A DNA stretch of 57,993 nucleotides, taken from contig JBEVGU010000006.1 of assembly GCA_040511595.1 (NCBI GenBank), positions 1 through 57,993 on the forward strand, in the 5' to 3' direction. The position numbers and the translations under genes were made by a program. Each line of letters opens with the position of its first letter. Position 1 is the stretch's first letter. Shown piece after piece: positions 1 to 57,993 of this stretch. A model generated the notes under the pieces. That model saw nothing but the letters and a program-made list of their open reading frames with translations. It had not been told where the DNA came from and searched no databases. This DNA is from Actinomycetota bacterium (GTDB lineage: Bacteria; Actinomycetota; UBA4738; HRBIN12).

Positions 1-510
1 GCCGTGCAGCCCGAGCATGCGCCATCCTTCCGGGAAGTGGCGGTCGTAGCAGATGTATACGCCGACAGGGCCGATCGCGGTCTCGAACACCGGGTAGCCC
101 CCCGTCCCGGGCGCGAAGTAGAACTTCTCCCAGAAGCCCTGTACCTGTGGGATGTGCTGCTTGCGGTACCTGCCGAGGTAGGTGCCGTCGGCGTCGATCA
201 CGGCGGCCGTGTTGTGATAGAGCCCCGGCTGCACGATCTCGTACATGGGCAGCACCATCACCATGCCGAGCTCCTTGGCGACGGACTGGAAGCGCTTCGT
301 GGTCGGCCCGTCGGGGATGGGCTCGGTGTAGCTGTAGTACTCGGTGTCCTGTACCTGGCAGAAGTACGGGCCGTAGAACAGCTCCTGGAAGCACATCACC
401 TGCGCGCCTTGCGACGCGGCCTCGCGCGCGGCCTCCTCGTGCTTGTCGATCATCTTGTCCTGGTCGCCGGCCCAATCGGTCTGAAGCAACGCGGCCCTCA
501 CGGTCGTCAT
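1..510 (-). CDS. Nitrilase-superfamily carbon-nitrogen hydrolase (beta-ureidopropionase-like); 3' end runs off the window
   Basis: Not in the ORF track; translated by hand from ATG 510: MTTVRAALLQTDW...CFQELFYGPYF...YRKQHIP...EKFYF...VYICYDRHFPEGWR. All three catalytic triad motifs (E, K, C) are present. Confidence 0.9.
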   Translation of the reverse strand, partial: MTTVRAALLQTDWAGDQDKMIDKHEEAAREAASQGAQVMCFQELFYGPYFCQVQDTEYYSYTEPIPDGPTTKRFQSVAKELGMVMVLPMYEIVQPGLYHNTAAVIDADGTYLGRYRKQHIPQVQGFWEKFYFAPGTGGYPVFETAIGPVGVYICYDRHFPEGWRMLGLHG

Positions 511-655
511 GGTGTCTCGTCTCCTCGCTCGACGCGCTGTCGGGTCCATCGTAGTGACCCTCCAACCGAGGCGCGTGGCGTTCCCTTGGTTGGCGGCTCG
601 ACGCCTCGGCCTCGAGGGAGCACCATGGGTGGCACCGAGCCCGGGGGGGATTGAC

Positions 656-1348
656 GTGGCCAGGGATGACGAGGACCGTGCGGTGCGAGGCATGCAGCAG
701 CATCGGCTCTTCGCCGGGCTCCCGCGAGACCTGCTCGCCGACATGGTCGCCGCAGGCCACGTCCGAGCGTACCGGAGCAGCTCCTACGTCACGATGCAGG
801 GCGATGCGTCGGACGAGGTGTTCCTCTTGCTCGAGGGACGGCTCGAGATCTCCACTGCATCGCCCGCGTCGCGGCCGCAGCTCCGGTCGGTGCTGGAGCC
901 CGTCCGTCTCTTCGGCGAATTGGGCGTCCTGGCCGAGACCGAGCGGACGGCCTCGGTGTTGTGCATGGAGGATTCCCGCGTGTGGGTCCTCGAGCGCGAA
1001 CCCTTCGTGTCGCTGCTGGCGGCCCAGCCCGCCCTCGCGCTCGGGATGCTGAGCGCCCTGGCGCGGCAGGTCGTGTCGAAGGAGACGCTGGCCGCCGACC
1101 TCGTGTGGCTCGATCTGAAAGGGCGGCTCGCGAAGCGCCTCCTGCAGCTCGCGACCCCCGCCGGTGGGGAGGCACCATCCGTGGTGCCGCCGATCACGCA
1201 GGCGGATCTCGCGAGCCTCTGTGGCGTCACTCGCGAAAGCATCTCCAAGACGCTGGCCTCGTTCGGCAGGCGTGGTCTCGTGCGTCGTGACGGGCATGGA
1301 TACGTGCTCCTCGACATGGCCACGCTCGAGCGCCTCGCCGGGGGGTGA
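656..1348 (+). CDS. Crp/Fnr family transcriptional regulator
   Basis: cNMP-binding domain (FGELGVL...RTAS) and HTH ITQADLASLCGVTRESISK. GTG 656 start chosen within ORF 509..1348. Confidence 0.9.
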   Translation: MARDDEDRAVRGMQQHRLFAGLPRDLLADMVAAGHVRAYRSSSYVTMQGDASDEVFLLLEGRLEISTASPASRPQLRSVLEPVRLFGELGVLAETERTASVLCMEDSRVWVLEREPFVSLLAAQPALALGMLSALARQVVSKETLAADLVWLDLKGRLAKRLLQLATPAGGEAPSVVPPITQADLASLCGVTRESISKTLASFGRRGLVRRDGHGYVLLDMATLERLAGG

Positions 1349-1431
1349 CGGCCACGTGCGACGACGGCGGATCGGGACGAACCGTCCGATCCGCCGTCGT
1401 CGGGCGCGGGAGGTCAGCCCGTGCTCGTTCG

Positions 1432-1878
1432 TCAGCACCCCTGCTTGACGGGGCAGCGGCCCCCACCACGAGGATTCACCGTCGCGGTTCCCCCTCCGGA
1501 GTAGGCGCCGCTCTCGCGCGCGCCGACAAAGCTGTCGGGCGTTCCGACCGGGATGCTCCCGGCGTAGGCGCCGCCTTCGCGGATCGCGGTCGCCGCTCCC
1601 ACGGATGCCGGGTTCGTCGCCGCGCCCGTCAGGCCGCCCGTGACAGGCGTTCCGGGGCCGTGCAGCGCGAAGTCGCCGGTCGGCCGATCGCCGGTGACCA
1701 CCTGCGTCGCCGGCGATGCCGGAGCCCGAACGACGGTGGTGGTGTCGCCGAGGTCCGAGGCGAGTCCCAGGGTGATCGCCGCGGCGAGGAGCGCCACCAC
1801 CGTGCCGATCGCCGCCCAGGTCCACAGTGAGTGTCCCTGGGTCGGCTCGACCGACCCTTGAGCCCTCGACGCATCCAT
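1432..1878 (-). CDS. Hypothetical membrane-anchored Gly/Ala/Thr-rich protein
   Basis: GAAGGAGG SD before ATG 1878; one TM helix (WAAIGTVVALLAAAITLGLA); low-complexity tail ending RCPVKQGC. Confidence 0.6.
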   Translation of the reverse strand: MDASRAQGSVEPTQGHSLWTWAAIGTVVALLAAAITLGLASDLGDTTTVVRAPASPATQVVTGDRPTGDFALHGPGTPVTGGLTGAATNPASVGAATAIREGGAYAGSIPVGTPDSFVGARESGAYSGGGTATVNPRGGGRCPVKQGC

Positions 1879-1925
1879 GGCTCCTCCTTCCATCGGTGGC
1901 CACGTGGTTCGCAGCCCTCGAGCCG

Positions 1926-1991
1926 AAGGTAGGCGCGCCGCGCCGGCGGGTCGGTGACCCGAGCCACAGGCGGGGTGTGAGGTCGCTCACA
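1926..1991 (-). promoter_or_regulatory. Two tandem CRP-type boxes and a -10 element upstream of the 1432-1878 gene
   Basis: Perfect TGTGA-N6-TCACA at 1976-1991; GGTGA-N6-CCACA at 1953-1968; minus-strand -10 TACCTT at 1931-1926. Confidence 0.65.
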
Positions 1992-2039
1992 TGTCCGGTT
2001 GAGCGTGCTCGATCGGATCGACCGGTCGGAGGCCGCGAC

Positions 2040-2498
2040 TCAGCTGGACTGCGGCGGCGGAGCCGGCGGCGCCGGCGTGGGGGATGGGTTCGAGGATGGA
2101 AGCGCCGCCCCGGCGCCAGAAGCACGGTCCCATATCCGGTTCAGGTGCTCCTGGATGTAGACGCCGTTGCCGATGACGACGAACAGCATGATCACGATCG
2201 TGAGCGCCGGCTCGAGCTCCGGCTGGATCGACATGCGCCCCTCGACCGCTTGCAGGTGTTTGGCCGTGTTGTACATCGCGATGAACGGCGGCACGATGAT
2301 GATCCAGCCGAAGAGCATCGCCATCAGCGAGCGCACCGGGCTGATCGACTCGTCGTGCTCGAACCGCCGGAGCTCGTCGTTCACCTGGTAGTACCAGTAG
2401 AGGAAGTAGATGCCCAGCGTGATGAACGAGAGCCCGAGCACGCCGAGCGGGTTCCGTTTCAGGTACCGCTGACCATCGATCGTGACGGACTCCGCCAT
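2040..2498 (-). CDS. DUF4234-type membrane protein
   Basis: RNPLGVLGLSFITLGIYFLYWYYQVNDEL signature; three TM segments; Pro-rich tail. Confidence 0.8.
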   Translation of the reverse strand: MAESVTIDGQRYLKRNPLGVLGLSFITLGIYFLYWYYQVNDELRRFEHDESISPVRSLMAMLFGWIIIVPPFIAMYNTAKHLQAVEGRMSIQPELEPALTIVIMLFVVIGNGVYIQEHLNRIWDRASGAGAALPSSNPSPTPAPPAPPPQSS

Positions 2499-2698
2499 CC
2501 TGCCTCCCCCGAACGTGTGGGTGAGGAGTCTAGGTCATCGCTCGGGGTGGCAGCATCGTGAGGAGCATCACCGTCGGTTCGAGGGCTTCGAGAGCGTGCG
2601 GGCGACCGCGCTCATGGGGGCCCGCCTGCCCGTTGCGTCGAGGCCGTGGTCGCGATGCCGACGTTCGACATGGGCCTCGGCTCCTCGGACCGGGCCGG

Positions 2699-3580
2699 TC
2701 AGTCCCGCAGCAGCGATGCCGGCAGGCGCTGGCGTTCTCCCACCAGGCGCTGCCAGCTGTGCGGCCCCGGTCGATCGAGGAGGCCGGCCACCGTCGCGAG
2801 CGTGAAGTCGGCCGGGGCGGCGCCGGCCAGCTCCGCGGGGACCAACGGGAACGAGACGGTGCCCTCCGCCCGAGCCCTGGGGGAGAACGGCGCCACGATC
2901 GTCGCGCCGGTGCCGTTGCGCGAGGGGTCGAGCATGACCCGTCCCTTGCGGCCGGCCTTGCGGAACGAGTCCGTGACGAGGTCCGGGCGGCGGCCGGCCA
3001 CGATCGCCGTCACCCTGGCGGCGGCGCGACGCAGGTCCTCGGCCGAGACGCGGCGTTCGATCGGCGTCACCACGTGCAGCCCTTTGCCGCCGGTGGTCTT
3101 CACGCCCGACGTGAGCTCATGGTCCTCGAGCACCTCGAGGACGAGTCCCGCGACCTCGACCGCGGCCTCGAACGCCCCGTCGGGCGGGTCGATGTCGACG
3201 ACCAGCAGGTCTGGCCGATCGAGCTTGTCGGCCCGGACCGGCGCCGGATGCAGCTCGAGCGAGGCCTGGTTGCCCAACCAGGCGAGGGTGGCGCGGTCGT
3301 CGCACACGACGAAGTCGACATCGCGGCCGGCGCTCGGCGCTGGGATCCTCACGGTGCGAATCCACTCTGGCGCGTAGCTCGACGCGGCCTTCTGGAAGTA
3401 CCGCTTGCCCCCGACGCCGTCGGGTGCCCGTACCAGCGTGAGCGGGCGGTCGCGGAGCCACGGCAGCATGTGGTCCGCCACGGCCTCGAGGTAGTCCACG
3501 AAGGCCTGCTTCGTGATGTCGATCGCGGGCCACAACAGCTTGTCCGGACGCGTGACTTCGACGCGGGCGGGCGATCTCAT
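2699..3580 (-). CDS. ligD: Stand-alone LigD primase-polymerase (NHEJ POL) domain protein
   Basis: TRPDKLLWP, RAPDGV, DIDPP, KTTGGKGLHV and APFSPRA motifs of the AEP LigD-POL family. Confidence 0.88.
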   Translation of the reverse strand: MRSPARVEVTRPDKLLWPAIDITKQAFVDYLEAVADHMLPWLRDRPLTLVRAPDGVGGKRYFQKAASSYAPEWIRTVRIPAPSAGRDVDFVVCDDRATLAWLGNQASLELHPAPVRADKLDRPDLLVVDIDPPDGAFEAAVEVAGLVLEVLEDHELTSGVKTTGGKGLHVVTPIERRVSAEDLRRAAARVTAIVAGRRPDLVTDSFRKAGRKGRVMLDPSRNGTGATIVAPFSPRARAEGTVSFPLVPAELAGAAPADFTLATVAGLLDRPGPHSWQRLVGERQRLPASLLRD

Positions 3581-3603
3581 GCGGGGAACCCGCTGCCTCG
3601 GGA

Positions 3604-3834
3604 TCAGCCGGGCGATCGTTCGTCGTCGGCTTCGACGGGAACCGGCGTTGCCTGTTCGAGGGCGTCGGCCTCGGGGGCGTCTTCGGGGAGGTGGTCCGGG
3701 AAGGGATCGGCCTCCTCGCCAGTCCCATCGTCAACGACGGGCACCGCCTGCTCGAGCGCGTCTGCCTCCGGCACGGACTCGCTCGCGTCGCGGCCTTCGG
3801 CGTCGTGGCGGGGTGGATCGGGATGGTTGGGCAT
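3604..3834 (-). CDS. Small acidic protein with a duplicated PEADALEQA motif
   Basis: 76 aa; SD GAGGAGG upstream; PEADALEQA occurs twice; lies directly upstream of ligD-POL. Confidence 0.7.
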   Translation of the reverse strand: MPNHPDPPRHDAEGRDASESVPEADALEQAVPVVDDGTGEEADPFPDHLPEDAPEADALEQATPVPVEADDERSPG

Positions 3835-4009
3835 CGTGTGCCTCCTCGCGGCTCGGGAGCTCGCTCGTGCGTGCTACCCCGGCGTGGCCTCGATGAACCT
3901 CACCGTGTCGGGAACCCTGCCACCATACGTCGGACCAGGCACCGCTGCCGCCGGCGTCCGCCCCGACGTTCGTCGAGAGGCGATCGCCGGACCGGCTACG
4001 ATGACGACC

Positions 4010-4285
4010 ATGCGGGGCGACAGCGTCGAGGTGACCGTCGACGTGGGCAACGGCGTGCAGACGTTCGAGATCCGGGCCACCCGGGCGGGCCGGCGCGTGG
4101 AGGTGACCACCGGGCGGACCGTCGTCGAGGTGGCCGAGCTCACTCGAGGCGGCACAGCGGTGCGCACGGCGAGGTTCATGGCCTCTCGCGTGGTGGCGCT
4201 GGTCGAGCATCCGGCCGAGCGGGAGCCGGCAGGTACCCGGGCGGGAGGCCGTCGCCAGATCGAAGGCCAAGGGTCGCTTGGCTGA
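4010..4285 (+). CDS. Small hypothetical beta-rich protein
   Basis: C-terminal part of ORF 2558..4285 (MRGDSVEVTVDVGNGVQTFEIRATRAGRRVEV...); TACGAT -10 box 7 nt before ATG 4010. Confidence 0.7.
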   Translation: MRGDSVEVTVDVGNGVQTFEIRATRAGRRVEVTTGRTVVEVAELTRGGTAVRTARFMASRVVALVEHPAEREPAGTRAGGRRQIEGQGSLG

Positions 4286-4291
4286 GTTGTC

Positions 4292-4771
4292 ATGAGCCCG
4301 TTGCAGATCGGGGACGACGCTCCTGTGGTGCCGGGGGTTCGGTTCGGCGGCAATCCGGTCGGTCTCTTCTTCTACAAGGTGACGTGTCCGACGTGCCGGA
4401 TGGCGGCTCCGGCGATGTCGGGGTTCGAACGAGCGTTTCCCGGGAGCGTGATCGGGATCGGCCAGGATCCGGCCGCGGCGCTCGAGACGTTCACGGACGA
4501 GTTCGACTTGGGCATCGTGTCGATCGAGGACGAGCCGCCCTATCGGCTCTCCGACGCCTTCGCGGTCGAGACGGTGCCGACGCTGTTCCTGATCGGTGAC
4601 GACGGGCGCGTGCTCGACGCGGTGGGTGCCTGGGATCGAGAAGGCTTCAACCGGGTGGCCGCGACGCTTGCCGATCGCCTCGGCGTCGAGCGGGTGGTCG
4701 TGTCCGCTCCCGACGACGGACGCCCGGACTTCAAGCCCGGCTGAGGCTCGCGCAACATGCGCTCGGTCTGA
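4292..4771 (+). CDS. TlpA/peroxiredoxin-like thioredoxin-fold protein, probable selenoprotein (UGA at 4742-4744)
   Basis: CPTC redox motif and VPTLFL cis-Pro loop. The ORF-track stop follows KPG, and the frame continues GSRNMRSV to a TGA at 4769-4771. A SECIS-like hairpin lies downstream. Without readthrough the CDS ends at 4744. Confidence 0.8.
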
Positions 4772-4775
4772 GCGC
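4759..4775 (+). promoter_or_regulatory. Candidate bacterial SECIS element
   Basis: Stem GCGCTC/GAGCGC with a GGTCT loop starting about 20 nt after the in-frame UGA. Confidence 0.55.
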
Positions 4776-4783
4776 GAAGGCGA

Positions 4784-6358
4784 TCACGGCCGGCCACGCG
4801 GCGCCGGCTCGAGAGGCGCCGCGATGCCCGGTTCCCGTTCCCCTGGCCGAGCGTCGGCAGCGAGCAGCGCGTCGGCCGCGACCCGTTGAGCCTCCGCGGG
4901 CGATCGGTCGTCCGCGAGGTTCGTGACGGCTGCGCGCACCCTCGAGGACAGGGCGGCCGTGCCGCCCCCGAGCGACGCCCCCGACCGATCGATGTCCAGC
5001 ACGTCGTTCGCCATCAGCACCTCGACAGAGACGATCTCCTCGAGCAGGCCGAGGGCGTCATGTGCCTTGCTCACGGCGAGTGGCGCGCCCGTGGCGTGGT
5101 CCTCGACGCCCATGTCGAGCGGCGGCACGTCCAACGTCGCGGGCGCGGCCAGCTGCTTGAGCTCGGCGAACGAGGCGGCCGCCGGATACCGCAAGGTGAC
5201 GCCGACCAGCTCCGGCGGCCCCTCGCCCTCCGGCGGCCCTGCTCCGTCCGGCGGCCCAGCGCCAGTGAGGGAGCTGAAGAACGCGTCCCAGAGGTGACTC
5301 AGGCGCCGATCCGCGATCTGGCCGGTGTGCGCGATCGACACGCGGAGCTGATCGAACGCGATCGCCATCACGATCGGATGGAAGTTCCCGTTGTGGATCA
5401 TGGCGTCCTGCTCGATCGAGACGAGCGGGTTGTCGCCGTGCCCGTTCAGCTCGACCTCCACGGCCCGCCGTGCCCACGCGATCGCCTCGCGAAACGCGCC
5501 GTGCACCTGTGGGATCACGCGGAACGACAACGGGTCCTGCACCGAGCGCGCGACGCCGGCCTCCAGCACGAAGCTTCCCTCGAGCGCCGCCTGCACCGCT
5601 CGGCTCGACGCAGCCTGACCGGGGAACGGCTTCCCGTCACCCACCGCCGGGTTCACGATCGACGGGTTGCCCTTCGTCGCCTCGAGCGAGAGCGCGGCCA
5701 CCACGTCGACGAGCTCCGCGAGCCGTCGTGCGCGCTCGAGCGCGACCGCCGCCTCACCGATCGTGACGGCGTTGGACGACATGATCGTAAGCCCGTCCTT
5801 CGGCTCGAGGCGCAGCGGCTCGATGCCGGCGCGGCGGAGGGCCTCGGCGCCCGCGAGTCGCTCGCCGTCGAGCTCGGTCGTACCCATGCCGATGGCGACC
5901 TGTCCGATCGTCGCGAGCTGCCCGAGGTCGCCGGTGCCGACGGAGCCCCGAGATGGCACGATCGGGTGCACGCCGGCGTTCAGCATCTGCACGAGCACGT
6001 CGGCCACCCGAGGGCTCGCGCCCGAGCCTCCTCGAGCGATGCCGTTCACCCGGGCCGCGATCGCGGCCCGGACCAGCTCGGTCGGCAACGGGTCGCCGAG
6101 GCCGCCGGCGTGTCCCACCAACAACATCTCCTGGGTCCTACGGAGCTCCTCGGCCCGCAGGCGCGTGTCCTTCATGTGACCCACGCCCGTGTTCAACCCG
6201 TAGACCGGCTCGTCGCCCCCGAGCATGCGGTCGATCACGGCACGGCTGGCCTCGATCGTGGCGCGCGCGTCGTCGCCGATCTCGAGCCTGGCTCCTCGCG
6301 CGACGTCGAGCAGCTCCTCGATGGTGAACGGCGCCGCGGTGATCGTGACGGTATCCAC
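4784..6358 (-). CDS. Aromatic amino-acid ammonia-lyase (HAL-fold) family protein lacking the Ala-Ser-Gly MIO tripeptide
   Basis: YGLNTGVG, EPKDGL, QDPLSFRVIPQVHG, DNPL, GNFH and VEDH motifs; GSVGTGDL where HAL has GSVGASGDL. Confidence 0.88.
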   Translation of the reverse strand: MDTVTITAAPFTIEELLDVARGARLEIGDDARATIEASRAVIDRMLGGDEPVYGLNTGVGHMKDTRLRAEELRRTQEMLLVGHAGGLGDPLPTELVRAAIAARVNGIARGGSGASPRVADVLVQMLNAGVHPIVPSRGSVGTGDLGQLATIGQVAIGMGTTELDGERLAGAEALRRAGIEPLRLEPKDGLTIMSSNAVTIGEAAVALERARRLAELVDVVAALSLEATKGNPSIVNPAVGDGKPFPGQAASSRAVQAALEGSFVLEAGVARSVQDPLSFRVIPQVHGAFREAIAWARRAVEVELNGHGDNPLVSIEQDAMIHNGNFHPIVMAIAFDQLRVSIAHTGQIADRRLSHLWDAFFSSLTGAGPPDGAGPPEGEGPPELVGVTLRYPAAASFAELKQLAAPATLDVPPLDMGVEDHATGAPLAVSKAHDALGLLEEIVSVEVLMANDVLDIDRSGASLGGGTAALSSRVRAAVTNLADDRSPAEAQRVAADALLAADARPGEREPGIAAPLEPAPRGRP

Positions 6359-6359
6359 G

Positions 6360-7685
6360 TCAGACGACCTCGTACACGCGCCACTCGCCGGGCACGCCCT
6401 TCAGCTCGTGCGCGCCGCGGTCGCGGAACTCGATGCCTGAGCCAACGACGACGTCTTTCACGGTCGAGGAGACGAAGACCTCGCCGGCCCCTGCGAGGGC
6501 GGAGATGCGCGCCCCGATGTGCACGGCGAGCCCCTGCACGTCGCCGTCGGAGAGCTCGACCTCGCCCGTGTGCACGCCGGCGCGGATGTCGAGGCCGATC
6601 GCCTCGATCGTCGTGGCTGCGGCCCGCGCGCACTCGATCGCGCGCCTCGGGCTGTCGAACGTGGCGAGGAAGCCGTCTCCTGCGGTGTGCACCTCGCGCC
6701 CACCGAACCGCTCGAGTTCCGCGCGGAGCAGCCGGTGGTGGCGTTCCAGCAGGTCCCGCCAGTCGCGATCGCCGAGCTCGGAGGCTCGCTCCGTCGAGCC
6801 CACGACGTCGGTGAAGAGCACCGTGGAGAGCACGCGGTCGTGTCGGGGAGGTGGCCGAGTGCCCGTGAGGAACCCCTCGATCTCGTCAGCGATGTCCTCG
6901 ACGTCGTCGGCGAAGATCGCGGTGCCGGTTCCTTCCACCTCGGCCAAGCGAGCGTCGGGAAGTGCTGCGACCAACGCTCGCGCGTTCCGCATGGGCAGGA
7001 TGGTGTTGCCGGTTCGGTTCATCACGAGCACGGGCGCCTTCACATCGTTCAGCTGATCCCGGATGTCCAACGACAGCTGGGCCCGGACGAACGCGTCGAC
7101 CCGGAAGCCGCTCGATGCGGAGCGGTTGTAGCGACGGAACCACGAGCGGAAGCCGGGTTCGTTCATCCGCGCGGGGGCCACGATCGACAGATGGGTCTCC
7201 ATGTCGATCTGTGCGCTCGCTTCCGCCATGCGCTGCAACACATCGAGCTCGACGCCGAAGTCGTCGTCCTCGGACGGGAGGAGCCGGGGTGAGGTCTCGA
7301 AGGCGACGACGCCGGTCACCCGATCGGGATGCGTGGCGGCGAACGACAACGCCAGCGCCCCCGCATCCGTCGTGCCCATCACGGTCGCGCGATCGCTTCC
7401 GGCCGCGTCCATGACCGTCTCGAAGTCCACGAGCTGCTCCTCGAACGTCGGGATCGCATCGAGTGGGTCCGACATGCCCATGCCCCGGCGGTCGAACCGG
7501 ATCAATCGCGAGAACTCGCCCATCCGGTCGTACAGTCGCCGCAGCTTCGGGTCTTCCCACCCGATCTCGAGGTGCGAGACGGTGCCGTGCATCAGCACGA
7601 GGTCCACGTGGCCGGAGCCCGTCACCTGATAGGCGATGTGCACGCCGTCGGGGGCGAGGGTGTATTCGGTCTCGACCGGTGTCAT
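6360..7685 (-). CDS. Alpha/beta-hydrolase plus class III adenylate/guanylate cyclase (LipJ/Rv1900c-like architecture)
   Basis: N-terminal FDRRGMGMSD hydrolase fold with the nucleophile elbow degenerate (GTTDAG); C-terminal LFTDVVGST, GDGF, RAGVHTGE and LKGV cyclase motifs. Confidence 0.9.
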   Translation of the reverse strand: MTPVETEYTLAPDGVHIAYQVTGSGHVDLVLMHGTVSHLEIGWEDPKLRRLYDRMGEFSRLIRFDRRGMGMSDPLDAIPTFEEQLVDFETVMDAAGSDRATVMGTTDAGALALSFAATHPDRVTGVVAFETSPRLLPSEDDDFGVELDVLQRMAEASAQIDMETHLSIVAPARMNEPGFRSWFRRYNRSASSGFRVDAFVRAQLSLDIRDQLNDVKAPVLVMNRTGNTILPMRNARALVAALPDARLAEVEGTGTAIFADDVEDIADEIEGFLTGTRPPPRHDRVLSTVLFTDVVGSTERASELGDRDWRDLLERHHRLLRAELERFGGREVHTAGDGFLATFDSPRRAIECARAAATTIEAIGLDIRAGVHTGEVELSDGDVQGLAVHIGARISALAGAGEVFVSSTVKDVVVGSGIEFRDRGAHELKGVPGEWRVYEVV

Positions 7686-7786
7686 GGCCAGGAGTCTCGC
7701 CGGTCGTCGCTCATCGCACAATCCGCCGCTCCTACGCCGGCGTCCCTTCGGGCTTCCCGGCGCGAGCCGGGGCTAGACTGCCTGAC

Positions 7787-8659
7787 ATGGCCGACTCCCG
7801 CAGTCGTGCGATCCTCGCCCCGGTCGTCGGTGGATCGGGCCCGGTCATGCTGATCGGCGGCGCCGAGGACAAGCTGCGGGGCCAGCGCATCCTCAAGCGG
7901 TTCGCGCGCCTCGCCGGCGGCGCCGAGGCGAACGTCGTCGTGGTGGCCACCGCGTCGGAGATGGGCGAGCAGGTACTCACGCTGTACGAGCGCCTCTTCC
8001 TCGAGCTCGGCGTCGCGAGCGTGACGGGCGTGCATCCGCAGGAGCGCGGCGAGGCCGACCGAGCTTCGGCGGCCGCGCCGATGGGTGAGGCCACGGCCGT
8101 CTTCCTCACCGGCGGGAATCAGCTGCGGCTCACGTCGGTGATCGCGGGCACCCGGCTCCACCGGGGCTTGCACCTCGCTCACGACCGCGGGGCGGTGATC
8201 GCTGGGACCTCGGCCGGCGCGAGCGCGCTCGCTTCGCACATGATGGCGTTCGGCCAACCGGGGGCGACCCCACGGCACGGGCACGTGCAGACGGCCGCGG
8301 GGCTCGGGCTCGTCGAGGGCACGATCGTCGACCAGCACTTCGAGCAGCGCACCCGGCTCGGGCGGCTGCTCGCCGCGATCGCCCAGTCGCCGTCGCTCAT
8401 CGGCCTCGGGCTCGACGAGGACACCGCGGCGATCGTGCACTCCAATCACTCGATGGAGGTGATCGGGCGCGGCGCGGTCACCGTGGTCGACGGCTCCCGC
8501 ATGGAGACCGATGCGTACCGGCTGCGCGGCCGCCGACCGATGATGGTCTCGGGAGCGCTGCTGCACTCCATCCCCTCCGGCTACTGGTTCGATCTGCGGG
8601 CCAGGGCGTTGATCCGCCCAGAGGGCTCGCGTGCGAGCGAGCGTGAGGCCTCGGAGTGA
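7787..8659 (+). CDS. cphB: Cyanophycinase
   Basis: IGGAEDK, TGGNQLRL, GTSAGA nucleophile, DQHFEQRTRLGRL, GLDEDT; its stop overlaps the cphA start (GTGA). Confidence 0.95.
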   Translation: MADSRSRAILAPVVGGSGPVMLIGGAEDKLRGQRILKRFARLAGGAEANVVVVATASEMGEQVLTLYERLFLELGVASVTGVHPQERGEADRASAAAPMGEATAVFLTGGNQLRLTSVIAGTRLHRGLHLAHDRGAVIAGTSAGASALASHMMAFGQPGATPRHGHVQTAAGLGLVEGTIVDQHFEQRTRLGRLLAAIAQSPSLIGLGLDEDTAAIVHSNHSMEVIGRGAVTVVDGSRMETDAYRLRGRRPMMVSGALLHSIPSGYWFDLRARALIRPEGSRASEREASE

Positions 8660-11454
8660 CGCCAGCGAAGCGCTCGTCCACGAAGGCGCGCTCCACCGAG
8701 ACCGAGCCGAGGGAGCGAACCTCCGCGAGACGATCGTCGGGGAAGGCTTCGTCCCCTCGCCCCGCGCCGGACCTGGAGATCCTGCAGACCCAGGTCTTCC
8801 GCGGCCCCAACTACTACTCCTACGACCAGTCGATCCGTCTGCTGGTCGACCTCGGATCGCTCGAGCGCTGGCCGTCGAACACGATCGACGGGTTCAACGA
8901 CACCCTGCTCGAGCTGCTGCCGGGCGTCGGCCAACATTCGTGCTCGCGGGGGCACGCGGGCGGGTTCCGCGAGCGGCTCGAGGAAGGCACGTGGGCCGGC
9001 CACGTCGCCGAGCACATCGCGATCGAGCTGCAGCGCGAGTCCGGTGCGCAGGTCTACCGCGGGAAGACCCGGGGCGCCGGCACGCCCGGTCGCTACAACG
9101 TGATCTACGGGTACTGGGAGGAGCAGGTCGGTCTCGCGGCCGGCCGCCTCGCCGTCCGGCTCGTGAACCACTTGGTTCGACGGGAGAAGGGCTTCGTCTT
9201 CCAGCACGAGCTCGAGCGGCTGATCCTGCTCGCCGAGCGGCGCGCGTTCGGCCCCTCGACGCAGTCGATCCTCGACGAGGCCGCGAGCCGCGACGTCCCC
9301 TTCATCCGCCTGAACGACCAGTCGCTCGTGCAGCTCGGGCAGGGGAAGTATCAGCAGCGCATCAGGGCCACGATGACGTCGATCACGTCGGCGCTCGCGG
9401 TCGACATCGCGGGCGACAAGCAGCTGACCAGACAGCTGCTCGAGTCGGCCGGGCTGCCGGTGCCCACGGGCGCGGTGGTGCGGACCGCCGACGACGCCGT
9501 CGAGGCGGCGAAGCGGATCGGGTTCCCCGTCGTGACCAAGCCGCTCGACGGCAACCACGGGCGGGGTGTGGGGCTCCACCTCACGTCGGTGCGCGCCGTG
9601 CGGGGCGGCTTCTCGCGCGCGGTGAAGCAGAGCCGCGGCGGCCTGGTGGTCGTCGAGGGCATGGTGCGCGGCAACGACTACCGGCTGCTCGTGGTCGGCG
9701 GGAAGATGATCGCCGTCGCCGAGCGGGTGCCCGCGCACGTCGTCGGCGACGGCACCCGCTCCGTGCGCGAGCTCGTCGAGCTCGCCAACACCGACCCGAG
9801 GCGCGGCATCGGCCACGAGAAGGTGCTCACGCGCATCCGCGTCGACGATGCCGCCGAGGCGCTGGTGGCGTCGCAGGGGTTCTCGCTCGACGACGTGCCC
9901 GGCGCCGGCGTGATGGTGATGCTTGCGGCGACCGGCAACATGTCGACCGGTGGCAGCGCGATCGACCGCTCGTGGGATGCGCACGAGGACAACGTGGAGA
10001 TCGCCGAGGAGGCCGCCCGCGTCGTGGGACTCGACGTCGCCGGCATCGACTTCATCGCCCCCGACATCACCGTGCCGGTGCGCGAGACTGGCGGCGCGAT
10101 CGTCGAGGTGAACGCGGCGCCCGGGTTCCGCATGCACACCCATCCGACCGAGGGCGAGCCGCAGTACGTGGCGCGCCCCGTGATCGATCTGCTGTTCCCG
10201 GCCGGCACGCCCTCGCGCATCCCGATCGTCGCGGTGACCGGATCGAACGGCAAGACCACGACCGTCCGGATGATCGCGCACGTGATGAAGAGCATGGGCC
10301 GCAAGGTCGGCCTGACCTCGACCGACGGCATCTACATCGACGGGCGGCTCACGAAGCGCGTCGATGCGAGCGGGCCTCGCTCGGCCCAGACCGTGCTGCA
10401 GAACCCGCGCGTCGACTTCGCGGTGTTCGAGGTGGCCCGCGGCGGCATCCTGCGCGAAGGGCTCGGCTACGGACGCAACGACGTCGCGGTCGTGCTGAAC
10501 GTCACGGGCGACCATCTCGGGCTGCGCGACATCGATACGATCGACCAACTCGCCGCGGTCAAGCGCGTGATCGTCGAGGCCGTGCCTCGCGACGGCTACG
10601 CCGTGCTGAACGCCGACGACGAGCTGGTTGTCGAGATGCGCCGGCACTGTCCAGGCAACGTGATCCTGTTCACGATGCGCGACGATCACGAGCTGATCGA
10701 GCGGTGGGTCCGACGTGGGCGCAAGGCCGTGGTGCTGAGCCACGACGGCAAGGGCGAGCTGATCGTCCTGCGCGACGGGCGTCGCTCGATGCCCGTGGGC
10801 TACACCCACCAGTTCCCCGCGACGTTCGACGGGCGGGCCCGCATGAACGTGCAGAACCTGCTCGCGGCCGTAGCGGCGGCACACGTCTCGGGCGCGCACC
10901 TGCACGACATCCGTCACGGTCTGCGGACCTTCACGACCGACTTCTTCCAGGCGCCGGGGCGCCTCAACATGGTGGACCTCGGCGGCGTCACCGTGCTGCT
11001 CGACTACGCGCACAACGCGGTCGGCCTGCAGATGGTGGGGGACTTCGTCGAGCGCATGACCTCGGAGCCGCCGGTGGAACGTCCGGGCGCGGCGTCGTGG
11101 TCGGCGAACCTGCGGGTCGCAGTGGTGGCCACGGCGGGCGATCGTCGCGACGAGGACATGCGCGAGCTCGGGAGGGTGGCCGCCCGCTACTTCGACGAGG
11201 TGATCGTGCGAGAGGACGTGAACCCCCGCGGTCGCGAGCGCGGCGAGACGGGAGGGCTCGTGATGGAAGGCATCGAGGAGGCGCGCGCCCAGGGAGCCCG
11301 GGCGGGGCACGCCGAGATCGTCCCCGATGAGCTCGAGGCATGCCGGTCGGCGCTCGACCGCAGCCGCCCGGGCGATCTCGTGGTGCTCTGCGTCGACCGG
11401 GCGGCCGAGGTATGGGACGAGATCGAGGCTCGCCGATCGCCCGTGTGGAGCTGA
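8656..11454 (+). CDS. cphA: Cyanophycin synthetase CphA1
   Basis: N domain (RGPNYY, Cx19HxxEH), ATP-grasp G domain (KPLDGNHGRGV, EVNAAPGFRMH) and Mur-ligase M domain (VTGSNGKTT, EVARGG, DHLG, DYAHN). Confidence 0.96.
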   Translation: MTPAKRSSTKARSTETEPRERTSARRSSGKASSPRPAPDLEILQTQVFRGPNYYSYDQSIRLLVDLGSLERWPSNTIDGFNDTLLELLPGVGQHSCSRGHAGGFRERLEEGTWAGHVAEHIAIELQRESGAQVYRGKTRGAGTPGRYNVIYGYWEEQVGLAAGRLAVRLVNHLVRREKGFVFQHELERLILLAERRAFGPSTQSILDEAASRDVPFIRLNDQSLVQLGQGKYQQRIRATMTSITSALAVDIAGDKQLTRQLLESAGLPVPTGAVVRTADDAVEAAKRIGFPVVTKPLDGNHGRGVGLHLTSVRAVRGGFSRAVKQSRGGLVVVEGMVRGNDYRLLVVGGKMIAVAERVPAHVVGDGTRSVRELVELANTDPRRGIGHEKVLTRIRVDDAAEALVASQGFSLDDVPGAGVMVMLAATGNMSTGGSAIDRSWDAHEDNVEIAEEAARVVGLDVAGIDFIAPDITVPVRETGGAIVEVNAAPGFRMHTHPTEGEPQYVARPVIDLLFPAGTPSRIPIVAVTGSNGKTTTVRMIAHVMKSMGRKVGLTSTDGIYIDGRLTKRVDASGPRSAQTVLQNPRVDFAVFEVARGGILREGLGYGRNDVAVVLNVTGDHLGLRDIDTIDQLAAVKRVIVEAVPRDGYAVLNADDELVVEMRRHCPGNVILFTMRDDHELIERWVRRGRKAVVLSHDGKGELIVLRDGRRSMPVGYTHQFPATFDGRARMNVQNLLAAVAAAHVSGAHLHDIRHGLRTFTTDFFQAPGRLNMVDLGGVTVLLDYAHNAVGLQMVGDFVERMTSEPPVERPGAASWSANLRVAVVATAGDRRDEDMRELGRVAARYFDEVIVREDVNPRGRERGETGGLVMEGIEEARAQGARAGHAEIVPDELEACRSALDRSRPGDLVVLCVDRAAEVWDEIEARRSPVWS

Positions 11455-11455
11455 C

Positions 11456-13159
11456 TCAGCGCATCGCGGCTCGGCGGACGAGCTCGCGCACCGTCGCCGG
11501 GTCCGCCCGCCGTGCCCCCAGGTCGCGCTCGAGCAGCTCGAACATCTCCGGGCGTTGCGCGAGCACCGTCAGCGCCAGCACGTCGGCCCCTCCGGACCGT
11601 TCGAGCATCGATCGCAGCGCCGAGATCTCGTCGGGCAGCGCGGGCACGTCGGTGGCGCCGCCGTCGATCGCGCCGGCGCGCAGCCGCGCGACGAGGTCCT
11701 GGGGGTCGCGTCCTCGCAGGTACCTGGGGAGCTCCGCGATCATCACGTGATCGGCGCCTCGCGCCGCCCGGTAGCCCAGTCCGTGCAGGATCGCGTCGTC
11801 GCGGTCGCCGGCCGTGCAGAACGCGAGCCACGTGCTGGCGCCGCGAGGGCGCAGTCCGTGGGCGATCTCGGCGAGCCCGTCGATGCCCGCCTCGTTGTGC
11901 GCGTAGTCCACCACCACGATGCGATCGCCCAGCACGTAGACGTTGGCGCGGCCCGGGTTCGCGTCGGGGTCCGGCAGGAACGTGCGGAGCCCGTCGACGA
12001 CCGCCGTCCGTGGCGTGCCGATCGCGAAGGCGGCCGCCGTCGCAGCCATCGCGTTCTGCACGTGCTGGGAGGCGATGCCCGCGAGCGTCATCGGCACCAG
12101 CTCGAGATCTTCGAGCCTGCGGGAACCACCCCTGCCGAGCTCGGCGAGGCTCCGGTCGAGCACCGTGATCGCCCGGCCCCCGTCGGCGAGCGCTTCTCGC
12201 AACGCCGGGTGGCGGGGATCGAGCGAGCACAGGAACGGGCGTCCACGCGCGCGTCGGCGCATGCCCAGCACGCGGGGATCGTCGGCGTTCAGCACGTGCC
12301 ACCCGGTATCGCGGGTGATCGTCGTGATCGCGGCCTTCACCTCCGCGAGCTGATCGAGCGTGGAGACGCCGTGCATCCCGAGGTGGTCGGCGGACACGTT
12401 CGTGACCACGGACACGTCGTTGTGGCTCGTGCCGATCCCACGGAGCAGGATGCCGCCGCGGGCGGTCTCGAGGACCGCGACGTCGACGCCGGGCTGCGCG
12501 AGCGCCATCTGCGCGCCGCCGAAGCCCGAATAGTCACCGGCCTCGACGAGCCGTCCGTCGTGGAAGACGCCGTCGGTCGAGGAGTACGCCACGCTGCGGC
12601 CGGCCCCGCGCAGGATGTGGGCCAGCAGGCGCACCGTCGTGGTCTTCCCGTTCGTGCCCGTCACCGCGATCACGGGGATCGTCGGTTCGGTCACCGACGG
12701 CGGAGGGCCGGGATCGATCTCGGCGATGCGAGCGGCGGCGTCGGTGGCCAGGCTCTCGAGCGACCGGCGGGTCCCGAGCAGGTCGCGCATCACGGCGGCG
12801 ACCTGACGGGCGAGCGCCTCGGCCGCACCGCGTCGCCGCCACGGGAAGGCGAGCACGACGTGCTCCTCACCGGGGCCGGGCCTGCCCCGCGCGGCCAGGC
12901 GCACGGACGACGCCCTCCCGACCGTGCGCGCGACGTGGGCCGCGACTCGCGCGGTGAACCGCAGCCGCTGCTCGCTGTGCCGAGCCCCGGGTCGCGAGGT
13001 GCCGGGCAGTGACATGTCGGCGGCCATGCGAGCGAGCCTCGGTTCGGTCGCGCGGAGCCATCCAGGCGCGGCGAGCGTGAGCTTCACGGCCGGCCTCGGG
13101 AAGTAGAGGTTCGGCCCGTCGAGCACCCGGAGCTCCACGATGTCGACGGGGTCGGGCAT
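11456..13159 (-). CDS. CphA-like Mur-ligase protein (N-domain-like plus M domain, no ATP-grasp domain)
   Basis: LRVLDGPNLY N-terminus, VTGTNGKTT, ETARGGILLRG, DHLG, NPGRAN, DYAHN, GDRDD; only 567 aa. Confidence 0.88.
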   Translation of the reverse strand: MPDPVDIVELRVLDGPNLYFPRPAVKLTLAAPGWLRATEPRLARMAADMSLPGTSRPGARHSEQRLRFTARVAAHVARTVGRASSVRLAARGRPGPGEEHVVLAFPWRRRGAAEALARQVAAVMRDLLGTRRSLESLATDAAARIAEIDPGPPPSVTEPTIPVIAVTGTNGKTTTVRLLAHILRGAGRSVAYSSTDGVFHDGRLVEAGDYSGFGGAQMALAQPGVDVAVLETARGGILLRGIGTSHNDVSVVTNVSADHLGMHGVSTLDQLAEVKAAITTITRDTGWHVLNADDPRVLGMRRRARGRPFLCSLDPRHPALREALADGGRAITVLDRSLAELGRGGSRRLEDLELVPMTLAGIASQHVQNAMAATAAAFAIGTPRTAVVDGLRTFLPDPDANPGRANVYVLGDRIVVVDYAHNEAGIDGLAEIAHGLRPRGASTWLAFCTAGDRDDAILHGLGYRAARGADHVMIAELPRYLRGRDPQDLVARLRAGAIDGGATDVPALPDEISALRSMLERSGGADVLALTVLAQRPEMFELLERDLGARRADPATVRELVRRAAMR

Positions 13160-13300
13160 GCCGGGGCCAGCCTACCGACGCCGGCGACGAGCAGCGAACG
13201 ATCCGCGCTCGTGGCGAGCGGGTAAGCCGGCCGAGCCGAGGCGAACGGGAGCGCGCGCGTTGTACTACACGGTTCCGCCTGATCTCACCGCTCCCTCGAG

Positions 13301-13530
13301 ATGAAGGCCGCCGGCGTCCCGGTGCTCGCCGGGGGCACCGACTTCTTCCCGTCGCTGGTCGGGCGGCCGTCGCCGCCATCGGTCGTCGACATCGCGGGCC
13401 TCGACGAGCTGCGGGGCATCGTCGAGACCGCCGAGGGCCATCGCATCGGCGCGCTCACACGCTGGGCGGATGTGGCCGCGGCCTCGATGCCCCCGATTCG
13501 ACGGTCTGCGAGCCGCGGCGAATGGTGCAC
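13301..13530 (+). pseudogene. Truncated FAD-binding subunit of a xanthine dehydrogenase/CoxM-type molybdo-flavoenzyme
   Basis: LAGGTD...VVDIAGLDELRGI...RIGALTRWADV, then a frame switch to RFDGLRAAA and loss of similarity; only about 75 aa remain. Confidence 0.7.
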
Positions 13531-13678
13531 GTCGCGGTGACCGGTGGCGCCCCCGAGTGGGGCGAGCCCGTGAGCGACGAGGAGTTCGTCGAAGGGTTCT
13601 GAAACTTCGAGCGCCCCGAGCTTCAGTTCCGGGGGGTTGCGCGTCGATGCTCGAAGCACGGCTGCGTGGGGAGACCTC

Positions 13679-14068
13679 ATGTCACGGGTGCTGGTGATCG
13701 ACGACGAGACGATCGTTGCGACGATCCTCGGATACGCGTTCGAGGCGATGGGCCACGAGACGATCGCGGCCGACGGCGGCGCCTCGGGCATCGACGTCGC
13801 GCGCGTGGAGCGCCCCGATGCGATCGTGCTCGACCTGATGATGCCCGCGGTCAACGGCCTCGACGTGCTCGAAGCCCTACGTCACGACGAGTCCACGCGT
13901 GACGTGCCCGTCCTCGTGCTGACCGCCGTGTCGATGTCGCGCGAGCACCTGCGGTGTGTCTCGGGTGGGGCCGACGTCGTGATGACGAAGCCGTTCGACC
14001 CCCGGGACGTCGCCGACGCGGTCGAGCGCCTCCTGGCCACGGCGACCCCCGCCCGCACCGGCGCCTGA
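13679..14068 (+). CDS. Single-domain response regulator (receiver)
   Basis: VLVIDDE, LDLMMP, LTA and KPFD receiver motifs. Confidence 0.9.
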   Translation: MSRVLVIDDETIVATILGYAFEAMGHETIAADGGASGIDVARVERPDAIVLDLMMPAVNGLDVLEALRHDESTRDVPVLVLTAVSMSREHLRCVSGGADVVMTKPFDPRDVADAVERLLATATPARTGA

Positions 14069-14233
14069 CGGTTCCTGCCGGGACCGGCACAGCGGTCCGG
14101 CAAGGTTCCCGCGGCCCGACCCGACCCGGTCGCTGACGAGCGGGCGGTATCCGCTCGAGGGCATCGCGCGCCCGGTCCGCGTCTGCAGCATCGAGTGGCG
14201 CACGTCCTGCTCTGAGCGAGGCCGCAGGGCCCG

Positions 14234-17176
14234 TCACGGGCCGGCCGGGGACCCGGACCCCTCCGCCGCCGGCTCGCTCGACGGAGTCTGCGACTCGGCC
14301 AGGCGCCGACACAACACCTTGATGACCGCGAGCGACGTCTCGGGTCGCTCCCGCAGGATCGACTCGAACTGCCGCCGCTCGATCGACAGGACGCGGACGT
14401 CGCCGAGAGCCACGAGGCCGGCGATGCGAGGCTCGCTCGTGATCACCGCCATCTCGCCGACCACGTCACCGGACGAGCGCACCGCCACGATGCGCTCGCC
14501 GGCGTCGGCCTCGCCCGCCTCGTCGCGCACGATCACCGAGACCTCGCCGCTCACGATGATGTGCATCGCGTCGCCGGGCTCTCCCTGCTCCGCGATGATC
14601 GCGCCATCGACGTACGCGTGCTCCTGAGCGATGCGGGCGATCGGTTGCAGGTCGGGAGGGGGCAGCATCGCGAACAGCGGCACCTTCCGCAGGAACAGCA
14701 CTCGCTCCATCGGGGATAGGGTCGCCAGGGTCCGGGTCATCGATGCTCCTTCCGTCGCACGGGCGACGACGCCGGCCGCGAGGTCGGCGCACGCCCGGAT
14801 CCACTCGTCGGGATCGTGTCTGAGTCGCTCGAGCAACGCTCGCTGATCGGTCCGTTCCGGCGCCGCGTCCCATATCGAGAGGAGGGGCCGCACCACGTCG
14901 CGCCGCCCGATGCTCTCGATCACCTCGAGCGCGTTCGCCCGCTGCGAGGCATCGTCGAGGGCGAGGTTGTCGATCGCCACGGACATCGCGCCGTCTCCGT
15001 CGAGCACGGCTGCGGCCCGCAGGCCCGCGGCCGCATCGCGTCCCGACCGCGCGAGGAGGGAGTCCTTGAGCAGCGCGAGCCGTTCGTCGTCCCGGTCCTC
15101 GATCGCCGCGCCCAACCGATGGTGCTCGATCGCATCGGCCACGCGTTCGACGGTGAACGCGTGCAGGACCTCGGATCGCCCGTCGTGCGGAAGACGTCCG
15201 AGGGCGGCCGCGGCCGCATCGCGGACGATCGAGCTGTCGTCGACGAGCGCCGGGAGCAGCACGTCGACGGCGCGGTCGGGGTCGAGCGACGCGAGCGCTC
15301 GGGCCGCCTCGGCTCGGGCGGCAGCGACGGGGTCCTCCACGCCCGAACGCGCAGCCTCGGCCAACCGGGGCGACCGCAGGCCCCGCATCGCGCGGAACGT
15401 CCCGGCGCGGACCCCCGCATCCTCGGACGTCGCGAGTTCGATGAGCGTCTCGACGGCGCCCGGGTCACCGCTGAGCCGGACGAGGACGGCCGCGGATCGA
15501 GCCCGCACCTGGGGGTCGTCGTCGTGCATCATCGGGCCCATGGCGTGGGAGGCCGCCTCCGCCTGCACGCCGAGCGCGCCCAGCGCCTCGATCGCCGCGA
15601 GCCGCACGAGCGGCTCCGGGTCGGTGGACCGCTCCAGGATCGGTGCCACGGAGGACTCGGATCCGGCCTTCGCCAGCGATCGCGCGGATGTCGCCCGCAC
15701 CTCCGGGTCGTCGTCGCGCAGCGCCTCCGCCAGCGCCCGCGCTACCTCGGGTCCCTCGACGTCCCCCAGGACGTGGGCCGAGACGCGGCGGACGCGAACG
15801 TCGGGGTCGGCGAGGCCGGCGATCGCCACGTCGATCGCCGATGAGTCCCCGGCTGCGAGCCCGAACGGATCGCGTTCGACGGGTGGGGCATCGAAGACGC
15901 TCGGCCGACCTTCCCGGAGCGCCTGCACCAGCTCCCGCGGGTACGCGCGGCGGACGCCGAGCATCGCCGCCGTGGCGAGCAGCGCGCCGACCAGCCCGAT
16001 CCCCGAGAGCACCGCCGGCGACAGGGCGCGCTCCCCGATCAGGGCGACCACGCCGGCGAGCACCGTGCCGACCTGCGTCGGTCCTCCGTAGAGGAAAGCG
16101 CGGATCTGGTCCCGGCGATCCGCCGGCACCGTGTTGATCACGGCTTCCCAGGCGCTGCTCGCCCCGCCGGAGAGCCAGGCGACCTGGGCGAACCGGAAGA
16201 CGGCGAGTGCCGCGAAGCTCGAGTCGATCGTGAGCACCCCGAAGGCGAGCGCATACAGCAGCGGCAGCACGAGCATCACGGTCGGGACGCCGAAGCGCGA
16301 CAGGAGCCGGTTCGTCACGAACATCGAGAGCAGGAAGGCGAGCCCGGTCGAGATGCCGAAGAACTGCCCGAAGAAGCCGGCGAGGTCGTCAGGATCGGGG
16401 AACCGGGCGGTCGCGGCGCGCGAGAAGGGAAGGTAGAGCGAGAAGAACAGGAGCGAGAACAGGATGGCGCCGAGCGCCATCCACCGCATGAGCGCCGACC
16501 GTCCGACGTAGCGGAGTCCCTGCCGGAGCTGCTCGATCGGATCGCCGACTCCGTCGCGGCCGGGTCGCCGGTGCGCGGGGTCGCCGATCGAGAGCAGCTT
16601 CGCGCCGAGGAGCACGACCACGACCAAGGTGGCCACCCAGACGAGGATCAGGTTCTCCGTGCCGATCGTGGACGCGAGCGGCTGGGTGACGAGACCGCCG
16701 ACCACGTACCCGAGCACGCCGCCCGCTCCGATCAGCGGGAAGAAGCGCTTCGCCTGGCGCGTGTCGCTGACGATGCCGGCGAGCCCCCACACCGACCACC
16801 CGACGACGAAGTACGCCACGCCCTGTAGCAACCACAGCGCGGGCTCGATCCAGGTGAGCTCCCCGGCGAGCGCGAGCCGGCCCGCCGATGCGACCACCGC
16901 GAGTACGAGCGGGATGAGGATGCACGCGCGTCCTCGCCCGAATCGAGCGAGCAGGACGCCGAGCCCCAGCGACACGAGGAACATCGTGCCGCCGAGCACG
17001 AGGTACATCACCGGGAGCTTCTGGACGCCGTAGCGGGCGAAGAACAGCGCCTCGATGCCGCTCTGGCCGATCATCAGCCCCGCGGACGCGAAGAAGGACG
17101 CCGACGTCGCTACGCCGACGGGAAGCCCTTCCCCGGGCCTGAGCCCGACCAGGCGTGCCACGCGCGCGTCCCCCAT
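14234..17176 (-). CDS. MFS/Npt-like membrane domain fused to HEAT repeats and a C-terminal cNMP-binding domain
   Basis: About 12 TM helices (DTRQAKRFFPLIGAG), repeated LxDxDPxVR HEAT motifs, and VGEMAVITSEPRIA cNMP domain. Confidence 0.88.
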   Translation of the reverse strand: MGDARVARLVGLRPGEGLPVGVATSASFFASAGLMIGQSGIEALFFARYGVQKLPVMYLVLGGTMFLVSLGLGVLLARFGRGRACILIPLVLAVVASAGRLALAGELTWIEPALWLLQGVAYFVVGWSVWGLAGIVSDTRQAKRFFPLIGAGGVLGYVVGGLVTQPLASTIGTENLILVWVATLVVVVLLGAKLLSIGDPAHRRPGRDGVGDPIEQLRQGLRYVGRSALMRWMALGAILFSLLFFSLYLPFSRAATARFPDPDDLAGFFGQFFGISTGLAFLLSMFVTNRLLSRFGVPTVMLVLPLLYALAFGVLTIDSSFAALAVFRFAQVAWLSGGASSAWEAVINTVPADRRDQIRAFLYGGPTQVGTVLAGVVALIGERALSPAVLSGIGLVGALLATAAMLGVRRAYPRELVQALREGRPSVFDAPPVERDPFGLAAGDSSAIDVAIAGLADPDVRVRRVSAHVLGDVEGPEVARALAEALRDDDPEVRATSARSLAKAGSESSVAPILERSTDPEPLVRLAAIEALGALGVQAEAASHAMGPMMHDDDPQVRARSAAVLVRLSGDPGAVETLIELATSEDAGVRAGTFRAMRGLRSPRLAEAARSGVEDPVAAARAEAARALASLDPDRAVDVLLPALVDDSSIVRDAAAAALGRLPHDGRSEVLHAFTVERVADAIEHHRLGAAIEDRDDERLALLKDSLLARSGRDAAAGLRAAAVLDGDGAMSVAIDNLALDDASQRANALEVIESIGRRDVVRPLLSIWDAAPERTDQRALLERLRHDPDEWIRACADLAAGVVARATEGASMTRTLATLSPMERVLFLRKVPLFAMLPPPDLQPIARIAQEHAYVDGAIIAEQGEPGDAMHIIVSGEVSVIVRDEAGEADAGERIVAVRSSGDVVGEMAVITSEPRIAGLVALGDVRVLSIERRQFESILRERPETSLAVIKVLCRRLAESQTPSSEPAAEGSGSPAGP

Positions 17177-17254
17177 CGCTCGAACAGTAGGCGGATGGGT
17201 TCACCGCGGGGAAGGGCTTCGCTCGAACCTCGTGGGGTGGCTAGCATGCGCGCC

Positions 17255-18445
17255 ATGGCTTCCACCGATCGTCACACTCGCATGCGGGGGTTGCTGCGAG
17301 CCGCACCGTTGGTCGACGGGCACAACGACCTGTTGTGGGCCCTCCGAGACCGGGGCGGCGATGGAGCGATCGACTCGGACGTCGAACGGGATCGTCCCGA
17401 GCTCCAGACCGACCTGCGGCGGCTCGCGGCGGGCGGGGTCGGCGGACAGTTCTGGAGCGTCTACGTGCCCTCGGATCTTCCCGGTCACGAGGCCGTCACG
17501 CGCACGCTCGAGCAGATCGACCTCCTGTTCGAGGTGGTGGGGCGACACCCCGGGCGGCTCGAGCTCGCGCGGACCGCCGGCGATGTGGAGCGCGCCGCCG
17601 CCACCGGGCGCGTGGCGTCGATGATCGGCGTCGAGGGTGGTCACTGCATCGGCGGTTCGCTCGGCGCGTTGCGGGTGCTGGCGCGGCTCGGTGCCGGATA
17701 TCTCACGCTCACCCACAACGACGACACGGCCTGGGCCGACTCCGCGACAGGGCTGCACCCTCACGGCGGGCTCACCCGCTTCGGCGAGGAGGTCGTGCTC
17801 GAGTTGAACCGGATCGGCATGCTCGTCGACGTCTCACACGTGGCCGATGACACGATGCGTCAAGCGATCGAGGTGAGCCGGGCACCGGTGATCTGCTCCC
17901 ATTCGTCGGCTCGTGCCCTCGCCGACGTCACGCGCAACGTACCCGACGACGTGCTGGATCTCATCGGGCGCACCGGGGGGGTCGTGATGGTGACGTTCGT
18001 GCCCGCCTTCCTCACGCGCGAGGGAGCCGCGGTGAACCGTGCGGGATGGGAGCACGCGGCCGAGCTCCGGGAGCGTCATCCCGACGAGCCGTCGGCGGTC
18101 AGCGAGGCGATGGACGCCTGGTTCGACGAACACCCGGTGAGCGCCGCGGTGACCGACGTGGCCGATCACATCGACCACGTGCGTGAGCGAGCCGGCATCG
18201 ACTCGATCGGCGTCGGCGGCGACTTCGACGGCGCCGGCGAGATGCCCGAGGGTTTGGCCGACGTCGCGGGCTATCCGGCGCTGTTCGAGGAGCTCTCGTC
18301 GCGCGGGTATGCCGACGAGGAGCTCATGAAGGTCGCCGGCCGCAACGTGCTGCGGGTCATGCGCGAGGCGGAACGCGTCGCGACAACCCTCAGCTCTAGC
18401 TCCCCGGGATCTTCATCAGCAGCAGTTGGCCGGCCTCCCGCTTGA
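17255..18445 (+). CDS. Membrane dipeptidase (peptidase M19)
   Basis: DGHND, EGGH, THN, DVSH, SHS and GGDFDG motifs; leaderless TAGCAT-7nt-ATG; the last 50 nt overlap the convergent gene. Confidence 0.92.
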   Translation: MASTDRHTRMRGLLRAAPLVDGHNDLLWALRDRGGDGAIDSDVERDRPELQTDLRRLAAGGVGGQFWSVYVPSDLPGHEAVTRTLEQIDLLFEVVGRHPGRLELARTAGDVERAAATGRVASMIGVEGGHCIGGSLGALRVLARLGAGYLTLTHNDDTAWADSATGLHPHGGLTRFGEEVVLELNRIGMLVDVSHVADDTMRQAIEVSRAPVICSHSSARALADVTRNVPDDVLDLIGRTGGVVMVTFVPAFLTREGAAVNRAGWEHAAELRERHPDEPSAVSEAMDAWFDEHPVSAAVTDVADHIDHVRERAGIDSIGVGGDFDGAGEMPEGLADVAGYPALFEELSSRGYADEELMKVAGRNVLRVMREAERVATTLSSSSPGSSSAAVGRPPA

Positions 18446-19928
18446 GCGTGACGCCCGGGCGGCCCCGGCTTCGTGTCGACGAAGACGTCGTGGGCCTGCA
18501 CGTCGAGGAACCAGGCACCGGGTCCGAACCACTCCGAGGCGTCGACGATGCCGCTGGACTCCGACGACTGATCCTTCACCGATGCGACCACCGACCATGT
18601 CCTCGACGCGAAGTCGTACCGCCAGACGCGCGAGGGCGGCGGCTGTCCGCTGTCCTCCTGGACCATCAGGCTTCCCGAGCTCGCGCCCATGTTGTCGGGC
18701 TGGTGCATCGGCGCCGACGCGCCCGCCGGCTTCCCGGCGTCCGCATCGAGCAGCACGCGGAGCTCGTCACCTTCCGCGGATCGTGCCGGGCGAACTTCAT
18801 CGTGAAGATGCGTCCGTTGACGAACGTGCCGCTGCCGCCGCCCGTGAGCCGTCCGGTCGCGGGGCCGGGCACGGCGCCGCCGCTCCCGGTATCGGCGATG
18901 AACACGGTCCTCGGTGCCCGGGGTCGTAAGCCGTGTCCTCGACCCTGATGAATTGGAAGACGTTGTGCTCGTTCGACCAGTCTTCGAGCGCCGTCTGCGG
19001 TGGCTTCGCCGTGTTGCCGAGCGCGATCGCCCTCGGAACCTTGATGAAGCGTCCTTGCCAGCGATCGCCGCTGGCGATGTCGCCATCGTTCGCGCCGTTG
19101 AACGCGTCGGCCGGGTCGACCTTCCCGGCCTCGGTCCGGGTGACCCGGAACGCCCACAGGCGGCCGCGGTCCTCCCACAGATCGTTCGTCGATCCGGCCA
19201 GGTAGAGGTAGAGCTGCGACGACGGCGCGCTGAACGTGTCGTCGCCGGTGATGACGGCGATGTCGTCCCAGCCGCCGGGCACGACCATCGCGTTCTCGGG
19301 GTTCAGCCGGCCCATGCCGGCGATCGGCCTCGACCTGCCGGTCGCCGGGTCGAGCGCGACGGCGTAGCCGCCCTGGCGGTTCGGCGCGACGGAGGGATCG
19401 GGACCGTAGGGCGCGCGCCGGGAGGCACCGGCACGATGTCGTTCGTCTCCTCGCCGGTCAGATAGAGGTACCGGTCGAGGCCCTGAGCGGGTCCGGCCAT
19501 CGTCGAGGAGCAGAAGCGCATGTAGCCCTTGCGCGGACCCACCGCGACGCCGGCCGAGAGCACCGCCCCGGTGCTCGCGTCGAGCGTCAGCCGTGTGACG
19601 CTCGAGTCCTCGACGTCGGCGAGGCTCGGCGGGAACGGCACGTGCGACTGCTCGTGGTTCACGAACACGTCGACGGTGCCGGCACGCGACCCCGACATCG
19701 CGCCGATGCCGTCGGGGATGCCTTCGAACACCGGTCCGCCCGGCAGCCGCTCCCCGCTGCTGATGATGGCCAGCAGTCTCGATCCCGCCGGCGCCGACGG
19801 GTCGAGCACGAGCTTCGGCGGCGCGCTCGTCAGGTAGCCGTCGGCGGCGCCTGCTGAGGGGAGGGGACGGCGAGCGTGAGCAACATCGCCGCGGCGGCAA
19901 GGCCCGCTCGCAGGACGGATCGGCGCAT
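18396..19928 (-). pseudogene. Secreted PhoX/DUF839-like protein broken by about five frameshifts (pseudogene or sequencing error)
   Basis: SD GGAGG plus signal peptide MRRSVLRAGLAAAAM. The pieces PDGIG..VNHE..RFCS, MGRLNPEN, RVED, ADTG, PDN..QED..ESSG..VQAH and EAGQLLLMKIPGS* lie in different minus frames. Confidence 0.8.
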
Positions 19929-20014
19929 GGGGGAACCTCCTCTGCCTGGGACCACTCGACTCTCCGCCGGCGGGGGATCCGGTCAAATCATGGCTGTCAG
20001 CGGGTGGCCGGGCC

Positions 20015-22351
20015 TCAGGTCGAGTCCGGGATCTCCGGGGAGTCCAGGTGCAGGGGCACGCTCGTGACGACCACGTGCGGTTCGAAGAGGAGCAGCCGCT
20101 TGAAGTAGAGCGCGGTCTGTCCGTGCAGGAGGCTCTGCCACCACCGCCGGGGAACCACCTCGGGCAACACGACCGTGACGACCGTGTCACCACGGGCCGT
20201 GTGCTTGCGGATCTCCTCGAGCAGAGGCGGGCCGAGCTCTCGGAACGGTGCCTCGACCATCACGAGCGGCACCTCGAAGCCACGCGCGATCCAGGCCTCA
20301 GCCACGTCCTTGATCTCGCTGTTGTCGGTGACGAGGAAGATCGCCTCGACCCCGACCGCGTTCAGCGAGCGCGCGTAGGCGACCGCGCGCGCCGTGACGT
20401 AGCGGGCGTTGCCAACGGGCACGATCACGAAGCTGCGTTCCGGCTCGAGCGGCCGGCCCGACGATACCCGCTCCCTCGGCAGCAACGGCACGTCGGTCAC
20501 GACCACGCCGGGCTCGAACAGCATCGAGGTCTTGAGCAGGAAGAACCGCCGGTTGTGCAGCACCTGCTGCAGCACCGATCGATCGCCCGCGTTCTCCGGC
20601 ACGATCACGGTGAGGAAGCCGTCGACGGCGCGCGACCGGGCGCGGATGTACGCGCGGAGGGACTTCACGAGGTGCTCGTCGGCGCCGGGCAGGGGTTGCA
20701 GCGCCCCCAGACGAGGAGCGATGAGCGCCCACTCCGCCGCGGCCAGCTCGAGGTCGGACTCCGACCCGACGTGGAGCGCCGTGATGTGTTCGGGGCGGAT
20801 CGCTCGCAGGTAGGCGATGCCGTCGCGTGTCGCCGGTCCGAGGTCGGGCACGAGGAAGAGGAATTCGCTGTCGCCGACCTCCTCGATCGGCGTCTCGATG
20901 TCGAGGGTCGCGGCGACCGAGCGGTAGTGGCGGGCCACGAGCAGGAACTGGCCGACCACGATCGGCAGGGCCACCATCACCATCCACGCGCCGAGCGAGA
21001 AGCGCGTGAGCACCACGATGACGAACACGATGCCCGTGGTCGTGGCGCCGATCACGTTGACCGCCGCCTTCCCGCGCCACCCGGCGGTCCGCCGGTGCCG
21101 CCATCGCCGCACCATGCCCGCCTGCGAGAGCGTGAGGGCGACGAACACGCCCACCACGTAGAGCTGGATCAGCCGCGTGAGATCGGCGCCGAAGACCCAG
21201 ACGAGCAGCGCGGCGAGGCCGGCGAGCACCGCGATGCCGTTGGAGAAAACCAGGCGGTCGCCGCGGTTCCGGAACTGTGAGGGCATGAATCCGTCGCGCG
21301 CGAGGATCGAGGCGAGCCGCGGAAAGTCCTGGTAGGCGGTGTTCGCCGCCAGGATCAAGATCAGCGCCGTGAAGATCTGCAGCACGATGAACATCACGCC
21401 GTCGCCGAAGACGGTCTCGCCGATCTGCGCGAGCACCGACGTCGAGGCGGCGATGTGCTCGTTGGTGCGCACGTCGAGGGCCGCCGCCAGCAGCGAGATG
21501 CCCAGGAACATCGGGATGCTCATGGCGCCCATCAGCAGCAGGGTCGACGCGGCGTTCTTCGACTGCGGCCGACGGAAGGCCTGCACTCCGTCAGCGATCG
21601 CCTCCACGCCGGTCAGCGCGGTGGCCCCCGAGGAGAAGGCGCGCAGCACGAGCAAGACCGTGAGGCCGGATGCGGCTTCGAGCGGCAGGGAGGCGGTCTC
21701 GGCCCGCGGGCATCCCTCTGTGGTGCAGAGCCACGCGCCCCACACCAGCGTGATGCCGACGACCACGACGAAGCCGTAGGTCGGGATCGCGAAGAGCCGA
21801 CCGGCCTCCTTGGCGCCGCGAAGGTTCGCGAGCGTGATCAGCACGATGAACCCGATCGCCATCGGCAGCTTGTACGGCGCGAGCGAGGGTGCGGCCGAGG
21901 TGACGGCGATCGAGCCGGCGGTCACGCTGACCGCCACCGTGAGGACGTAGGAGATCTGAATGGCCCCCGCAGCGACCAACCCGGGGATCAGCCCGAGGTT
22001 CTCCTTGGCGACGATGTAGGACCCTCCCCCGTGCGGGTACTCGCGCACCGTCTGCCGGTATGAGGCGATCACCACCACCAGGAGCGCGGCCACCCCGATC
22101 GAGAGGGGGGTCAGCAGCGGCAAACCGGAGGCCCCGACCAGCACGAGCACGAGCAGCATCTCCTCGGTGGCGTAGGCGACGGACGAGAGCTGGTCCGAGG
22201 CGAAGACGGGCAACGCGAGGAGCTTCGGCAGCAGCTGATGCTCGGCGGTGTGCGAGGCCAGCGCCCGGCCGAGCAACAGGCGCTTCCAGGGCGCGCCCAG
22301 GTCTCGCTGCTGCGCCTGCTCCTGGGCGGGGGCCTGATCCACGAGCGGCAT
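20015..22351 (-). CDS. APC-family permease, KimA/YdaO-like, with a duplicated cytoplasmic domain
   Basis: ASDQLSSVAYATEE, YPHGGGSY, TGVEAI, FPRL and LYVVGVF motifs; two C-terminal PE...LH...LFEP.VVVT.VP repeats. Confidence 0.9.
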   Translation of the reverse strand: MPLVDQAPAQEQAQQRDLGAPWKRLLLGRALASHTAEHQLLPKLLALPVFASDQLSSVAYATEEMLLVLVLVGASGLPLLTPLSIGVAALLVVVIASYRQTVREYPHGGGSYIVAKENLGLIPGLVAAGAIQISYVLTVAVSVTAGSIAVTSAAPSLAPYKLPMAIGFIVLITLANLRGAKEAGRLFAIPTYGFVVVVGITLVWGAWLCTTEGCPRAETASLPLEAASGLTVLLVLRAFSSGATALTGVEAIADGVQAFRRPQSKNAASTLLLMGAMSIPMFLGISLLAAALDVRTNEHIAASTSVLAQIGETVFGDGVMFIVLQIFTALILILAANTAYQDFPRLASILARDGFMPSQFRNRGDRLVFSNGIAVLAGLAALLVWVFGADLTRLIQLYVVGVFVALTLSQAGMVRRWRHRRTAGWRGKAAVNVIGATTTGIVFVIVVLTRFSLGAWMVMVALPIVVGQFLLVARHYRSVAATLDIETPIEEVGDSEFLFLVPDLGPATRDGIAYLRAIRPEHITALHVGSESDLELAAAEWALIAPRLGALQPLPGADEHLVKSLRAYIRARSRAVDGFLTVIVPENAGDRSVLQQVLHNRRFFLLKTSMLFEPGVVVTDVPLLPRERVSSGRPLEPERSFVIVPVGNARYVTARAVAYARSLNAVGVEAIFLVTDNSEIKDVAEAWIARGFEVPLVMVEAPFRELGPPLLEEIRKHTARGDTVVTVVLPEVVPRRWWQSLLHGQTALYFKRLLLFEPHVVVTSVPLHLDSPEIPDST

Positions 22352-22356
22352 CCGGC

Positions 22357-23070
22357 TCAGCTCGGTCTCGTCGCGACCCCGTAGAAGAACTCGATGCCGG
22401 TCGTGCGGATGTCCGCGTCCCACCCGAGGTCGGCGAGCCGGCGGGTGAGCGCAGCCGGCTCGTACATGACCTTCACGATCGTGTACTCGCGCCCATCGCT
22501 CAACCGACGCCGGTGCGCGAATCCGGGGCCGTCCTCGACGTCCTCACCGGCGTTGGAGAGCCGAGCCTCGTCCCCGGCGACGTCGTCGCAGAAGAAGACC
22601 CGGCCGCCCGGCGCCAGCCACGTTGCGATCCGGTCCCAGAACTCCTCGAAGCGCTCGGGCAGGATGTGGGAGATCAAGAAGGCGAAGAAGATCAGATCGA
22701 AACGCACGCCATCCGGCGGCTCCCACGTGAAGAGGTCGGCGTGCTCGTACTCCACGCCGGGATCGCCGACCCGCTTCCGGTTGGCCTCGAGCGCCGAGGC
22801 CGCAGCGTCGATCGCGATCAGCCGCCGGGCGCGAGGGGCCAGCCGGCGCGTGAACAGCCCGGTGCCGGCGGCCAGCTCGAGCACCACGCCGCCGGCGTCG
22901 AGCTCGTCGGTCGCCGCCTCCAGGCACGTGGTCTCCTCGAACCAGCGGCGGTTGCCCTCCGGTCCGAGGTCGTATCGTCCCCGCCGGTACCAGACGTCGT
23001 CGTACTCGGGCGCCCGGTCCTCGTAGTAGCGGGCCTGCTCCTGCAGGATGCGGTCGACATCCCCGTTCAC
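22357..23070 (-). CDS. Class I SAM-dependent methyltransferase
   Basis: QARYYEDRAPEYD, VLELAAGTG motif I, FDLIF and LAPGGRV; the GTG start overlaps the upstream TGA. Confidence 0.88.
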   Translation of the reverse strand: MNGDVDRILQEQARYYEDRAPEYDDVWYRRGRYDLGPEGNRRWFEETTCLEAATDELDAGGVVLELAAGTGLFTRRLAPRARRLIAIDAAASALEANRKRVGDPGVEYEHADLFTWEPPDGVRFDLIFFAFLISHILPERFEEFWDRIATWLAPGGRVFFCDDVAGDEARLSNAGEDVEDGPGFAHRRRLSDGREYTIVKVMYEPAALTRRLADLGWDADIRTTGIEFFYGVATRPS

Positions 23071-24065
23071 TCGCCCCCCTTGGCCTCGTAGTATTCGTAC
23101 GCCGACATCGCCTTCCCGGTCTCGGATCGCCATGCCCGCTCGTTCTCGGGAAGCTTCCCGAGCGCCTTCGCCATCTCGCGGACGTGCTCGGCGACCGATC
23201 CGCAACACGAGCCGATGTAGCGGACGCCGGCCTGTCGCGCGTCCGCCGCGAACCTCGCCAGCTCGCCTCTCGGAAGCGTCATCGGCGTCAGCTCGTAGGG
23301 GAACTCGTCCCACGACGTGAAGTCCGGCCGCTCGGCCGTGGTCGCGTAGGCGACCGGTTGCGCCGCCACGGGCACCGCGCCGCCGACCGCGCCGACCATC
23401 TCGGCGGCGAGCGGCAGCTGCTGCGCCGGCGCATTCAGGCAGTTCACCCCCACGATGTCGGCGCCCGCGTCGGCGAGCCTCTTCGCGCAGGCGCCGGGCG
23501 CGTCGCCCTCGTACGAACCGGCCGGCAACGTTTCGAACGACATCGTGACCATCACCGGCAGGCCCGTGCGCTTCGCGCGCTCGACGAACAACAGCGCCTC
23601 ACCCAGGAACGAGAACGTCTCCCCGATGAAGAAGTCCGGCGGGCCGGCGTCGAGCTGGTCGCGGAGCTGGCGGTCGAGCAGGGCCCGCACGTGATCGGCG
23701 CTCGCCGGGTCGGCCGGGTCGTAGGCCCACGTGAGCGAGAGGTTGCCCGCGACGAGGGCGTCCCCCTCGGAGGCCACCTCTCGCGCGATCCGCACGGCGT
23801 TGCGGTTGATCTCATCGACGCTGCCCGCCAGCCCGACGGTGCCGAGCTTGTCGTCGCTCGCGTAGAACGTCATCGTCTGCAGCACCTCGGCGCCGGCGCG
23901 CAGGAACTCGCGATGGAGTTGGGTGAGCGCCTCGGGGTGCTCGATCACGACCTCGGGCGTGAACGGCCCGGCCTGCACGTACCCGCGCTTCTCGAGCTCG
24001 AGCAGGTACCCGCCGTCGCCGAGGACCGGCCCGTCGCTCAGGCGTTCCAGGATGCCCCTCGTCAT
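23067..24065 (-). CDS. Homocysteine S-methyltransferase family protein (BHMT-like)
   Basis: GDGG, GPFTPE, LHREFLRAGA; Zn ligands GVNC and GSCCG. Confidence 0.9.
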   Translation of the reverse strand: MTRGILERLSDGPVLGDGGYLLELEKRGYVQAGPFTPEVVIEHPEALTQLHREFLRAGAEVLQTMTFYASDDKLGTVGLAGSVDEINRNAVRIAREVASEGDALVAGNLSLTWAYDPADPASADHVRALLDRQLRDQLDAGPPDFFIGETFSFLGEALLFVERAKRTGLPVMVTMSFETLPAGSYEGDAPGACAKRLADAGADIVGVNCLNAPAQQLPLAAEMVGAVGGAVPVAAQPVAYATTAERPDFTSWDEFPYELTPMTLPRGELARFAADARQAGVRYIGSCCGSVAEHVREMAKALGKLPENERAWRSETGKAMSAYEYYEAKGGE

Positions 24066-24107
24066 TCGATCGTCTCCTCGTCGGTGGAGCCGAGTGTACC
24101 GGGGGGC

Positions 24108-24848
24108 TTACTCCGAGGGCGGGGGGTCGGGATGCGACGGGTCGAAATGGGGCGGGCGCAGCTGGACGCAGCACCTCCCGGGTGCCGGCCGGAGCGCGAC
24201 GTCGAGCGTCTCGTTCCCGAGGCCCACGACGATGCCGTGCACCAGCTCCCGGTTCAGGCCGCAGACGAGCTCCCGGTTCTGTTGGGCGAGAGCGTGGTAG
24301 GGACAGCTCCGCATGCCCATGACCCCCTCTTCGTCGACGGAGGGCTCGTACCCGCAGGCCGACAACAGATCGGTGGCGACCGCCATCGCGCGCTCAGGCC
24401 CGGGCGGGCGGAGCCGGAGCCGCTCCCGTTCCGCCCGGCCGAGCTCTTCTCCCAACGATCGCGCGGCGCGTTCGGCCGAGGACGCCGCGGTCTCGCCGGG
24501 CCGCTGACCCTCGATCGCCCGGAGCAGTACCGAGCCGATCACGTCGTAGCGACGCTCGGGGATCGACACGTCGAACTCACGGTCCGAGGGCTCGTAGTAC
24601 TTCGCGCTGCGGCCGGCCCCACGCCCACCGCGACCGGGCGGTCGGGCGTAGGACGCCACGAGGAGACCCCGTTCGACGAGCTTGTCGAGGTGGAACGCCG
24701 CGAGTTTGCGGGAGACGCCGACCGCGGTGGCGACCTCTTCACGGTGGGCCGGCCTGCCCTGCCGGCGGACGTAGAGGTACATGCGGCGACGCAGGTCGTC
24801 CTCGAGCGCCGAGAGAGCGGGAGCATCTCGATCCAGGCGGCTGAGCAT
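24108..24848 (-). CDS. ArsR-like winged-HTH transcriptional regulator with a Cys-containing C-terminal domain (COG2345-type)
   Basis: LAAFHLDKLV, GAGRSAKYY, CPYH, VCGLN and RCCV. Confidence 0.88.
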   Translation of the reverse strand: MLSRLDRDAPALSALEDDLRRRMYLYVRRQGRPAHREEVATAVGVSRKLAAFHLDKLVERGLLVASYARPPGRGGRGAGRSAKYYEPSDREFDVSIPERRYDVIGSVLLRAIEGQRPGETAASSAERAARSLGEELGRAERERLRLRPPGPERAMAVATDLLSACGYEPSVDEEGVMGMRSCPYHALAQQNRELVCGLNRELVHGIVVGLGNETLDVALRPAPGRCCVQLRPPHFDPSHPDPPPSE

Positions 24849-24940
24849 GATCCGAAGCTTAACACCAACAGATGCTGGAGGAATGCCTTTGCCGACGCAC
24901 GGGACCGCTCTAACATCCATGATATTTGGCGAAATCTTCC

Positions 24941-25006
24941 TTGACATGCAGGAGGCGATGGGGTACAAGTGTCTCCGTAAGACCCACAACGATAGGTCTT
25001 ACGGAG
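24941..25006 (+). promoter_or_regulatory. Sigma70-like promoter followed by a perfect 12-bp inverted repeat (operator or SD-proximal hairpin)
   Basis: TTGACA 24941-24946, 17-nt spacer, TACAAG 24964-24969; CTCCGTAAGACC-N10-GGTCTTACGGAG at 24973-25006. Confidence 0.65.
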
Positions 25007-25015
25007 GGAGGAGTC

Positions 25016-25711
25016 ATGAGCGAAGGGAAGCGTCGTACGTCGGTCGCATCCGCGATCGTCGCGTTCGCGTTGGTGGGATCGCTCATCGTCGTGGGAGCGC
25101 TCGCGGGCGCCGGGGCAGGAGCGGCGACGAGCGCGCCGAGGGTCCACGAGCACGACCACGAGTCGTCTGAGCCGAACGCGCGTCAGTTCCACGACGCGAT
25201 GCGCAAGCTCTGGGAGGACCACGTCACCTGGACGCGCCTGTTCATCGTCAGCTTCGCGGCGGACCTGCCGGACCTCGGCCCGACGGCCGACCGGCTGTTG
25301 CAGAACCAGGTCGACATCGGTGACGCGATCCGTCCGTTCTACGGCGACGCGGCGGGCGACCGCCTCACGAAGCTGCTCACGGAACACATCACGACGGCGG
25401 TCGACGTGCTCACCGCGGCGAAGGCGGGCGACTCCGGCGCCTTCGACGAAGCCCTGGCGTCCTGGTACCGCAACGGTCGCCAGATCGCACGGTTCCTGCA
25501 CGAGGCGAACCCCGACAACTGGCCGCTGCGCGCGATGCGCAGGATGATGCGCGAGCACCTCGATCTCACGCTCGCCGAGGCTTCCCACCGGCTCGCCGGC
25601 GACTTCGAACAGGACATCGCCGACTACGAGGCGGTGCACGTCGAGATCCTGCACATGGCCGACATGCTGAGCCGCGGCATCATCCGGCAGTTCCCCGGCA
25701 TGTTCGCCTAG
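25016..25711 (+). CDS. Secreted His/Met-rich helical-bundle protein
   Basis: Signal peptide; HEHDH, LWEDHVTWTR, LTEHI, MMREHL and HVEILHMADML; SD GGAGGAG. Confidence 0.8.
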   Translation: MSEGKRRTSVASAIVAFALVGSLIVVGALAGAGAGAATSAPRVHEHDHESSEPNARQFHDAMRKLWEDHVTWTRLFIVSFAADLPDLGPTADRLLQNQVDIGDAIRPFYGDAAGDRLTKLLTEHITTAVDVLTAAKAGDSGAFDEALASWYRNGRQIARFLHEANPDNWPLRAMRRMMREHLDLTLAEASHRLAGDFEQDIADYEAVHVEILHMADMLSRGIIRQFPGMFA

Positions 25712-25761
25712 CGGCGAGGACGGACCGCGCGCGACGGCCAACGAACGAAGGAGGAGCACAC

Positions 25762-26238
25762 ATGGCATCGACCGACACGATTCGCAGCACGAAGGGCGGC
25801 GGCGCGATCCGCGTCGCCGACCCGGTAGACCAGGCGTTCATGATCCTGCGGGCGGCGTTCACGCTGGCGCCGATCCTGTTCGGGCTCGACAAGTTCTTCA
25901 ACGTCATGGTCGATTGGCCGGACTACCTCGCCCCGTGGCTCGACCGGCTCGTGCCGGGCACCGCGCAGGAGTTCATGTACGTGGTCGGCGCCATCGAGAT
26001 CGTCGCCGGCATCGTCGTCGCGGTCTCCCCGATGTTCGGCGGGTACCTCGTGGCGGCCTGGCTCGGGGGCATCGTGGTGAACCTGCTGACCGCCGATCCG
26101 CCTCGCTTCCACGACGTCGCCCTCCGGGACATCGGCCTCGCGCTGGGGGCCCTCGCCCTCGCCCGTCTGGCGACCGGCGTGCGGCGGCGGTCGTCGGCGG
26201 ACGTGACCGAGGAGCGCTCGTTGCCGTTGGCGTCGTGA
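25762..26238 (+). CDS. DoxX-family membrane protein
   Basis: FGLDKF, VGAIEIVAG and DVALRDIGL; four TM segments; SD GAAGGAGG. Confidence 0.85.
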   Translation: MASTDTIRSTKGGGAIRVADPVDQAFMILRAAFTLAPILFGLDKFFNVMVDWPDYLAPWLDRLVPGTAQEFMYVVGAIEIVAGIVVAVSPMFGGYLVAAWLGGIVVNLLTADPPRFHDVALRDIGLALGALALARLATGVRRRSSADVTEERSLPLAS

Positions 26239-26260
26239 GCGGCCGGGTCGAGGCGGAGCC

Positions 26261-27481
26261 TCAGAAGACGAAGCCGAACCAGGGCGACGGATCCCACGAG
26301 AACATCGCGTCGGCCCGCGCGAGGGCGTCCGGTGACAGCTCCCGCACCTGCTGGGCGCGCGCCAGCCGGCGGAACGAGATGCCCCCCAGGTAGACGGCGC
26401 CGAGCGCATCGACGCCGCACGCGAGGTCGGGCTCGGCGTCGATGCGCGAGCAGGCGCCCACGCCCGCCTCGACGACGAGCTCGTACCGCCCCGACGCGGG
26501 GGGCCGGAACCGGTCGTGCACGTCGACCACCAGCCGTCCGTCGGCGGCGTAGCGGCGGCCGGCGAGCGACGCGGGGATGTCGACCAGGCGGAGCCACAGC
26601 CCGTCGGAGAGCATGGCGTGCAGGCGGCGAGGCTCCGCCACGAGCCACAACAGGTCCTCGTCGGCGGGCCGGTCCAAGACCTTCACGGTGGCGATGAGAT
26701 CCACGTCGAGCACGTACCGCCAGAGCGCCGCGGCGGCGGCAGGGGTGGCGGCGACGAGATGCTGCACCGTCAACACGTTCATGGGCAGGTTGTGCACCCA
26801 TTCGTGCTTGACCTTGTAGACCGTGTACCCGTCGACGACGCCGCCGTCGTCTTCGTGCAGTGCGAAGAACAGCGGCTCCTCCGCGTCGCGTTTCGGCTCG
26901 AAGAACAGCCATGACCACCACCGGTCGTCGATCGCGATCATGCCGGGGCGCGAGGCGGCGACCCGGTCGTATGCGGGCCGCATCAGCGGCAGGGCCTGGT
27001 CGCGAGCGAGCGCCCGGACGCGTCCGCCCGTGGTCACGCCCTCGACGAACGCCGACCGCTGAGGAGACATCTCGAGCTCGGTACACATCGAGGCCATGCC
27101 GTAGCCGAACCGGCCGTAGATCGGTGATTCCGATGCCCAGAGGTAGGCCAACGGCTCGCCCCGTGCCGCGGCCTGGTCGAGCAGCGTGGCCATGAGTCGC
27201 GTGTTGATGCCGCGGCGGCGGTGCGACGGCAGCACCCCGACCGCCGTGACCCCGGGCGCGGAGAGGCTGGCGCCCGGCACGGTCAGCCGTGTCGTGCACG
27301 CCCCCGCGGTGCCGACGATCGCCTCGCCGTCCATCGCCACGAACGAGCGGTCGGGCTCGAGGACCAGGCGTTCGTTCTCGAGGTCTTCCTCGTCGTGGCT
27401 GCCGTGGAACGCGAGCTCCAACGCCTCGAGGAACGCCGGGACCTCGTCGGGGGCGATCGCGCGGATCGTCAGGTCGTTCAT
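26261..27481 (-). CDS. Eis-family GNAT N-acetyltransferase with an SCP2-like C-terminal domain
   Basis: VGVLPSHRRRG, LWASESPIYGRFGYG, LWLRLVD, LGAVYLGG and C-terminal GFVF. Confidence 0.92.
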   Translation of the reverse strand: MNDLTIRAIAPDEVPAFLEALELAFHGSHDEEDLENERLVLEPDRSFVAMDGEAIVGTAGACTTRLTVPGASLSAPGVTAVGVLPSHRRRGINTRLMATLLDQAAARGEPLAYLWASESPIYGRFGYGMASMCTELEMSPQRSAFVEGVTTGGRVRALARDQALPLMRPAYDRVAASRPGMIAIDDRWWSWLFFEPKRDAEEPLFFALHEDDGGVVDGYTVYKVKHEWVHNLPMNVLTVQHLVAATPAAAAALWRYVLDVDLIATVKVLDRPADEDLLWLVAEPRRLHAMLSDGLWLRLVDIPASLAGRRYAADGRLVVDVHDRFRPPASGRYELVVEAGVGACSRIDAEPDLACGVDALGAVYLGGISFRRLARAQQVRELSPDALARADAMFSWDPSPWFGFVF

Positions 27482-27603
27482 CGCGTCCGCGAGCCTATCG
27501 GAGTGGGCGCGCCCCTCCGTCGAGAGGCGGCTGCGCGGAACGTCGGAGGTCGATAGCATCGAGGGCACGATCGATCCGGTTCCACGACACGAGGAGGCGA
27601 CGC

Positions 27604-27852
27604 ATGGACGAGACCACCGGCACCGAACTGCGAGACGAGGACATGGTGACCCAGGTCCCCGGCACGACGGTATCGACCGAGACGCGTCCTCGTGACGCCG
27701 ACGGTACCGACGGCGACGGCACCGACGGTGATGGCACCGACGGCGACGGCACGGACGGCGACGGCACCGACGCGGACGGCACGGACGGCGACGGCACCGA
27801 CGGCACCGACGGCGACGGCACCGACGCGGACGGGACCGACGCGGGCTCGTGA
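27604..27852 (+). CDS. 82-aa acidic repeat peptide; candidate RiPP-like precursor (leader plus D(G/A)DGT repeats)
   Basis: SD GAGGAGG 27591-27597. MDETTGTELRDEDMVTQVPGTTVSTETRPR is followed by nine D(G/A)DGT units, one DGT and DAGS. The stop overlaps the next start (GTGA). Confidence 0.85.
   Translation: MDETTGTELRDEDMVTQVPGTTVSTETRPRDADGTDGDGTDGDGTDGDGTDGDGTDADGTDGDGTDGTDGDGTDADGTDAGS
27694..27837 (+). repeat. 15-bp coding tandem repeat (GAC GGC GAC GGC ACC consensus), nine full units and one 9-bp unit
   Basis: Units differ at synonymous positions (ggt/ggc/ggg, acc/acg, gac/gat) and by Gly/Ala at one site. Confidence 0.95.
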
Positions 27853-29060
27853 CGATCGCGCCGATCCGGGGGGCGGCGACCGGCGCGGCCCTCGGGCGGT
27901 GCACCGATGACGTCGAGCGGTTCCTAGCCGAGGACTGGGCCCGGCGAGCCGACGTCTTCCGGGGAACGGACGCGGGTGGATTCGCCGACCTCCTCACCCT
28001 CGACGACGTCGACCGGTTCCTGACCACGACGGCGCTGCGCACCCCTTTCTTCCGCTTGGTGCGGGCGGGGGAGCGCATCCCGGAGACGTCCTACACGCGG
28101 TCGGGCCGAGCCGGCTCGCGCGACGTCGCGGGCATCGCCGATCCGGCCGCGGTCGCGGCGATGTTCGAACAGGGCGCGACCATCGTGCTGCAGGGCATGC
28201 ATCGTTGGTCGGAGCCGGTCACGCGGTTCTGCCGCGAGCTCGAGCTGGAGCTCGGCCATGCGTGTCAGGTGAACGCCTACATCACGCCGGCCGGGGCGCA
28301 GGGACTCGACCTGCATCACGATCCCCACGACGTCTTCGTGCTGCAGGCGTTCGGCCGCAAGCGATGGGAGGTGCATCCCGCGCCCGCGGAACCGGATCGC
28401 CCGCCGCTGGAGCTCGAGGTCAAGCCCGGCGACACGATCTACATGCCGACCGGCACGCCGCACGCCGCGGCGGCGCAACGGAGGGTCTCCGGTCACCTCA
28501 CGGTCGGCGTGCACGTCTCCAGCTGGCGGGACGTCCTCGGTGGGGCGTGGACCGCCGCTGTTGCAGATCCGTCGCTGAACGATCCGCTGCCCCCCGGATG
28601 GCTGCACGATCCCGGCGCCCTCGCGGTCGAGCTCGGGTCTCGGCTGCGCTCGGCGGCGGACCGCCTCGCGGCGGCCGACGCGGGCGAGACGCTCGAGCGC
28701 CGAGCCGAGCGGTTCCTCTCGGCGAGGGCCCAACTCGGGCGTGGCTCGATCGTCGAGCGGTCGGCGCCCATCGATCTCGACGACGACGCCGTGGTCCGCC
28801 GTCGCGAGGGCTCGGTGTGCGAGGTGCGCCGGCGAGGTGACGAGCTCGTGATCCTGCTCGGTGATCGTCGCGTGCACATGCCGGGGTGGCTCGAGCCCGC
28901 GATGCGACGCATCGCCGCGAGCGAGGGGTTGCGCGTCGGCGATCTCGGCGACGTCGTGCCCGACCGGGCGAGCCGCGCGGTGCTCGTCCGCCGGCTGATC
29001 CGAGAGGGGCTGCTGAGCGCCGTCCAGCCGGAGCCGGCTCCGGGGACCGGACCTCGATGA
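27849..29060 (+). CDS. JmjC/cupin_4 (ROX/YcfD/NO66-like) Fe(II)/2-oxoglutarate oxygenase
   Basis: NAYITP, HHDPHDVFVLQ (HxD), GRKRW, PGDTIYMPTGTPH (distal His), HLTVG and a C-terminal winged helix (LVRRLIREG). Confidence 0.93.
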   Translation: MTIAPIRGAATGAALGRCTDDVERFLAEDWARRADVFRGTDAGGFADLLTLDDVDRFLTTTALRTPFFRLVRAGERIPETSYTRSGRAGSRDVAGIADPAAVAAMFEQGATIVLQGMHRWSEPVTRFCRELELELGHACQVNAYITPAGAQGLDLHHDPHDVFVLQAFGRKRWEVHPAPAEPDRPPLELEVKPGDTIYMPTGTPHAAAAQRRVSGHLTVGVHVSSWRDVLGGAWTAAVADPSLNDPLPPGWLHDPGALAVELGSRLRSAADRLAAADAGETLERRAERFLSARAQLGRGSIVERSAPIDLDDDAVVRRREGSVCEVRRRGDELVILLGDRRVHMPGWLEPAMRRIAASEGLRVGDLGDVVPDRASRAVLVRRLIREGLLSAVQPEPAPGTGPR

Positions 29061-29091
29061 GCGATGGCCCTCGGCGACCGGCCGTAACCGC

Positions 29092-29997
29092 GTGACCGGC
29101 CGGGATCCCGTGGCGTTCCGGCCCGACCGGACCGACCGGTGCTCGTCGCGGAGCGAGGCGGCCCAGGAGCCGCTCGCCGGCACGGCGTCGACGATCAGGC
29201 GATGGCTGTTGGTCGAGCACGGAGGCCCGTGGGGTCGTGACGGTCTGCTCGACGCCCGGCTTCCCGAGGGACTCGGAGCCGCGTTGCGCTCGCTCGAGCG
29301 CCGCACTCGCTGCCGGGTGCTGTTGATCCGGCGCCCGTCGCGATCGGACGGGGTCGGTGCCGCGTGCTTCGCGGTGGACACGGCCGAGGCGTGGATCGGC
29401 GCCACGACGCTCGGCCGCATCGAGGACGCGGCCGAGATGCATCCCTCCGATCGCGCGGGGTTCCCGAACGACGTCGAACATCCCGTGGCGGTGGTCTGTA
29501 CCCACGGGCGCCGCGACGTGTGTTGCGCCGAACGCGGGCGGCCGCTCGCCGCGGCGGCCGCCGTTCGCTTCCCGGGCACGGTCTGGGAGAGCACGCATGT
29601 CGGCGGCGACCGCTTCGCCGGAAACATGGTGCTGTTCCCGCACGGGCTGGTGTTCGGGCGGGTCGACCCGGACCGGGGCGCCGACGTGCTCTCGGCCTAC
29701 GGGCAGGGCCGCATCTCGCTCGACCGGTACCGCGGTCGCACGAGCCATCCGATGCCCGCGCAGGCCGCCGACCGAGCGGTGCGCGAGCGCTTCTCGCTCG
29801 ACCGCATCGACGACGTGCGCGTGCTCGGCGTCGACCGTGACGGAGCCCTCGCCCGGGTTCGACTGGGGCTCGTCGACGGGGAGGTCGTCGTGGTGCATCT
29901 CCTGCGGACCGGCCTGCCGGCGATGCGGCTCACCTGCTCGTCGCGGACCGAGGAGTCCGCCGCCACCTGGATCGTCGAGTCGATCGGTCGGGCCTAG
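29092..29997 (+). CDS. Sucrase-ferredoxin (thioredoxin-like 2Fe-2S, Apd1/Aim32-related) protein
   Basis: WLLVEHGGPWG, VCTHGRRDVCCAERG, WESTHVGGDRFAGN and YRGR; C-terminal LTC. Confidence 0.9.
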   Translation: MTGRDPVAFRPDRTDRCSSRSEAAQEPLAGTASTIRRWLLVEHGGPWGRDGLLDARLPEGLGAALRSLERRTRCRVLLIRRPSRSDGVGAACFAVDTAEAWIGATTLGRIEDAAEMHPSDRAGFPNDVEHPVAVVCTHGRRDVCCAERGRPLAAAAAVRFPGTVWESTHVGGDRFAGNMVLFPHGLVFGRVDPDRGADVLSAYGQGRISLDRYRGRTSHPMPAQAADRAVRERFSLDRIDDVRVLGVDRDGALARVRLGLVDGEVVVVHLLRTGLPAMRLTCSSRTEESAATWIVESIGRA

Positions 29998-30125
29998 GGC
30001 CGACGCAAGGACCGCGGAGAGCGCGAGCGGGGACTGACAGACGCGGGAACCGCGTAGGCGCGGGGGGGCGCTCATCCCGCGTCGGGCCATCGGATGGGTG
30101 TACGTTCCCCCCGGAGGGCCTCGTG

Positions 30126-31298
30126 ATGCGCGGACGTCGATGGCGGGCACTCGCGGCAGCTCTGCTCGTGCTCGCCGCGTGCACGTCGAACCAGGAGCCG
30201 ATGGTCGACGACGTCAGCCCGGCTCCACAGGTGGGGGCATCGTCCACGATCTCGCCGCAGCCCTCGGCCACGCTGGCGTCCGGTGAGGCGCTTCCGGCCG
30301 GCTGTGACCGTCGCGCTCCGGCGGCCGCGCAGACCGTCGCGTTCGTCGCCGACGGGCGGGCGTGGGCGCTCGATCCCGATCGCGAGCGCCTCACCTGCCT
30401 CTTCAAGGTGGATCGCCCCGGCCCGTTCGCCTGGGGCCCTCAGGGCGACCGCGTCCTGCTCGGCGGGCTCGAGGTTCGCGGCGTGACCGACGAGGCCCCG
30501 GCGCTGCCGGGGGTCGACGCGCAGCCGTCCGCCTTCGACTGGGGGCATCCGATCGGCCTGGCGGTCGTGTTCGCGCAGCCGGAGGATCGTCGTCCCGAGA
30601 AGCGGTTCCTGGACGACGGTCACATCGAGCGGCTCCCCCAGCTTCCCGGCGGGACCTACCTGGATGTCGCGTACCACCCGAGCGGGCTCGCGCTCGCCTT
30701 CGTGATCGACCGGGGCGGCGAGCAGTCGATCTGGCTCTCGACCAACGAGGGCGCCGACCCGGTGCGGCTCGTCTTCTCCAAGGGCGGCACGCGGTTCACA
30801 TCGATCGCCTTCACGCCCGACGGCGACCGGCTCGTGTGGACGGCCCAGCATGCGGCCGACTATCCGCAGATCCACTCGATGGATCTCGCCGATCGAACCG
30901 GCTTCGCCGACGGGTGGCGGGGCGAGATCGGCCAGCGCGCGTCCAACCTGCACGTGGCGCCTTCGGGCCGGCTCATGGCGATCGACGAGGGGTCGGGGTG
31001 CGAGGACCGGGAGGCCATGTTCGTCCTCAGCCCGAGGGTCGTGCGACCCGCCCTGCCCGACGCGTCGGGCCCCACGACGGTCGTCGGATGGCTCGACCGC
31101 TCCACGCTGCTCGTGGGCGTCGGAGGGTGCGACGAGCCGCTCGACCTGACCGCCGTCGACGCCGCGGGCCGGACCACCCCGCTCGTCCTCGGGGCCCAGG
31201 TCGCCGGAGCGCGCACCGTGACGACGTCGGCTCCGGATTCCGTTCCTGCGCCGCCGGCCCAAGTCGAGGAGGAGCCGCCGCCCGGCGGCGTCGGGTGA
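30126..31298 (+). CDS. Lipoprotein with a TolB-like beta-propeller
   Basis: Lipobox LAAC; repeated WGPQGD, YHPSG, FTPDGD and APSG blade motifs. Confidence 0.78.
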   Translation: MRGRRWRALAAALLVLAACTSNQEPMVDDVSPAPQVGASSTISPQPSATLASGEALPAGCDRRAPAAAQTVAFVADGRAWALDPDRERLTCLFKVDRPGPFAWGPQGDRVLLGGLEVRGVTDEAPALPGVDAQPSAFDWGHPIGLAVVFAQPEDRRPEKRFLDDGHIERLPQLPGGTYLDVAYHPSGLALAFVIDRGGEQSIWLSTNEGADPVRLVFSKGGTRFTSIAFTPDGDRLVWTAQHAADYPQIHSMDLADRTGFADGWRGEIGQRASNLHVAPSGRLMAIDEGSGCEDREAMFVLSPRVVRPALPDASGPTTVVGWLDRSTLLVGVGGCDEPLDLTAVDAAGRTTPLVLGAQVAGARTVTTSAPDSVPAPPAQVEEEPPPGGVG

Positions 31299-31343
31299 TA
31301 GCGCTTCGTCTCGCGGCCGGTCGGTCGCGCTAGGCTCGGTGAG

Positions 31344-32261
31344 GTGGAGACGCGCAGGGTCGGGTCGCTCGGGGTGTCGGTCGTCGGGCTGGGGTGCAAC
31401 AACTTCGGCGGCCGCCTCGACGAGGAGCGGACCCGTGCGGTCATCGACGCCGCGCTGGGCGAAGGCATCACGCTCTTCGACACGGCCGACAACTACGGGA
31501 ACACGCGAAGCGAGGAGTTCCTCGGTCGCATCCTGGAGGGCCGTCGCGACGGGGTGGTGCTCGCCACCAAGTTCGGCGGGTGGCGCGAGGACCTCGGGCG
31601 AGAGGGCGGCGCGAGGCCCGAGTACGTGCGCGAAGCCGCGGAGGCGAGCCTGCGGCGCTTGCGGACCGATCGCATCGACCTCTACCAGCTGCACACGCCC
31701 GACGAGACCACGCCGATCGCCGACACGCTCGGCGCGCTGGACGAACTCGTGCGGGAAGGCAAGGTGCGCGAGATCGGATGCTCCAACTTCACCGCGGCGG
31801 AGCTACGGCAGGCCGACGGGGCGGCCCGGGCGTCGGGCGGGGCGCGGTTCGTGAGCGTCCAGAACGAGCTCAACCTGCTGGCGACCGATGACGTCGACGA
31901 CGGCCTTTCGAAGGCCGCCCGTCTCGGCATGGCCTACATCCCGTACTTCCCGCTCGCCAGCGGACTCTTGGCCGGCAAGTTCCGGCGCGGGGAGCCGCTG
32001 CCCGCCGGGACGCGCGTGGCGGGGTGGCCGGCGGAGCGCCGGGACGAGCAGCTCACCGACGCGACGTGGGACCGCATCGAGGAGCTCACGCGGTTCGCCG
32101 AGGAACGAGGCCACTCGCTGCTCGAGCTGGCCTTCGCGTGGCTGCTCACCAAGGAGCCGGTGGCCTCGGTGATCGCCGGCGCGACCGCACCGGAGCAGGT
32201 CGCAGCGAACGTCGCCGCGAGCCGGTGGCGGCCGCCGGCGTCCGAAATCGCGTACCCTTAG
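31344..32261 (+). CDS. Aldo/keto reductase
   Basis: GLGCNNFG, FDTADNYG, ATKFG, IDLYQLH, IGCSNF and PYFPLASG. Confidence 0.95.
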   Translation: METRRVGSLGVSVVGLGCNNFGGRLDEERTRAVIDAALGEGITLFDTADNYGNTRSEEFLGRILEGRRDGVVLATKFGGWREDLGREGGARPEYVREAAEASLRRLRTDRIDLYQLHTPDETTPIADTLGALDELVREGKVREIGCSNFTAAELRQADGAARASGGARFVSVQNELNLLATDDVDDGLSKAARLGMAYIPYFPLASGLLAGKFRRGEPLPAGTRVAGWPAERRDEQLTDATWDRIEELTRFAEERGHSLLELAFAWLLTKEPVASVIAGATAPEQVAANVAASRWRPPASEIAYP

Positions 32262-32422
32262 CAACGAACGCGTCGATCTTCCACCGGGAGATCACGCGCG
32301 ACGATGTCTCGCGATCTTCCGCACGTTCCGCCCTTCCCGGGCGTTCTCTGCGTCAGGCGCCTGTCCTCGACGCGCAGCGACGGGCCTCCACGAGGCCACG
32401 ACCAGGGAAGGAACCTCGAACC

Positions 32423-33652
<1,230 letters not shown>

Positions 33653-33700
33653 GCGAGCGGGCGCGATCCGGTCGACGAGCGACCGGCGAACGGCTCGCGT

Positions 33701-34120
33701 CTACTCGACCGTGAACTCCGTGTGCATGCCCTGGGCGTAGTGGCCGGGCAGGTTGCAGATCAGCACGTATGCGCCGGCGTCGAGGTTCACCGCGAGCTCG
33801 GCGGAGCTGCCGCCGGCGATGTCCTCGACCTCGTCGATGTGCTCGACGCCCTCGCCCTCTTCGTCGACGTCGCCGTCCTCGTTCGTTGGGAGGGCATCGG
33901 GGGCGAGGTCGGTCTTGAACACCACGAACTCGTGGGTCTGCTCCGCGTCGTTCTGGATGTCGAAGGTCACGTCGCCCGCGGGCGCCGAGGATTCGTCGAG
34001 CGTTATCGAGAAGTCCGCCTCGGTCACCCCCACACCGCCGGAATCGCTCGAACACCCCACAGCCACGAACAGGGCGGCCGCGGCCCCCATCACCGTGTAC
34101 CGCCGCATCCTATCCAGCAT
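33701..34120 (-). CDS. Cupredoxin (blue-copper, sulfocyanin/auracyanin-like) lipoprotein
   Basis: Lipobox AVGC; HEFVV and CNLPGHYAQGM type-1 Cu ligands. Confidence 0.88.
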   Translation of the reverse strand: MLDRMRRYTVMGAAAALFVAVGCSSDSGGVGVTEADFSITLDESSAPAGDVTFDIQNDAEQTHEFVVFKTDLAPDALPTNEDGDVDEEGEGVEHIDEVEDIAGGSSAELAVNLDAGAYVLICNLPGHYAQGMHTEFTVE

Positions 34121-34308
34121 GCCCGCCTCCTCCACCGATCGAAACGATCCCGTCGTCTCGAGTCTAGGGTCGGGCCCCCGATCGGCGGCCCGTGATGACG
34201 ATCCGCTCATGCGTGCGTCATCGTTCCGTCATCCGGCATGCGCGCGGCAGATGACGGCTCGGTCATCCGCCTGGTGTCGAGGCGCGCGCCGTGCCTAGGA
34301 TGCCGGAG

Positions 34309-34974
34309 ATGCCCCAGGTGCTGGTCGTCGACGACGAACCGCGGATCGTGGACTTCGTCGCCCGCGCCCTGGCGGCGGAGGGCTTCGGGGTCGACCGCGC
34401 CGCCGACGGCGTTCGAGCGCTCGAGATGGCCCGGACCGGTCGGTACCAGCTCGTCGTCCTCGACCTGCTGCTGCCGGGCAGGGACGGCGTATCGGTCCTC
34501 GAGGAGCTGATGCAGACCCGGCCGGAGCAGCGGGTCCTCGTGCTCTCGGCGCTGGCCGACGTCGAGAACAAGGTGCGCTGTCTCGACCTCGGCGCGTCGG
34601 ACTACCTGCACAAGCCGTTCGCGCTGAGCGAGCTCGTCGCACGCGTCCGCGCGAGGCTGCGGCAGCCGGCGTCCGGGCCTGGGGAGCGGTTCGTCGAGCT
34701 CGGTGGGGTGACGCTGGATCTGGTGCGTCGAACGGCCGACGTGGGCTCGGGCCCGGTCTCGCTCAGCGAGCGCGAGTTCCTGCTGCTGCGCCACCTGATG
34801 TCCCAAAGGGGCGGGGTGTCGACGCGCGACCAGCTGCTCTCGGAGGTCTGGGGGTATTCCTTCGACCCCGGGAGCAACGTGGTCGACGTCTGCGTCGGGC
34901 GGCTGCGCGCGAAGCTGGGGGCCCTCACGATCGAGACGGTGCGCAATGTCGGATATCGCTTCAACGCTCCATAG
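34309..34974 (+). CDS. OmpR-family response regulator
   Basis: VVDDE, LDLLLP, KPF and the winged helix SNVVDV...ETVRNVGY; leaderless TAGGAT-7nt-ATG. Confidence 0.95.
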   Translation: MPQVLVVDDEPRIVDFVARALAAEGFGVDRAADGVRALEMARTGRYQLVVLDLLLPGRDGVSVLEELMQTRPEQRVLVLSALADVENKVRCLDLGASDYLHKPFALSELVARVRARLRQPASGPGERFVELGGVTLDLVRRTADVGSGPVSLSEREFLLLRHLMSQRGGVSTRDQLLSEVWGYSFDPGSNVVDVCVGRLRAKLGALTIETVRNVGYRFNAP

Positions 34975-36040
34975 GCGCTGGGTCGAGATCGCGTGGGGCC
35001 TCTTCGCGCTCGCCAACATCGTCGCGATCATCCTGCTCACGAGATGGGAGACGATCCCGTTTCACTTCGTGTGGGTGAGCCTGACGATCGTCTACGGGTT
35101 CCGGATCTGGCGCCTCGGCAGCACCCTCCTGGTGCTGGGGATCGTCATGGGTCTCACGACGTTCGTGCTCGCGGTGACCGTGGTCCGCGGCCACGAGCAG
35201 CTCGACGAGCTCGCCGAGGTGCCCTTGATGGCCGCGATGTTCTTGGCCATGGTGTGGCACGCGCGGCGCCGCCAGGCCGCGATCGAGGAGACGCGGCGCT
35301 TCGCCGAGAACGAGCACCGTCTCGTCGAGGCTCAGCGAGGGTTCATCAGCGACGCGTCGCATGAGCTCCGCACGCCGATCACGATCGCCCGCGGGCACGC
35401 GGAGCTGGTCCGCGAGGCCTCCGAACTCCCGGCCCAGACGCACGAGGACGTCGAGGTGGTGCTCGACGAGCTGGCCCGGCTCTCCCGCCTCTCGGAACGG
35501 TTGCTGATCCTCGCGGCCGCCGAGCATCCGGGGTTCCTCTCGGTGAGTGCCGTCGACGTCGGCGCGTTGATGGCGGGGGTGCAGCGCCGGTGGCATGGCA
35601 CCGCCGACCGTTCCTGGACCGTGCGCGTCGACGGACCGGGCAGCGTGCGGCTCGACCGCGAGCGGTTCGAGATCGCGCTCGACGCGGTGGTCGAGAACGC
35701 GGTGAACGCTACCGAGGAAGGCGACCCCATCCGGATCGAGGCGCGCGGCGAGGGCCCCGACTTGGTCGTCGAGGTCGCCGACGGCGGCTCCGGGATCCCC
35801 GAGGAGCAGCTCGAGCGCATCTTCGACCGGTTCACGCGGGCCGACGCCGATCGCGCCCGCGGCGGCGGCGGCACCGGCCTCGGGTCGCCCATCGCGCGGG
35901 CGATCGCGCGCGCCCACGGCGGCGACCTGACGGCACGGAGCGAGCCAGGCCGCGGCACGGCCATGCGCTTCCGGATCCCGGGGTTCGAGCCGCGGGCGGC
36001 GACAACTCCGCGGGACCCTGCGCTCACGCGGCTCGCATGA
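34946..36040 (+). CDS. Membrane sensor histidine kinase
   Basis: N-terminal TM helices; H-box SHELRTP, N-box ENA, DGGSGI, F-box and GTGLG. Confidence 0.93.
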   Translation: MSDIASTLHRRWVEIAWGLFALANIVAIILLTRWETIPFHFVWVSLTIVYGFRIWRLGSTLLVLGIVMGLTTFVLAVTVVRGHEQLDELAEVPLMAAMFLAMVWHARRRQAAIEETRRFAENEHRLVEAQRGFISDASHELRTPITIARGHAELVREASELPAQTHEDVEVVLDELARLSRLSERLLILAAAEHPGFLSVSAVDVGALMAGVQRRWHGTADRSWTVRVDGPGSVRLDRERFEIALDAVVENAVNATEEGDPIRIEARGEGPDLVVEVADGGSGIPEEQLERIFDRFTRADADRARGGGGTGLGSPIARAIARAHGGDLTARSEPGRGTAMRFRIPGFEPRAATTPRDPALTRLA

Positions 36041-36066
36041 GACCTTCGCCGCGTCTCGACCGTCGG

Positions 36067-36321
36067 ATGGCCGATGCCCCCGAGACCCGGCCGGGGGACA
36101 CTGGCACGATGACCTCCCCTTCCTGCCAGTACGTCGACGTCGCGCTCTCGCTGCAGCAGACGATCCGGGAACGAGCGAGCCGAGACCATGGAACCGCGCC
36201 CGGTCTCGTCATCGGTGAGCCGTGCGGCGAGCCGTCGGTGGGATCCGTCGCCGCGGCGGACGGCACGCGCGAGCACTTCTGCGGCCGTCATCCGCTGGAA
36301 CCGAGAATCATCCGCGACTGA
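36067..36321 (+). CDS. Possible small hypothetical protein with a C..C..CxxH pattern
   Basis: Tail of ORF 35590..36321 that fills the gap; no clear SD or known motif. Confidence 0.3.
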   Translation: MADAPETRPGDTGTMTSPSCQYVDVALSLQQTIRERASRDHGTAPGLVIGEPCGEPSVGSVAAADGTREHFCGRHPLEPRIIRD

Positions 36322-36408
36322 GCCGACGACGAAGGAGTTCCGTGAGCGTTCGCCGGGCGGCGCGACCCGCATGCATGAACCCGGTGACATCAGGGAAGGA
36401 ACCATGGC

Positions 36409-36573
36409 ATGCAGCGATCTCGGATGTTCCACGAACTGAGACGAGCCACGACCCCGAACCAGATCGCCGAGGCGTTGTGGCTGGCGAGGGCCTGGCTGCT
36501 CGCCCACCCGGACGACGAGGAGCTCCGCGACGAGATGGGACGTCTCATCGCGCGTGAGCGGGGAGCGGCCTAG
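36409..36573 (+). CDS. Small hypothetical protein (54 aa), below the ORF-track cut-off
   Basis: MQRSRMFHELRRATTPNQIAEALWLARAWLLAHPDDEELRDEMGRLIARERGAA; GC3-rich codons; GGAAGGA upstream. Confidence 0.5.
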   Translation: MQRSRMFHELRRATTPNQIAEALWLARAWLLAHPDDEELRDEMGRLIARERGAA

Positions 36574-36622
36574 CGGAGCCGTCGCCCGGGGGCAGGTTGC
36601 CCCGACGGCGACCGAGGGGTGA

Positions 36623-38047
36623 TCACGCGGCTTCGAGCAGCGCCCGCTCGTCCGCGAGCGCGATCACGAGGTGCCCGCGGGCGTTCGGGTGCAACGGCGC
36701 CGGGTCGTCCCACCCCTGCACGTAGGACTGGTCCGTGCAGAGCTCGTGCCCTTCGAAGTCCGGCTGGACCGATCGGTAGCCGAACGTCTCCGCTCCGCGC
36801 CCGAGCACCTGATTCACCGTGGCCAGCCGGTCGGTCAGCACCTCGATCTTCTCCTGCGTGAGCCCGAGCGCCTCCAGGCAGTCGAGCCGCGGGTCGAACG
36901 GCACGTAGTACCGGTTGATCAGCACGAGTGGATCGCCGGGCAGCGTCGCGAGCTGGCGCAGCAGCTCGTAATAGTCCTGGATGAAGTCATCGAGCGAACG
37001 CTGGAAGTAGGCCGTGAGCGCCCGATCGTCGCAGGAGTCCGCCGCGCCGCAGAGGAACACGAGGGTGCTCCAGCGCATGTCGTTGGCCCCGACGTTCACG
37101 ATGACCACCTCGGCCGCGGTCGCGCGCTTGGCGACCGCCAGCTGCGGCGGGATGCGGCGTCCGCCGGCGGTCTGGGCGCCGAGCACGCCGTGTTCGATCG
37201 TCGCGCCGCTGCACCCGAGGTTGTCGACGCTCCAGTCGTTCACCCGCCCGAGTATCCGGGCGAACGCGAAAGCGCTCCGCTCGCACGCCTCGTCGTCGGG
37301 GGTGGCATCGGGCAGCGGCGGGCCGCCGAGCCCCGCTGCCGTGGAGTCACCCATCACGATCGCCTGCACGAGCGGTTGCGACGGCCCCTCGGCGGCGGCG
37401 ATCGGGCCCGATGGCTCGCGTCCCACGAGTTCGTCGAGGCTCCCGACCTGGCGCAGGATGCCGGGAGCCGTGAACGCCGTGACCATGATCGCGCTCACGT
37501 TCACCGCCTCGACGAACAGCAGCCCGCCCAGCACGGCGATCAGGGTCCGCCTGCCGTCGTAGCGGCGCCAGCCGGCGACCGCGCCGAGCAGCACGACCGC
37601 GCCGAGGGCGACGAACGCGATCTCCCAGACGAAGTAGCGCCGCCATCCGGCGGCGAGCGCGTCGCCCACCTCCTTCGCTGCCGCGGCACGCCCGGGCGGG
37701 GCGAACGCGTCCTCGATCTGGGCCGTGATGCTGATGTCGGTGACGATCACTCGCGGTCGAACGGGGCCGACGAAGTGCACCCGCGTGGGCAACGGTTGCC
37801 CGAACAGCACGATCTCCCCCGGCCCGGACGTGCTGAGGGTCGGTGGCGCCGTGCCGACCGCGACGGTCTGCCCGAGCGCCGAGACCGCCTGGACGGGCGT
37901 CACCCCGAGGGCGAACGCGATCGAGGCCGCGGAGACGAGGAGCAAGGTCGCGACGACGACCAAGCCCCGCACGGCCTGCCGTCGCCTCGGGCGACGGGCG
38001 TCTCGGACGGACGTCGCCGCCTCGTCGATCGTCGTGCTCGAAGTCAC
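36623..38047 (-). CDS. Membrane-anchored SGNH/GDSL hydrolase
   Basis: MGDSTAAG, CSGA, GAND and LHPN blocks; N-terminal TM segments. Confidence 0.88.
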   Translation of the reverse strand: MTSSTTIDEAATSVRDARRPRRRQAVRGLVVVATLLLVSAASIAFALGVTPVQAVSALGQTVAVGTAPPTLSTSGPGEIVLFGQPLPTRVHFVGPVRPRVIVTDISITAQIEDAFAPPGRAAAAKEVGDALAAGWRRYFVWEIAFVALGAVVLLGAVAGWRRYDGRRTLIAVLGGLLFVEAVNVSAIMVTAFTAPGILRQVGSLDELVGREPSGPIAAAEGPSQPLVQAIVMGDSTAAGLGGPPLPDATPDDEACERSAFAFARILGRVNDWSVDNLGCSGATIEHGVLGAQTAGGRRIPPQLAVAKRATAAEVVIVNVGANDMRWSTLVFLCGAADSCDDRALTAYFQRSLDDFIQDYYELLRQLATLPGDPLVLINRYYVPFDPRLDCLEALGLTQEKIEVLTDRLATVNQVLGRGAETFGYRSVQPDFEGHELCTDQSYVQGWDDPAPLHPNARGHLVIALADERALLEAA

Positions 38048-38103
38048 CACTCGACCCTACCCACGGTTCGCGACTTCTCGGGGACGGCCCGTACCATCCC
38101 GGC

Positions 38104-39768
38104 GTGAACCGCGTCTGGGTACGGTTCGGTCCACCGCTGGTCGCGCTCCGCGGCGTCGCCGGCAGCCGCACCCTGCGGCGCACATCGATCGCCTTCCTGA
38201 TCTTCAGCGGTGCCGAGGCGGCGACGTGGATCGCGATCCTCGTCTTCGCCTACGACCGTGGCGGACCGGCCACGACGGGGCTCGTCGGGTTCCTGCTGCT
38301 GCTCCCGGCCGGCGTGATCGCTCCGATCGCCGCCGCGCTCGGCGACCGGCGCCGGCGCGAGGGGGTGCTGGGGTACGGCTACCTCGCCCAGGCGATCGCC
38401 ACCGGGATCACCGGAGCGGCGATCGTCCTCGATGCGCCCGATGCGGTCGTGTACGCGGCGGCGGTCGTGGCGATGGCCACGATGACCACCTCGCGACCGG
38501 CCCACCACTCGCTGATGCCCTCGCTCGCGGCGACACCCAACGAGGTGACGGCCGCGAACTCGGTCTCGTCGATGGGCGATGGCCTCGGCGCAACCCTGGG
38601 GACCCTGTCGGTCACCGGGCTCCTGGCGGTGGCCGGCGCCGGGCTCGTCTATCTCGTCGCCGCCGTGCTGCTGGCGGCCTCGGCCGCCGCTGTGCTCACG
38701 CTCGGCGCACACACGACACCGTCCGATCCGGGGCCACTACGCCCGTGGAACCTGATCGCCGAGGCCGGCCACGGGTTCGCGTCGATCGCGCGGGAGCGGG
38801 GGCCGCGGCTGCTGGTGTGGATCGCGGCGCTGATGACGATCTCGTGGGGGGCGTTCGACGTCCTGCTGGTGTCGGTGGCCATCGAGGTGCTCGGACTCGG
38901 CCAGGCCGGGGTCGGGGCGCTGCAGACCGCCGCCGGCGTGGGGGCACTGGTGGGCGCGGCCGGTTCCGTGACGCTCGTCGGCGGGCGCCGGCTCTGGATC
39001 GCGATGGTGGGTGCCATCCTGCTGCTCGCGGCAGGCATCGCCGGCTCCGGCTCGACCACGGTCACCGCGGTGGTGGCGGCGGCCGTGGTGGCGGGCGGCG
39101 CGATCACCCTGCTCGACGTCGTGGGCCGCACGATGTTGCAGCGGGTCGTCGATGACGCCGTGCTCACGCGCGTGTTCGGGGTGGTGGAGGCCCTGTGGAT
39201 GGTCGGGGTGGGGCTCGGAGCGGGCATCGCGGGGGCGCTGAGCCGAGCCTTCAGCATCTCGACCGCCCTCGTCGTGATCGGCGTCTCCCTCGTGGTCCTG
39301 ACCGTGCCCGTCATCGGCGGTCTGCGCCGGACCGATCGCTCGGCGGCCGTGCCCGAGCGCCAGCTTCGCCTGCTCCGATCGCTCGCGATGTTCGCCCCGA
39401 TGTCGCCGACAGAGCTGGAGCGCCTCGCGTCACAGCTCGACCGGCTGGTCACGCCCGTGGGGACCGATGTCGTCGTGCAGGGGGAGACGGGGGACCGCTT
39501 CTACGTGATCGACTCGGGCTCGTTCGACGTGATCGCGGACGGCCGGATCGTCCGGCGGCTGCGGGAGGGTGACGCGTTCGGAGAGATCGCGCTGCTCCAG
39601 GACGTGCCGAGGACCGCCACCGTGCGGGCGGTGGACGACGGCGCCGTCTGGACGCTGGATCAAGAGGAGTTCCTGGCCACGGTCACTGGGCAGCCACAGG
39701 TCTCGCGCGCCGCTCACGCGCTCTCGGCCGAGCGCCTGCGGGACCTCGGCCCCGCGTCCGATCGCTGA
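38104..39768 (+). CDS. MFS transporter fused to a cNMP-binding domain
   Basis: About 12 TM helices (LGDRRRRE motif A); C-terminal QGETGD...FGEIALLQDVPRTATV. Confidence 0.9.
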   Translation: MNRVWVRFGPPLVALRGVAGSRTLRRTSIAFLIFSGAEAATWIAILVFAYDRGGPATTGLVGFLLLLPAGVIAPIAAALGDRRRREGVLGYGYLAQAIATGITGAAIVLDAPDAVVYAAAVVAMATMTTSRPAHHSLMPSLAATPNEVTAANSVSSMGDGLGATLGTLSVTGLLAVAGAGLVYLVAAVLLAASAAAVLTLGAHTTPSDPGPLRPWNLIAEAGHGFASIARERGPRLLVWIAALMTISWGAFDVLLVSVAIEVLGLGQAGVGALQTAAGVGALVGAAGSVTLVGGRRLWIAMVGAILLLAAGIAGSGSTTVTAVVAAAVVAGGAITLLDVVGRTMLQRVVDDAVLTRVFGVVEALWMVGVGLGAGIAGALSRAFSISTALVVIGVSLVVLTVPVIGGLRRTDRSAAVPERQLRLLRSLAMFAPMSPTELERLASQLDRLVTPVGTDVVVQGETGDRFYVIDSGSFDVIADGRIVRRLREGDAFGEIALLQDVPRTATVRAVDDGAVWTLDQEEFLATVTGQPQVSRAAHALSAERLRDLGPASDR

Positions 39769-40943
39769 CGGCCGAGGTTCGTCGAGACGACGACCACCAG
39801 GCCGGCCACGGCCACGACCGACCCCGCGAGGAAGGTGGCGCCCCTGCCGAACCCGGCCGCGACGAACCCCAGCGTCGCGGGTCCCAGACCGAAGCCCACG
39901 TCGAGGAACGCGCTCACGGTTCCCATCACCGCGCCGCGTTCGTTCGCGGGGACGCCGTCCATCGCGAGCGCGAACAGCGCGGGCGTGAACAGCGCGACTC
40001 CGATCCCGAGGATCGCGGCGCCCGCGACCAGGCCGGCCGGCGTTCGCCATACCCCGATCACGGCCAGCCCCACGGCGGTGAGCACCAGCGCGATCCGGGT
40101 GCACCTCCCCGCGCCGAGCCGGTCGGGGATCGTCGCGCCGACGCTGCGGATCGCCACGACGATGCCCGCGAACAACCCCAGCACGAGGCTCGCGCCCCCC
40201 ATGCCCAGGTCGAGTGCGTAGAGCGGAACGAACGTCAGGAATCCCGCCATGCCCCAGATCGTGGCGGCGAGCACGATCCCCGGCAGCAGCCCCGCGGGGT
40301 GGATCAGCCGGTGCCGCTCGGACGCCTCGCTCCCGGCCGGCTTCATCGCGGGCAGCCGCAGCGACAGTCCCACCGCCACCGCCGCGAAGCCGATCGCGCA
40401 GACCCACACGGCACGGAACCCGAGGCGATCGATCACGGCCTCGCTGATGAAGGGCCCCGCCCCGAGGCCGATGTACAGCGCGAGCGAAGCGAAGCTGAAC
40501 GCTTCCCCCCGGCGCTCCGGGGGCGCGAGGTCGACGTTCGCGGCGAGGGCCCCGACGAAGAACAGCGCCTCACCGGCTCCGGTCGCCAGGCGCATCACCA
40601 CCAGCACCCCGACCGACGAGGCGAGGAAGTACCCCCCGACCGAGAGCGAGAACAGCGAGGCGCCGGCCAGCATCAGCAGCCGGCGCCCACGGCGGTCGGC
40701 GAGCCCGCCGGCCAGCGGACGCAGGAGGAACGCCGAGACGCTGAACGCCCCGATCACGAGCCCGACCGCGATGTTGCCGCGGCCGAGCGGTCCCTCCACG
40801 TATCGAGGCAGGGCCGGTAACAGGATGCCGTCGGCCGTGAAGTATGCCAGCTCTGCCAGCGCGACGGTCACGAATGCGGGCGTGAAGAGTGTCGGCCTCG
40901 CTTCGCGCGCCTCGTTCTTGCGGATGGTCATGCTCTTCACCAT
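39714..40943 (-). CDS. MFS transporter
   Basis: GGLADRRGRR motif A, APPERRGEA and PANERG; about 12 TM helices; start at 40943 or 40931. Confidence 0.9.
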   Translation of the reverse strand: MVKSMTIRKNEAREARPTLFTPAFVTVALAELAYFTADGILLPALPRYVEGPLGRGNIAVGLVIGAFSVSAFLLRPLAGGLADRRGRRLLMLAGASLFSLSVGGYFLASSVGVLVVMRLATGAGEALFFVGALAANVDLAPPERRGEAFSFASLALYIGLGAGPFISEAVIDRLGFRAVWVCAIGFAAVAVGLSLRLPAMKPAGSEASERHRLIHPAGLLPGIVLAATIWGMAGFLTFVPLYALDLGMGGASLVLGLFAGIVVAIRSVGATIPDRLGAGRCTRIALVLTAVGLAVIGVWRTPAGLVAGAAILGIGVALFTPALFALAMDGVPANERGAVMGTVSAFLDVGFGLGPATLGFVAAGFGRGATFLAGSVVAVAGLVVVVSTNLGRQRSDAGPRSRRRSAESA

Positions 40944-40995
40944 GTCGGACCCCCTGACACGCATCCGACGATGCATGGGGCGGAGCGTCCGGCGC

Positions 40996-41013
40996 ATCGG
41001 TAGGTCTGCCCAT
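40996..41013. promoter_or_regulatory. Candidate operator for the HD-GYP/LuxR regulator
   Basis: Imperfect 18-bp palindrome ATCGGTAGGTCTGCCCAT between divergent genes. Confidence 0.45.
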
Positions 41014-41051
41014 CTTGGCCGGGTGGGCCGGGCCTGACATCCTGGAGTCCA

Positions 41052-42590
41052 GTGCCGGAAGCGCTCCGCCTCGCCGACCTGCTCGCAGCCCTCTCCCTCA
41101 CGACCGATCTCGCGATGGGCCAGCCCCCGGAGAAGGCCATCCGAGCCTGCGTGCTCGGGACCGAGCTCGCACGGCACATGGGCGTGCCTGAGGCCGACGT
41201 CGGGTGCGTGTACTACACGACGCTGCTCAAGCACCTCGGCTGCACCGCGACCTCGCACGAGGAGGTCCGGCTCTTCGGTCCCGACGACCTCGGCATGCGA
41301 GCCGTGGCAGAGCGGACCGACGAGACCGACCCGCGCGACCTGCTCGCGTTCCTGCGCGCCGTCGGCCGGGGGGCCGGACCGGACCGGCTCGTGTATCTGA
41401 CGAGGACGGTCACGGGCGGCAAGAAGGAGTCCGGAGCGATCTTCCGGGCGATCTGCGAGGTGGCGACCCAGATGGCCGAGCGGCTCCGTCTGGGCGACGA
41501 CGTCCGCGACGCGTTGTACGCGTCGCTCGAGCGCTGGGACGGCAAGGGCGCACCGCGGGGACTCGCGGGCGAGGACGTCGCGCTCGCCGCGCGCATCGCC
41601 GAGCCGTCGACGCAGGCGGTGATCTTCCATCGCCTCGGGGGAGCCGATGCGGCGCTCGCGATGATGGATCGGCGGGCGGGCACGGGTTTCGATCCCGCCG
41701 TGGTGGAAGCGTTCCGCGCGGTCGGCCCGAAGACCCTGCAGCGTCTCGACGACGAGGATCCGTGGGAAGCGGTGCTCGCGGCGGAGCCCGAGCCGGTGCG
41801 TGTGGTCAAGGCCGACCGCCTCGGAAGGGTCGCTGAGGCCTTCGCGGACATGACCGACCTCAAGTCGACGTTCACGCTGGGCCACTCGTCGGGCGTCGCG
41901 GAGCTCGCGACGAACGCGGCCGAGCGCCTCGGCGTGCCGAACGTCGGCTCGGTGCGCCTGGCCGGGCTGTTGCACGATCTCGGCCGGACGGCCGTGGGCG
42001 CCGGCGTGTGGGAGAAGCCGGGGCAGCTGAGCACGACCGAGTGGGAACAGGTCCGTCTGCACCCTTACCACACCGAGCGGATCCTCACGCGCTCGACCGC
42101 GCTCGAGCCGCTGGCGCGCATCGCGGCGATGCACCACGAACGCCAGGACGGCTCCGGGTACCACCGGGCCGCGTCGGCGGCCGAGATGCCCGTGTCGGCC
42201 CGGCTGATCGCGGCCGCCGACGCCTACCACGCCATGACCGAGCGCCGGCCGCATCGTGCGGCGCTCGGCCCCGACGAGGCGGCCGGGGTCCTTGCCGAGC
42301 AAGTTCGCGACGGCCGCTTCGATCCCGAGTGCGCCAAGGCGGTGCTCGAGGCGGCCGGTCGCTCACGCGCGACCACGCGGGGCGCGTGGCCGGCCGGCCT
42401 CTCGGGCCGTGAGGTCGATGTGCTGCGTCTGGTCGCGGCCGGTTCCTCGAACCGCGAGGTCGCGAAGGCCCTCGTGATCTCGCAGCGCACCGCCGAGCAC
42501 CACGTGCAGCACATCTACGCCAAGATCGGCGTCTCGACGAGGGCCGCGGCCGCGATGTTCGCGATGCAGCGCGGGCTGCTCCGCGACTGA
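41052..42590 (+). CDS. Tandem HD/HD-GYP domain protein with a C-terminal LuxR HTH
   Basis: ERWDGKG, LLHDLG, HHERQDGSGY, ADAYHAM and LSGREVDVLRLVAAGSSNREVA...HIYAKIG. Confidence 0.92.
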   Translation: MPEALRLADLLAALSLTTDLAMGQPPEKAIRACVLGTELARHMGVPEADVGCVYYTTLLKHLGCTATSHEEVRLFGPDDLGMRAVAERTDETDPRDLLAFLRAVGRGAGPDRLVYLTRTVTGGKKESGAIFRAICEVATQMAERLRLGDDVRDALYASLERWDGKGAPRGLAGEDVALAARIAEPSTQAVIFHRLGGADAALAMMDRRAGTGFDPAVVEAFRAVGPKTLQRLDDEDPWEAVLAAEPEPVRVVKADRLGRVAEAFADMTDLKSTFTLGHSSGVAELATNAAERLGVPNVGSVRLAGLLHDLGRTAVGAGVWEKPGQLSTTEWEQVRLHPYHTERILTRSTALEPLARIAAMHHERQDGSGYHRAASAAEMPVSARLIAAADAYHAMTERRPHRAALGPDEAAGVLAEQVRDGRFDPECAKAVLEAAGRSRATTRGAWPAGLSGREVDVLRLVAAGSSNREVAKALVISQRTAEHHVQHIYAKIGVSTRAAAAMFAMQRGLLRD

Positions 42591-42694
42591 TATCGGTCGT
42601 CGACGCTCGAGGTTGACAAGAAAAGCACTACGTCGGAGAGTCGTCGCGGAGTCCTCCACCAGGTCTGTGCCGATTGCCCGCAGATCGGGGCTGC

Positions 42695-42946
42695 GTCGTG
42701 AAGCGGTTGTGGATCATGCCCGACTCCCGGCTCCTGACGCTCGAAGGGTCGGGACACACGTCGCTCTTCCTGTCGAGCTGTGTCGACCGCTACCTGAACC
42801 GATACCTGCTGACCGGCGCGGTGCCGGCCGAGGGCGCCGTGTGCCAGGTCGACGTGGTGCCGTTCTCGCAACCGGCCGGTCGATCGGCCGCCGCCAGGGC
42901 GGTCGCCCCGTTCCTCGTGCCGCCAACGGTGCGTCCCGCGCGTTGA
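42695..42946 (+). pseudogene. C-terminal remnant of a TAP-like (tripeptidyl aminopeptidase) alpha/beta hydrolase
   Basis: PDSRLLTLEGSGHTS...SCVDRYLNRYLLTGAVPAEGAVC; no N-terminal catalytic region. Confidence 0.7.
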
Positions 42947-42966
42947 GGAGCCGGGAGATCGATCGG

Positions 42967-43398
42967 ATGTCGATCCTGCGAGGAGCTGCACCGCTGATCG
43001 TGTCCGGGGTGCTGGTCGCCGTGCTCGTCGTTCCGGCCGCCGATGCCGGAGGCAGGCGCACGACGTACGCGATGACGGACTGCATGCATCTGCGCACGAG
43101 GCCGAGCAGCATCCTGTTCGCATGCGGCGACGGCAACTACTACGTCGACCACCTCACGTGGTTCCGATGGCATCGATGGAAGGCGGCCGGGTTCGGCCTG
43201 TTCCACCAGAACGACTGCCGGCCGAGCTGCGCCGAGGGCAGATTCCACACCGAGTGGGGATGGCTCTGGCTGCGGAACCGTGACCGGTGCACGCCGCCCG
43301 GCAGGTTCGTGTTCCAGCACGCGCGGGTGCTGTACGAGGGGAGGTTGCTCGGGCGGCACCGGACCGCGTTCGGCCACCTCGGCTGCCCGTTCCTGTAG
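42967..43398 (+). CDS. Secreted Cys-containing hypothetical protein
   Basis: Signal peptide ending ADA; RPSSILFACGDG...LTW..W...NDCRPSCAEG pattern. Confidence 0.75.
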   Translation: MSILRGAAPLIVSGVLVAVLVVPAADAGGRRTTYAMTDCMHLRTRPSSILFACGDGNYYVDHLTWFRWHRWKAAGFGLFHQNDCRPSCAEGRFHTEWGWLWLRNRDRCTPPGRFVFQHARVLYEGRLLGRHRTAFGHLGCPFL

Positions 43399-43427
43399 GC
43401 GCCCTGCAACCGGGTAGGTTCGAGCCG

Positions 43428-44414
43428 ATGGGCACGCCGAGACGCCTCCACCCGCTCCCGGTGCTCGCCCTGCTCCTCGCGGCCTGCACCGGCGACGACG
43501 GCGCGAGCTCGTCGCCCGCCCCCGTGGCCGAGGGGGTGTCCTGGACGACGCTCGCCCCGGTGCCCACGCCTCGCTCGGAGGTGGCCTCCGCGAGCGACGG
43601 GAAGCGCATCGTGGTCGCGGGGGGCTTCGACGAGACCGGGGCATCGGTCACGACCGTGGAGATCCTCGACCTCGCCGCGGGCACGTGGAGCGCCGGACCC
43701 GATCTCCCGGTGGCCGTGAACCACCCGATGGCGTCGTCGTTCGACGGAACGGTCGTGGTCGCCGGTGGCTACGGCGGAGGCGGGCTGAGCGGTCCGACCG
43801 ACCGGGTCTTCGCGCTCCGGGGCGACACCTGGGAGGAGCTGCCTCCGATGCCGGGGCCCCGCGCTGCGGGAGGGGCGGCCACGGTCGACGGCCTCCTCGT
43901 CGTCGCGGGCGGCGTCGGCCCCGAGGGCCTCGCCGGGGACGCCTACGTGCTGGATCCGGCGACCGGTCGATGGGGCACGCTCGAAGGTCCGCCGACCGGC
44001 CGGGAGCATCTGGGGGTCGCGGGGTTCGGGGGCGACGTCTACGTCGTCGGCGGCCGAACGGGCGGGATCGGCTCGAACCTCGACGCGGCAGAGGCCTACG
44101 AGGTCGCGGCGGCCACGTGGCGAGGGCTGCCGCCGATGCCCACAGCGCGCGGCGGCAGCGCGGCCGCGGCTACGTCGAACGGCTTCGTCGTCTCGGCGGG
44201 CGGCGAGGAGGAGGCCGGCACGTTTTCCGAGGCGGAGGCCTTCGACGTGCGAGCCGCCCGTTGGATCGCCCTGCCGGCGATGCCGACCGCCCGGCACGGC
44301 CTCGGTGTGGTCGCCGTCGGAACGGTCGTCTACACGATCGCGGGGGGCGAGACGCCGGGGTTGTCGGTGACGGGGACGGTCGAGTCGATCGACCTGGCGC
44401 CGCTCACCTCGTGA
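43428..44414 (+). CDS. Kelch-repeat lipoprotein
   Basis: Lipobox LAAC; six GG...W..LPPMP..R Kelch repeats. Confidence 0.9.
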   Translation: MGTPRRLHPLPVLALLLAACTGDDGASSSPAPVAEGVSWTTLAPVPTPRSEVASASDGKRIVVAGGFDETGASVTTVEILDLAAGTWSAGPDLPVAVNHPMASSFDGTVVVAGGYGGGGLSGPTDRVFALRGDTWEELPPMPGPRAAGGAATVDGLLVVAGGVGPEGLAGDAYVLDPATGRWGTLEGPPTGREHLGVAGFGGDVYVVGGRTGGIGSNLDAAEAYEVAAATWRGLPPMPTARGGSAAAATSNGFVVSAGGEEEAGTFSEAEAFDVRAARWIALPAMPTARHGLGVVAVGTVVYTIAGGETPGLSVTGTVESIDLAPLTS

Positions 44415-44537
44415 GCGGAACCGCGCCCCTGCTCATGACCGCTCGGTCTCTTCCCGGATCTTTCTCAGCACGGGGAGCACGAGGCGGTCCTTCCGTCGGC
44501 CCGCTGCTTCCTTGGGTCCCGTGCTAGCGTCGCGCCG

Positions 44538-45125
44538 GTGGACACGGTCACCGGGTACTTCACGGCGCTCGGGCTCTCGACCGCGGCGGGGCTCAACGCG
44601 TACATCCCGCTGCTCGCCGTCGGCCTCTTCTCCCGGTACACCGACCTCATCGACCTGCCCGCGCCCTGGGACCGCCTGGGCGACCCGCTCGTGCTCGGTC
44701 TCGTGGCGGTCGTGGGGGTGGCGGACTTCATCGGCGACAAGGTGCCGATCGTCGACCACGTGCTGCACCTGCTCGGCATGGCCGTCGCGCCCGTCGTGGG
44801 AGGCATCCTCGCCCTGGCGGCCGCGAATGCGCTCGACGTCGACCCGGGGTTCGCCGCCGTGCTCGGCGTCGTCGCGGCGCTCGCGACACAGGTGGGCAGG
44901 ACCGCCGCCCGGCCGGCCTCGACGGCGACGACGGCGGGGGCGGGCAACCCGGTGGTGAGCCTGGGCGAGGACGGCGCCTCCGGAACGTTGTCGATCACGT
45001 CGATCCTCTGGCCCGTCGTGGCGGCGATCCTCGCGGTGTTCGTGCTCGTGGGGCTGTTCGCGTTGTGGCGGAAGTGGCGAGCGTTCGGGTTGCGCCTGCA
45101 GGGCCGAGGCCAGGCTGCCGGCTGA
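44538..45125 (+). CDS. DUF4126 membrane protein
   Basis: AAGLNAYIPLL, DKVPIVDH and NPVVSLGED signature. Confidence 0.88.
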   Translation: MDTVTGYFTALGLSTAAGLNAYIPLLAVGLFSRYTDLIDLPAPWDRLGDPLVLGLVAVVGVADFIGDKVPIVDHVLHLLGMAVAPVVGGILALAAANALDVDPGFAAVLGVVAALATQVGRTAARPASTATTAGAGNPVVSLGEDGASGTLSITSILWPVVAAILAVFVLVGLFALWRKWRAFGLRLQGRGQAAG

Positions 45126-45137
45126 GCCGGCGCCGCA

Positions 45138-46145
45138 TCACGTGCGGCGTTCCCTGATCACCTCGCTCGGAGCCTTGTCGTCCCGCAGGCCGAGGTAGCG
45201 TGGATGACGCAGCTTGCCGTCGTCGGTCCATTCGCTGAACCCGATCTCCGCGACGAGCTCGGGCCGCACCCAGTGCACGCCCTTCTTCGGCAGCCCCTTC
45301 GTCTCGGTCACGGGGGGCTCGGACTGCTCGAGCGGCCCGAGCCGCTCGGTGAGCGAGTTCAGCTCACGCTGCCCGAAGCCCGTGCCGACCTTCCCGCCGA
45401 ACCGCAGCCCGCCGTCCTCGTGGTACGCGACGATCAACGCCCCGAGGCCCGACCGTGAGCCCTGCGGCTCGGTCCAGCCGATCACGACGAACTCCTGCTC
45501 GTTCACGCACTTGAACTTCAGCCAGTCGGTGGAGCGGCCGTGCGCGTAGGGCGAGCTCGCCCGCTTCGCGATCAGGCCTTCCCAGCCCCGCTCGCACGCC
45601 GCTTTGAACGCGGCCTCGCCGTCCTCGTCGAGGTGCTCGGAGAACCGGAGCGCGTCGTCGAACGCGAGGGCGCCGCGCAGTACCGACTTCCGCGCGAGCA
45701 ATGGCAGCGCCGACAGGTCGTAGCCGTCGAACCACACGACGTCGAACAGGTAGTAGATGACCGGCACGGCGGCGATCTGTGCCGGATTGGGGCGCGCGTT
45801 CTGCATGCGAGCCTGCAGCTGCGAGAACGACGTGACATCGCCTCGGAACGCCACGATCTCACCGTCGGCGATCAACGTCGGGCCGTCGGTGCGCGTCACT
45901 GCCTCGACGAGATCGGGGTAGTGCGACGTGCGATCCTTCTCGTTCCGGGTGATCAGCCGAACCTTCGATCCGCGCCTCCACAGCAGTGAGCGCTGTCCGT
46001 CGAGCTTGGCCTCGTAGATCCACGCCGGGTCCGAGAAGATGTGCTTCGTCAGCGTGGCCAGCATCGGCGGCGTGAAGCTCGGCATCGCGCGCCGCCGCAG
46101 CGGGCGGCGGTCCTGCTGGTCGAGCGCTTCGAGCAGAGGATGCAC
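45138..46145 (-). CDS. ligD: ATP-dependent DNA ligase (LigD ligase domain)
   Basis: PMLAT, EAKLDG, DGEIV, FD, EGLIAKR, WLKFK, VGTGF, WVRPELV and LRHP..LRDDK. Confidence 0.93.
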   Translation of the reverse strand: MHPLLEALDQQDRRPLRRRAMPSFTPPMLATLTKHIFSDPAWIYEAKLDGQRSLLWRRGSKVRLITRNEKDRTSHYPDLVEAVTRTDGPTLIADGEIVAFRGDVTSFSQLQARMQNARPNPAQIAAVPVIYYLFDVVWFDGYDLSALPLLARKSVLRGALAFDDALRFSEHLDEDGEAAFKAACERGWEGLIAKRASSPYAHGRSTDWLKFKCVNEQEFVVIGWTEPQGSRSGLGALIVAYHEDGGLRFGGKVGTGFGQRELNSLTERLGPLEQSEPPVTETKGLPKKGVHWVRPELVAEIGFSEWTDDGKLRHPRYLGLRDDKAPSEVIRERRT

Positions 46146-46185
46146 GGCACCAGCCTGGCACAAGCCCGAGCAGGCCGGACCCCGG

Positions 46186-46773
46186 TCAGGTCGTCTCGAG
46201 GTCGAGCGACGGAGGGTTGACCGCCTTCGGGCGCCCGCCTCGGCTCTGCTGCACCCGTCGGACCACGCGCAGGGGCAGGTACACGACGTACTCGATCACG
46301 AAGAAGACGGCGAGCGCGACGAGGATGACCAACCCCGGCAGCACCACGACCGGCAGCGCGAGCAGGGCGAGCGGGAACACCGGCCAGCTCTCGCGCAACC
46401 ATCCCCTGCGCCCCGCCGGTTTGGCCAGAGCCCCGATCCGCACGGCAGCCCACATCAACCACCGCCGCAGGAACGGCACCTCGAGCTCCCGCATGGCTCG
46501 GCGGAAGATGCCGTCGGCGTCGGGCAGGGTCAGCTCCCCGGCCGGCACCGCCACGCGCCAGAGGTGGTCGTGCAGGATCGCCGCCTTCGTGTACCGGCCG
46601 TACTTGGGCAGGAACCACACGAACGCCCGCGGCACCGACGCGAAATCGGTCGACGAGCCGGCGGGAACGGTGAACGACTGCGACTTCCCTTCGTAGCGCA
46701 GCTCCCGCAGGAGGCGCCACTCGCGATCATCGATCTGCTCGACGTCGACGTTGGAATCGTGATGGAACGGCAT
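46186..46773 (-). CDS. DUF1353 domain protein with C-terminal TM segments
   Basis: VPAGSSTDFASVP, AAILHD and ADGIF...MWAAVR. Confidence 0.88.
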   Translation of the reverse strand: MPFHHDSNVDVEQIDDREWRLLRELRYEGKSQSFTVPAGSSTDFASVPRAFVWFLPKYGRYTKAAILHDHLWRVAVPAGELTLPDADGIFRRAMRELEVPFLRRWLMWAAVRIGALAKPAGRRGWLRESWPVFPLALLALPVVVLPGLVILVALAVFFVIEYVVYLPLRVVRRVQQSRGGRPKAVNPPSLDLETT

Positions 46774-46940
46774 CTCATCGCCCCCCACGGCGGCTCTCTC
46801 GACGGTGGTCTCGGCACAACAGTCGACCACGCTGCGCAGAGCCGCGCACGTGGTGACAGCGCTATCGGTATCGGACGGGGGGTCAGGGTTCGCCGAGGCG
46901 ATGTCGATACCGCGATCGGTCTCGCGCGCCGAAGACGCGG

Positions 46941-49013
46941 TTAGCCCGCGATCGCGGTGGCGAGCACGAACGGGTGCACCGGGCCGCCGCCGGCCAGGCG
47001 GAGGGCGCGCGAGACCACGGTGAGCGTCCACTTCGAGTCGGAGAGGTCGTCGACGAGCAGCACGGGACCGTCGGGCACGGCGCCGGCCAGCTCGAACGCG
47101 TCCCAGACGTTGCGGACCTGTTGCGCGCTGTTCTGCATCGCCGCCTGCGGCTGGTTCTCGGCCACCTTGCGGACCACCTCGTGGAACGGCAGATCGAGCG
47201 CTGCGGCCACGCGCCGCGCGAGGTCGGGCACCAGATCGGGATGGGTCATCGACGGGACGCACGTGACCCACGCCGGGGCCGGGTTCGGCCGCCACCGGTC
47301 GCCGATCAGCGAGGCAGAGGCGCTCACGAGCTCGTCGGCGAACCACTCGTCCTGGCCACGTCCCGACGCGACGAGGCGGCCCCAGCCGCCGTCGCCCACC
47401 ACCGAGAGCGCGCGGCCCGTCTCCGGTCGCTCGTCCTCGGCGATTCGCCCCTTTGGCAGGCCGAACGCCGCCAGCCCCGAGGGCCACTGCTTCCGCGGCT
47501 CCACGAACAGATCGAAGCCCCGGAGGTGCTCACGGGCGGCCGCTCGCAGCTCCTGCGCGGGATCCACCCGCAGCGGCGTGCCAGTGCAGTTCATGCATCG
47601 CCCGCACGGTTCCGCGCCCGGGTCGTCGAGCTCGCGGCGCAGGAACTCCATCAGGCATCCGCCGTGGCGCGCGTACCGACGCATCGCCTCCTGCTCGTGT
47701 CGTCGCAGGGCGGTGATGTGCTCGACACGCTCGGCGGGGTATGTCCACGGCTCTCCGGTGCGCACGTATCCGCCGCGCTCGCGGGCGACGGCGCCCTCCA
47801 CCTCGAGCACCTTCAGCATCGACTCGAGCCGGCCGCGGCGCACGTTCACCGCCGCCATGAGGTCGTTCAGCGAGATCGGCTCGCCCGCCGAGCCGAGCAG
47901 CTCCACGATGCGCTCGGCCTGCTCCCGGGGCGGGAACGCCGTCTCGATGAAGTAGTCCTGGATCTCACGGTCTTCGACGCCGCAGAGCAGCACCGCCGGC
48001 GCGTGCTCGAGCGCCCGTCCGGCCCGGCCGACCTGCTGGTAGTACGCGATCGGCGACCCGGGGCTCTGGAAGTGGATCACGAAGCCCAGGTCGGGCTTGT
48101 CGAACCCCATGCCGAGCGCGCTCGTCGCAACCAACGCCTTCAGCTCGTTCGCGAGCAGCGCCTGCTCGAGCCGGATGCGGTCGTCGTTGTCGGTGGCGCC
48201 GCTATAGGCCTCGGCCTCGACGCTTCGGCGCCGCAGAAACGCCGCCACCCGCTCGCCGTCGGCGATCGTGAGCACGTAGACGATGCCCGAGCCCTCGAGC
48301 GTGGGAAGCGTCTCCGCGAGCCACGCCAGGCGCTCGGCCTGGCTCGGCGCGTCGGCCACCGCGAGGGCCAGGCTCTCCCGGTCGAGCGTGCCCCGGAACG
48401 TGACCATCTCGTGGCCGAGCTGGTCGGTGATGTCGGCGATCACGCGGTCGTTCGCCGTGGCGGTGGTGCAGAGCACCGGCACGTCCGCGGGCAGCGCTTC
48501 GAGCACCCGCACGATACGCCGGTAGTCCGGTCGGAAGTCGTGGCCCCAGTCGCTGATGCAGTGCGCCTCGTCGACCACGAGCAGCCCGACCGTGCGCGCG
48601 ATCACGCTCAGCATGCGGTCGCGGAAGCGCTGGTTCGCGAACCGCTCGGGCGAGACGAGCAGCAGGTCGATCTCGTCGTTCGCGAGCCGCTCGGCGATCG
48701 GCTCGAACTCCTCTGGGTTCGTCGAGTTGATCGTCTCGGCCAGAACGCCGATGCGTCCGGCCATCTCGATCTGGTTGCGCATCAGCGCGAGCAGGGGGCT
48801 CACGAGCAGCGTTGGACCGGCGCCCTGCTCGCGCAGCACCTTCGTCGCGATGAAGTACACCGCGGACTTGCCCCAGCCCGTGCGTTGCACGAGCAGCACG
48901 CGGCCCCGATCACGCGCGACCGCCTCGATCGCCTCGAGTTGCCCGGGCCGGAAGGACGCATCCGCCCCGAGCATGTGCCGCAGGTGATCGAGCGGCGCCC
49001 CGTCGACGATCAC
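46941..49013 (-). CDS. recQ: RecQ-family helicase with a C-terminal phosphoribosyltransferase-like domain (RqlH-like)
   Basis: [32 protein letters not shown], Zn-binding C..CGRCMNC and PRT-like VLLVDD. Confidence 0.93.
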
Positions 49014-49218
49014 GCCGATCCGTGGCCGGCCGCGCGACGCGGGGCGCGCGTGATCGCCGCCACGAGCTCCTCCGGTCGGATCGGCTTCGTGATGGAGTCG
49101 TTCATGCCCGCCTCGAGGCAGCGCTCACGGTCGCCCTGCAACGCTTCGGCGGTCACGCCCACGATCCGGGGACGCTCGCCCTCGGGTCAACGCTCGAGGA
49201 TGCGCCGGGTCGCGTCCG
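49010..49218 (-). pseudogene. Remnant of a hybrid-kinase-type receiver domain
   Basis: Hand translation [50 protein letters not shown]; internal TGA at 49187-49189; N-terminal half absent. Confidence 0.75.
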
Positions 49219-49433
49219 ACCTGCATCGCCCTCCTCTCGCCGTGGGCCACCGGGCGAGGGTGGCGTCAGAGACGGGCGGAAGTCTCCCACGGCGGTCGGC
49301 CGCGGAGCAATGGTCATGCGCCGCGACCGAGGTCCTCCACGCTCTCAGGCGAGCCGACCGAGGCGATGCGATGCGTGGCGGAGGAGCGTCGTGGGTATGT
49401 GTTTCGCTATCGACGACCTGGGAGGGATGCGTC

Positions 49434-50003
49434 ATGGGATTGCTCGGCACGCTCGCGACGTTCGGCATCGGGTACGCGGCAGGCGCGGCGACCGGCCCCC
49501 GCCGCATGGAGCAGCTGCCTGCGCGGGTGCGGCAGGTCCTGCCCGGTCGCTCCGGCGGCACCGGCTCGGGCTCGACGGTCGACGTGCGGGAGATCCGCCA
49601 GGTCATGACCGCGGCTCCCCACACCGTCCGGACGACCGACACGCTGCAGGACGCTGCTCGCCTGATGAAGACCAACGACATCGGAGACGTGCTCGTGGAG
49701 GACGCCGTCGGGCGTCTCGCCGGCATCGTCACGGATCGTGACATCGCGATCCGGGCGACGGCTGAAGGCTCCGACCCGGTGAGCACGACCGTCGAGCAGG
49801 TGTACTCGCGCGATGTGACCGGGCTCGCGCCGACCGACACCGTGCACCACGCCGTCGAGCTGATGCGAGCCGGCAACGTGCGCCGCCTGCCTGTGGTCGA
49901 GAGTGGCAAGGCGATCGGCATCGTCTCGCTCGGCGACATCTCGGTCGAGACCACCCCCGACTCCCTGCTCGCCGACATCAGCACCGCCTCCCCCGACCGT
50001 TGA
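49434..50003 (+). CDS. CBS-pair protein with an N-terminal hydrophobic segment
   Basis: VMT..P, GIVTDRDI, VRRLPVV and GIVSLGD; SD GGAGG. Confidence 0.9.
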   Translation: MGLLGTLATFGIGYAAGAATGPRRMEQLPARVRQVLPGRSGGTGSGSTVDVREIRQVMTAAPHTVRTTDTLQDAARLMKTNDIGDVLVEDAVGRLAGIVTDRDIAIRATAEGSDPVSTTVEQVYSRDVTGLAPTDTVHHAVELMRAGNVRRLPVVESGKAIGIVSLGDISVETTPDSLLADISTASPDR

Positions 50004-50074
50004 GAGCGGAGAGGCTCAGGCCGGATCGCTCCCGGCTGGTTGCCGAACGGTTCCGTCTGCGGCACCATGTGCGG

Positions 50075-50323
50075 TACGAGAGGAAGGAGGTGGTCCTGCT
50101 TGCATACGAAGCTTGAGACCCTCGAGGTGATTGGCTGCTAGCCGTCCCTCGCGGGCCGGGGTTCACCTCCCCGCCCGCCGTGCCGGGCGACCGGCAGAAT
50201 CCAAACCAGTCACCGCCCCCACGTGCTCCGGCTGGTCTACCGGACGAAGTCTCGTCAGAGGCCGAAGTGCTCGTGGGGTGAGCGACAACCGAACGGGCCG
50301 GACCCACAGGTCCGGCCCGTTCG
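50075..50323 (+). ncRNA. Candidate structured RNA containing a 13-aa micro-ORF (50100-50141)
   Basis: TTGCCG-N17-CACCAT promoter, AAGGAGGTG SD, several nested helices and a terminal 15-bp hairpin. Confidence 0.6.
50290..50323. terminator. Intrinsic (likely bidirectional) terminator hairpin
   Basis: Perfect 15-bp stem CGAACGGGCCGGACC/GGTCCGGCCCGTTCG with a CACA loop, between convergent units. Confidence 0.8.
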
Positions 50324-50329
50324 CGTCCG

Positions 50330-52519
50330 TCAGTCGAGCAGGGCGTCGAAGGCCCGCAGCGTGTCGCTCAGCCGCTCCGCCAGCGTCCTCGCGAGCCATC
50401 GGTGCAGCGCGGCGGCGAGCTCCGGCTCCTCCGCCTCCAGCTGTTCGATCGAGGCCCGGCTGAGCCGCAGGACCACGCTCGGTTTCTCCGCGACCACGTC
50501 GGCCGTGCGCGGCACGCCGGTGTACATCGCGATCTCCCCGACCACCACACCCGGGCGCATCGCGCGCAGGCGCATCCGCGTTCCCTCCGGCGTCACCATC
50601 TCGACGCTCAGCCGCCCCGATTCCAGCACGAACACGTCGTCGGGTGGATCGTCCTGACGGATCAACGTCGTCCCCTCGGGGAGCGACATCCGTTCGAGGT
50701 AGGGCGCCAGGCGCTGCGGCAGGCCGGCGAGCGCCTCGCGCTGCCCGTCGGTGGCCCCGACGTGGTCGATGGAAGCGGAGACCATGTCGTGGAGCAGGCC
50801 GTCCTCGCACCGCTGCAGCCCGCGATCGAGGTCCGGCTCGAAGCTCACGATCCCGACGGAGGCTGTGACCCCGCCGAGCTTGAGCCGCCGTCGCACCGCC
50901 TCCGGCACGTCCGTCAGCACCAGCTCGAACCCGTTGCTTTCCGCGAGCTGGGCCGCCTTGCGGAAGGACATCGCCGCCGACGAGTCCATGCCCGTCACGC
51001 GCCGGAGGTCGATCAGCAGGAACCGCAGCCCCCCGCCTTCCACACGCTTCCGGATCTGCTCGAGCAATCCGTTCGACGTCCCGAAGAAGACGAACCCGTG
51101 CACGCGCAGGATCTGGACGTGCCCTCCGAGCGAGCGCAGCGCCTCGCGTTCGCCGGGCGGGCGGTCGACGTTGCTCCGGTACGTGTCGCCGAACGCCACC
51201 TCGTTCAGCTGTTCCAACCGGCTGTAGTTCACCGCGAAGAGCACGACCGCGAGTACGAGGCCGACCGCGACCCCGGGCAACAGGCCGCGAGCGATGATCG
51301 TCGCGAGGATCGCGAGTACGACCAGGTACTCGCTGGTCGGCAGCGCCCGCCGCTTGTCCCAGACCCACTCGACGATGAAGCCGAGGCCGACGAACACCAG
51401 CACGCCACCGACGATCAACCGGGGGATCAGCTCGATCATCGCCGCGCCGAACACGACGGCCGAGAGCGGGAGGAGCGCGGCGACGAGGCCGGCCGCGCGC
51501 GCGTCGATGCCCATCTGCTTCGCCAGCGCCGTCAGGCTGAGCGCGTGGTACCCGGGGATGCCGCCGAAGGCGCTGGAGACGACGTTGACGATCCCGGCGT
51601 CGCGGAGCTCCCGGTTCGTGTCGAGATCGGTGTGGCGGATCAGCTCGATGCCGCTCACGTTGAACAGGGCCGCGACCACGGCCACGAACACGGCGGTGGC
51701 GATGCCGGCGATCTGTGTGAGGACCGCCGACCAGTCGGCGGTCTCGAGGGCCTCGCGAACCGTCGAGGGTTCCCACAGCTGGCCCGAGGGAAACGGCCCG
51801 AGCAGCCAGAGCCCGTCTCGCACCTCGTCGAGCGACGAGCCCGTCACGAGCACGCCGATCGCGAACGCCGCCACCCCGATGCCGATGACCACCGGCACGA
51901 CGAGCGGCCGGTTCACCACCCGCGACGTGACGAGCAGGATCACGCCGAACACGAACGCCGGGACCCACAGCTCCAGCGCGTTCTGGCCGAGCAGGTCGCC
52001 GATCGAGCGCCAGTACACCTGGATGCTCGCGGCGACGCCGATGCCGCCCTTGAAGAGCAGCCACCCGGTTCCCGCGAGGAAGCCGCCCACGACGGGGTAG
52101 GGCACGTAGCGGACGAGGTTGCCGAGCTTGAACACCCCGAGCAGCGCGAACGTGATGCCGGTTGCGAGCGTCACGACCATCGTGGCGGCGACGACCGTGT
52201 GGAACGCCCGGTCGAGGCTCCCGAACGCGTCGAGGGCCGTGGTGGCTGCGACGACCGCGAGCACCGCGGCCGCCGCATCCTGCACGCTGCCGACCACGCC
52301 ACGGGTCCCCGCCCTCCAGGCGAGGATCGCGAGCGTCGCCGCCGCCGCGACCAGATACAGCCCGATGCCTCGCGAGAGGTAGTACGAGAGGTAGCCGCCG
52401 AACACGAGGGCCGCGAACGAGATGGCCAACACGACCTCGACGGCGCCGATCACCGCGCCGGAGGCGAGCGTCGCAAGCACCCGGGTGGATCGTCGTTGGT
52501 CGGACACGGTCCCCCTCAC
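50330..52519 (-). CDS. SulP/SLC26 anion transporter with STAS and cNMP-binding domains
   Basis: PYPVVGGFLAGTG, STAS HGFVFFGT...MDSSA and VGEIAMYTGVPRTADV; start at 52519 or 52507. Confidence 0.93.
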   Translation of the reverse strand: MRGTVSDQRRSTRVLATLASGAVIGAVEVVLAISFAALVFGGYLSYYLSRGIGLYLVAAAATLAILAWRAGTRGVVGSVQDAAAAVLAVVAATTALDAFGSLDRAFHTVVAATMVVTLATGITFALLGVFKLGNLVRYVPYPVVGGFLAGTGWLLFKGGIGVAASIQVYWRSIGDLLGQNALELWVPAFVFGVILLVTSRVVNRPLVVPVVIGIGVAAFAIGVLVTGSSLDEVRDGLWLLGPFPSGQLWEPSTVREALETADWSAVLTQIAGIATAVFVAVVAALFNVSGIELIRHTDLDTNRELRDAGIVNVVSSAFGGIPGYHALSLTALAKQMGIDARAAGLVAALLPLSAVVFGAAMIELIPRLIVGGVLVFVGLGFIVEWVWDKRRALPTSEYLVVLAILATIIARGLLPGVAVGLVLAVVLFAVNYSRLEQLNEVAFGDTYRSNVDRPPGEREALRSLGGHVQILRVHGFVFFGTSNGLLEQIRKRVEGGGLRFLLIDLRRVTGMDSSAAMSFRKAAQLAESNGFELVLTDVPEAVRRRLKLGGVTASVGIVSFEPDLDRGLQRCEDGLLHDMVSASIDHVGATDGQREALAGLPQRLAPYLERMSLPEGTTLIRQDDPPDDVFVLESGRLSVEMVTPEGTRMRLRAMRPGVVVGEIAMYTGVPRTADVVAEKPSVVLRLSRASIEQLEAEEPELAAALHRWLARTLAERLSDTLRAFDALLD

Positions 52520-52627
52520 CGCGCCTGCGTGGCACGCCTGGTGCGAGAACCCTAGTCCGCGGGCGGCGGGCCGCGCCAGGGGCCTCGCGCTCCGTCACCT
52601 CGTGGTAGACCACTCGAAGGGGGAGCG

Positions 52628-52759
52628 ATGCGTATCGGGCGCTGGGACATCCGCCCGCTCGGCGGAGGCTGGGGTTGCCTAGCCATGATCCTGTTCTCGT
52701 TGATCGCGTCGATCGTGCTGACCGTGCTCCTGAACGTGTGCGTCCAGTCGGTGAGGTAA
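52628..52759 (+). CDS. 43-aa single-TM small protein, below the ORF-track cut-off
   Basis: MRIGRWDIRPLGGGWGCLAMILFSLIASIVLTVLLNVCVQSVR; SD GAAGGGGGAG. Confidence 0.7.
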   Translation: MRIGRWDIRPLGGGWGCLAMILFSLIASIVLTVLLNVCVQSVR

Positions 52760-52785
52760 CGACACGGTCGGCCGCCCCGGAAAGT

Positions 52786-52823
52786 GAGAAACCGCCGGAA
52801 CCCGAGGGCCCCAACGGTTTCTC
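52786..52823 (-). terminator. Minus-strand hairpin/terminator
   Basis: 17-bp stem whose four G-U pairs form only in the minus-strand RNA; followed by ACTTT. Confidence 0.65.
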
Positions 52824-52931
52824 GTGACGGACCATACGGTGGCGTCGGGGAAGGCGTCAAGTGCAGACGTCCATCTTGTCACTCTTCCTTCGCTGGTGCC
52901 CCTGGGCCCCGGATTGAGCGGCTCCCGCCAC

Positions 52932-55900
52932 TCACGCGTCCGTGGGGTCGAGCAACGTGCGCGCCTCGACCAGATCGGCAACGTCGAACCCCTCGGTGAA
53001 CGTCCCGTACACGGTCCGCAGCGCCTCGCGTTCTTCCTCCCATGACCCCCCCGAGTCCCGTCGCAGTCGGGCGAGCCTGGTGGCGGCTCGAAGCTGTGTC
53101 ATGCGAGCGCCCGCCGCGCGGGCGACGTCGAGGGCGTGTCGATACCACTCCTCGGCATCGCCTCGGTCGGGGGCGGCGACGAGGAGGTCGCCCTTCACGA
53201 TCGGAAGCTCCGGATAGAGGACGTTGACGCGGCCACCCATCAGCTCGATCGCTCCGTCGATCGCTTCCAGGCCGTCGGCCGGCCGACCCGCCATGTCGAA
53301 CCCCTTCGCCCGCACCGACAGCAACAGCGGCCAGAACACCGGCGGCGTCGTCAGGTCCTGATACAGGTCGATGCCTCGATCGCTGAGGGCGAGACCTTCG
53401 TCGTGCCGGCCGAACGCCGTCATCGACACGCCCTGGAAGATCAAGGCGAGCGCCTGCCAGACCTGGTAGTCGTGCACCTCGGCGATCTGCAGCACCTCGC
53501 TCGCCCGTTCGTGGACGAGCTCCCAGTCGCGGCGCCACAGGTCGAGCAGCGCCACGTGGAACAGCGCGTAGGCGATCGTGAAGGGATGCTCCAGCTCCGC
53601 CGCACGCTGCAGCCCGCCCGCGCCACGATGGACCGCCTGTTCGGGGTAGCCGATCGCCCACAGCGCGAGTGCCGACGTCGTGTAGGGCACGACGGCCGGG
53701 CTCGCCCCCAGACGGAAGCGACCCGACACGTGCCGGTGGCTGTCGAACAGGCTGATGGCCCGGTCCAGATGGTCCAGGCCCTCGACGACGTTGCCGAGCG
53801 ACACGAGGTTCGAGCCGATCCTCAGGTGCCCCTCCGCCTGCAGGCCCGCGTCGTGTTGTTGCTCGGCCAGATCGAGGAGCTGCCTGCCCATCGAAACACC
53901 CTTGTCGAACTCTCCCCGATAGAGGTGGAAGCTCGCGAGGCTCCGCAAGACGGGAAGCATCTCCGACGGGGCGCCGGCCTCTTCCAGCAGCGCGAGGGCG
54001 CGGTTGTAGGTTTCCTCGACCTCGCCGGAATACCCGCGGAGAGCCATCAGCCCTCTGGCGAGGCTCGTGCGGAGCGTGATCTCCTCGCGCGCGCGATCGA
54101 CCGTCGCCGGGCTGGTGGACAGCACGGCGAGGAGGTCGTTCGTGAGGTCGACGGCTCCGTGGTACCAGCCGCGGTCGTCATGCAGGGCCCAAAGACCGTC
54201 GAGCAGCATGTCGAGCCGTTCGAGGTCGCCGGTGTCGACCCAGTGGCGCCACGCCACCTGGAGGTTGCCCAGATCGGCTCCCAGCTCGTCCAGCGCCGAT
54301 GCCCGGTCCGGGCCGGAGAGGTGCCGACGTCGCTCGTGCGCGACCTCGGAGAAGTACGTGGCGTGTGCGCGGGCGACCGCCTCGCGGAGCTCGGGGTCCT
54401 CGTCGAGCCGCCCGGCCGCGTAGTCCCGGATCGTCTCGAGCATCGACAGCCGCCGGTGGCCGCCCTCGTCGATGCTGCGGAGCAGGCTCTTGCCCACGAG
54501 CGACCCGAGTCGGTCGACGACGGCGCTGTCTCGGAGATCGTCGAGCCGGGCGGCCACCGCCTCCACGGCCTCGATCCGCGCCGACGAGAACGTCGAGAAC
54601 ATCCGGAAGACGGCTCGTTCCTCGGGGTCGAGCAGACGCTCGCTCCACTCGATCGTACTGCGGAGCGTCTGCTGGCGGGCAGGCAGGTCGCGCGTCCCGG
54701 CGCCGAGGGCGTCGACGTGGTGGCGCAGACGATCTCGGAGCTCGTGCGGTGAGAACAACGCCAGTCGCGCCGCTGCCAACTCGATCGCGAGCGGCAGGCC
54801 ATCGAGTCGGGTACACGTCTCGACGACCGCCGCGGCATCGCCGTCGGTCAGCTCGAATCCGGGCCGTGCCTCGCGCGCCCGCTCGACGAACAGGTTCACC
54901 GCCTCGGAATCGGCGAGCATCGCCGCGGACGCCGGCTCGCGGGTCGGCTCCGGAAGGCTCAATGAAGGCACGTCGAAGTGGCGTTCTCCCCTGACCCGCA
55001 GCGCTTCTCGGCTCGTTACGAGGACCTGCAGCTCGGGACACGCCTGCAACAGACCGGAGATCCCCTCCGCGGCATCGATCACCTGCTCGAGGTTGTCGAG
55101 CACGAGCAGCACACGACGCGCGCCGAGGTGCTCCTCGAGGATCTCGAGCGACGACTGGGAGCTGGCCCCGCTCGCACCGACAGCGCGGGCGACCGCGTCG
55201 AACGCGGCGCCCGCATCGTGCACCGACGACAGATCGACGAAGTACAAGCCGTCGGTCGAGCGCTCCGCCTGTTCGGCGGCAGCCTGGAGCGCCAGCCTCG
55301 TCTTGCCGATGCCGCCGGGCCCGAGAAGCGTCAACAGCCTCACGCCCGGTTCGTTCAGGAGTTCGCTGAGCGCTCGGAGCTCCGCGTTCCGGCCCACGAA
55401 CCCGGACGTCTGCGTCGGCAGGTTGTTCGGGCGGTGGGTGAGTGTCGACGGGGGAGGGAAATCGGCCTGCAGCAGCGGATGCTCGACCTGGAAGATCCGC
55501 TCGGGTTCCAGGAGGTCCTTGAGCCGGTGCTGACCGAGGTCGCGCAGGGACACGGCCTCCGGCAGGGCGTGATCGACGAGGCGCTTGACGCTGTCCGAGA
55601 CGAGCACCTGACCGCCGTGGCCGGCCGCGGCGATCCTGGCCGCCCGGTGTACGTCGACCCCGACGTAGGATCCTCCGCCGATCCGGCCGTCGCCCGTGTG
55701 CAGCCCCATCCGCACACGGACGCGGCCGTCCTCGGGCCACGGATGCGCCTCGATCCCGCGCTGGGCCTCGATCGCGGCTCCCAGCGCTGACGGAGCCGCG
55801 GGGAACACCACGAAGAAGGAGTCGCCCTCGGTGCCGACGACCACGCCGTCACCGGCGTCGAAGGCCGTGCGAAGGATGCGGTGATGATGCTCGAGGAGCT

Positions 55901-56003
55901 CCGGATAGTCGTCGCCGAATTGCTGAACGAGCCGAGTGCTCCCCTGGATGTCGCTGAACAGGAACGTCACGGTCCCGGTCGGCAGGTCACCCGTCTCGAT
56001 CAC
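52932..56003 (-). CDS. Class III adenylate/guanylate cyclase - NB-ARC/STAND ATPase - TPR protein
   Basis: LFSDIQGST, GDSF, RMGLHTG; Walker A GPGGIGKT; LDNLE; LDGLPLAIELAAAR; helical repeats. Confidence 0.93.
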   Translation of the reverse strand: MIETGDLPTGTVTFLFSDIQGSTRLVQQFGDDYPELLEHHHRILRTAFDAGDGVVVGTEGDSFFVVFPAAPSALGAAIEAQRGIEAHPWPEDGRVRVRMGLHTGDGRIGGGSYVGVDVHRAARIAAAGHGGQVLVSDSVKRLVDHALPEAVSLRDLGQHRLKDLLEPERIFQVEHPLLQADFPPPSTLTHRPNNLPTQTSGFVGRNAELRALSELLNEPGVRLLTLLGPGGIGKTRLALQAAAEQAERSTDGLYFVDLSSVHDAGAAFDAVARAVGASGASSQSSLEILEEHLGARRVLLVLDNLEQVIDAAEGISGLLQACPELQVLVTSREALRVRGERHFDVPSLSLPEPTREPASAAMLADSEAVNLFVERAREARPGFELTDGDAAAVVETCTRLDGLPLAIELAAARLALFSPHELRDRLRHHVDALGAGTRDLPARQQTLRSTIEWSERLLDPEERAVFRMFSTFSSARIEAVEAVAARLDDLRDSAVVDRLGSLVGKSLLRSIDEGGHRRLSMLETIRDYAAGRLDEDPELREAVARAHATYFSEVAHERRRHLSGPDRASALDELGADLGNLQVAWRHWVDTGDLERLDMLLDGLWALHDDRGWYHGAVDLTNDLLAVLSTSPATVDRAREEITLRTSLARGLMALRGYSGEVEETYNRALALLEEAGAPSEMLPVLRSLASFHLYRGEFDKGVSMGRQLLDLAEQQHDAGLQAEGHLRIGSNLVSLGNVVEGLDHLDRAISLFDSHRHVSGRFRLGASPAVVPYTTSALALWAIGYPEQAVHRGAGGLQRAAELEHPFTIAYALFHVALLDLWRRDWELVHERASEVLQIAEVHDYQVWQALALIFQGVSMTAFGRHDEGLALSDRGIDLYQDLTTPPVFWPLLLSVRAKGFDMAGRPADGLEAIDGAIELMGGRVNVLYPELPIVKGDLLVAAPDRGDAEEWYRHALDVARAAGARMTQLRAATRLARLRRDSGGSWEEEREALRTVYGTFTEGFDVADLVEARTLLDPTDA

Positions 56004-56177
56004 ACGCCATCATGGCCCACACGCTTCGGTCGATGCACCCCCCGTCGTCGTGCCCTCGACGGGCGCATCGATGGCGGGGCCCGGCCGTTCGGCGGGAACG
56101 GATATCGGCCGAAAGTCCGAGTTTGGAGACCGTTGCCGTGCGGGTACACCCGAGCCACGCCTCGGAAGGAGGACCAG

Positions 56178-56441
56178 ATGAGTCGTACCACTGGAACGAG
56201 CATCTTGGTGCTGGGGATCGTGCTGGGTGTCGTCGGCGCGATCATGTACTGGGCCATCACGGCGAAGACGGACGGCTTCGACATCAACACGGCCGGCCTG
56301 ATCCTGTTCTGGGTCGGTGTCGTGACTGCGGTGATCGGACTCGTATTGACGTTCATGGGAAGTCGCTCCACGACGGTCCGTCGCGGAGACGCCCTCGACG
56401 GGGGCCGCTACGAGTACGAGGAGGAGCACCGCTCCATCTGA
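56178..56441 (+). CDS. Small two-TM membrane protein (DUF6458-like)
   Basis: SD GAAGGAGG; GAIMYWAI...GFDINTAGLIL. Confidence 0.8.
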   Translation: MSRTTGTSILVLGIVLGVVGAIMYWAITAKTDGFDINTAGLILFWVGVVTAVIGLVLTFMGSRSTTVRRGDALDGGRYEYEEEHRSI

Positions 56442-56459
56442 CTCGGTCGGATCGAACCG

Positions 56460-56488
56460 GGAGCCGCCGGAGCAGATCCGGCGGCTCC
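56460..56488 (+). terminator. Hairpin downstream of the small membrane gene
   Basis: 12-bp stem GGAGCCGCCGGA/TCCGGCGGCTCC with a 5-nt loop. Confidence 0.6.
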
Positions 56489-56546
56489 TGCCATGTCCTG
56501 AGCTCGACGCCGTCCCGCGTAAGCTCGAGGACATGAGGGCGACCTC

Positions 56547-57194
56547 ATGACGACCGGTTCCGCGCCGTCGCGCGCCGACGGGCCGCTCCTGCTCGCCGAC
56601 ATCAGCGGCTACACATCGTTCCTGAAGGACGTGACCGACGCACATCGCGATGATGCGTTCGCTGACGGAGCCGTCCCCGACGCGTACGCAATGATGTCCG
56701 ACCTGCTCGACGGCATCGTGGGGCGGGTCGTGCCCCCCTTCACGCTCGCGAAGCTCGAGGGCGATGCCGTGTTCGTCTACGCCACCGACCCGGATGCGGT
56801 CCCGACCGCTCGATCGATGCTCGACTGCCTCACGGCGTGTCACGCGGACTTCCGTCGACGTCTGGACTCGGCGCATCAGATCTGGACCTGCCGCTGCGAT
56901 GCCTGTGCGAGGATCGATGCCCTCGACCTCAAGTTCGTCCTGCACGAGGGATCGTTCGTGATCCAGTCGATCGCGGGAGGGCAGGAGCTCGTGGGCTCGG
57001 AAGTGGTGATGGCCCACCGACTCCTGAAGACGGGGGCGGCCGCGCTGGTGGGCAGCGATGCCTACATCCTCATCACCGCGGACGCCGTCAGCCGGTTCGA
57101 TGTGCCGACAGACGGCAGCGCCGAGCTCGTCGAGACCTACGAACCCTACCCGCCCGTCCACGCTCGGGTGTATCCCCTCCGCACCACACGTTGA
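56547..57194 (+). CDS. DUF2652 protein (class III cyclase-like fold)
   Basis: ADISGYT, KLEGDA, CRCDAC, LKFVLHEG and HRLLK. Confidence 0.9.
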   Translation: MTTGSAPSRADGPLLLADISGYTSFLKDVTDAHRDDAFADGAVPDAYAMMSDLLDGIVGRVVPPFTLAKLEGDAVFVYATDPDAVPTARSMLDCLTACHADFRRRLDSAHQIWTCRCDACARIDALDLKFVLHEGSFVIQSIAGGQELVGSEVVMAHRLLKTGAAALVGSDAYILITADAVSRFDVPTDGSAELVETYEPYPPVHARVYPLRTTR

Positions 57195-57391
57195 TGGCGC
57201 CCGCACGAGGTGCGGGACCGCCCTCACCCCGTTGGCGCCCAGGACGGCCGTGCTCGTGTTCAACCACATGTGGCACGCGTCACCGACTGTCGGTTCGGCT
57301 GACGGCCACGCTGCACAGGGCAGTCCGGCCCACGCGCTTCCGCGACAAATGTGGTGTGCTGGATGTGTCGAGCGATGGAAGGAGGCTCTCG

Positions 57392-57742
57392 ATGGCAGAG
57401 CAGATGGGCGACGTGCAGAAGACGATCGAGCAGGCGAAGGACGCGCTGACCGTCCGTCGCGTGTTCGGCGATCCGTACGAGAAGAACGGCGTCACGGTGA
57501 TCCCGGCCGCCCGGGTCCAGGGCGGGGCCGGCGGAGGCGACGGCACCGGGCCGGAAGGCGGAGGCAAGGGCAGCGGCTTCGGCTTGAGCGCGCGGCCCGC
57601 CGGCGCGTACGTGATCCACGGCGACGAGGTCGACTGGCGTCCCGCCGTGGACCCGAACAGGGTCGTGATCGGTGCGGCGATCGTCGCGTTCGCCGCCCTC
57701 ATGGTCGCGCGGACCGCGATCAAGGCCCGAGCGGCCACCTAG
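57392..57742 (+). CDS. YtfJ/GerW-family protein
   Basis: VFGDP...VTVIPAA, GGAGGG and GSGFG...RPAG; SD GAAGGAGG. Confidence 0.85.
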   Translation: MAEQMGDVQKTIEQAKDALTVRRVFGDPYEKNGVTVIPAARVQGGAGGGDGTGPEGGGKGSGFGLSARPAGAYVIHGDEVDWRPAVDPNRVVIGAAIVAFAALMVARTAIKARAAT

Positions 57743-57821
57743 AGCGGCTAGAGCGGCTCCCAGAGCAAGAGGCGCCGCGAGGTCGCCACGTCGAGCGCTG
57801 CCGGCCTGACAAGCTGGGCGC

Positions 57822-57993
57822 GTGGACCTCGACCATGGCGCCGGGCTGCTGCACCGGCTGACGTCGTACAGCCCCGAGCGCGAGTGGGACGTGCCCGCCG
57901 ACGACCCGCGGCTGCGGCACGACCTCGTGCCGAACGACCCGACGACGCTGCCCCCGCAGGTCAAGGAGTACCGAGCGGAGCTGGCGGTCACGC
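57822..57993 (+). CDS. N-terminus of a probable SagB/nitroreductase-family protein (runs off the window)
   Basis: Open frame VDLDHGAGLLHRLTSYSPEREWDVPADDPRL...PPQVKEY; family assignment is from memory of similar N-termini only. Confidence 0.5.
   Translation, partial: MDLDHGAGLLHRLTSYSPEREWDVPADDPRLRHDLVPNDPTTLPPQVKEYRAELAVT

What the first reader, a model, noticed from the sequence alone, without database searches (positions are those of the whole stretch)
50040..50323. Self-contained structured RNA with a perfect SD and a 13-aa micro-ORF
Seen: promoter TTGCCG-N17-CACCAT (50040-50068); SD AAGGAGGTG (50084-50092); TTG-started ORF MHTKLETLEVIGC (50100-50141). Helices include GGTGATTGG (50126-50134) with CCAGTCACC (50206-50214), GCGGGC/GCCCGC enclosing an anti-SD TCACCTCC (50163-50170), CCCCACG/CGTGGGG (50217-50278) and a 15-bp terminal hairpin. 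No downstream gene on the same strand exists to regulate. Inference: a trans-acting ncRNA, dual-function sRNA or ribosome-binding RNA. I do not recognise it as tRNA, SRP, tmRNA, RNase P, 6S or Ms1.
Basis: partly seen in the sequence, partly recalled or inferred. Interest (0 to 1): 0.78.

Follow-up and report, generated by a model that had tools for sequence, protein, structure and literature searches.

The report
Divergent copy of sRNA Ms_IGR-5
This is a real, separately transcribed small RNA, but it is a distant member of an already catalogued actinobacterial family (Ms_IGR-5) of unknown function, whose design (a 16-base grip on the ribosome's RNA tail plus a tiny, knotted reading frame) suggests that it works by engaging ribosomes.

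Summary
The element is not new. It is this genome's single copy of the actinobacterial sRNA Ms_IGR-5 (Rfam RF02471). It scores below Rfam's cut-off (27.4 vs 45 bits) but matches the model end to end. A model built from the window's own clade finds the same loci as the Rfam model in mycobacteria-like and streptomycete-like genomes.

A conserved promoter, a terminator and metatranscriptome contigs covering only the element indicate a stand-alone RNA of about 205-250 nt. Helices are supported by compensatory changes. These include a long-range helix and a pseudoknot that lock the last two thirds of the 13-codon micro-ORF.

The "perfect SD" is the core of a 16-nt complement to the 16S rRNA 3' tail. 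Start, frame and stop of the micro-ORF are kept across the phylum, while the peptide is not.

Best reading: a ribosome-docking mini-mRNA, working like the alpha-proteobacterial rreB/rreR small mRNAs. Its physiological role is unknown. This scan reached the same family three times before on other DNA. Novelty: new (divergent) member of a known kind. Interest is moderate.

The parts
50040..50045 (+). -35 box TTGCCG
   Evidence: Sequence. TTG is at -36..-34 in 18 of 18 same-genus homologues, with a variable spacer.
50063..50068 (+). -10 box CACCAT
   Evidence: Sequence. CAC[C/G]AT is at -13..-8 in 18 of 18 same-genus homologues. Not called by the generic sigma-70 scan.
50076..50286 (+). sRNA body. 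The 5' end at A50076 is inferred, not mapped.
   Evidence: RF02471 matches 50076-50268, model 1-184 of 184. R1 matches 50076-50286 at 190.2 bits. A50076 lies 7 nt after the -10 box. M. smegmatis IGR-5 starts with +1A (preprint 10.1101/2021.12.14.472595). RNA contigs cover 50087-50295 and 50088-50273.
50081..50096 (+). Extended Shine-Dalgarno AGGAAGGAGGTGGTCC: 16 contiguous pairs (14 Watson-Crick, 2 G-U) with the 16S rRNA 3' tail
   Evidence: The tail reads ...GGATCACCTCCTTTCT in 3 same-genus genomes. Predicted duplex is -28.9 kcal/mol against -10.1 for the core SD. 100 of 122 homologues show no mismatch over the 16 nt.
50100..50141 (+). Micro-ORF: TTG, 13 sense codons (MHTKLETLEVIGC), TAG
   Evidence: Start, frame and stop are conserved. 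The peptide is not conserved.
50116..50120 (+). Pseudoknot 5' strand AGACC (ORF codons 6-7)
   Evidence: Pairs with GGTCT at 50234-50238. Cognate duplexes average -7.73 kcal/mol against -6.12 (sd 0.16) for permuted partners, 0 of 2000 permutations as low. Visible co-changes are listed.
50126..50134 (+). Long-range helix B, 5' strand GGTGATTGG (ORF codons 9-12)
   Evidence: Pairs with 50206-50214. 96.5% of cells paired in the MAFFT alignment. 98.2% paired in 92 sequences, with 4 pairs changed on both sides.
50151..50178 (+). Hairpin H1, with loop and 3' arm carrying the anti-SD CACCTCC (50164-50170)
   Evidence: Helix pairs covary (helices 3-4, 77-83% paired). An anti-SD of 7 nt or more occurs in only 12 of 92 homologues.
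50181..50196 (+). Hairpin H2 (TGCCGG / CCGGCA, loop GCGA)
   Evidence: 6 of 6 pairs show changes on both sides, 84% paired (helix 5).
50197..50202 (+). Conserved unpaired GAATCC motif just before the 3' strand of helix B
   Evidence: Nearly invariant in alignments A1, A2 and A3. Its role is unknown.
50206..50214 (+). Helix B, 3' strand CCAGTCACC
   Evidence: See the helix B 5' strand.
50217..50278 (+). 3' domain, a three-way junction: P4 (50217-50223 with 50272-50278, plus 50225-50226 with 50269-50270), P4a (50227-50231 with 50240-50244, loop carrying GGTCT at 50234-50238) and P4b (50249-50253 with 50258-50262)
   Evidence: P4 is 97.2% paired and 9 of 9 pairs change on both sides. P4a and P4b are 82-87% paired. 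The genus-level RNAalifold structure agrees.
50290..50323 (.). 15-bp GC-rich hairpin, probably a terminator for both convergent transcripts
   Evidence: Sequence. Conserved in the genus with compensatory changes, for example GC 10 / AU 5 / GU 3 at one pair. No U-tract, so the generic scan missed it.

Best explanation
The element is this genome's single copy of the actinobacterial small RNA Ms_IGR-5 (Rfam RF02471), in a divergent form. It is a stand-alone gene. Its promoter is at 50040-50068, the inferred 5' end is A50076, and the folded body runs to about 50280, followed by a terminator hairpin at 50290-50323.

Proposed mechanism (inferred, not shown):
1. The 5' end is a 16-nt complement of the 16S rRNA 3' tail and docks 30S subunits very tightly.
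2. Three bases later, a UUG opens a 13-codon frame. The act of reading this frame matters, not the peptide.
3. Codons 6-7 are tied to a distal hairpin loop (a pseudoknot) and codons 9-12 to a long-range helix. A ribosome that starts or elongates must therefore melt the fold.
4. This makes the RNA a translation-operated switch or a ribosome-held mini-mRNA. It works like the alpha-proteobacterial rreB/rreR small mRNAs. For rreB, strong 30S binding, weak translation and start-codon-dependent turnover were shown experimentally.

In this lineage an internal anti-SD loop (CACCUCC) can additionally mask the SD. The physiological output is unknown.

My odds:
- Member or homologue of Ms_IGR-5: about 0.95.
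- Independent transcript: about 0.9.
- Binds 30S through the extended SD: about 0.6.
- Micro-ORF translated at some level: about 0.6.
- Translation-driven refolding is the working principle: about 0.4.
For: Identity:
- RF02471 matches 50076-50268 on +, over the full model 1-184, at E 2.2e-4.
- There is one copy in the genome.
- Across the phylum, full-length matches, nearly always one per genome, score from 185.6 down to about 25 bits. 45 of 151 genomes match and 22 pass the cut-off.
- Model R1, built from the window's order and neighbours, hits the same coordinates as the Rfam model in the high-scoring genomes. An example is G147:C6:409493. R1 matches 71 of 151 phylum genomes.
- R1 matches 20 of 24 genus genomes. 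The four misses are 65-89% complete.
- R1 also matches named Mycolicibacterium, Streptomyces, Micromonospora and other contigs.

Structure:
- MAFFT alignment: 85.9% of cells paired against 33-47.5% with slid partners. 97 cells changed on both sides against 23-40.
- 92 sequences: 87.5% paired against 36-48%, and 734 cells changed on both sides against 113-153.
- Pseudoknot: cognate partners beat permuted partners in 2000 of 2000 trials.

Ribosome features:
- 16 contiguous pairs to the 16S tail of same-genus genomes.
- In 122 loci an in-frame open start lies 4-12 nt after GGAGGTG in all. 110 starts are ATG/GTG/TTG, 10 are CTG, 1 is ACG and 1 is ATA.
- All 122 have a stop at the same place (87 TAG, 29 TGA, 6 TAA).
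- Start-like triplets fall in frames 0:1:2 as 110:2:13. The SD-to-GAGGTG distance varies between 26 and 34 nt.

Expression:
- RNA-library contigs from two studies cover only 50087-50295 and 50088-50273.
- In a third study, contigs over the upstream gene stop at 50079 and 50080.

Literature (passages and sections read):
- Ribosome footprints on Ms_IGR-5 homologues in M. abscessus and M. smegmatis (PMC4974804).
- RNA-seq validation in Streptomyces (PMC8079986 and PMC8780764).
- NAD-capped +1A transcript, 'validated but yet uncharacterized' (10.1101/2021.12.14.472595).
- rreB: 17-nt SD, 14-codon sORF, co-sediments with 30S (PMC5711450).
Against: - The Rfam score is below the curated cut-off (27.4 vs 45 bits). 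No genome of the window's order reached it.
- 12 of 122 homologues lack a canonical start. This includes nearly a whole family that uses CTG, so translation may be weak or dispensable.
- Most conserved ORF bases are also helix strands, so RNA structure explains much of the ORF's sequence conservation.
- 80 of the 122 loci were found with a pattern that fixed the SD core and GAGGTG. Their SD conservation is therefore circular. The five upstream SD bases, the starts and the stops were not fixed.
- Alignment A4 is fitted to the model. The sequences are related, so the counts are not independent events.
- The own genome has no assembled 16S.
- RNA evidence comes from assembled contigs. These cannot prove ends, strand or level, and no DNA run was laid as a control.
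- Nested-fold predictions leave the SD only about 40-46% unpaired.
- No binding, translation or phenotype data exist for this lineage. Overexpressing rreB gave no growth phenotype (PMC5711450).
Confidence: 0.8

Rival explanations
1. It is a classical non-coding, trans-acting sRNA. Exposed loops pair with target mRNAs, for instance the C-rich CACCUCC loop pairing with Shine-Dalgarno regions. The 'micro-ORF' is never read, and its conservation only reflects the helices it sits in.
For: - The anti-SD-like loop at 50164-50170 resembles the C-rich seeds of Gram-positive sRNAs (this resemblance is recalled, not from a call).
- Most conserved ORF bases are helix strands.
- 12 of 122 homologues lack a canonical start.
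- The family was first recovered with heterologous Hfq (title only seen).
Against: - The anti-SD loop is present at 7 nt or more in only 12 of 92 homologues, so it cannot be the family's function.
- Helices do not explain why all 122 loci keep one of the three stop codons at one position.
- Helices also do not explain why start-like triplets stay in frame (110:2:13) while the spacer length drifts.
- Ribosome footprints are reported on homologues (PMC4974804).
Confidence: 0.15
2. It is a small-protein gene, and the 13-residue peptide MHTKLETLEVIGC is the active product.
For: There is a strong SD and an ORF kept open across the phylum. RreB and RreR peptides are conserved within their clades (PMC5711450).
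Against: - The peptide varies freely outside the bases held by RNA helices. Examples are MHEQLETLEVTGC, MSDLWTCEVAAR, MYEYRTREVAAG and MSEPVRTREVTAR.
- Positions 2-6 differ even within the genus.
- Only T-x-E-V is constant, and it coincides with the pseudoknot and helix B strands.
Confidence: 0.05
3. It is a cis element of its neighbours: the 3' UTR or terminator region of the CBS-domain gene, or a leader/attenuator.
For: It lies directly after the CBS gene on the same strand. Low-depth RNA contigs run from that gene to 50079 and 50080. The terminal hairpin also serves the convergent transporter gene.
Against: - It has its own conserved promoter.
- No gene follows on the same strand.
- Neighbours are not conserved. 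The largest flank cluster covers 15 of 118 loci and does not include the window's neighbours.
- RNA contigs cover the element alone.
Confidence: 0.03

Closest known systems
Ms_IGR-5 (Rfam RF02471), an actinobacterial sRNA first reported from Mycobacterium smegmatis (IGR-5 = ncMSMEG15794c)
   Same: - Full-length collinear match to the model.
- Same 5' A, extended SD, micro-ORF with ...E-V..., GAAUCC motif, long-range helix and 3' stem domain.
- Nearly always one copy per genome, intergenic and stand-alone.
- The reciprocal model search hits the same loci.
   Different: - It scores 27.4 bits, below the 45-bit cut-off.
- The ORF has 13 codons instead of 12.
- The central region carries two hairpins, one with an internal anti-SD.
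- The 3' domain is a three-way junction followed by a separate terminator hairpin.
- Rfam's consensus structure shows neither the pseudoknot nor helix B as drawn here.
rreB / rreR small mRNAs of alpha-proteobacteria (Hahn et al., RNA Biol 2016, PMC5711450)
   Same: - A stand-alone transcript of about 165-250 nt.
- A 16-17-nt complement to the 16S rRNA 3' end.
- A sORF of 12-18 codons with a non-ATG start.
- Genomic context not conserved across orders.
- Function unknown.
   Different: - No sequence homology was tested, because no rre sequence was in hand.
- In rre the complement is perfect and runs into the GTG start. Here it has 2 G-U pairs and ends 3 nt before a TTG.
- Rre peptides are conserved within clades, whereas these are not.
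- 30S binding was shown for rreB only.
- The paper does not mention Actinobacteria or a pseudoknot.
Leader-peptide attenuators and attenuator-derived sRNAs (for example rnTrpL/peTrpL of Sinorhizobium, PMC6614838; only the search listing was seen)
   Same: A very short ORF whose translation would remodel downstream RNA helices. The peptide sequence is largely irrelevant.
   Different: There is no downstream gene to attenuate, no regulatory codon run, and the element is not tied to any operon.
Dual-function sRNAs (reviews PMC12612679 and PMC12310071; only search listings were seen)
   Same: An sRNA-sized transcript with a translated small ORF.
   Different: In known cases the peptide is conserved and has its own activity. 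Here only the start, frame and stop are conserved.

Membership tests
Ms_IGR-5 (RF02471) | Score at or above Rfam's gathering cut-off (45 bits) | tested here: not met
   27.4 bits, E 2.2e-4. No genome of the window's order passes, the best being 43.7 bits. This is a curators' annotation threshold for a model seeded on other clades. It is not a biological feature, so I file the element as a divergent homologue.
Ms_IGR-5 (RF02471) | End-to-end collinear match to the model, single locus per genome | tested here: met
   Model positions 1-184 of 184 at 50076-50268. Only one real locus exists in the genome.
Ms_IGR-5 (RF02471) | Homology linked to bona fide members (reciprocal search, score continuum) | tested here: met
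   Scores run continuously from 185.6 to about 25 bits. R1, built from the window's clade, hits the same coordinates as Rfam hits above the cut-off. Examples are G147, G184, G107, G171, G121, G134, G064 and G079. It also hits Mycolicibacterium austroafricanum.
Ms_IGR-5 (RF02471) | Shared secondary structure kept by compensatory changes | tested here: met
   85.9-87.5% paired against 33-48% in slid controls. P4 has 9 of 9 pairs and helix B 4 of 9 pairs with changes on both sides. A4 is fitted to the model. A3 is a plain MAFFT alignment.
Ms_IGR-5 (RF02471) | Independently transcribed small RNA | tested here: inconclusive
   The promoter is conserved in 18 of 18 genus homologues. RNA-library contigs cover 50087-50295 and 50088-50273 alone. 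Contigs cannot prove ends or strand, and no DNA control was laid.
Ms_IGR-5 (RF02471) | Actinobacterial host | tested here: met
   The genome is 'same phylum' as genomes with hits of 110-185 bits. Named hits are Actinomycetota.
rre small mRNAs (rreB/rreR) | At least 16 nt of complementarity to the 16S rRNA 3' end directly upstream of a sORF | tested here: met
   50081-50096 forms 16 contiguous pairs, 2 of them G-U, with the tail of same-genus 16S. The sORF starts at 50100.
rre small mRNAs (rreB/rreR) | The complement region runs into a GTG start; the sORF has 14 or 18 codons with a clade-conserved peptide | tested here: not met
   There is a 3-nt gap, a TTG start and 13 codons. The peptide is not conserved (paper sections).
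rre small mRNAs (rreB/rreR) | Sequence or structure homology to rreB/rreR | not tested
   No rre sequence was available from a tool. The alpha-proteobacterial hits of my pattern scan (L129, L137) looked by eye like matches inside coding sequence, without the SD-ORF-terminator architecture.
rre small mRNAs (rreB/rreR) | Co-sedimentation with 30S subunits | not testable with these tools
   This needs gradient fractionation and a Northern blot.
Leader-peptide attenuator | A downstream co-oriented gene under its control | tested here: not met
   The next gene is convergent. Neighbours are not conserved.

The most novel reading that the evidence does not exclude
Ms_IGR-5 is not an ordinary base-pairing sRNA. 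It is the actinobacterial form of a much wider class of 30S-docking mini-mRNAs. The same architecture turns up on MAG contigs labelled Acidobacteriota, Sumerlaeota, Ignavibacteria and Zixibacteria. The class has the same working principle as alpha-proteobacterial rreB/rreR.

In this reading, a full-length complement of the 16S 3' tail captures free 30S subunits. A pseudoknot-locked 12-14-codon frame acts as a translation-operated switch. Together they report on, or buffer, the pool or 3'-tail status of idle small subunits.
Probability: 0.3. Interest if true: 0.7.

Novelty: new member of a known kind. Interest (0 to 1): 0.4.

Why it matters
For this window, the finding removes a supposed novelty. 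The RNA belongs to a catalogued family, and this scan has met that family before.

The family itself remains worth attention:
- It is present, nearly always as one copy per genome, in about half of a phylum-wide sample. R1 matched 71 of 151 genomes (this count includes six unpublished genomes).
- A preprint still calls it 'validated but yet uncharacterized'.
- It combines three unusual features. In the papers I could search and read, no one links these to Ms_IGR-5. The features are a 16-nt complement of the 16S tail, a micro-ORF of which only start, frame and stop are conserved, and a pseudoknot plus long-range helix locking that ORF.
- It looks like the Gram-positive counterpart of the rre small mRNAs.
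- Rfam's cut-off misses many members. RF02471 matched 45 of 151 genomes, 22 above the cut-off, against 71 of 151 for R1. A broader seed would improve annotation.

Tried and rejected
- **Rfam at gathering thresholds** over the whole window gave 0 hits. Only the E-value mode revealed RF02471.
- **The generic promoter and terminator scan** found 0 sites. It is not suited to actinobacterial -10 boxes or to terminators without a U-tract.
- **Fold z-score as a strand test** failed, because both strands score about -4.6 to -4.7.
- **Helix A**: genus-level RNAalifold paired the SD with CCAG-UCACC. This could not be tested because both strands are invariant. Phylum-level co-changes favour helix B. Helix A may be an alternative state.
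- **Pseudoknot counted on fixed alignment columns** gave only 64.3% paired, because the loop lies in unaligned insert columns. I replaced this with a cognate-versus-permuted duplex test on 83 of 92 rows. Nine rows with loops outside 5-14 nt were dropped.
- **Internal anti-SD as a family feature** was rejected, at 12 of 92.
- **Conserved neighbours** were not found. The largest cluster covers 15 of 118 loci. Stop-to-stop ORFs in high-GC DNA are noisy.
- **Pattern-scan loci**: at E 0.001 or better, R1 did not match 8 of the 80 loci (L077, L079, L086, L092, L094, L101, L103, L129). It also did not match 10 of the 40 further loci. By eye, L079, L086, L092, L094, L101, L103, L129 and L137 look like matches inside coding sequence.
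- **Li et al. 2013**, the original paper, is not held.
- **The search for 'rreB'** gave no follow-up paper among the 15 listed of 237.
- **RNA-contig depth** rises from about 7-10 upstream to 160-980 over 50074-50175 in X10 and X14. Contig depth cannot rank genes, so I do not use it as a measure of expression.
- **Parts without RNA cover** in X17 and X19 are not evidence of absence.
Full report
**Observation**

- TTGCCG-N17-CACCAT at 50040-50068.
- AAGGAGGTG at 50084-50092.
- A TTG-started 13-codon frame at 50100-50141, ending in TAG.
- GGTGATTGG (50126-50134) complementary to CCAGTCACC (50206-50214).
- A GC-rich hairpin at 50151-50178 carrying CACCTCC.
- CCCCACG/CGTGGGG at 50217-50223 and 50272-50278.
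- A 15-bp hairpin at 50290-50323.

The element fills a 326-nt gap between two convergent genes. One is a CBS-domain gene (Pfam PF00571) ending at 50003. The other is a SulP/STAS/cNMP-binding transporter gene at 50330-52519 on the minus strand.

The + strand folds better than shuffles (z -4.63). So does the minus strand (z -4.69), so folding energy does not choose the strand. The generic promoter and terminator scan saw nothing.

**Identity**

Rfam at gathering thresholds gave no hit in the window. In E-value mode, 50076-50268 (+) matches RF02471, 'Actinobacteria sRNA Ms_IGR-5'. The match covers model positions 1-184 of 184 at 27.4 bits (cut-off 45), E 2.2e-4.

The own genome holds one such locus. 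A second, partial 19.6-bit hit on contig 220 was not found by my own model.

Distribution with the Rfam model:
- Among 41 relatives, 22 have a full-length match of 24.7-43.7 bits, and none passes the cut-off.
- In an even draw of 151 genomes of the phylum, 45 match and 22 pass the cut-off. Scores run continuously from 185.6 bits down to about 25, nearly always with one locus per genome.

I built a covariance model, R1, from 22 sequences of the window's order and neighbouring families. Distribution with R1:
- It scores the window at 190.2 bits.
- It finds 20 of 24 genomes of the genus. All 12 listed at 90% completeness or more have it, and the four misses are 65-89% complete. Overall it finds 30 of 41 relatives.
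- It finds 71 of 151 phylum genomes.
- In the genomes with high Rfam scores it hits the very same coordinates, for example G147:C6:409493, G184:C1:928383 and G107:C1:5201054.
- It also finds the element on named contigs of Mycolicibacterium, Streptomyces, Kitasatospora, Micromonospora, Nocardioides, Amycolatopsis, Cellulomonas and others. These are 72 of the first 80 loci of a pattern scan. A further 30 of the other 40 loci match at E 0.001 or better.

The tallies include some genomes flagged as unpublished. No alignment or count made in my scripts uses them.

I conclude that the window holds a divergent homologue of Ms_IGR-5 that Rfam's cut-off misses.

**Transcription unit**

The spacer and the upstream sequence vary. 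A50076 lies 7 nt after the -10 box.

In M. smegmatis, the IGR-5 transcript is reported to start with +1A and to carry an NAD cap (preprint 10.1101/2021.12.14.472595, passages read).

The 15-bp hairpin is kept in the genus with compensatory changes.

Public runs holding the stretch are soil and rhizosphere metagenomes and metatranscriptomes. I laid four RNA runs from three studies:
- X17 holds a 208-nt contig at 50087-50295, with 0 other letters and 1 gap.
- X19 holds a 185-nt contig at 50088-50273.
- Neither run covers the flanks.
- In X10 and X14, contigs over the CBS gene end at 50079 and 50080. Separate contigs start at 50051, 50067 and 50086. One of these has adapter-like letters directly before 50086.

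These are assembled contigs, and no DNA run was laid beside them. They are therefore a hint of a discrete transcript, not proof of its ends, strand or level.

**Structure**

On the plain MAFFT alignment A3 (22 sequences), my structure has 85.9% of cells paired, against 33-47.5% when the partners are slid. It has 97 cells changed on both sides against 23-40, and 0 of 500 shuffles reach the observed values.

On A4 (92 sequences aligned to R1, hence leaning towards the model), the corresponding figures are 87.5% against 36-48% and 734 against 113-153.
- Helix B joins ORF codons 9-12 to a strand just after a conserved GAAUCC. It is 98.2% paired. Examples of co-changes are GGTGGCTGC/GCAGCCACC, GGTGACTGCG/CGCAGTCACC and GGTGACCGG/CCGGTTCACC.
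- The closing stem of the 3' domain (P4) is 97.2% paired, with all 9 pairs changed on both sides.

The loop of hairpin P4a (GGTCT, 50234-50238) is complementary to ORF codons 6-7 (AGACC, 50116-50120). The two segments change together across clades:
- CGACC/GGTCG
- TGCGACC/GGTCGCA
- GGACT/AGTCC
- CGGATG/CATCCG
- GGATGA/TCATCC

Cognate duplexes average -7.73 kcal/mol, against -6.12 (sd 0.16) for permuted partners. None of 2000 permutations is as low. This used 83 of 92 rows, after dropping nine with loops outside 5-14 nt. The effect is moderate because the GGAC/GUCC core is shared.

I tested it here.

**Ribosome-binding site**

The own assembly lacks 16S rRNA. Three same-genus genomes end their 16S with ...GGATCACCTCCTTTCT.

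Window bases 50081-50096 (AGGAAGGAGGTGGTCC) pair with all 16 of these bases: 14 Watson-Crick pairs and 2 G-U pairs. The predicted energy is -28.9 kcal/mol, against -10.1 for AAGGAGG alone.

Over 122 homologues, 100 have no mismatch in these 16 positions and 22 have one. In 80 of these loci, the 11 core bases were fixed by my search pattern. The five upstream bases were not.

However, 7 nt or more occurs in only 12 of 92 homologues, so it is a lineage-specific addition.

**Micro-ORF**

Among the 50 loci found with the Rfam model alone:
- 38 have ATG, GTG or TTG at the SD-proximal in-frame position.
- 10 have CTG, 1 has ATA and 1 has ACG.

Over all 122 loci:
- 110 have a canonical in-frame start and 12 a near-cognate one.
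- All 122 are open to a stop at the same place (87 TAG, 29 TGA, 6 TAA).
- The frame has 12-14 sense codons.
- The distance from GGAGGTG to the in-ORF GAGGTG takes values from 26 to 34 nt, mostly 29, 30 or 31.
- Start-like triplets in the initiation window fall in frames 0:1:2 as 110:2:13.

The window has TAG where most of its genus has TGA after a one-base insertion. RNA contigs of relatives in X10 and X14 carry that insertion.

The peptide is not conserved beyond T-x-E-V, which coincides with the helix strands.

Thus start, frame and stop are under selection, but the residues are not. The CTG-using family shows that efficient initiation is not universally required. The sequences are related, so these counts overstate the number of independent events.

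**Context**

Flanking ORFs are not conserved. The largest cluster covers 15 of 118 loci and does not include the window's neighbours. This fits a stand-alone gene.

**Literature**
- Ms_IGR-5 homologues are RNA-seq-validated in S. lividans (PMC8079986) and form an sRNA transcription unit in S. avermitilis (PMC8780764).
- They show ribosome footprints in M. abscessus and M. smegmatis (PMC4974804).
- They overlap ncMSMEG15794c (PMC10454040).
- A preprint calls them 'validated but yet uncharacterized'. For all of these I read only the passages found.
- The original paper (Li et al. 2013) is not held.
- Searches for Ms_IGR-5, RF02471, ncMSMEG15794c and IGR-5 with smegmatis found no functional study. 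A search on dual-function sRNA terms found none either.
- A search on extended Shine-Dalgarno terms led to Hahn et al. 2016 (PMC5711450). I read the abstract and sections 13, 14, 18 and 19.

Hahn et al. describe rreB:
- It is a 165-nt mRNA of Bradyrhizobiaceae with a 17-nt complement to the 16S 3' end and a 14-codon GTG-started sORF.
- It co-sediments with 30S subunits and is translated weakly.
- It is stabilised when the start codon is replaced by a stop.
- Analogues with a 16-17-nt complement exist in four alpha-proteobacterial orders.
- Its function is called elusive.
- The paper mentions neither Actinobacteria nor a pseudoknot.

**Mechanism**

Shown here by sequence comparison:
- A stand-alone, single-copy RNA gene with a conserved promoter.
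- A 16-nt complement to the 16S tail near the 5' end.
- A micro-ORF whose start, frame and stop are kept.
- A long-range helix and a pseudoknot that tie up the last two thirds of that ORF.

Inferred by analogy with rreB and from the anatomy:
- The RNA docks 30S subunits tightly.
- Initiation is possible but probably inefficient, given the non-ATG start and a duplex that ends only 3 nt before it.
- A ribosome that reads the frame must melt the pseudoknot and helix B. The RNA therefore alternates between a closed state and a ribosome-opened state.
- This could set its stability or expose other segments.

What the cell gains is unknown.

Rivals, with their evidence given in the fields above:
- A purely base-pairing sRNA.
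- A peptide gene.
- A cis element of the neighbouring genes.

**Novelty and score**

The element is a new, divergent member of a known family. The same family was reached three times before in this scan on other DNA (e1-5212006, e1-755541 and e1-5052363).

The features of the family are unusual. As far as my searches reach, they have not been connected in print to Ms_IGR-5 or to the rre class. I therefore rate interest as moderate (0.4) and not low.

**Limits**
- No experiment exists for this lineage.
- The RNA evidence comes from contigs.
- A4 is fitted to the model.
- The pattern-derived loci are biased for the SD core and GAGGTG.
- MAG taxonomic labels may be wrong.
- Supplementary files of the cited papers could not be opened.

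Noticed in passing
L133:4766-4959(-), L075:5218-5423(-), L057:1320-1488(+), L126:3277-3482(+), L108:7138-7374(-), L138:831-1085(-), L162:698-912(+): The same architecture occurs on MAG contigs labelled Sumerlaeota, 'bacterium', Ignavibacteria, Zixibacteria, Pyrinomonadaceae, Blastocatellia and Acidobacteriota. R1 scores are 20.6-53.7 bits. The shared features are a 5' A, an almost perfect 16-nt SD, a 12-codon ORF ending x-(S/D/G)-E-V-x-x-x-stop, AAUCC, and a terminal hairpin with a U-tract. The family may reach beyond Actinomycetota if the bins are right.
   Followed up: partly
L038, L039, L041, L042, L043, L046, L047, L048 (one family, f14, of the phylum sample), and L023, L049: A whole family has CTG at the SD-proximal in-frame start position, while the frame stays open and the stop is kept. 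L037 has ACG and L050 has ATA there.
   Followed up: partly
RF02471 against R1 on the same 151 genomes: The Rfam model finds 45 of 151 genomes, 22 of them above the cut-off. A model seeded on other clades finds 71 of 151. The current Rfam seed and cut-off therefore under-annotate this family.
   Followed up: yes
window 50139-50141, and the RNA contigs of X10 and X14: Relatives in the metatranscriptomes and most of the genus carry one extra G after 50139. This turns TAG into TGA at the same codon, so the stop survives an indel.
   Followed up: partly
window 50290-50323: The 15-bp hairpin lies between two convergent transcripts and has no U-tract on either side. It probably terminates both the sRNA and the SulP-family transporter gene.
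   Followed up: no
G000:C220:23759-23795 (L002): A partial 19.6-bit match to the 3' hairpin part of RF02471 (E 0.027). My own model did not find it. It is probably a chance GC-rich hairpin.
   Followed up: partly
G013 (contigs C3 and C7), G023 (C12 and C13), G061 (C17 and C126): Three genomes show two copies of the element. G023 has 8% contamination and G013 is 55% complete, so strain mixtures are as likely as true duplication.
   Followed up: no
control genomes: At E up to 1, RF02471 'rings' below its cut-off in Caulobacter vibrioides and Thermus thermophilus. Caulobacterales are among the orders reported to carry rre-type small mRNAs (PMC5711450). I could not see these matches.
   Followed up: no
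L169:5944-6067(-) (Gemmataceae MAG): This contig has an extended SD followed by an 11-codon GTG frame, in a different register relative to the AGGTGG motif. R1 scores only 14.9 bits (E 0.013). It may be an analogue rather than a homologue.
   Followed up: no
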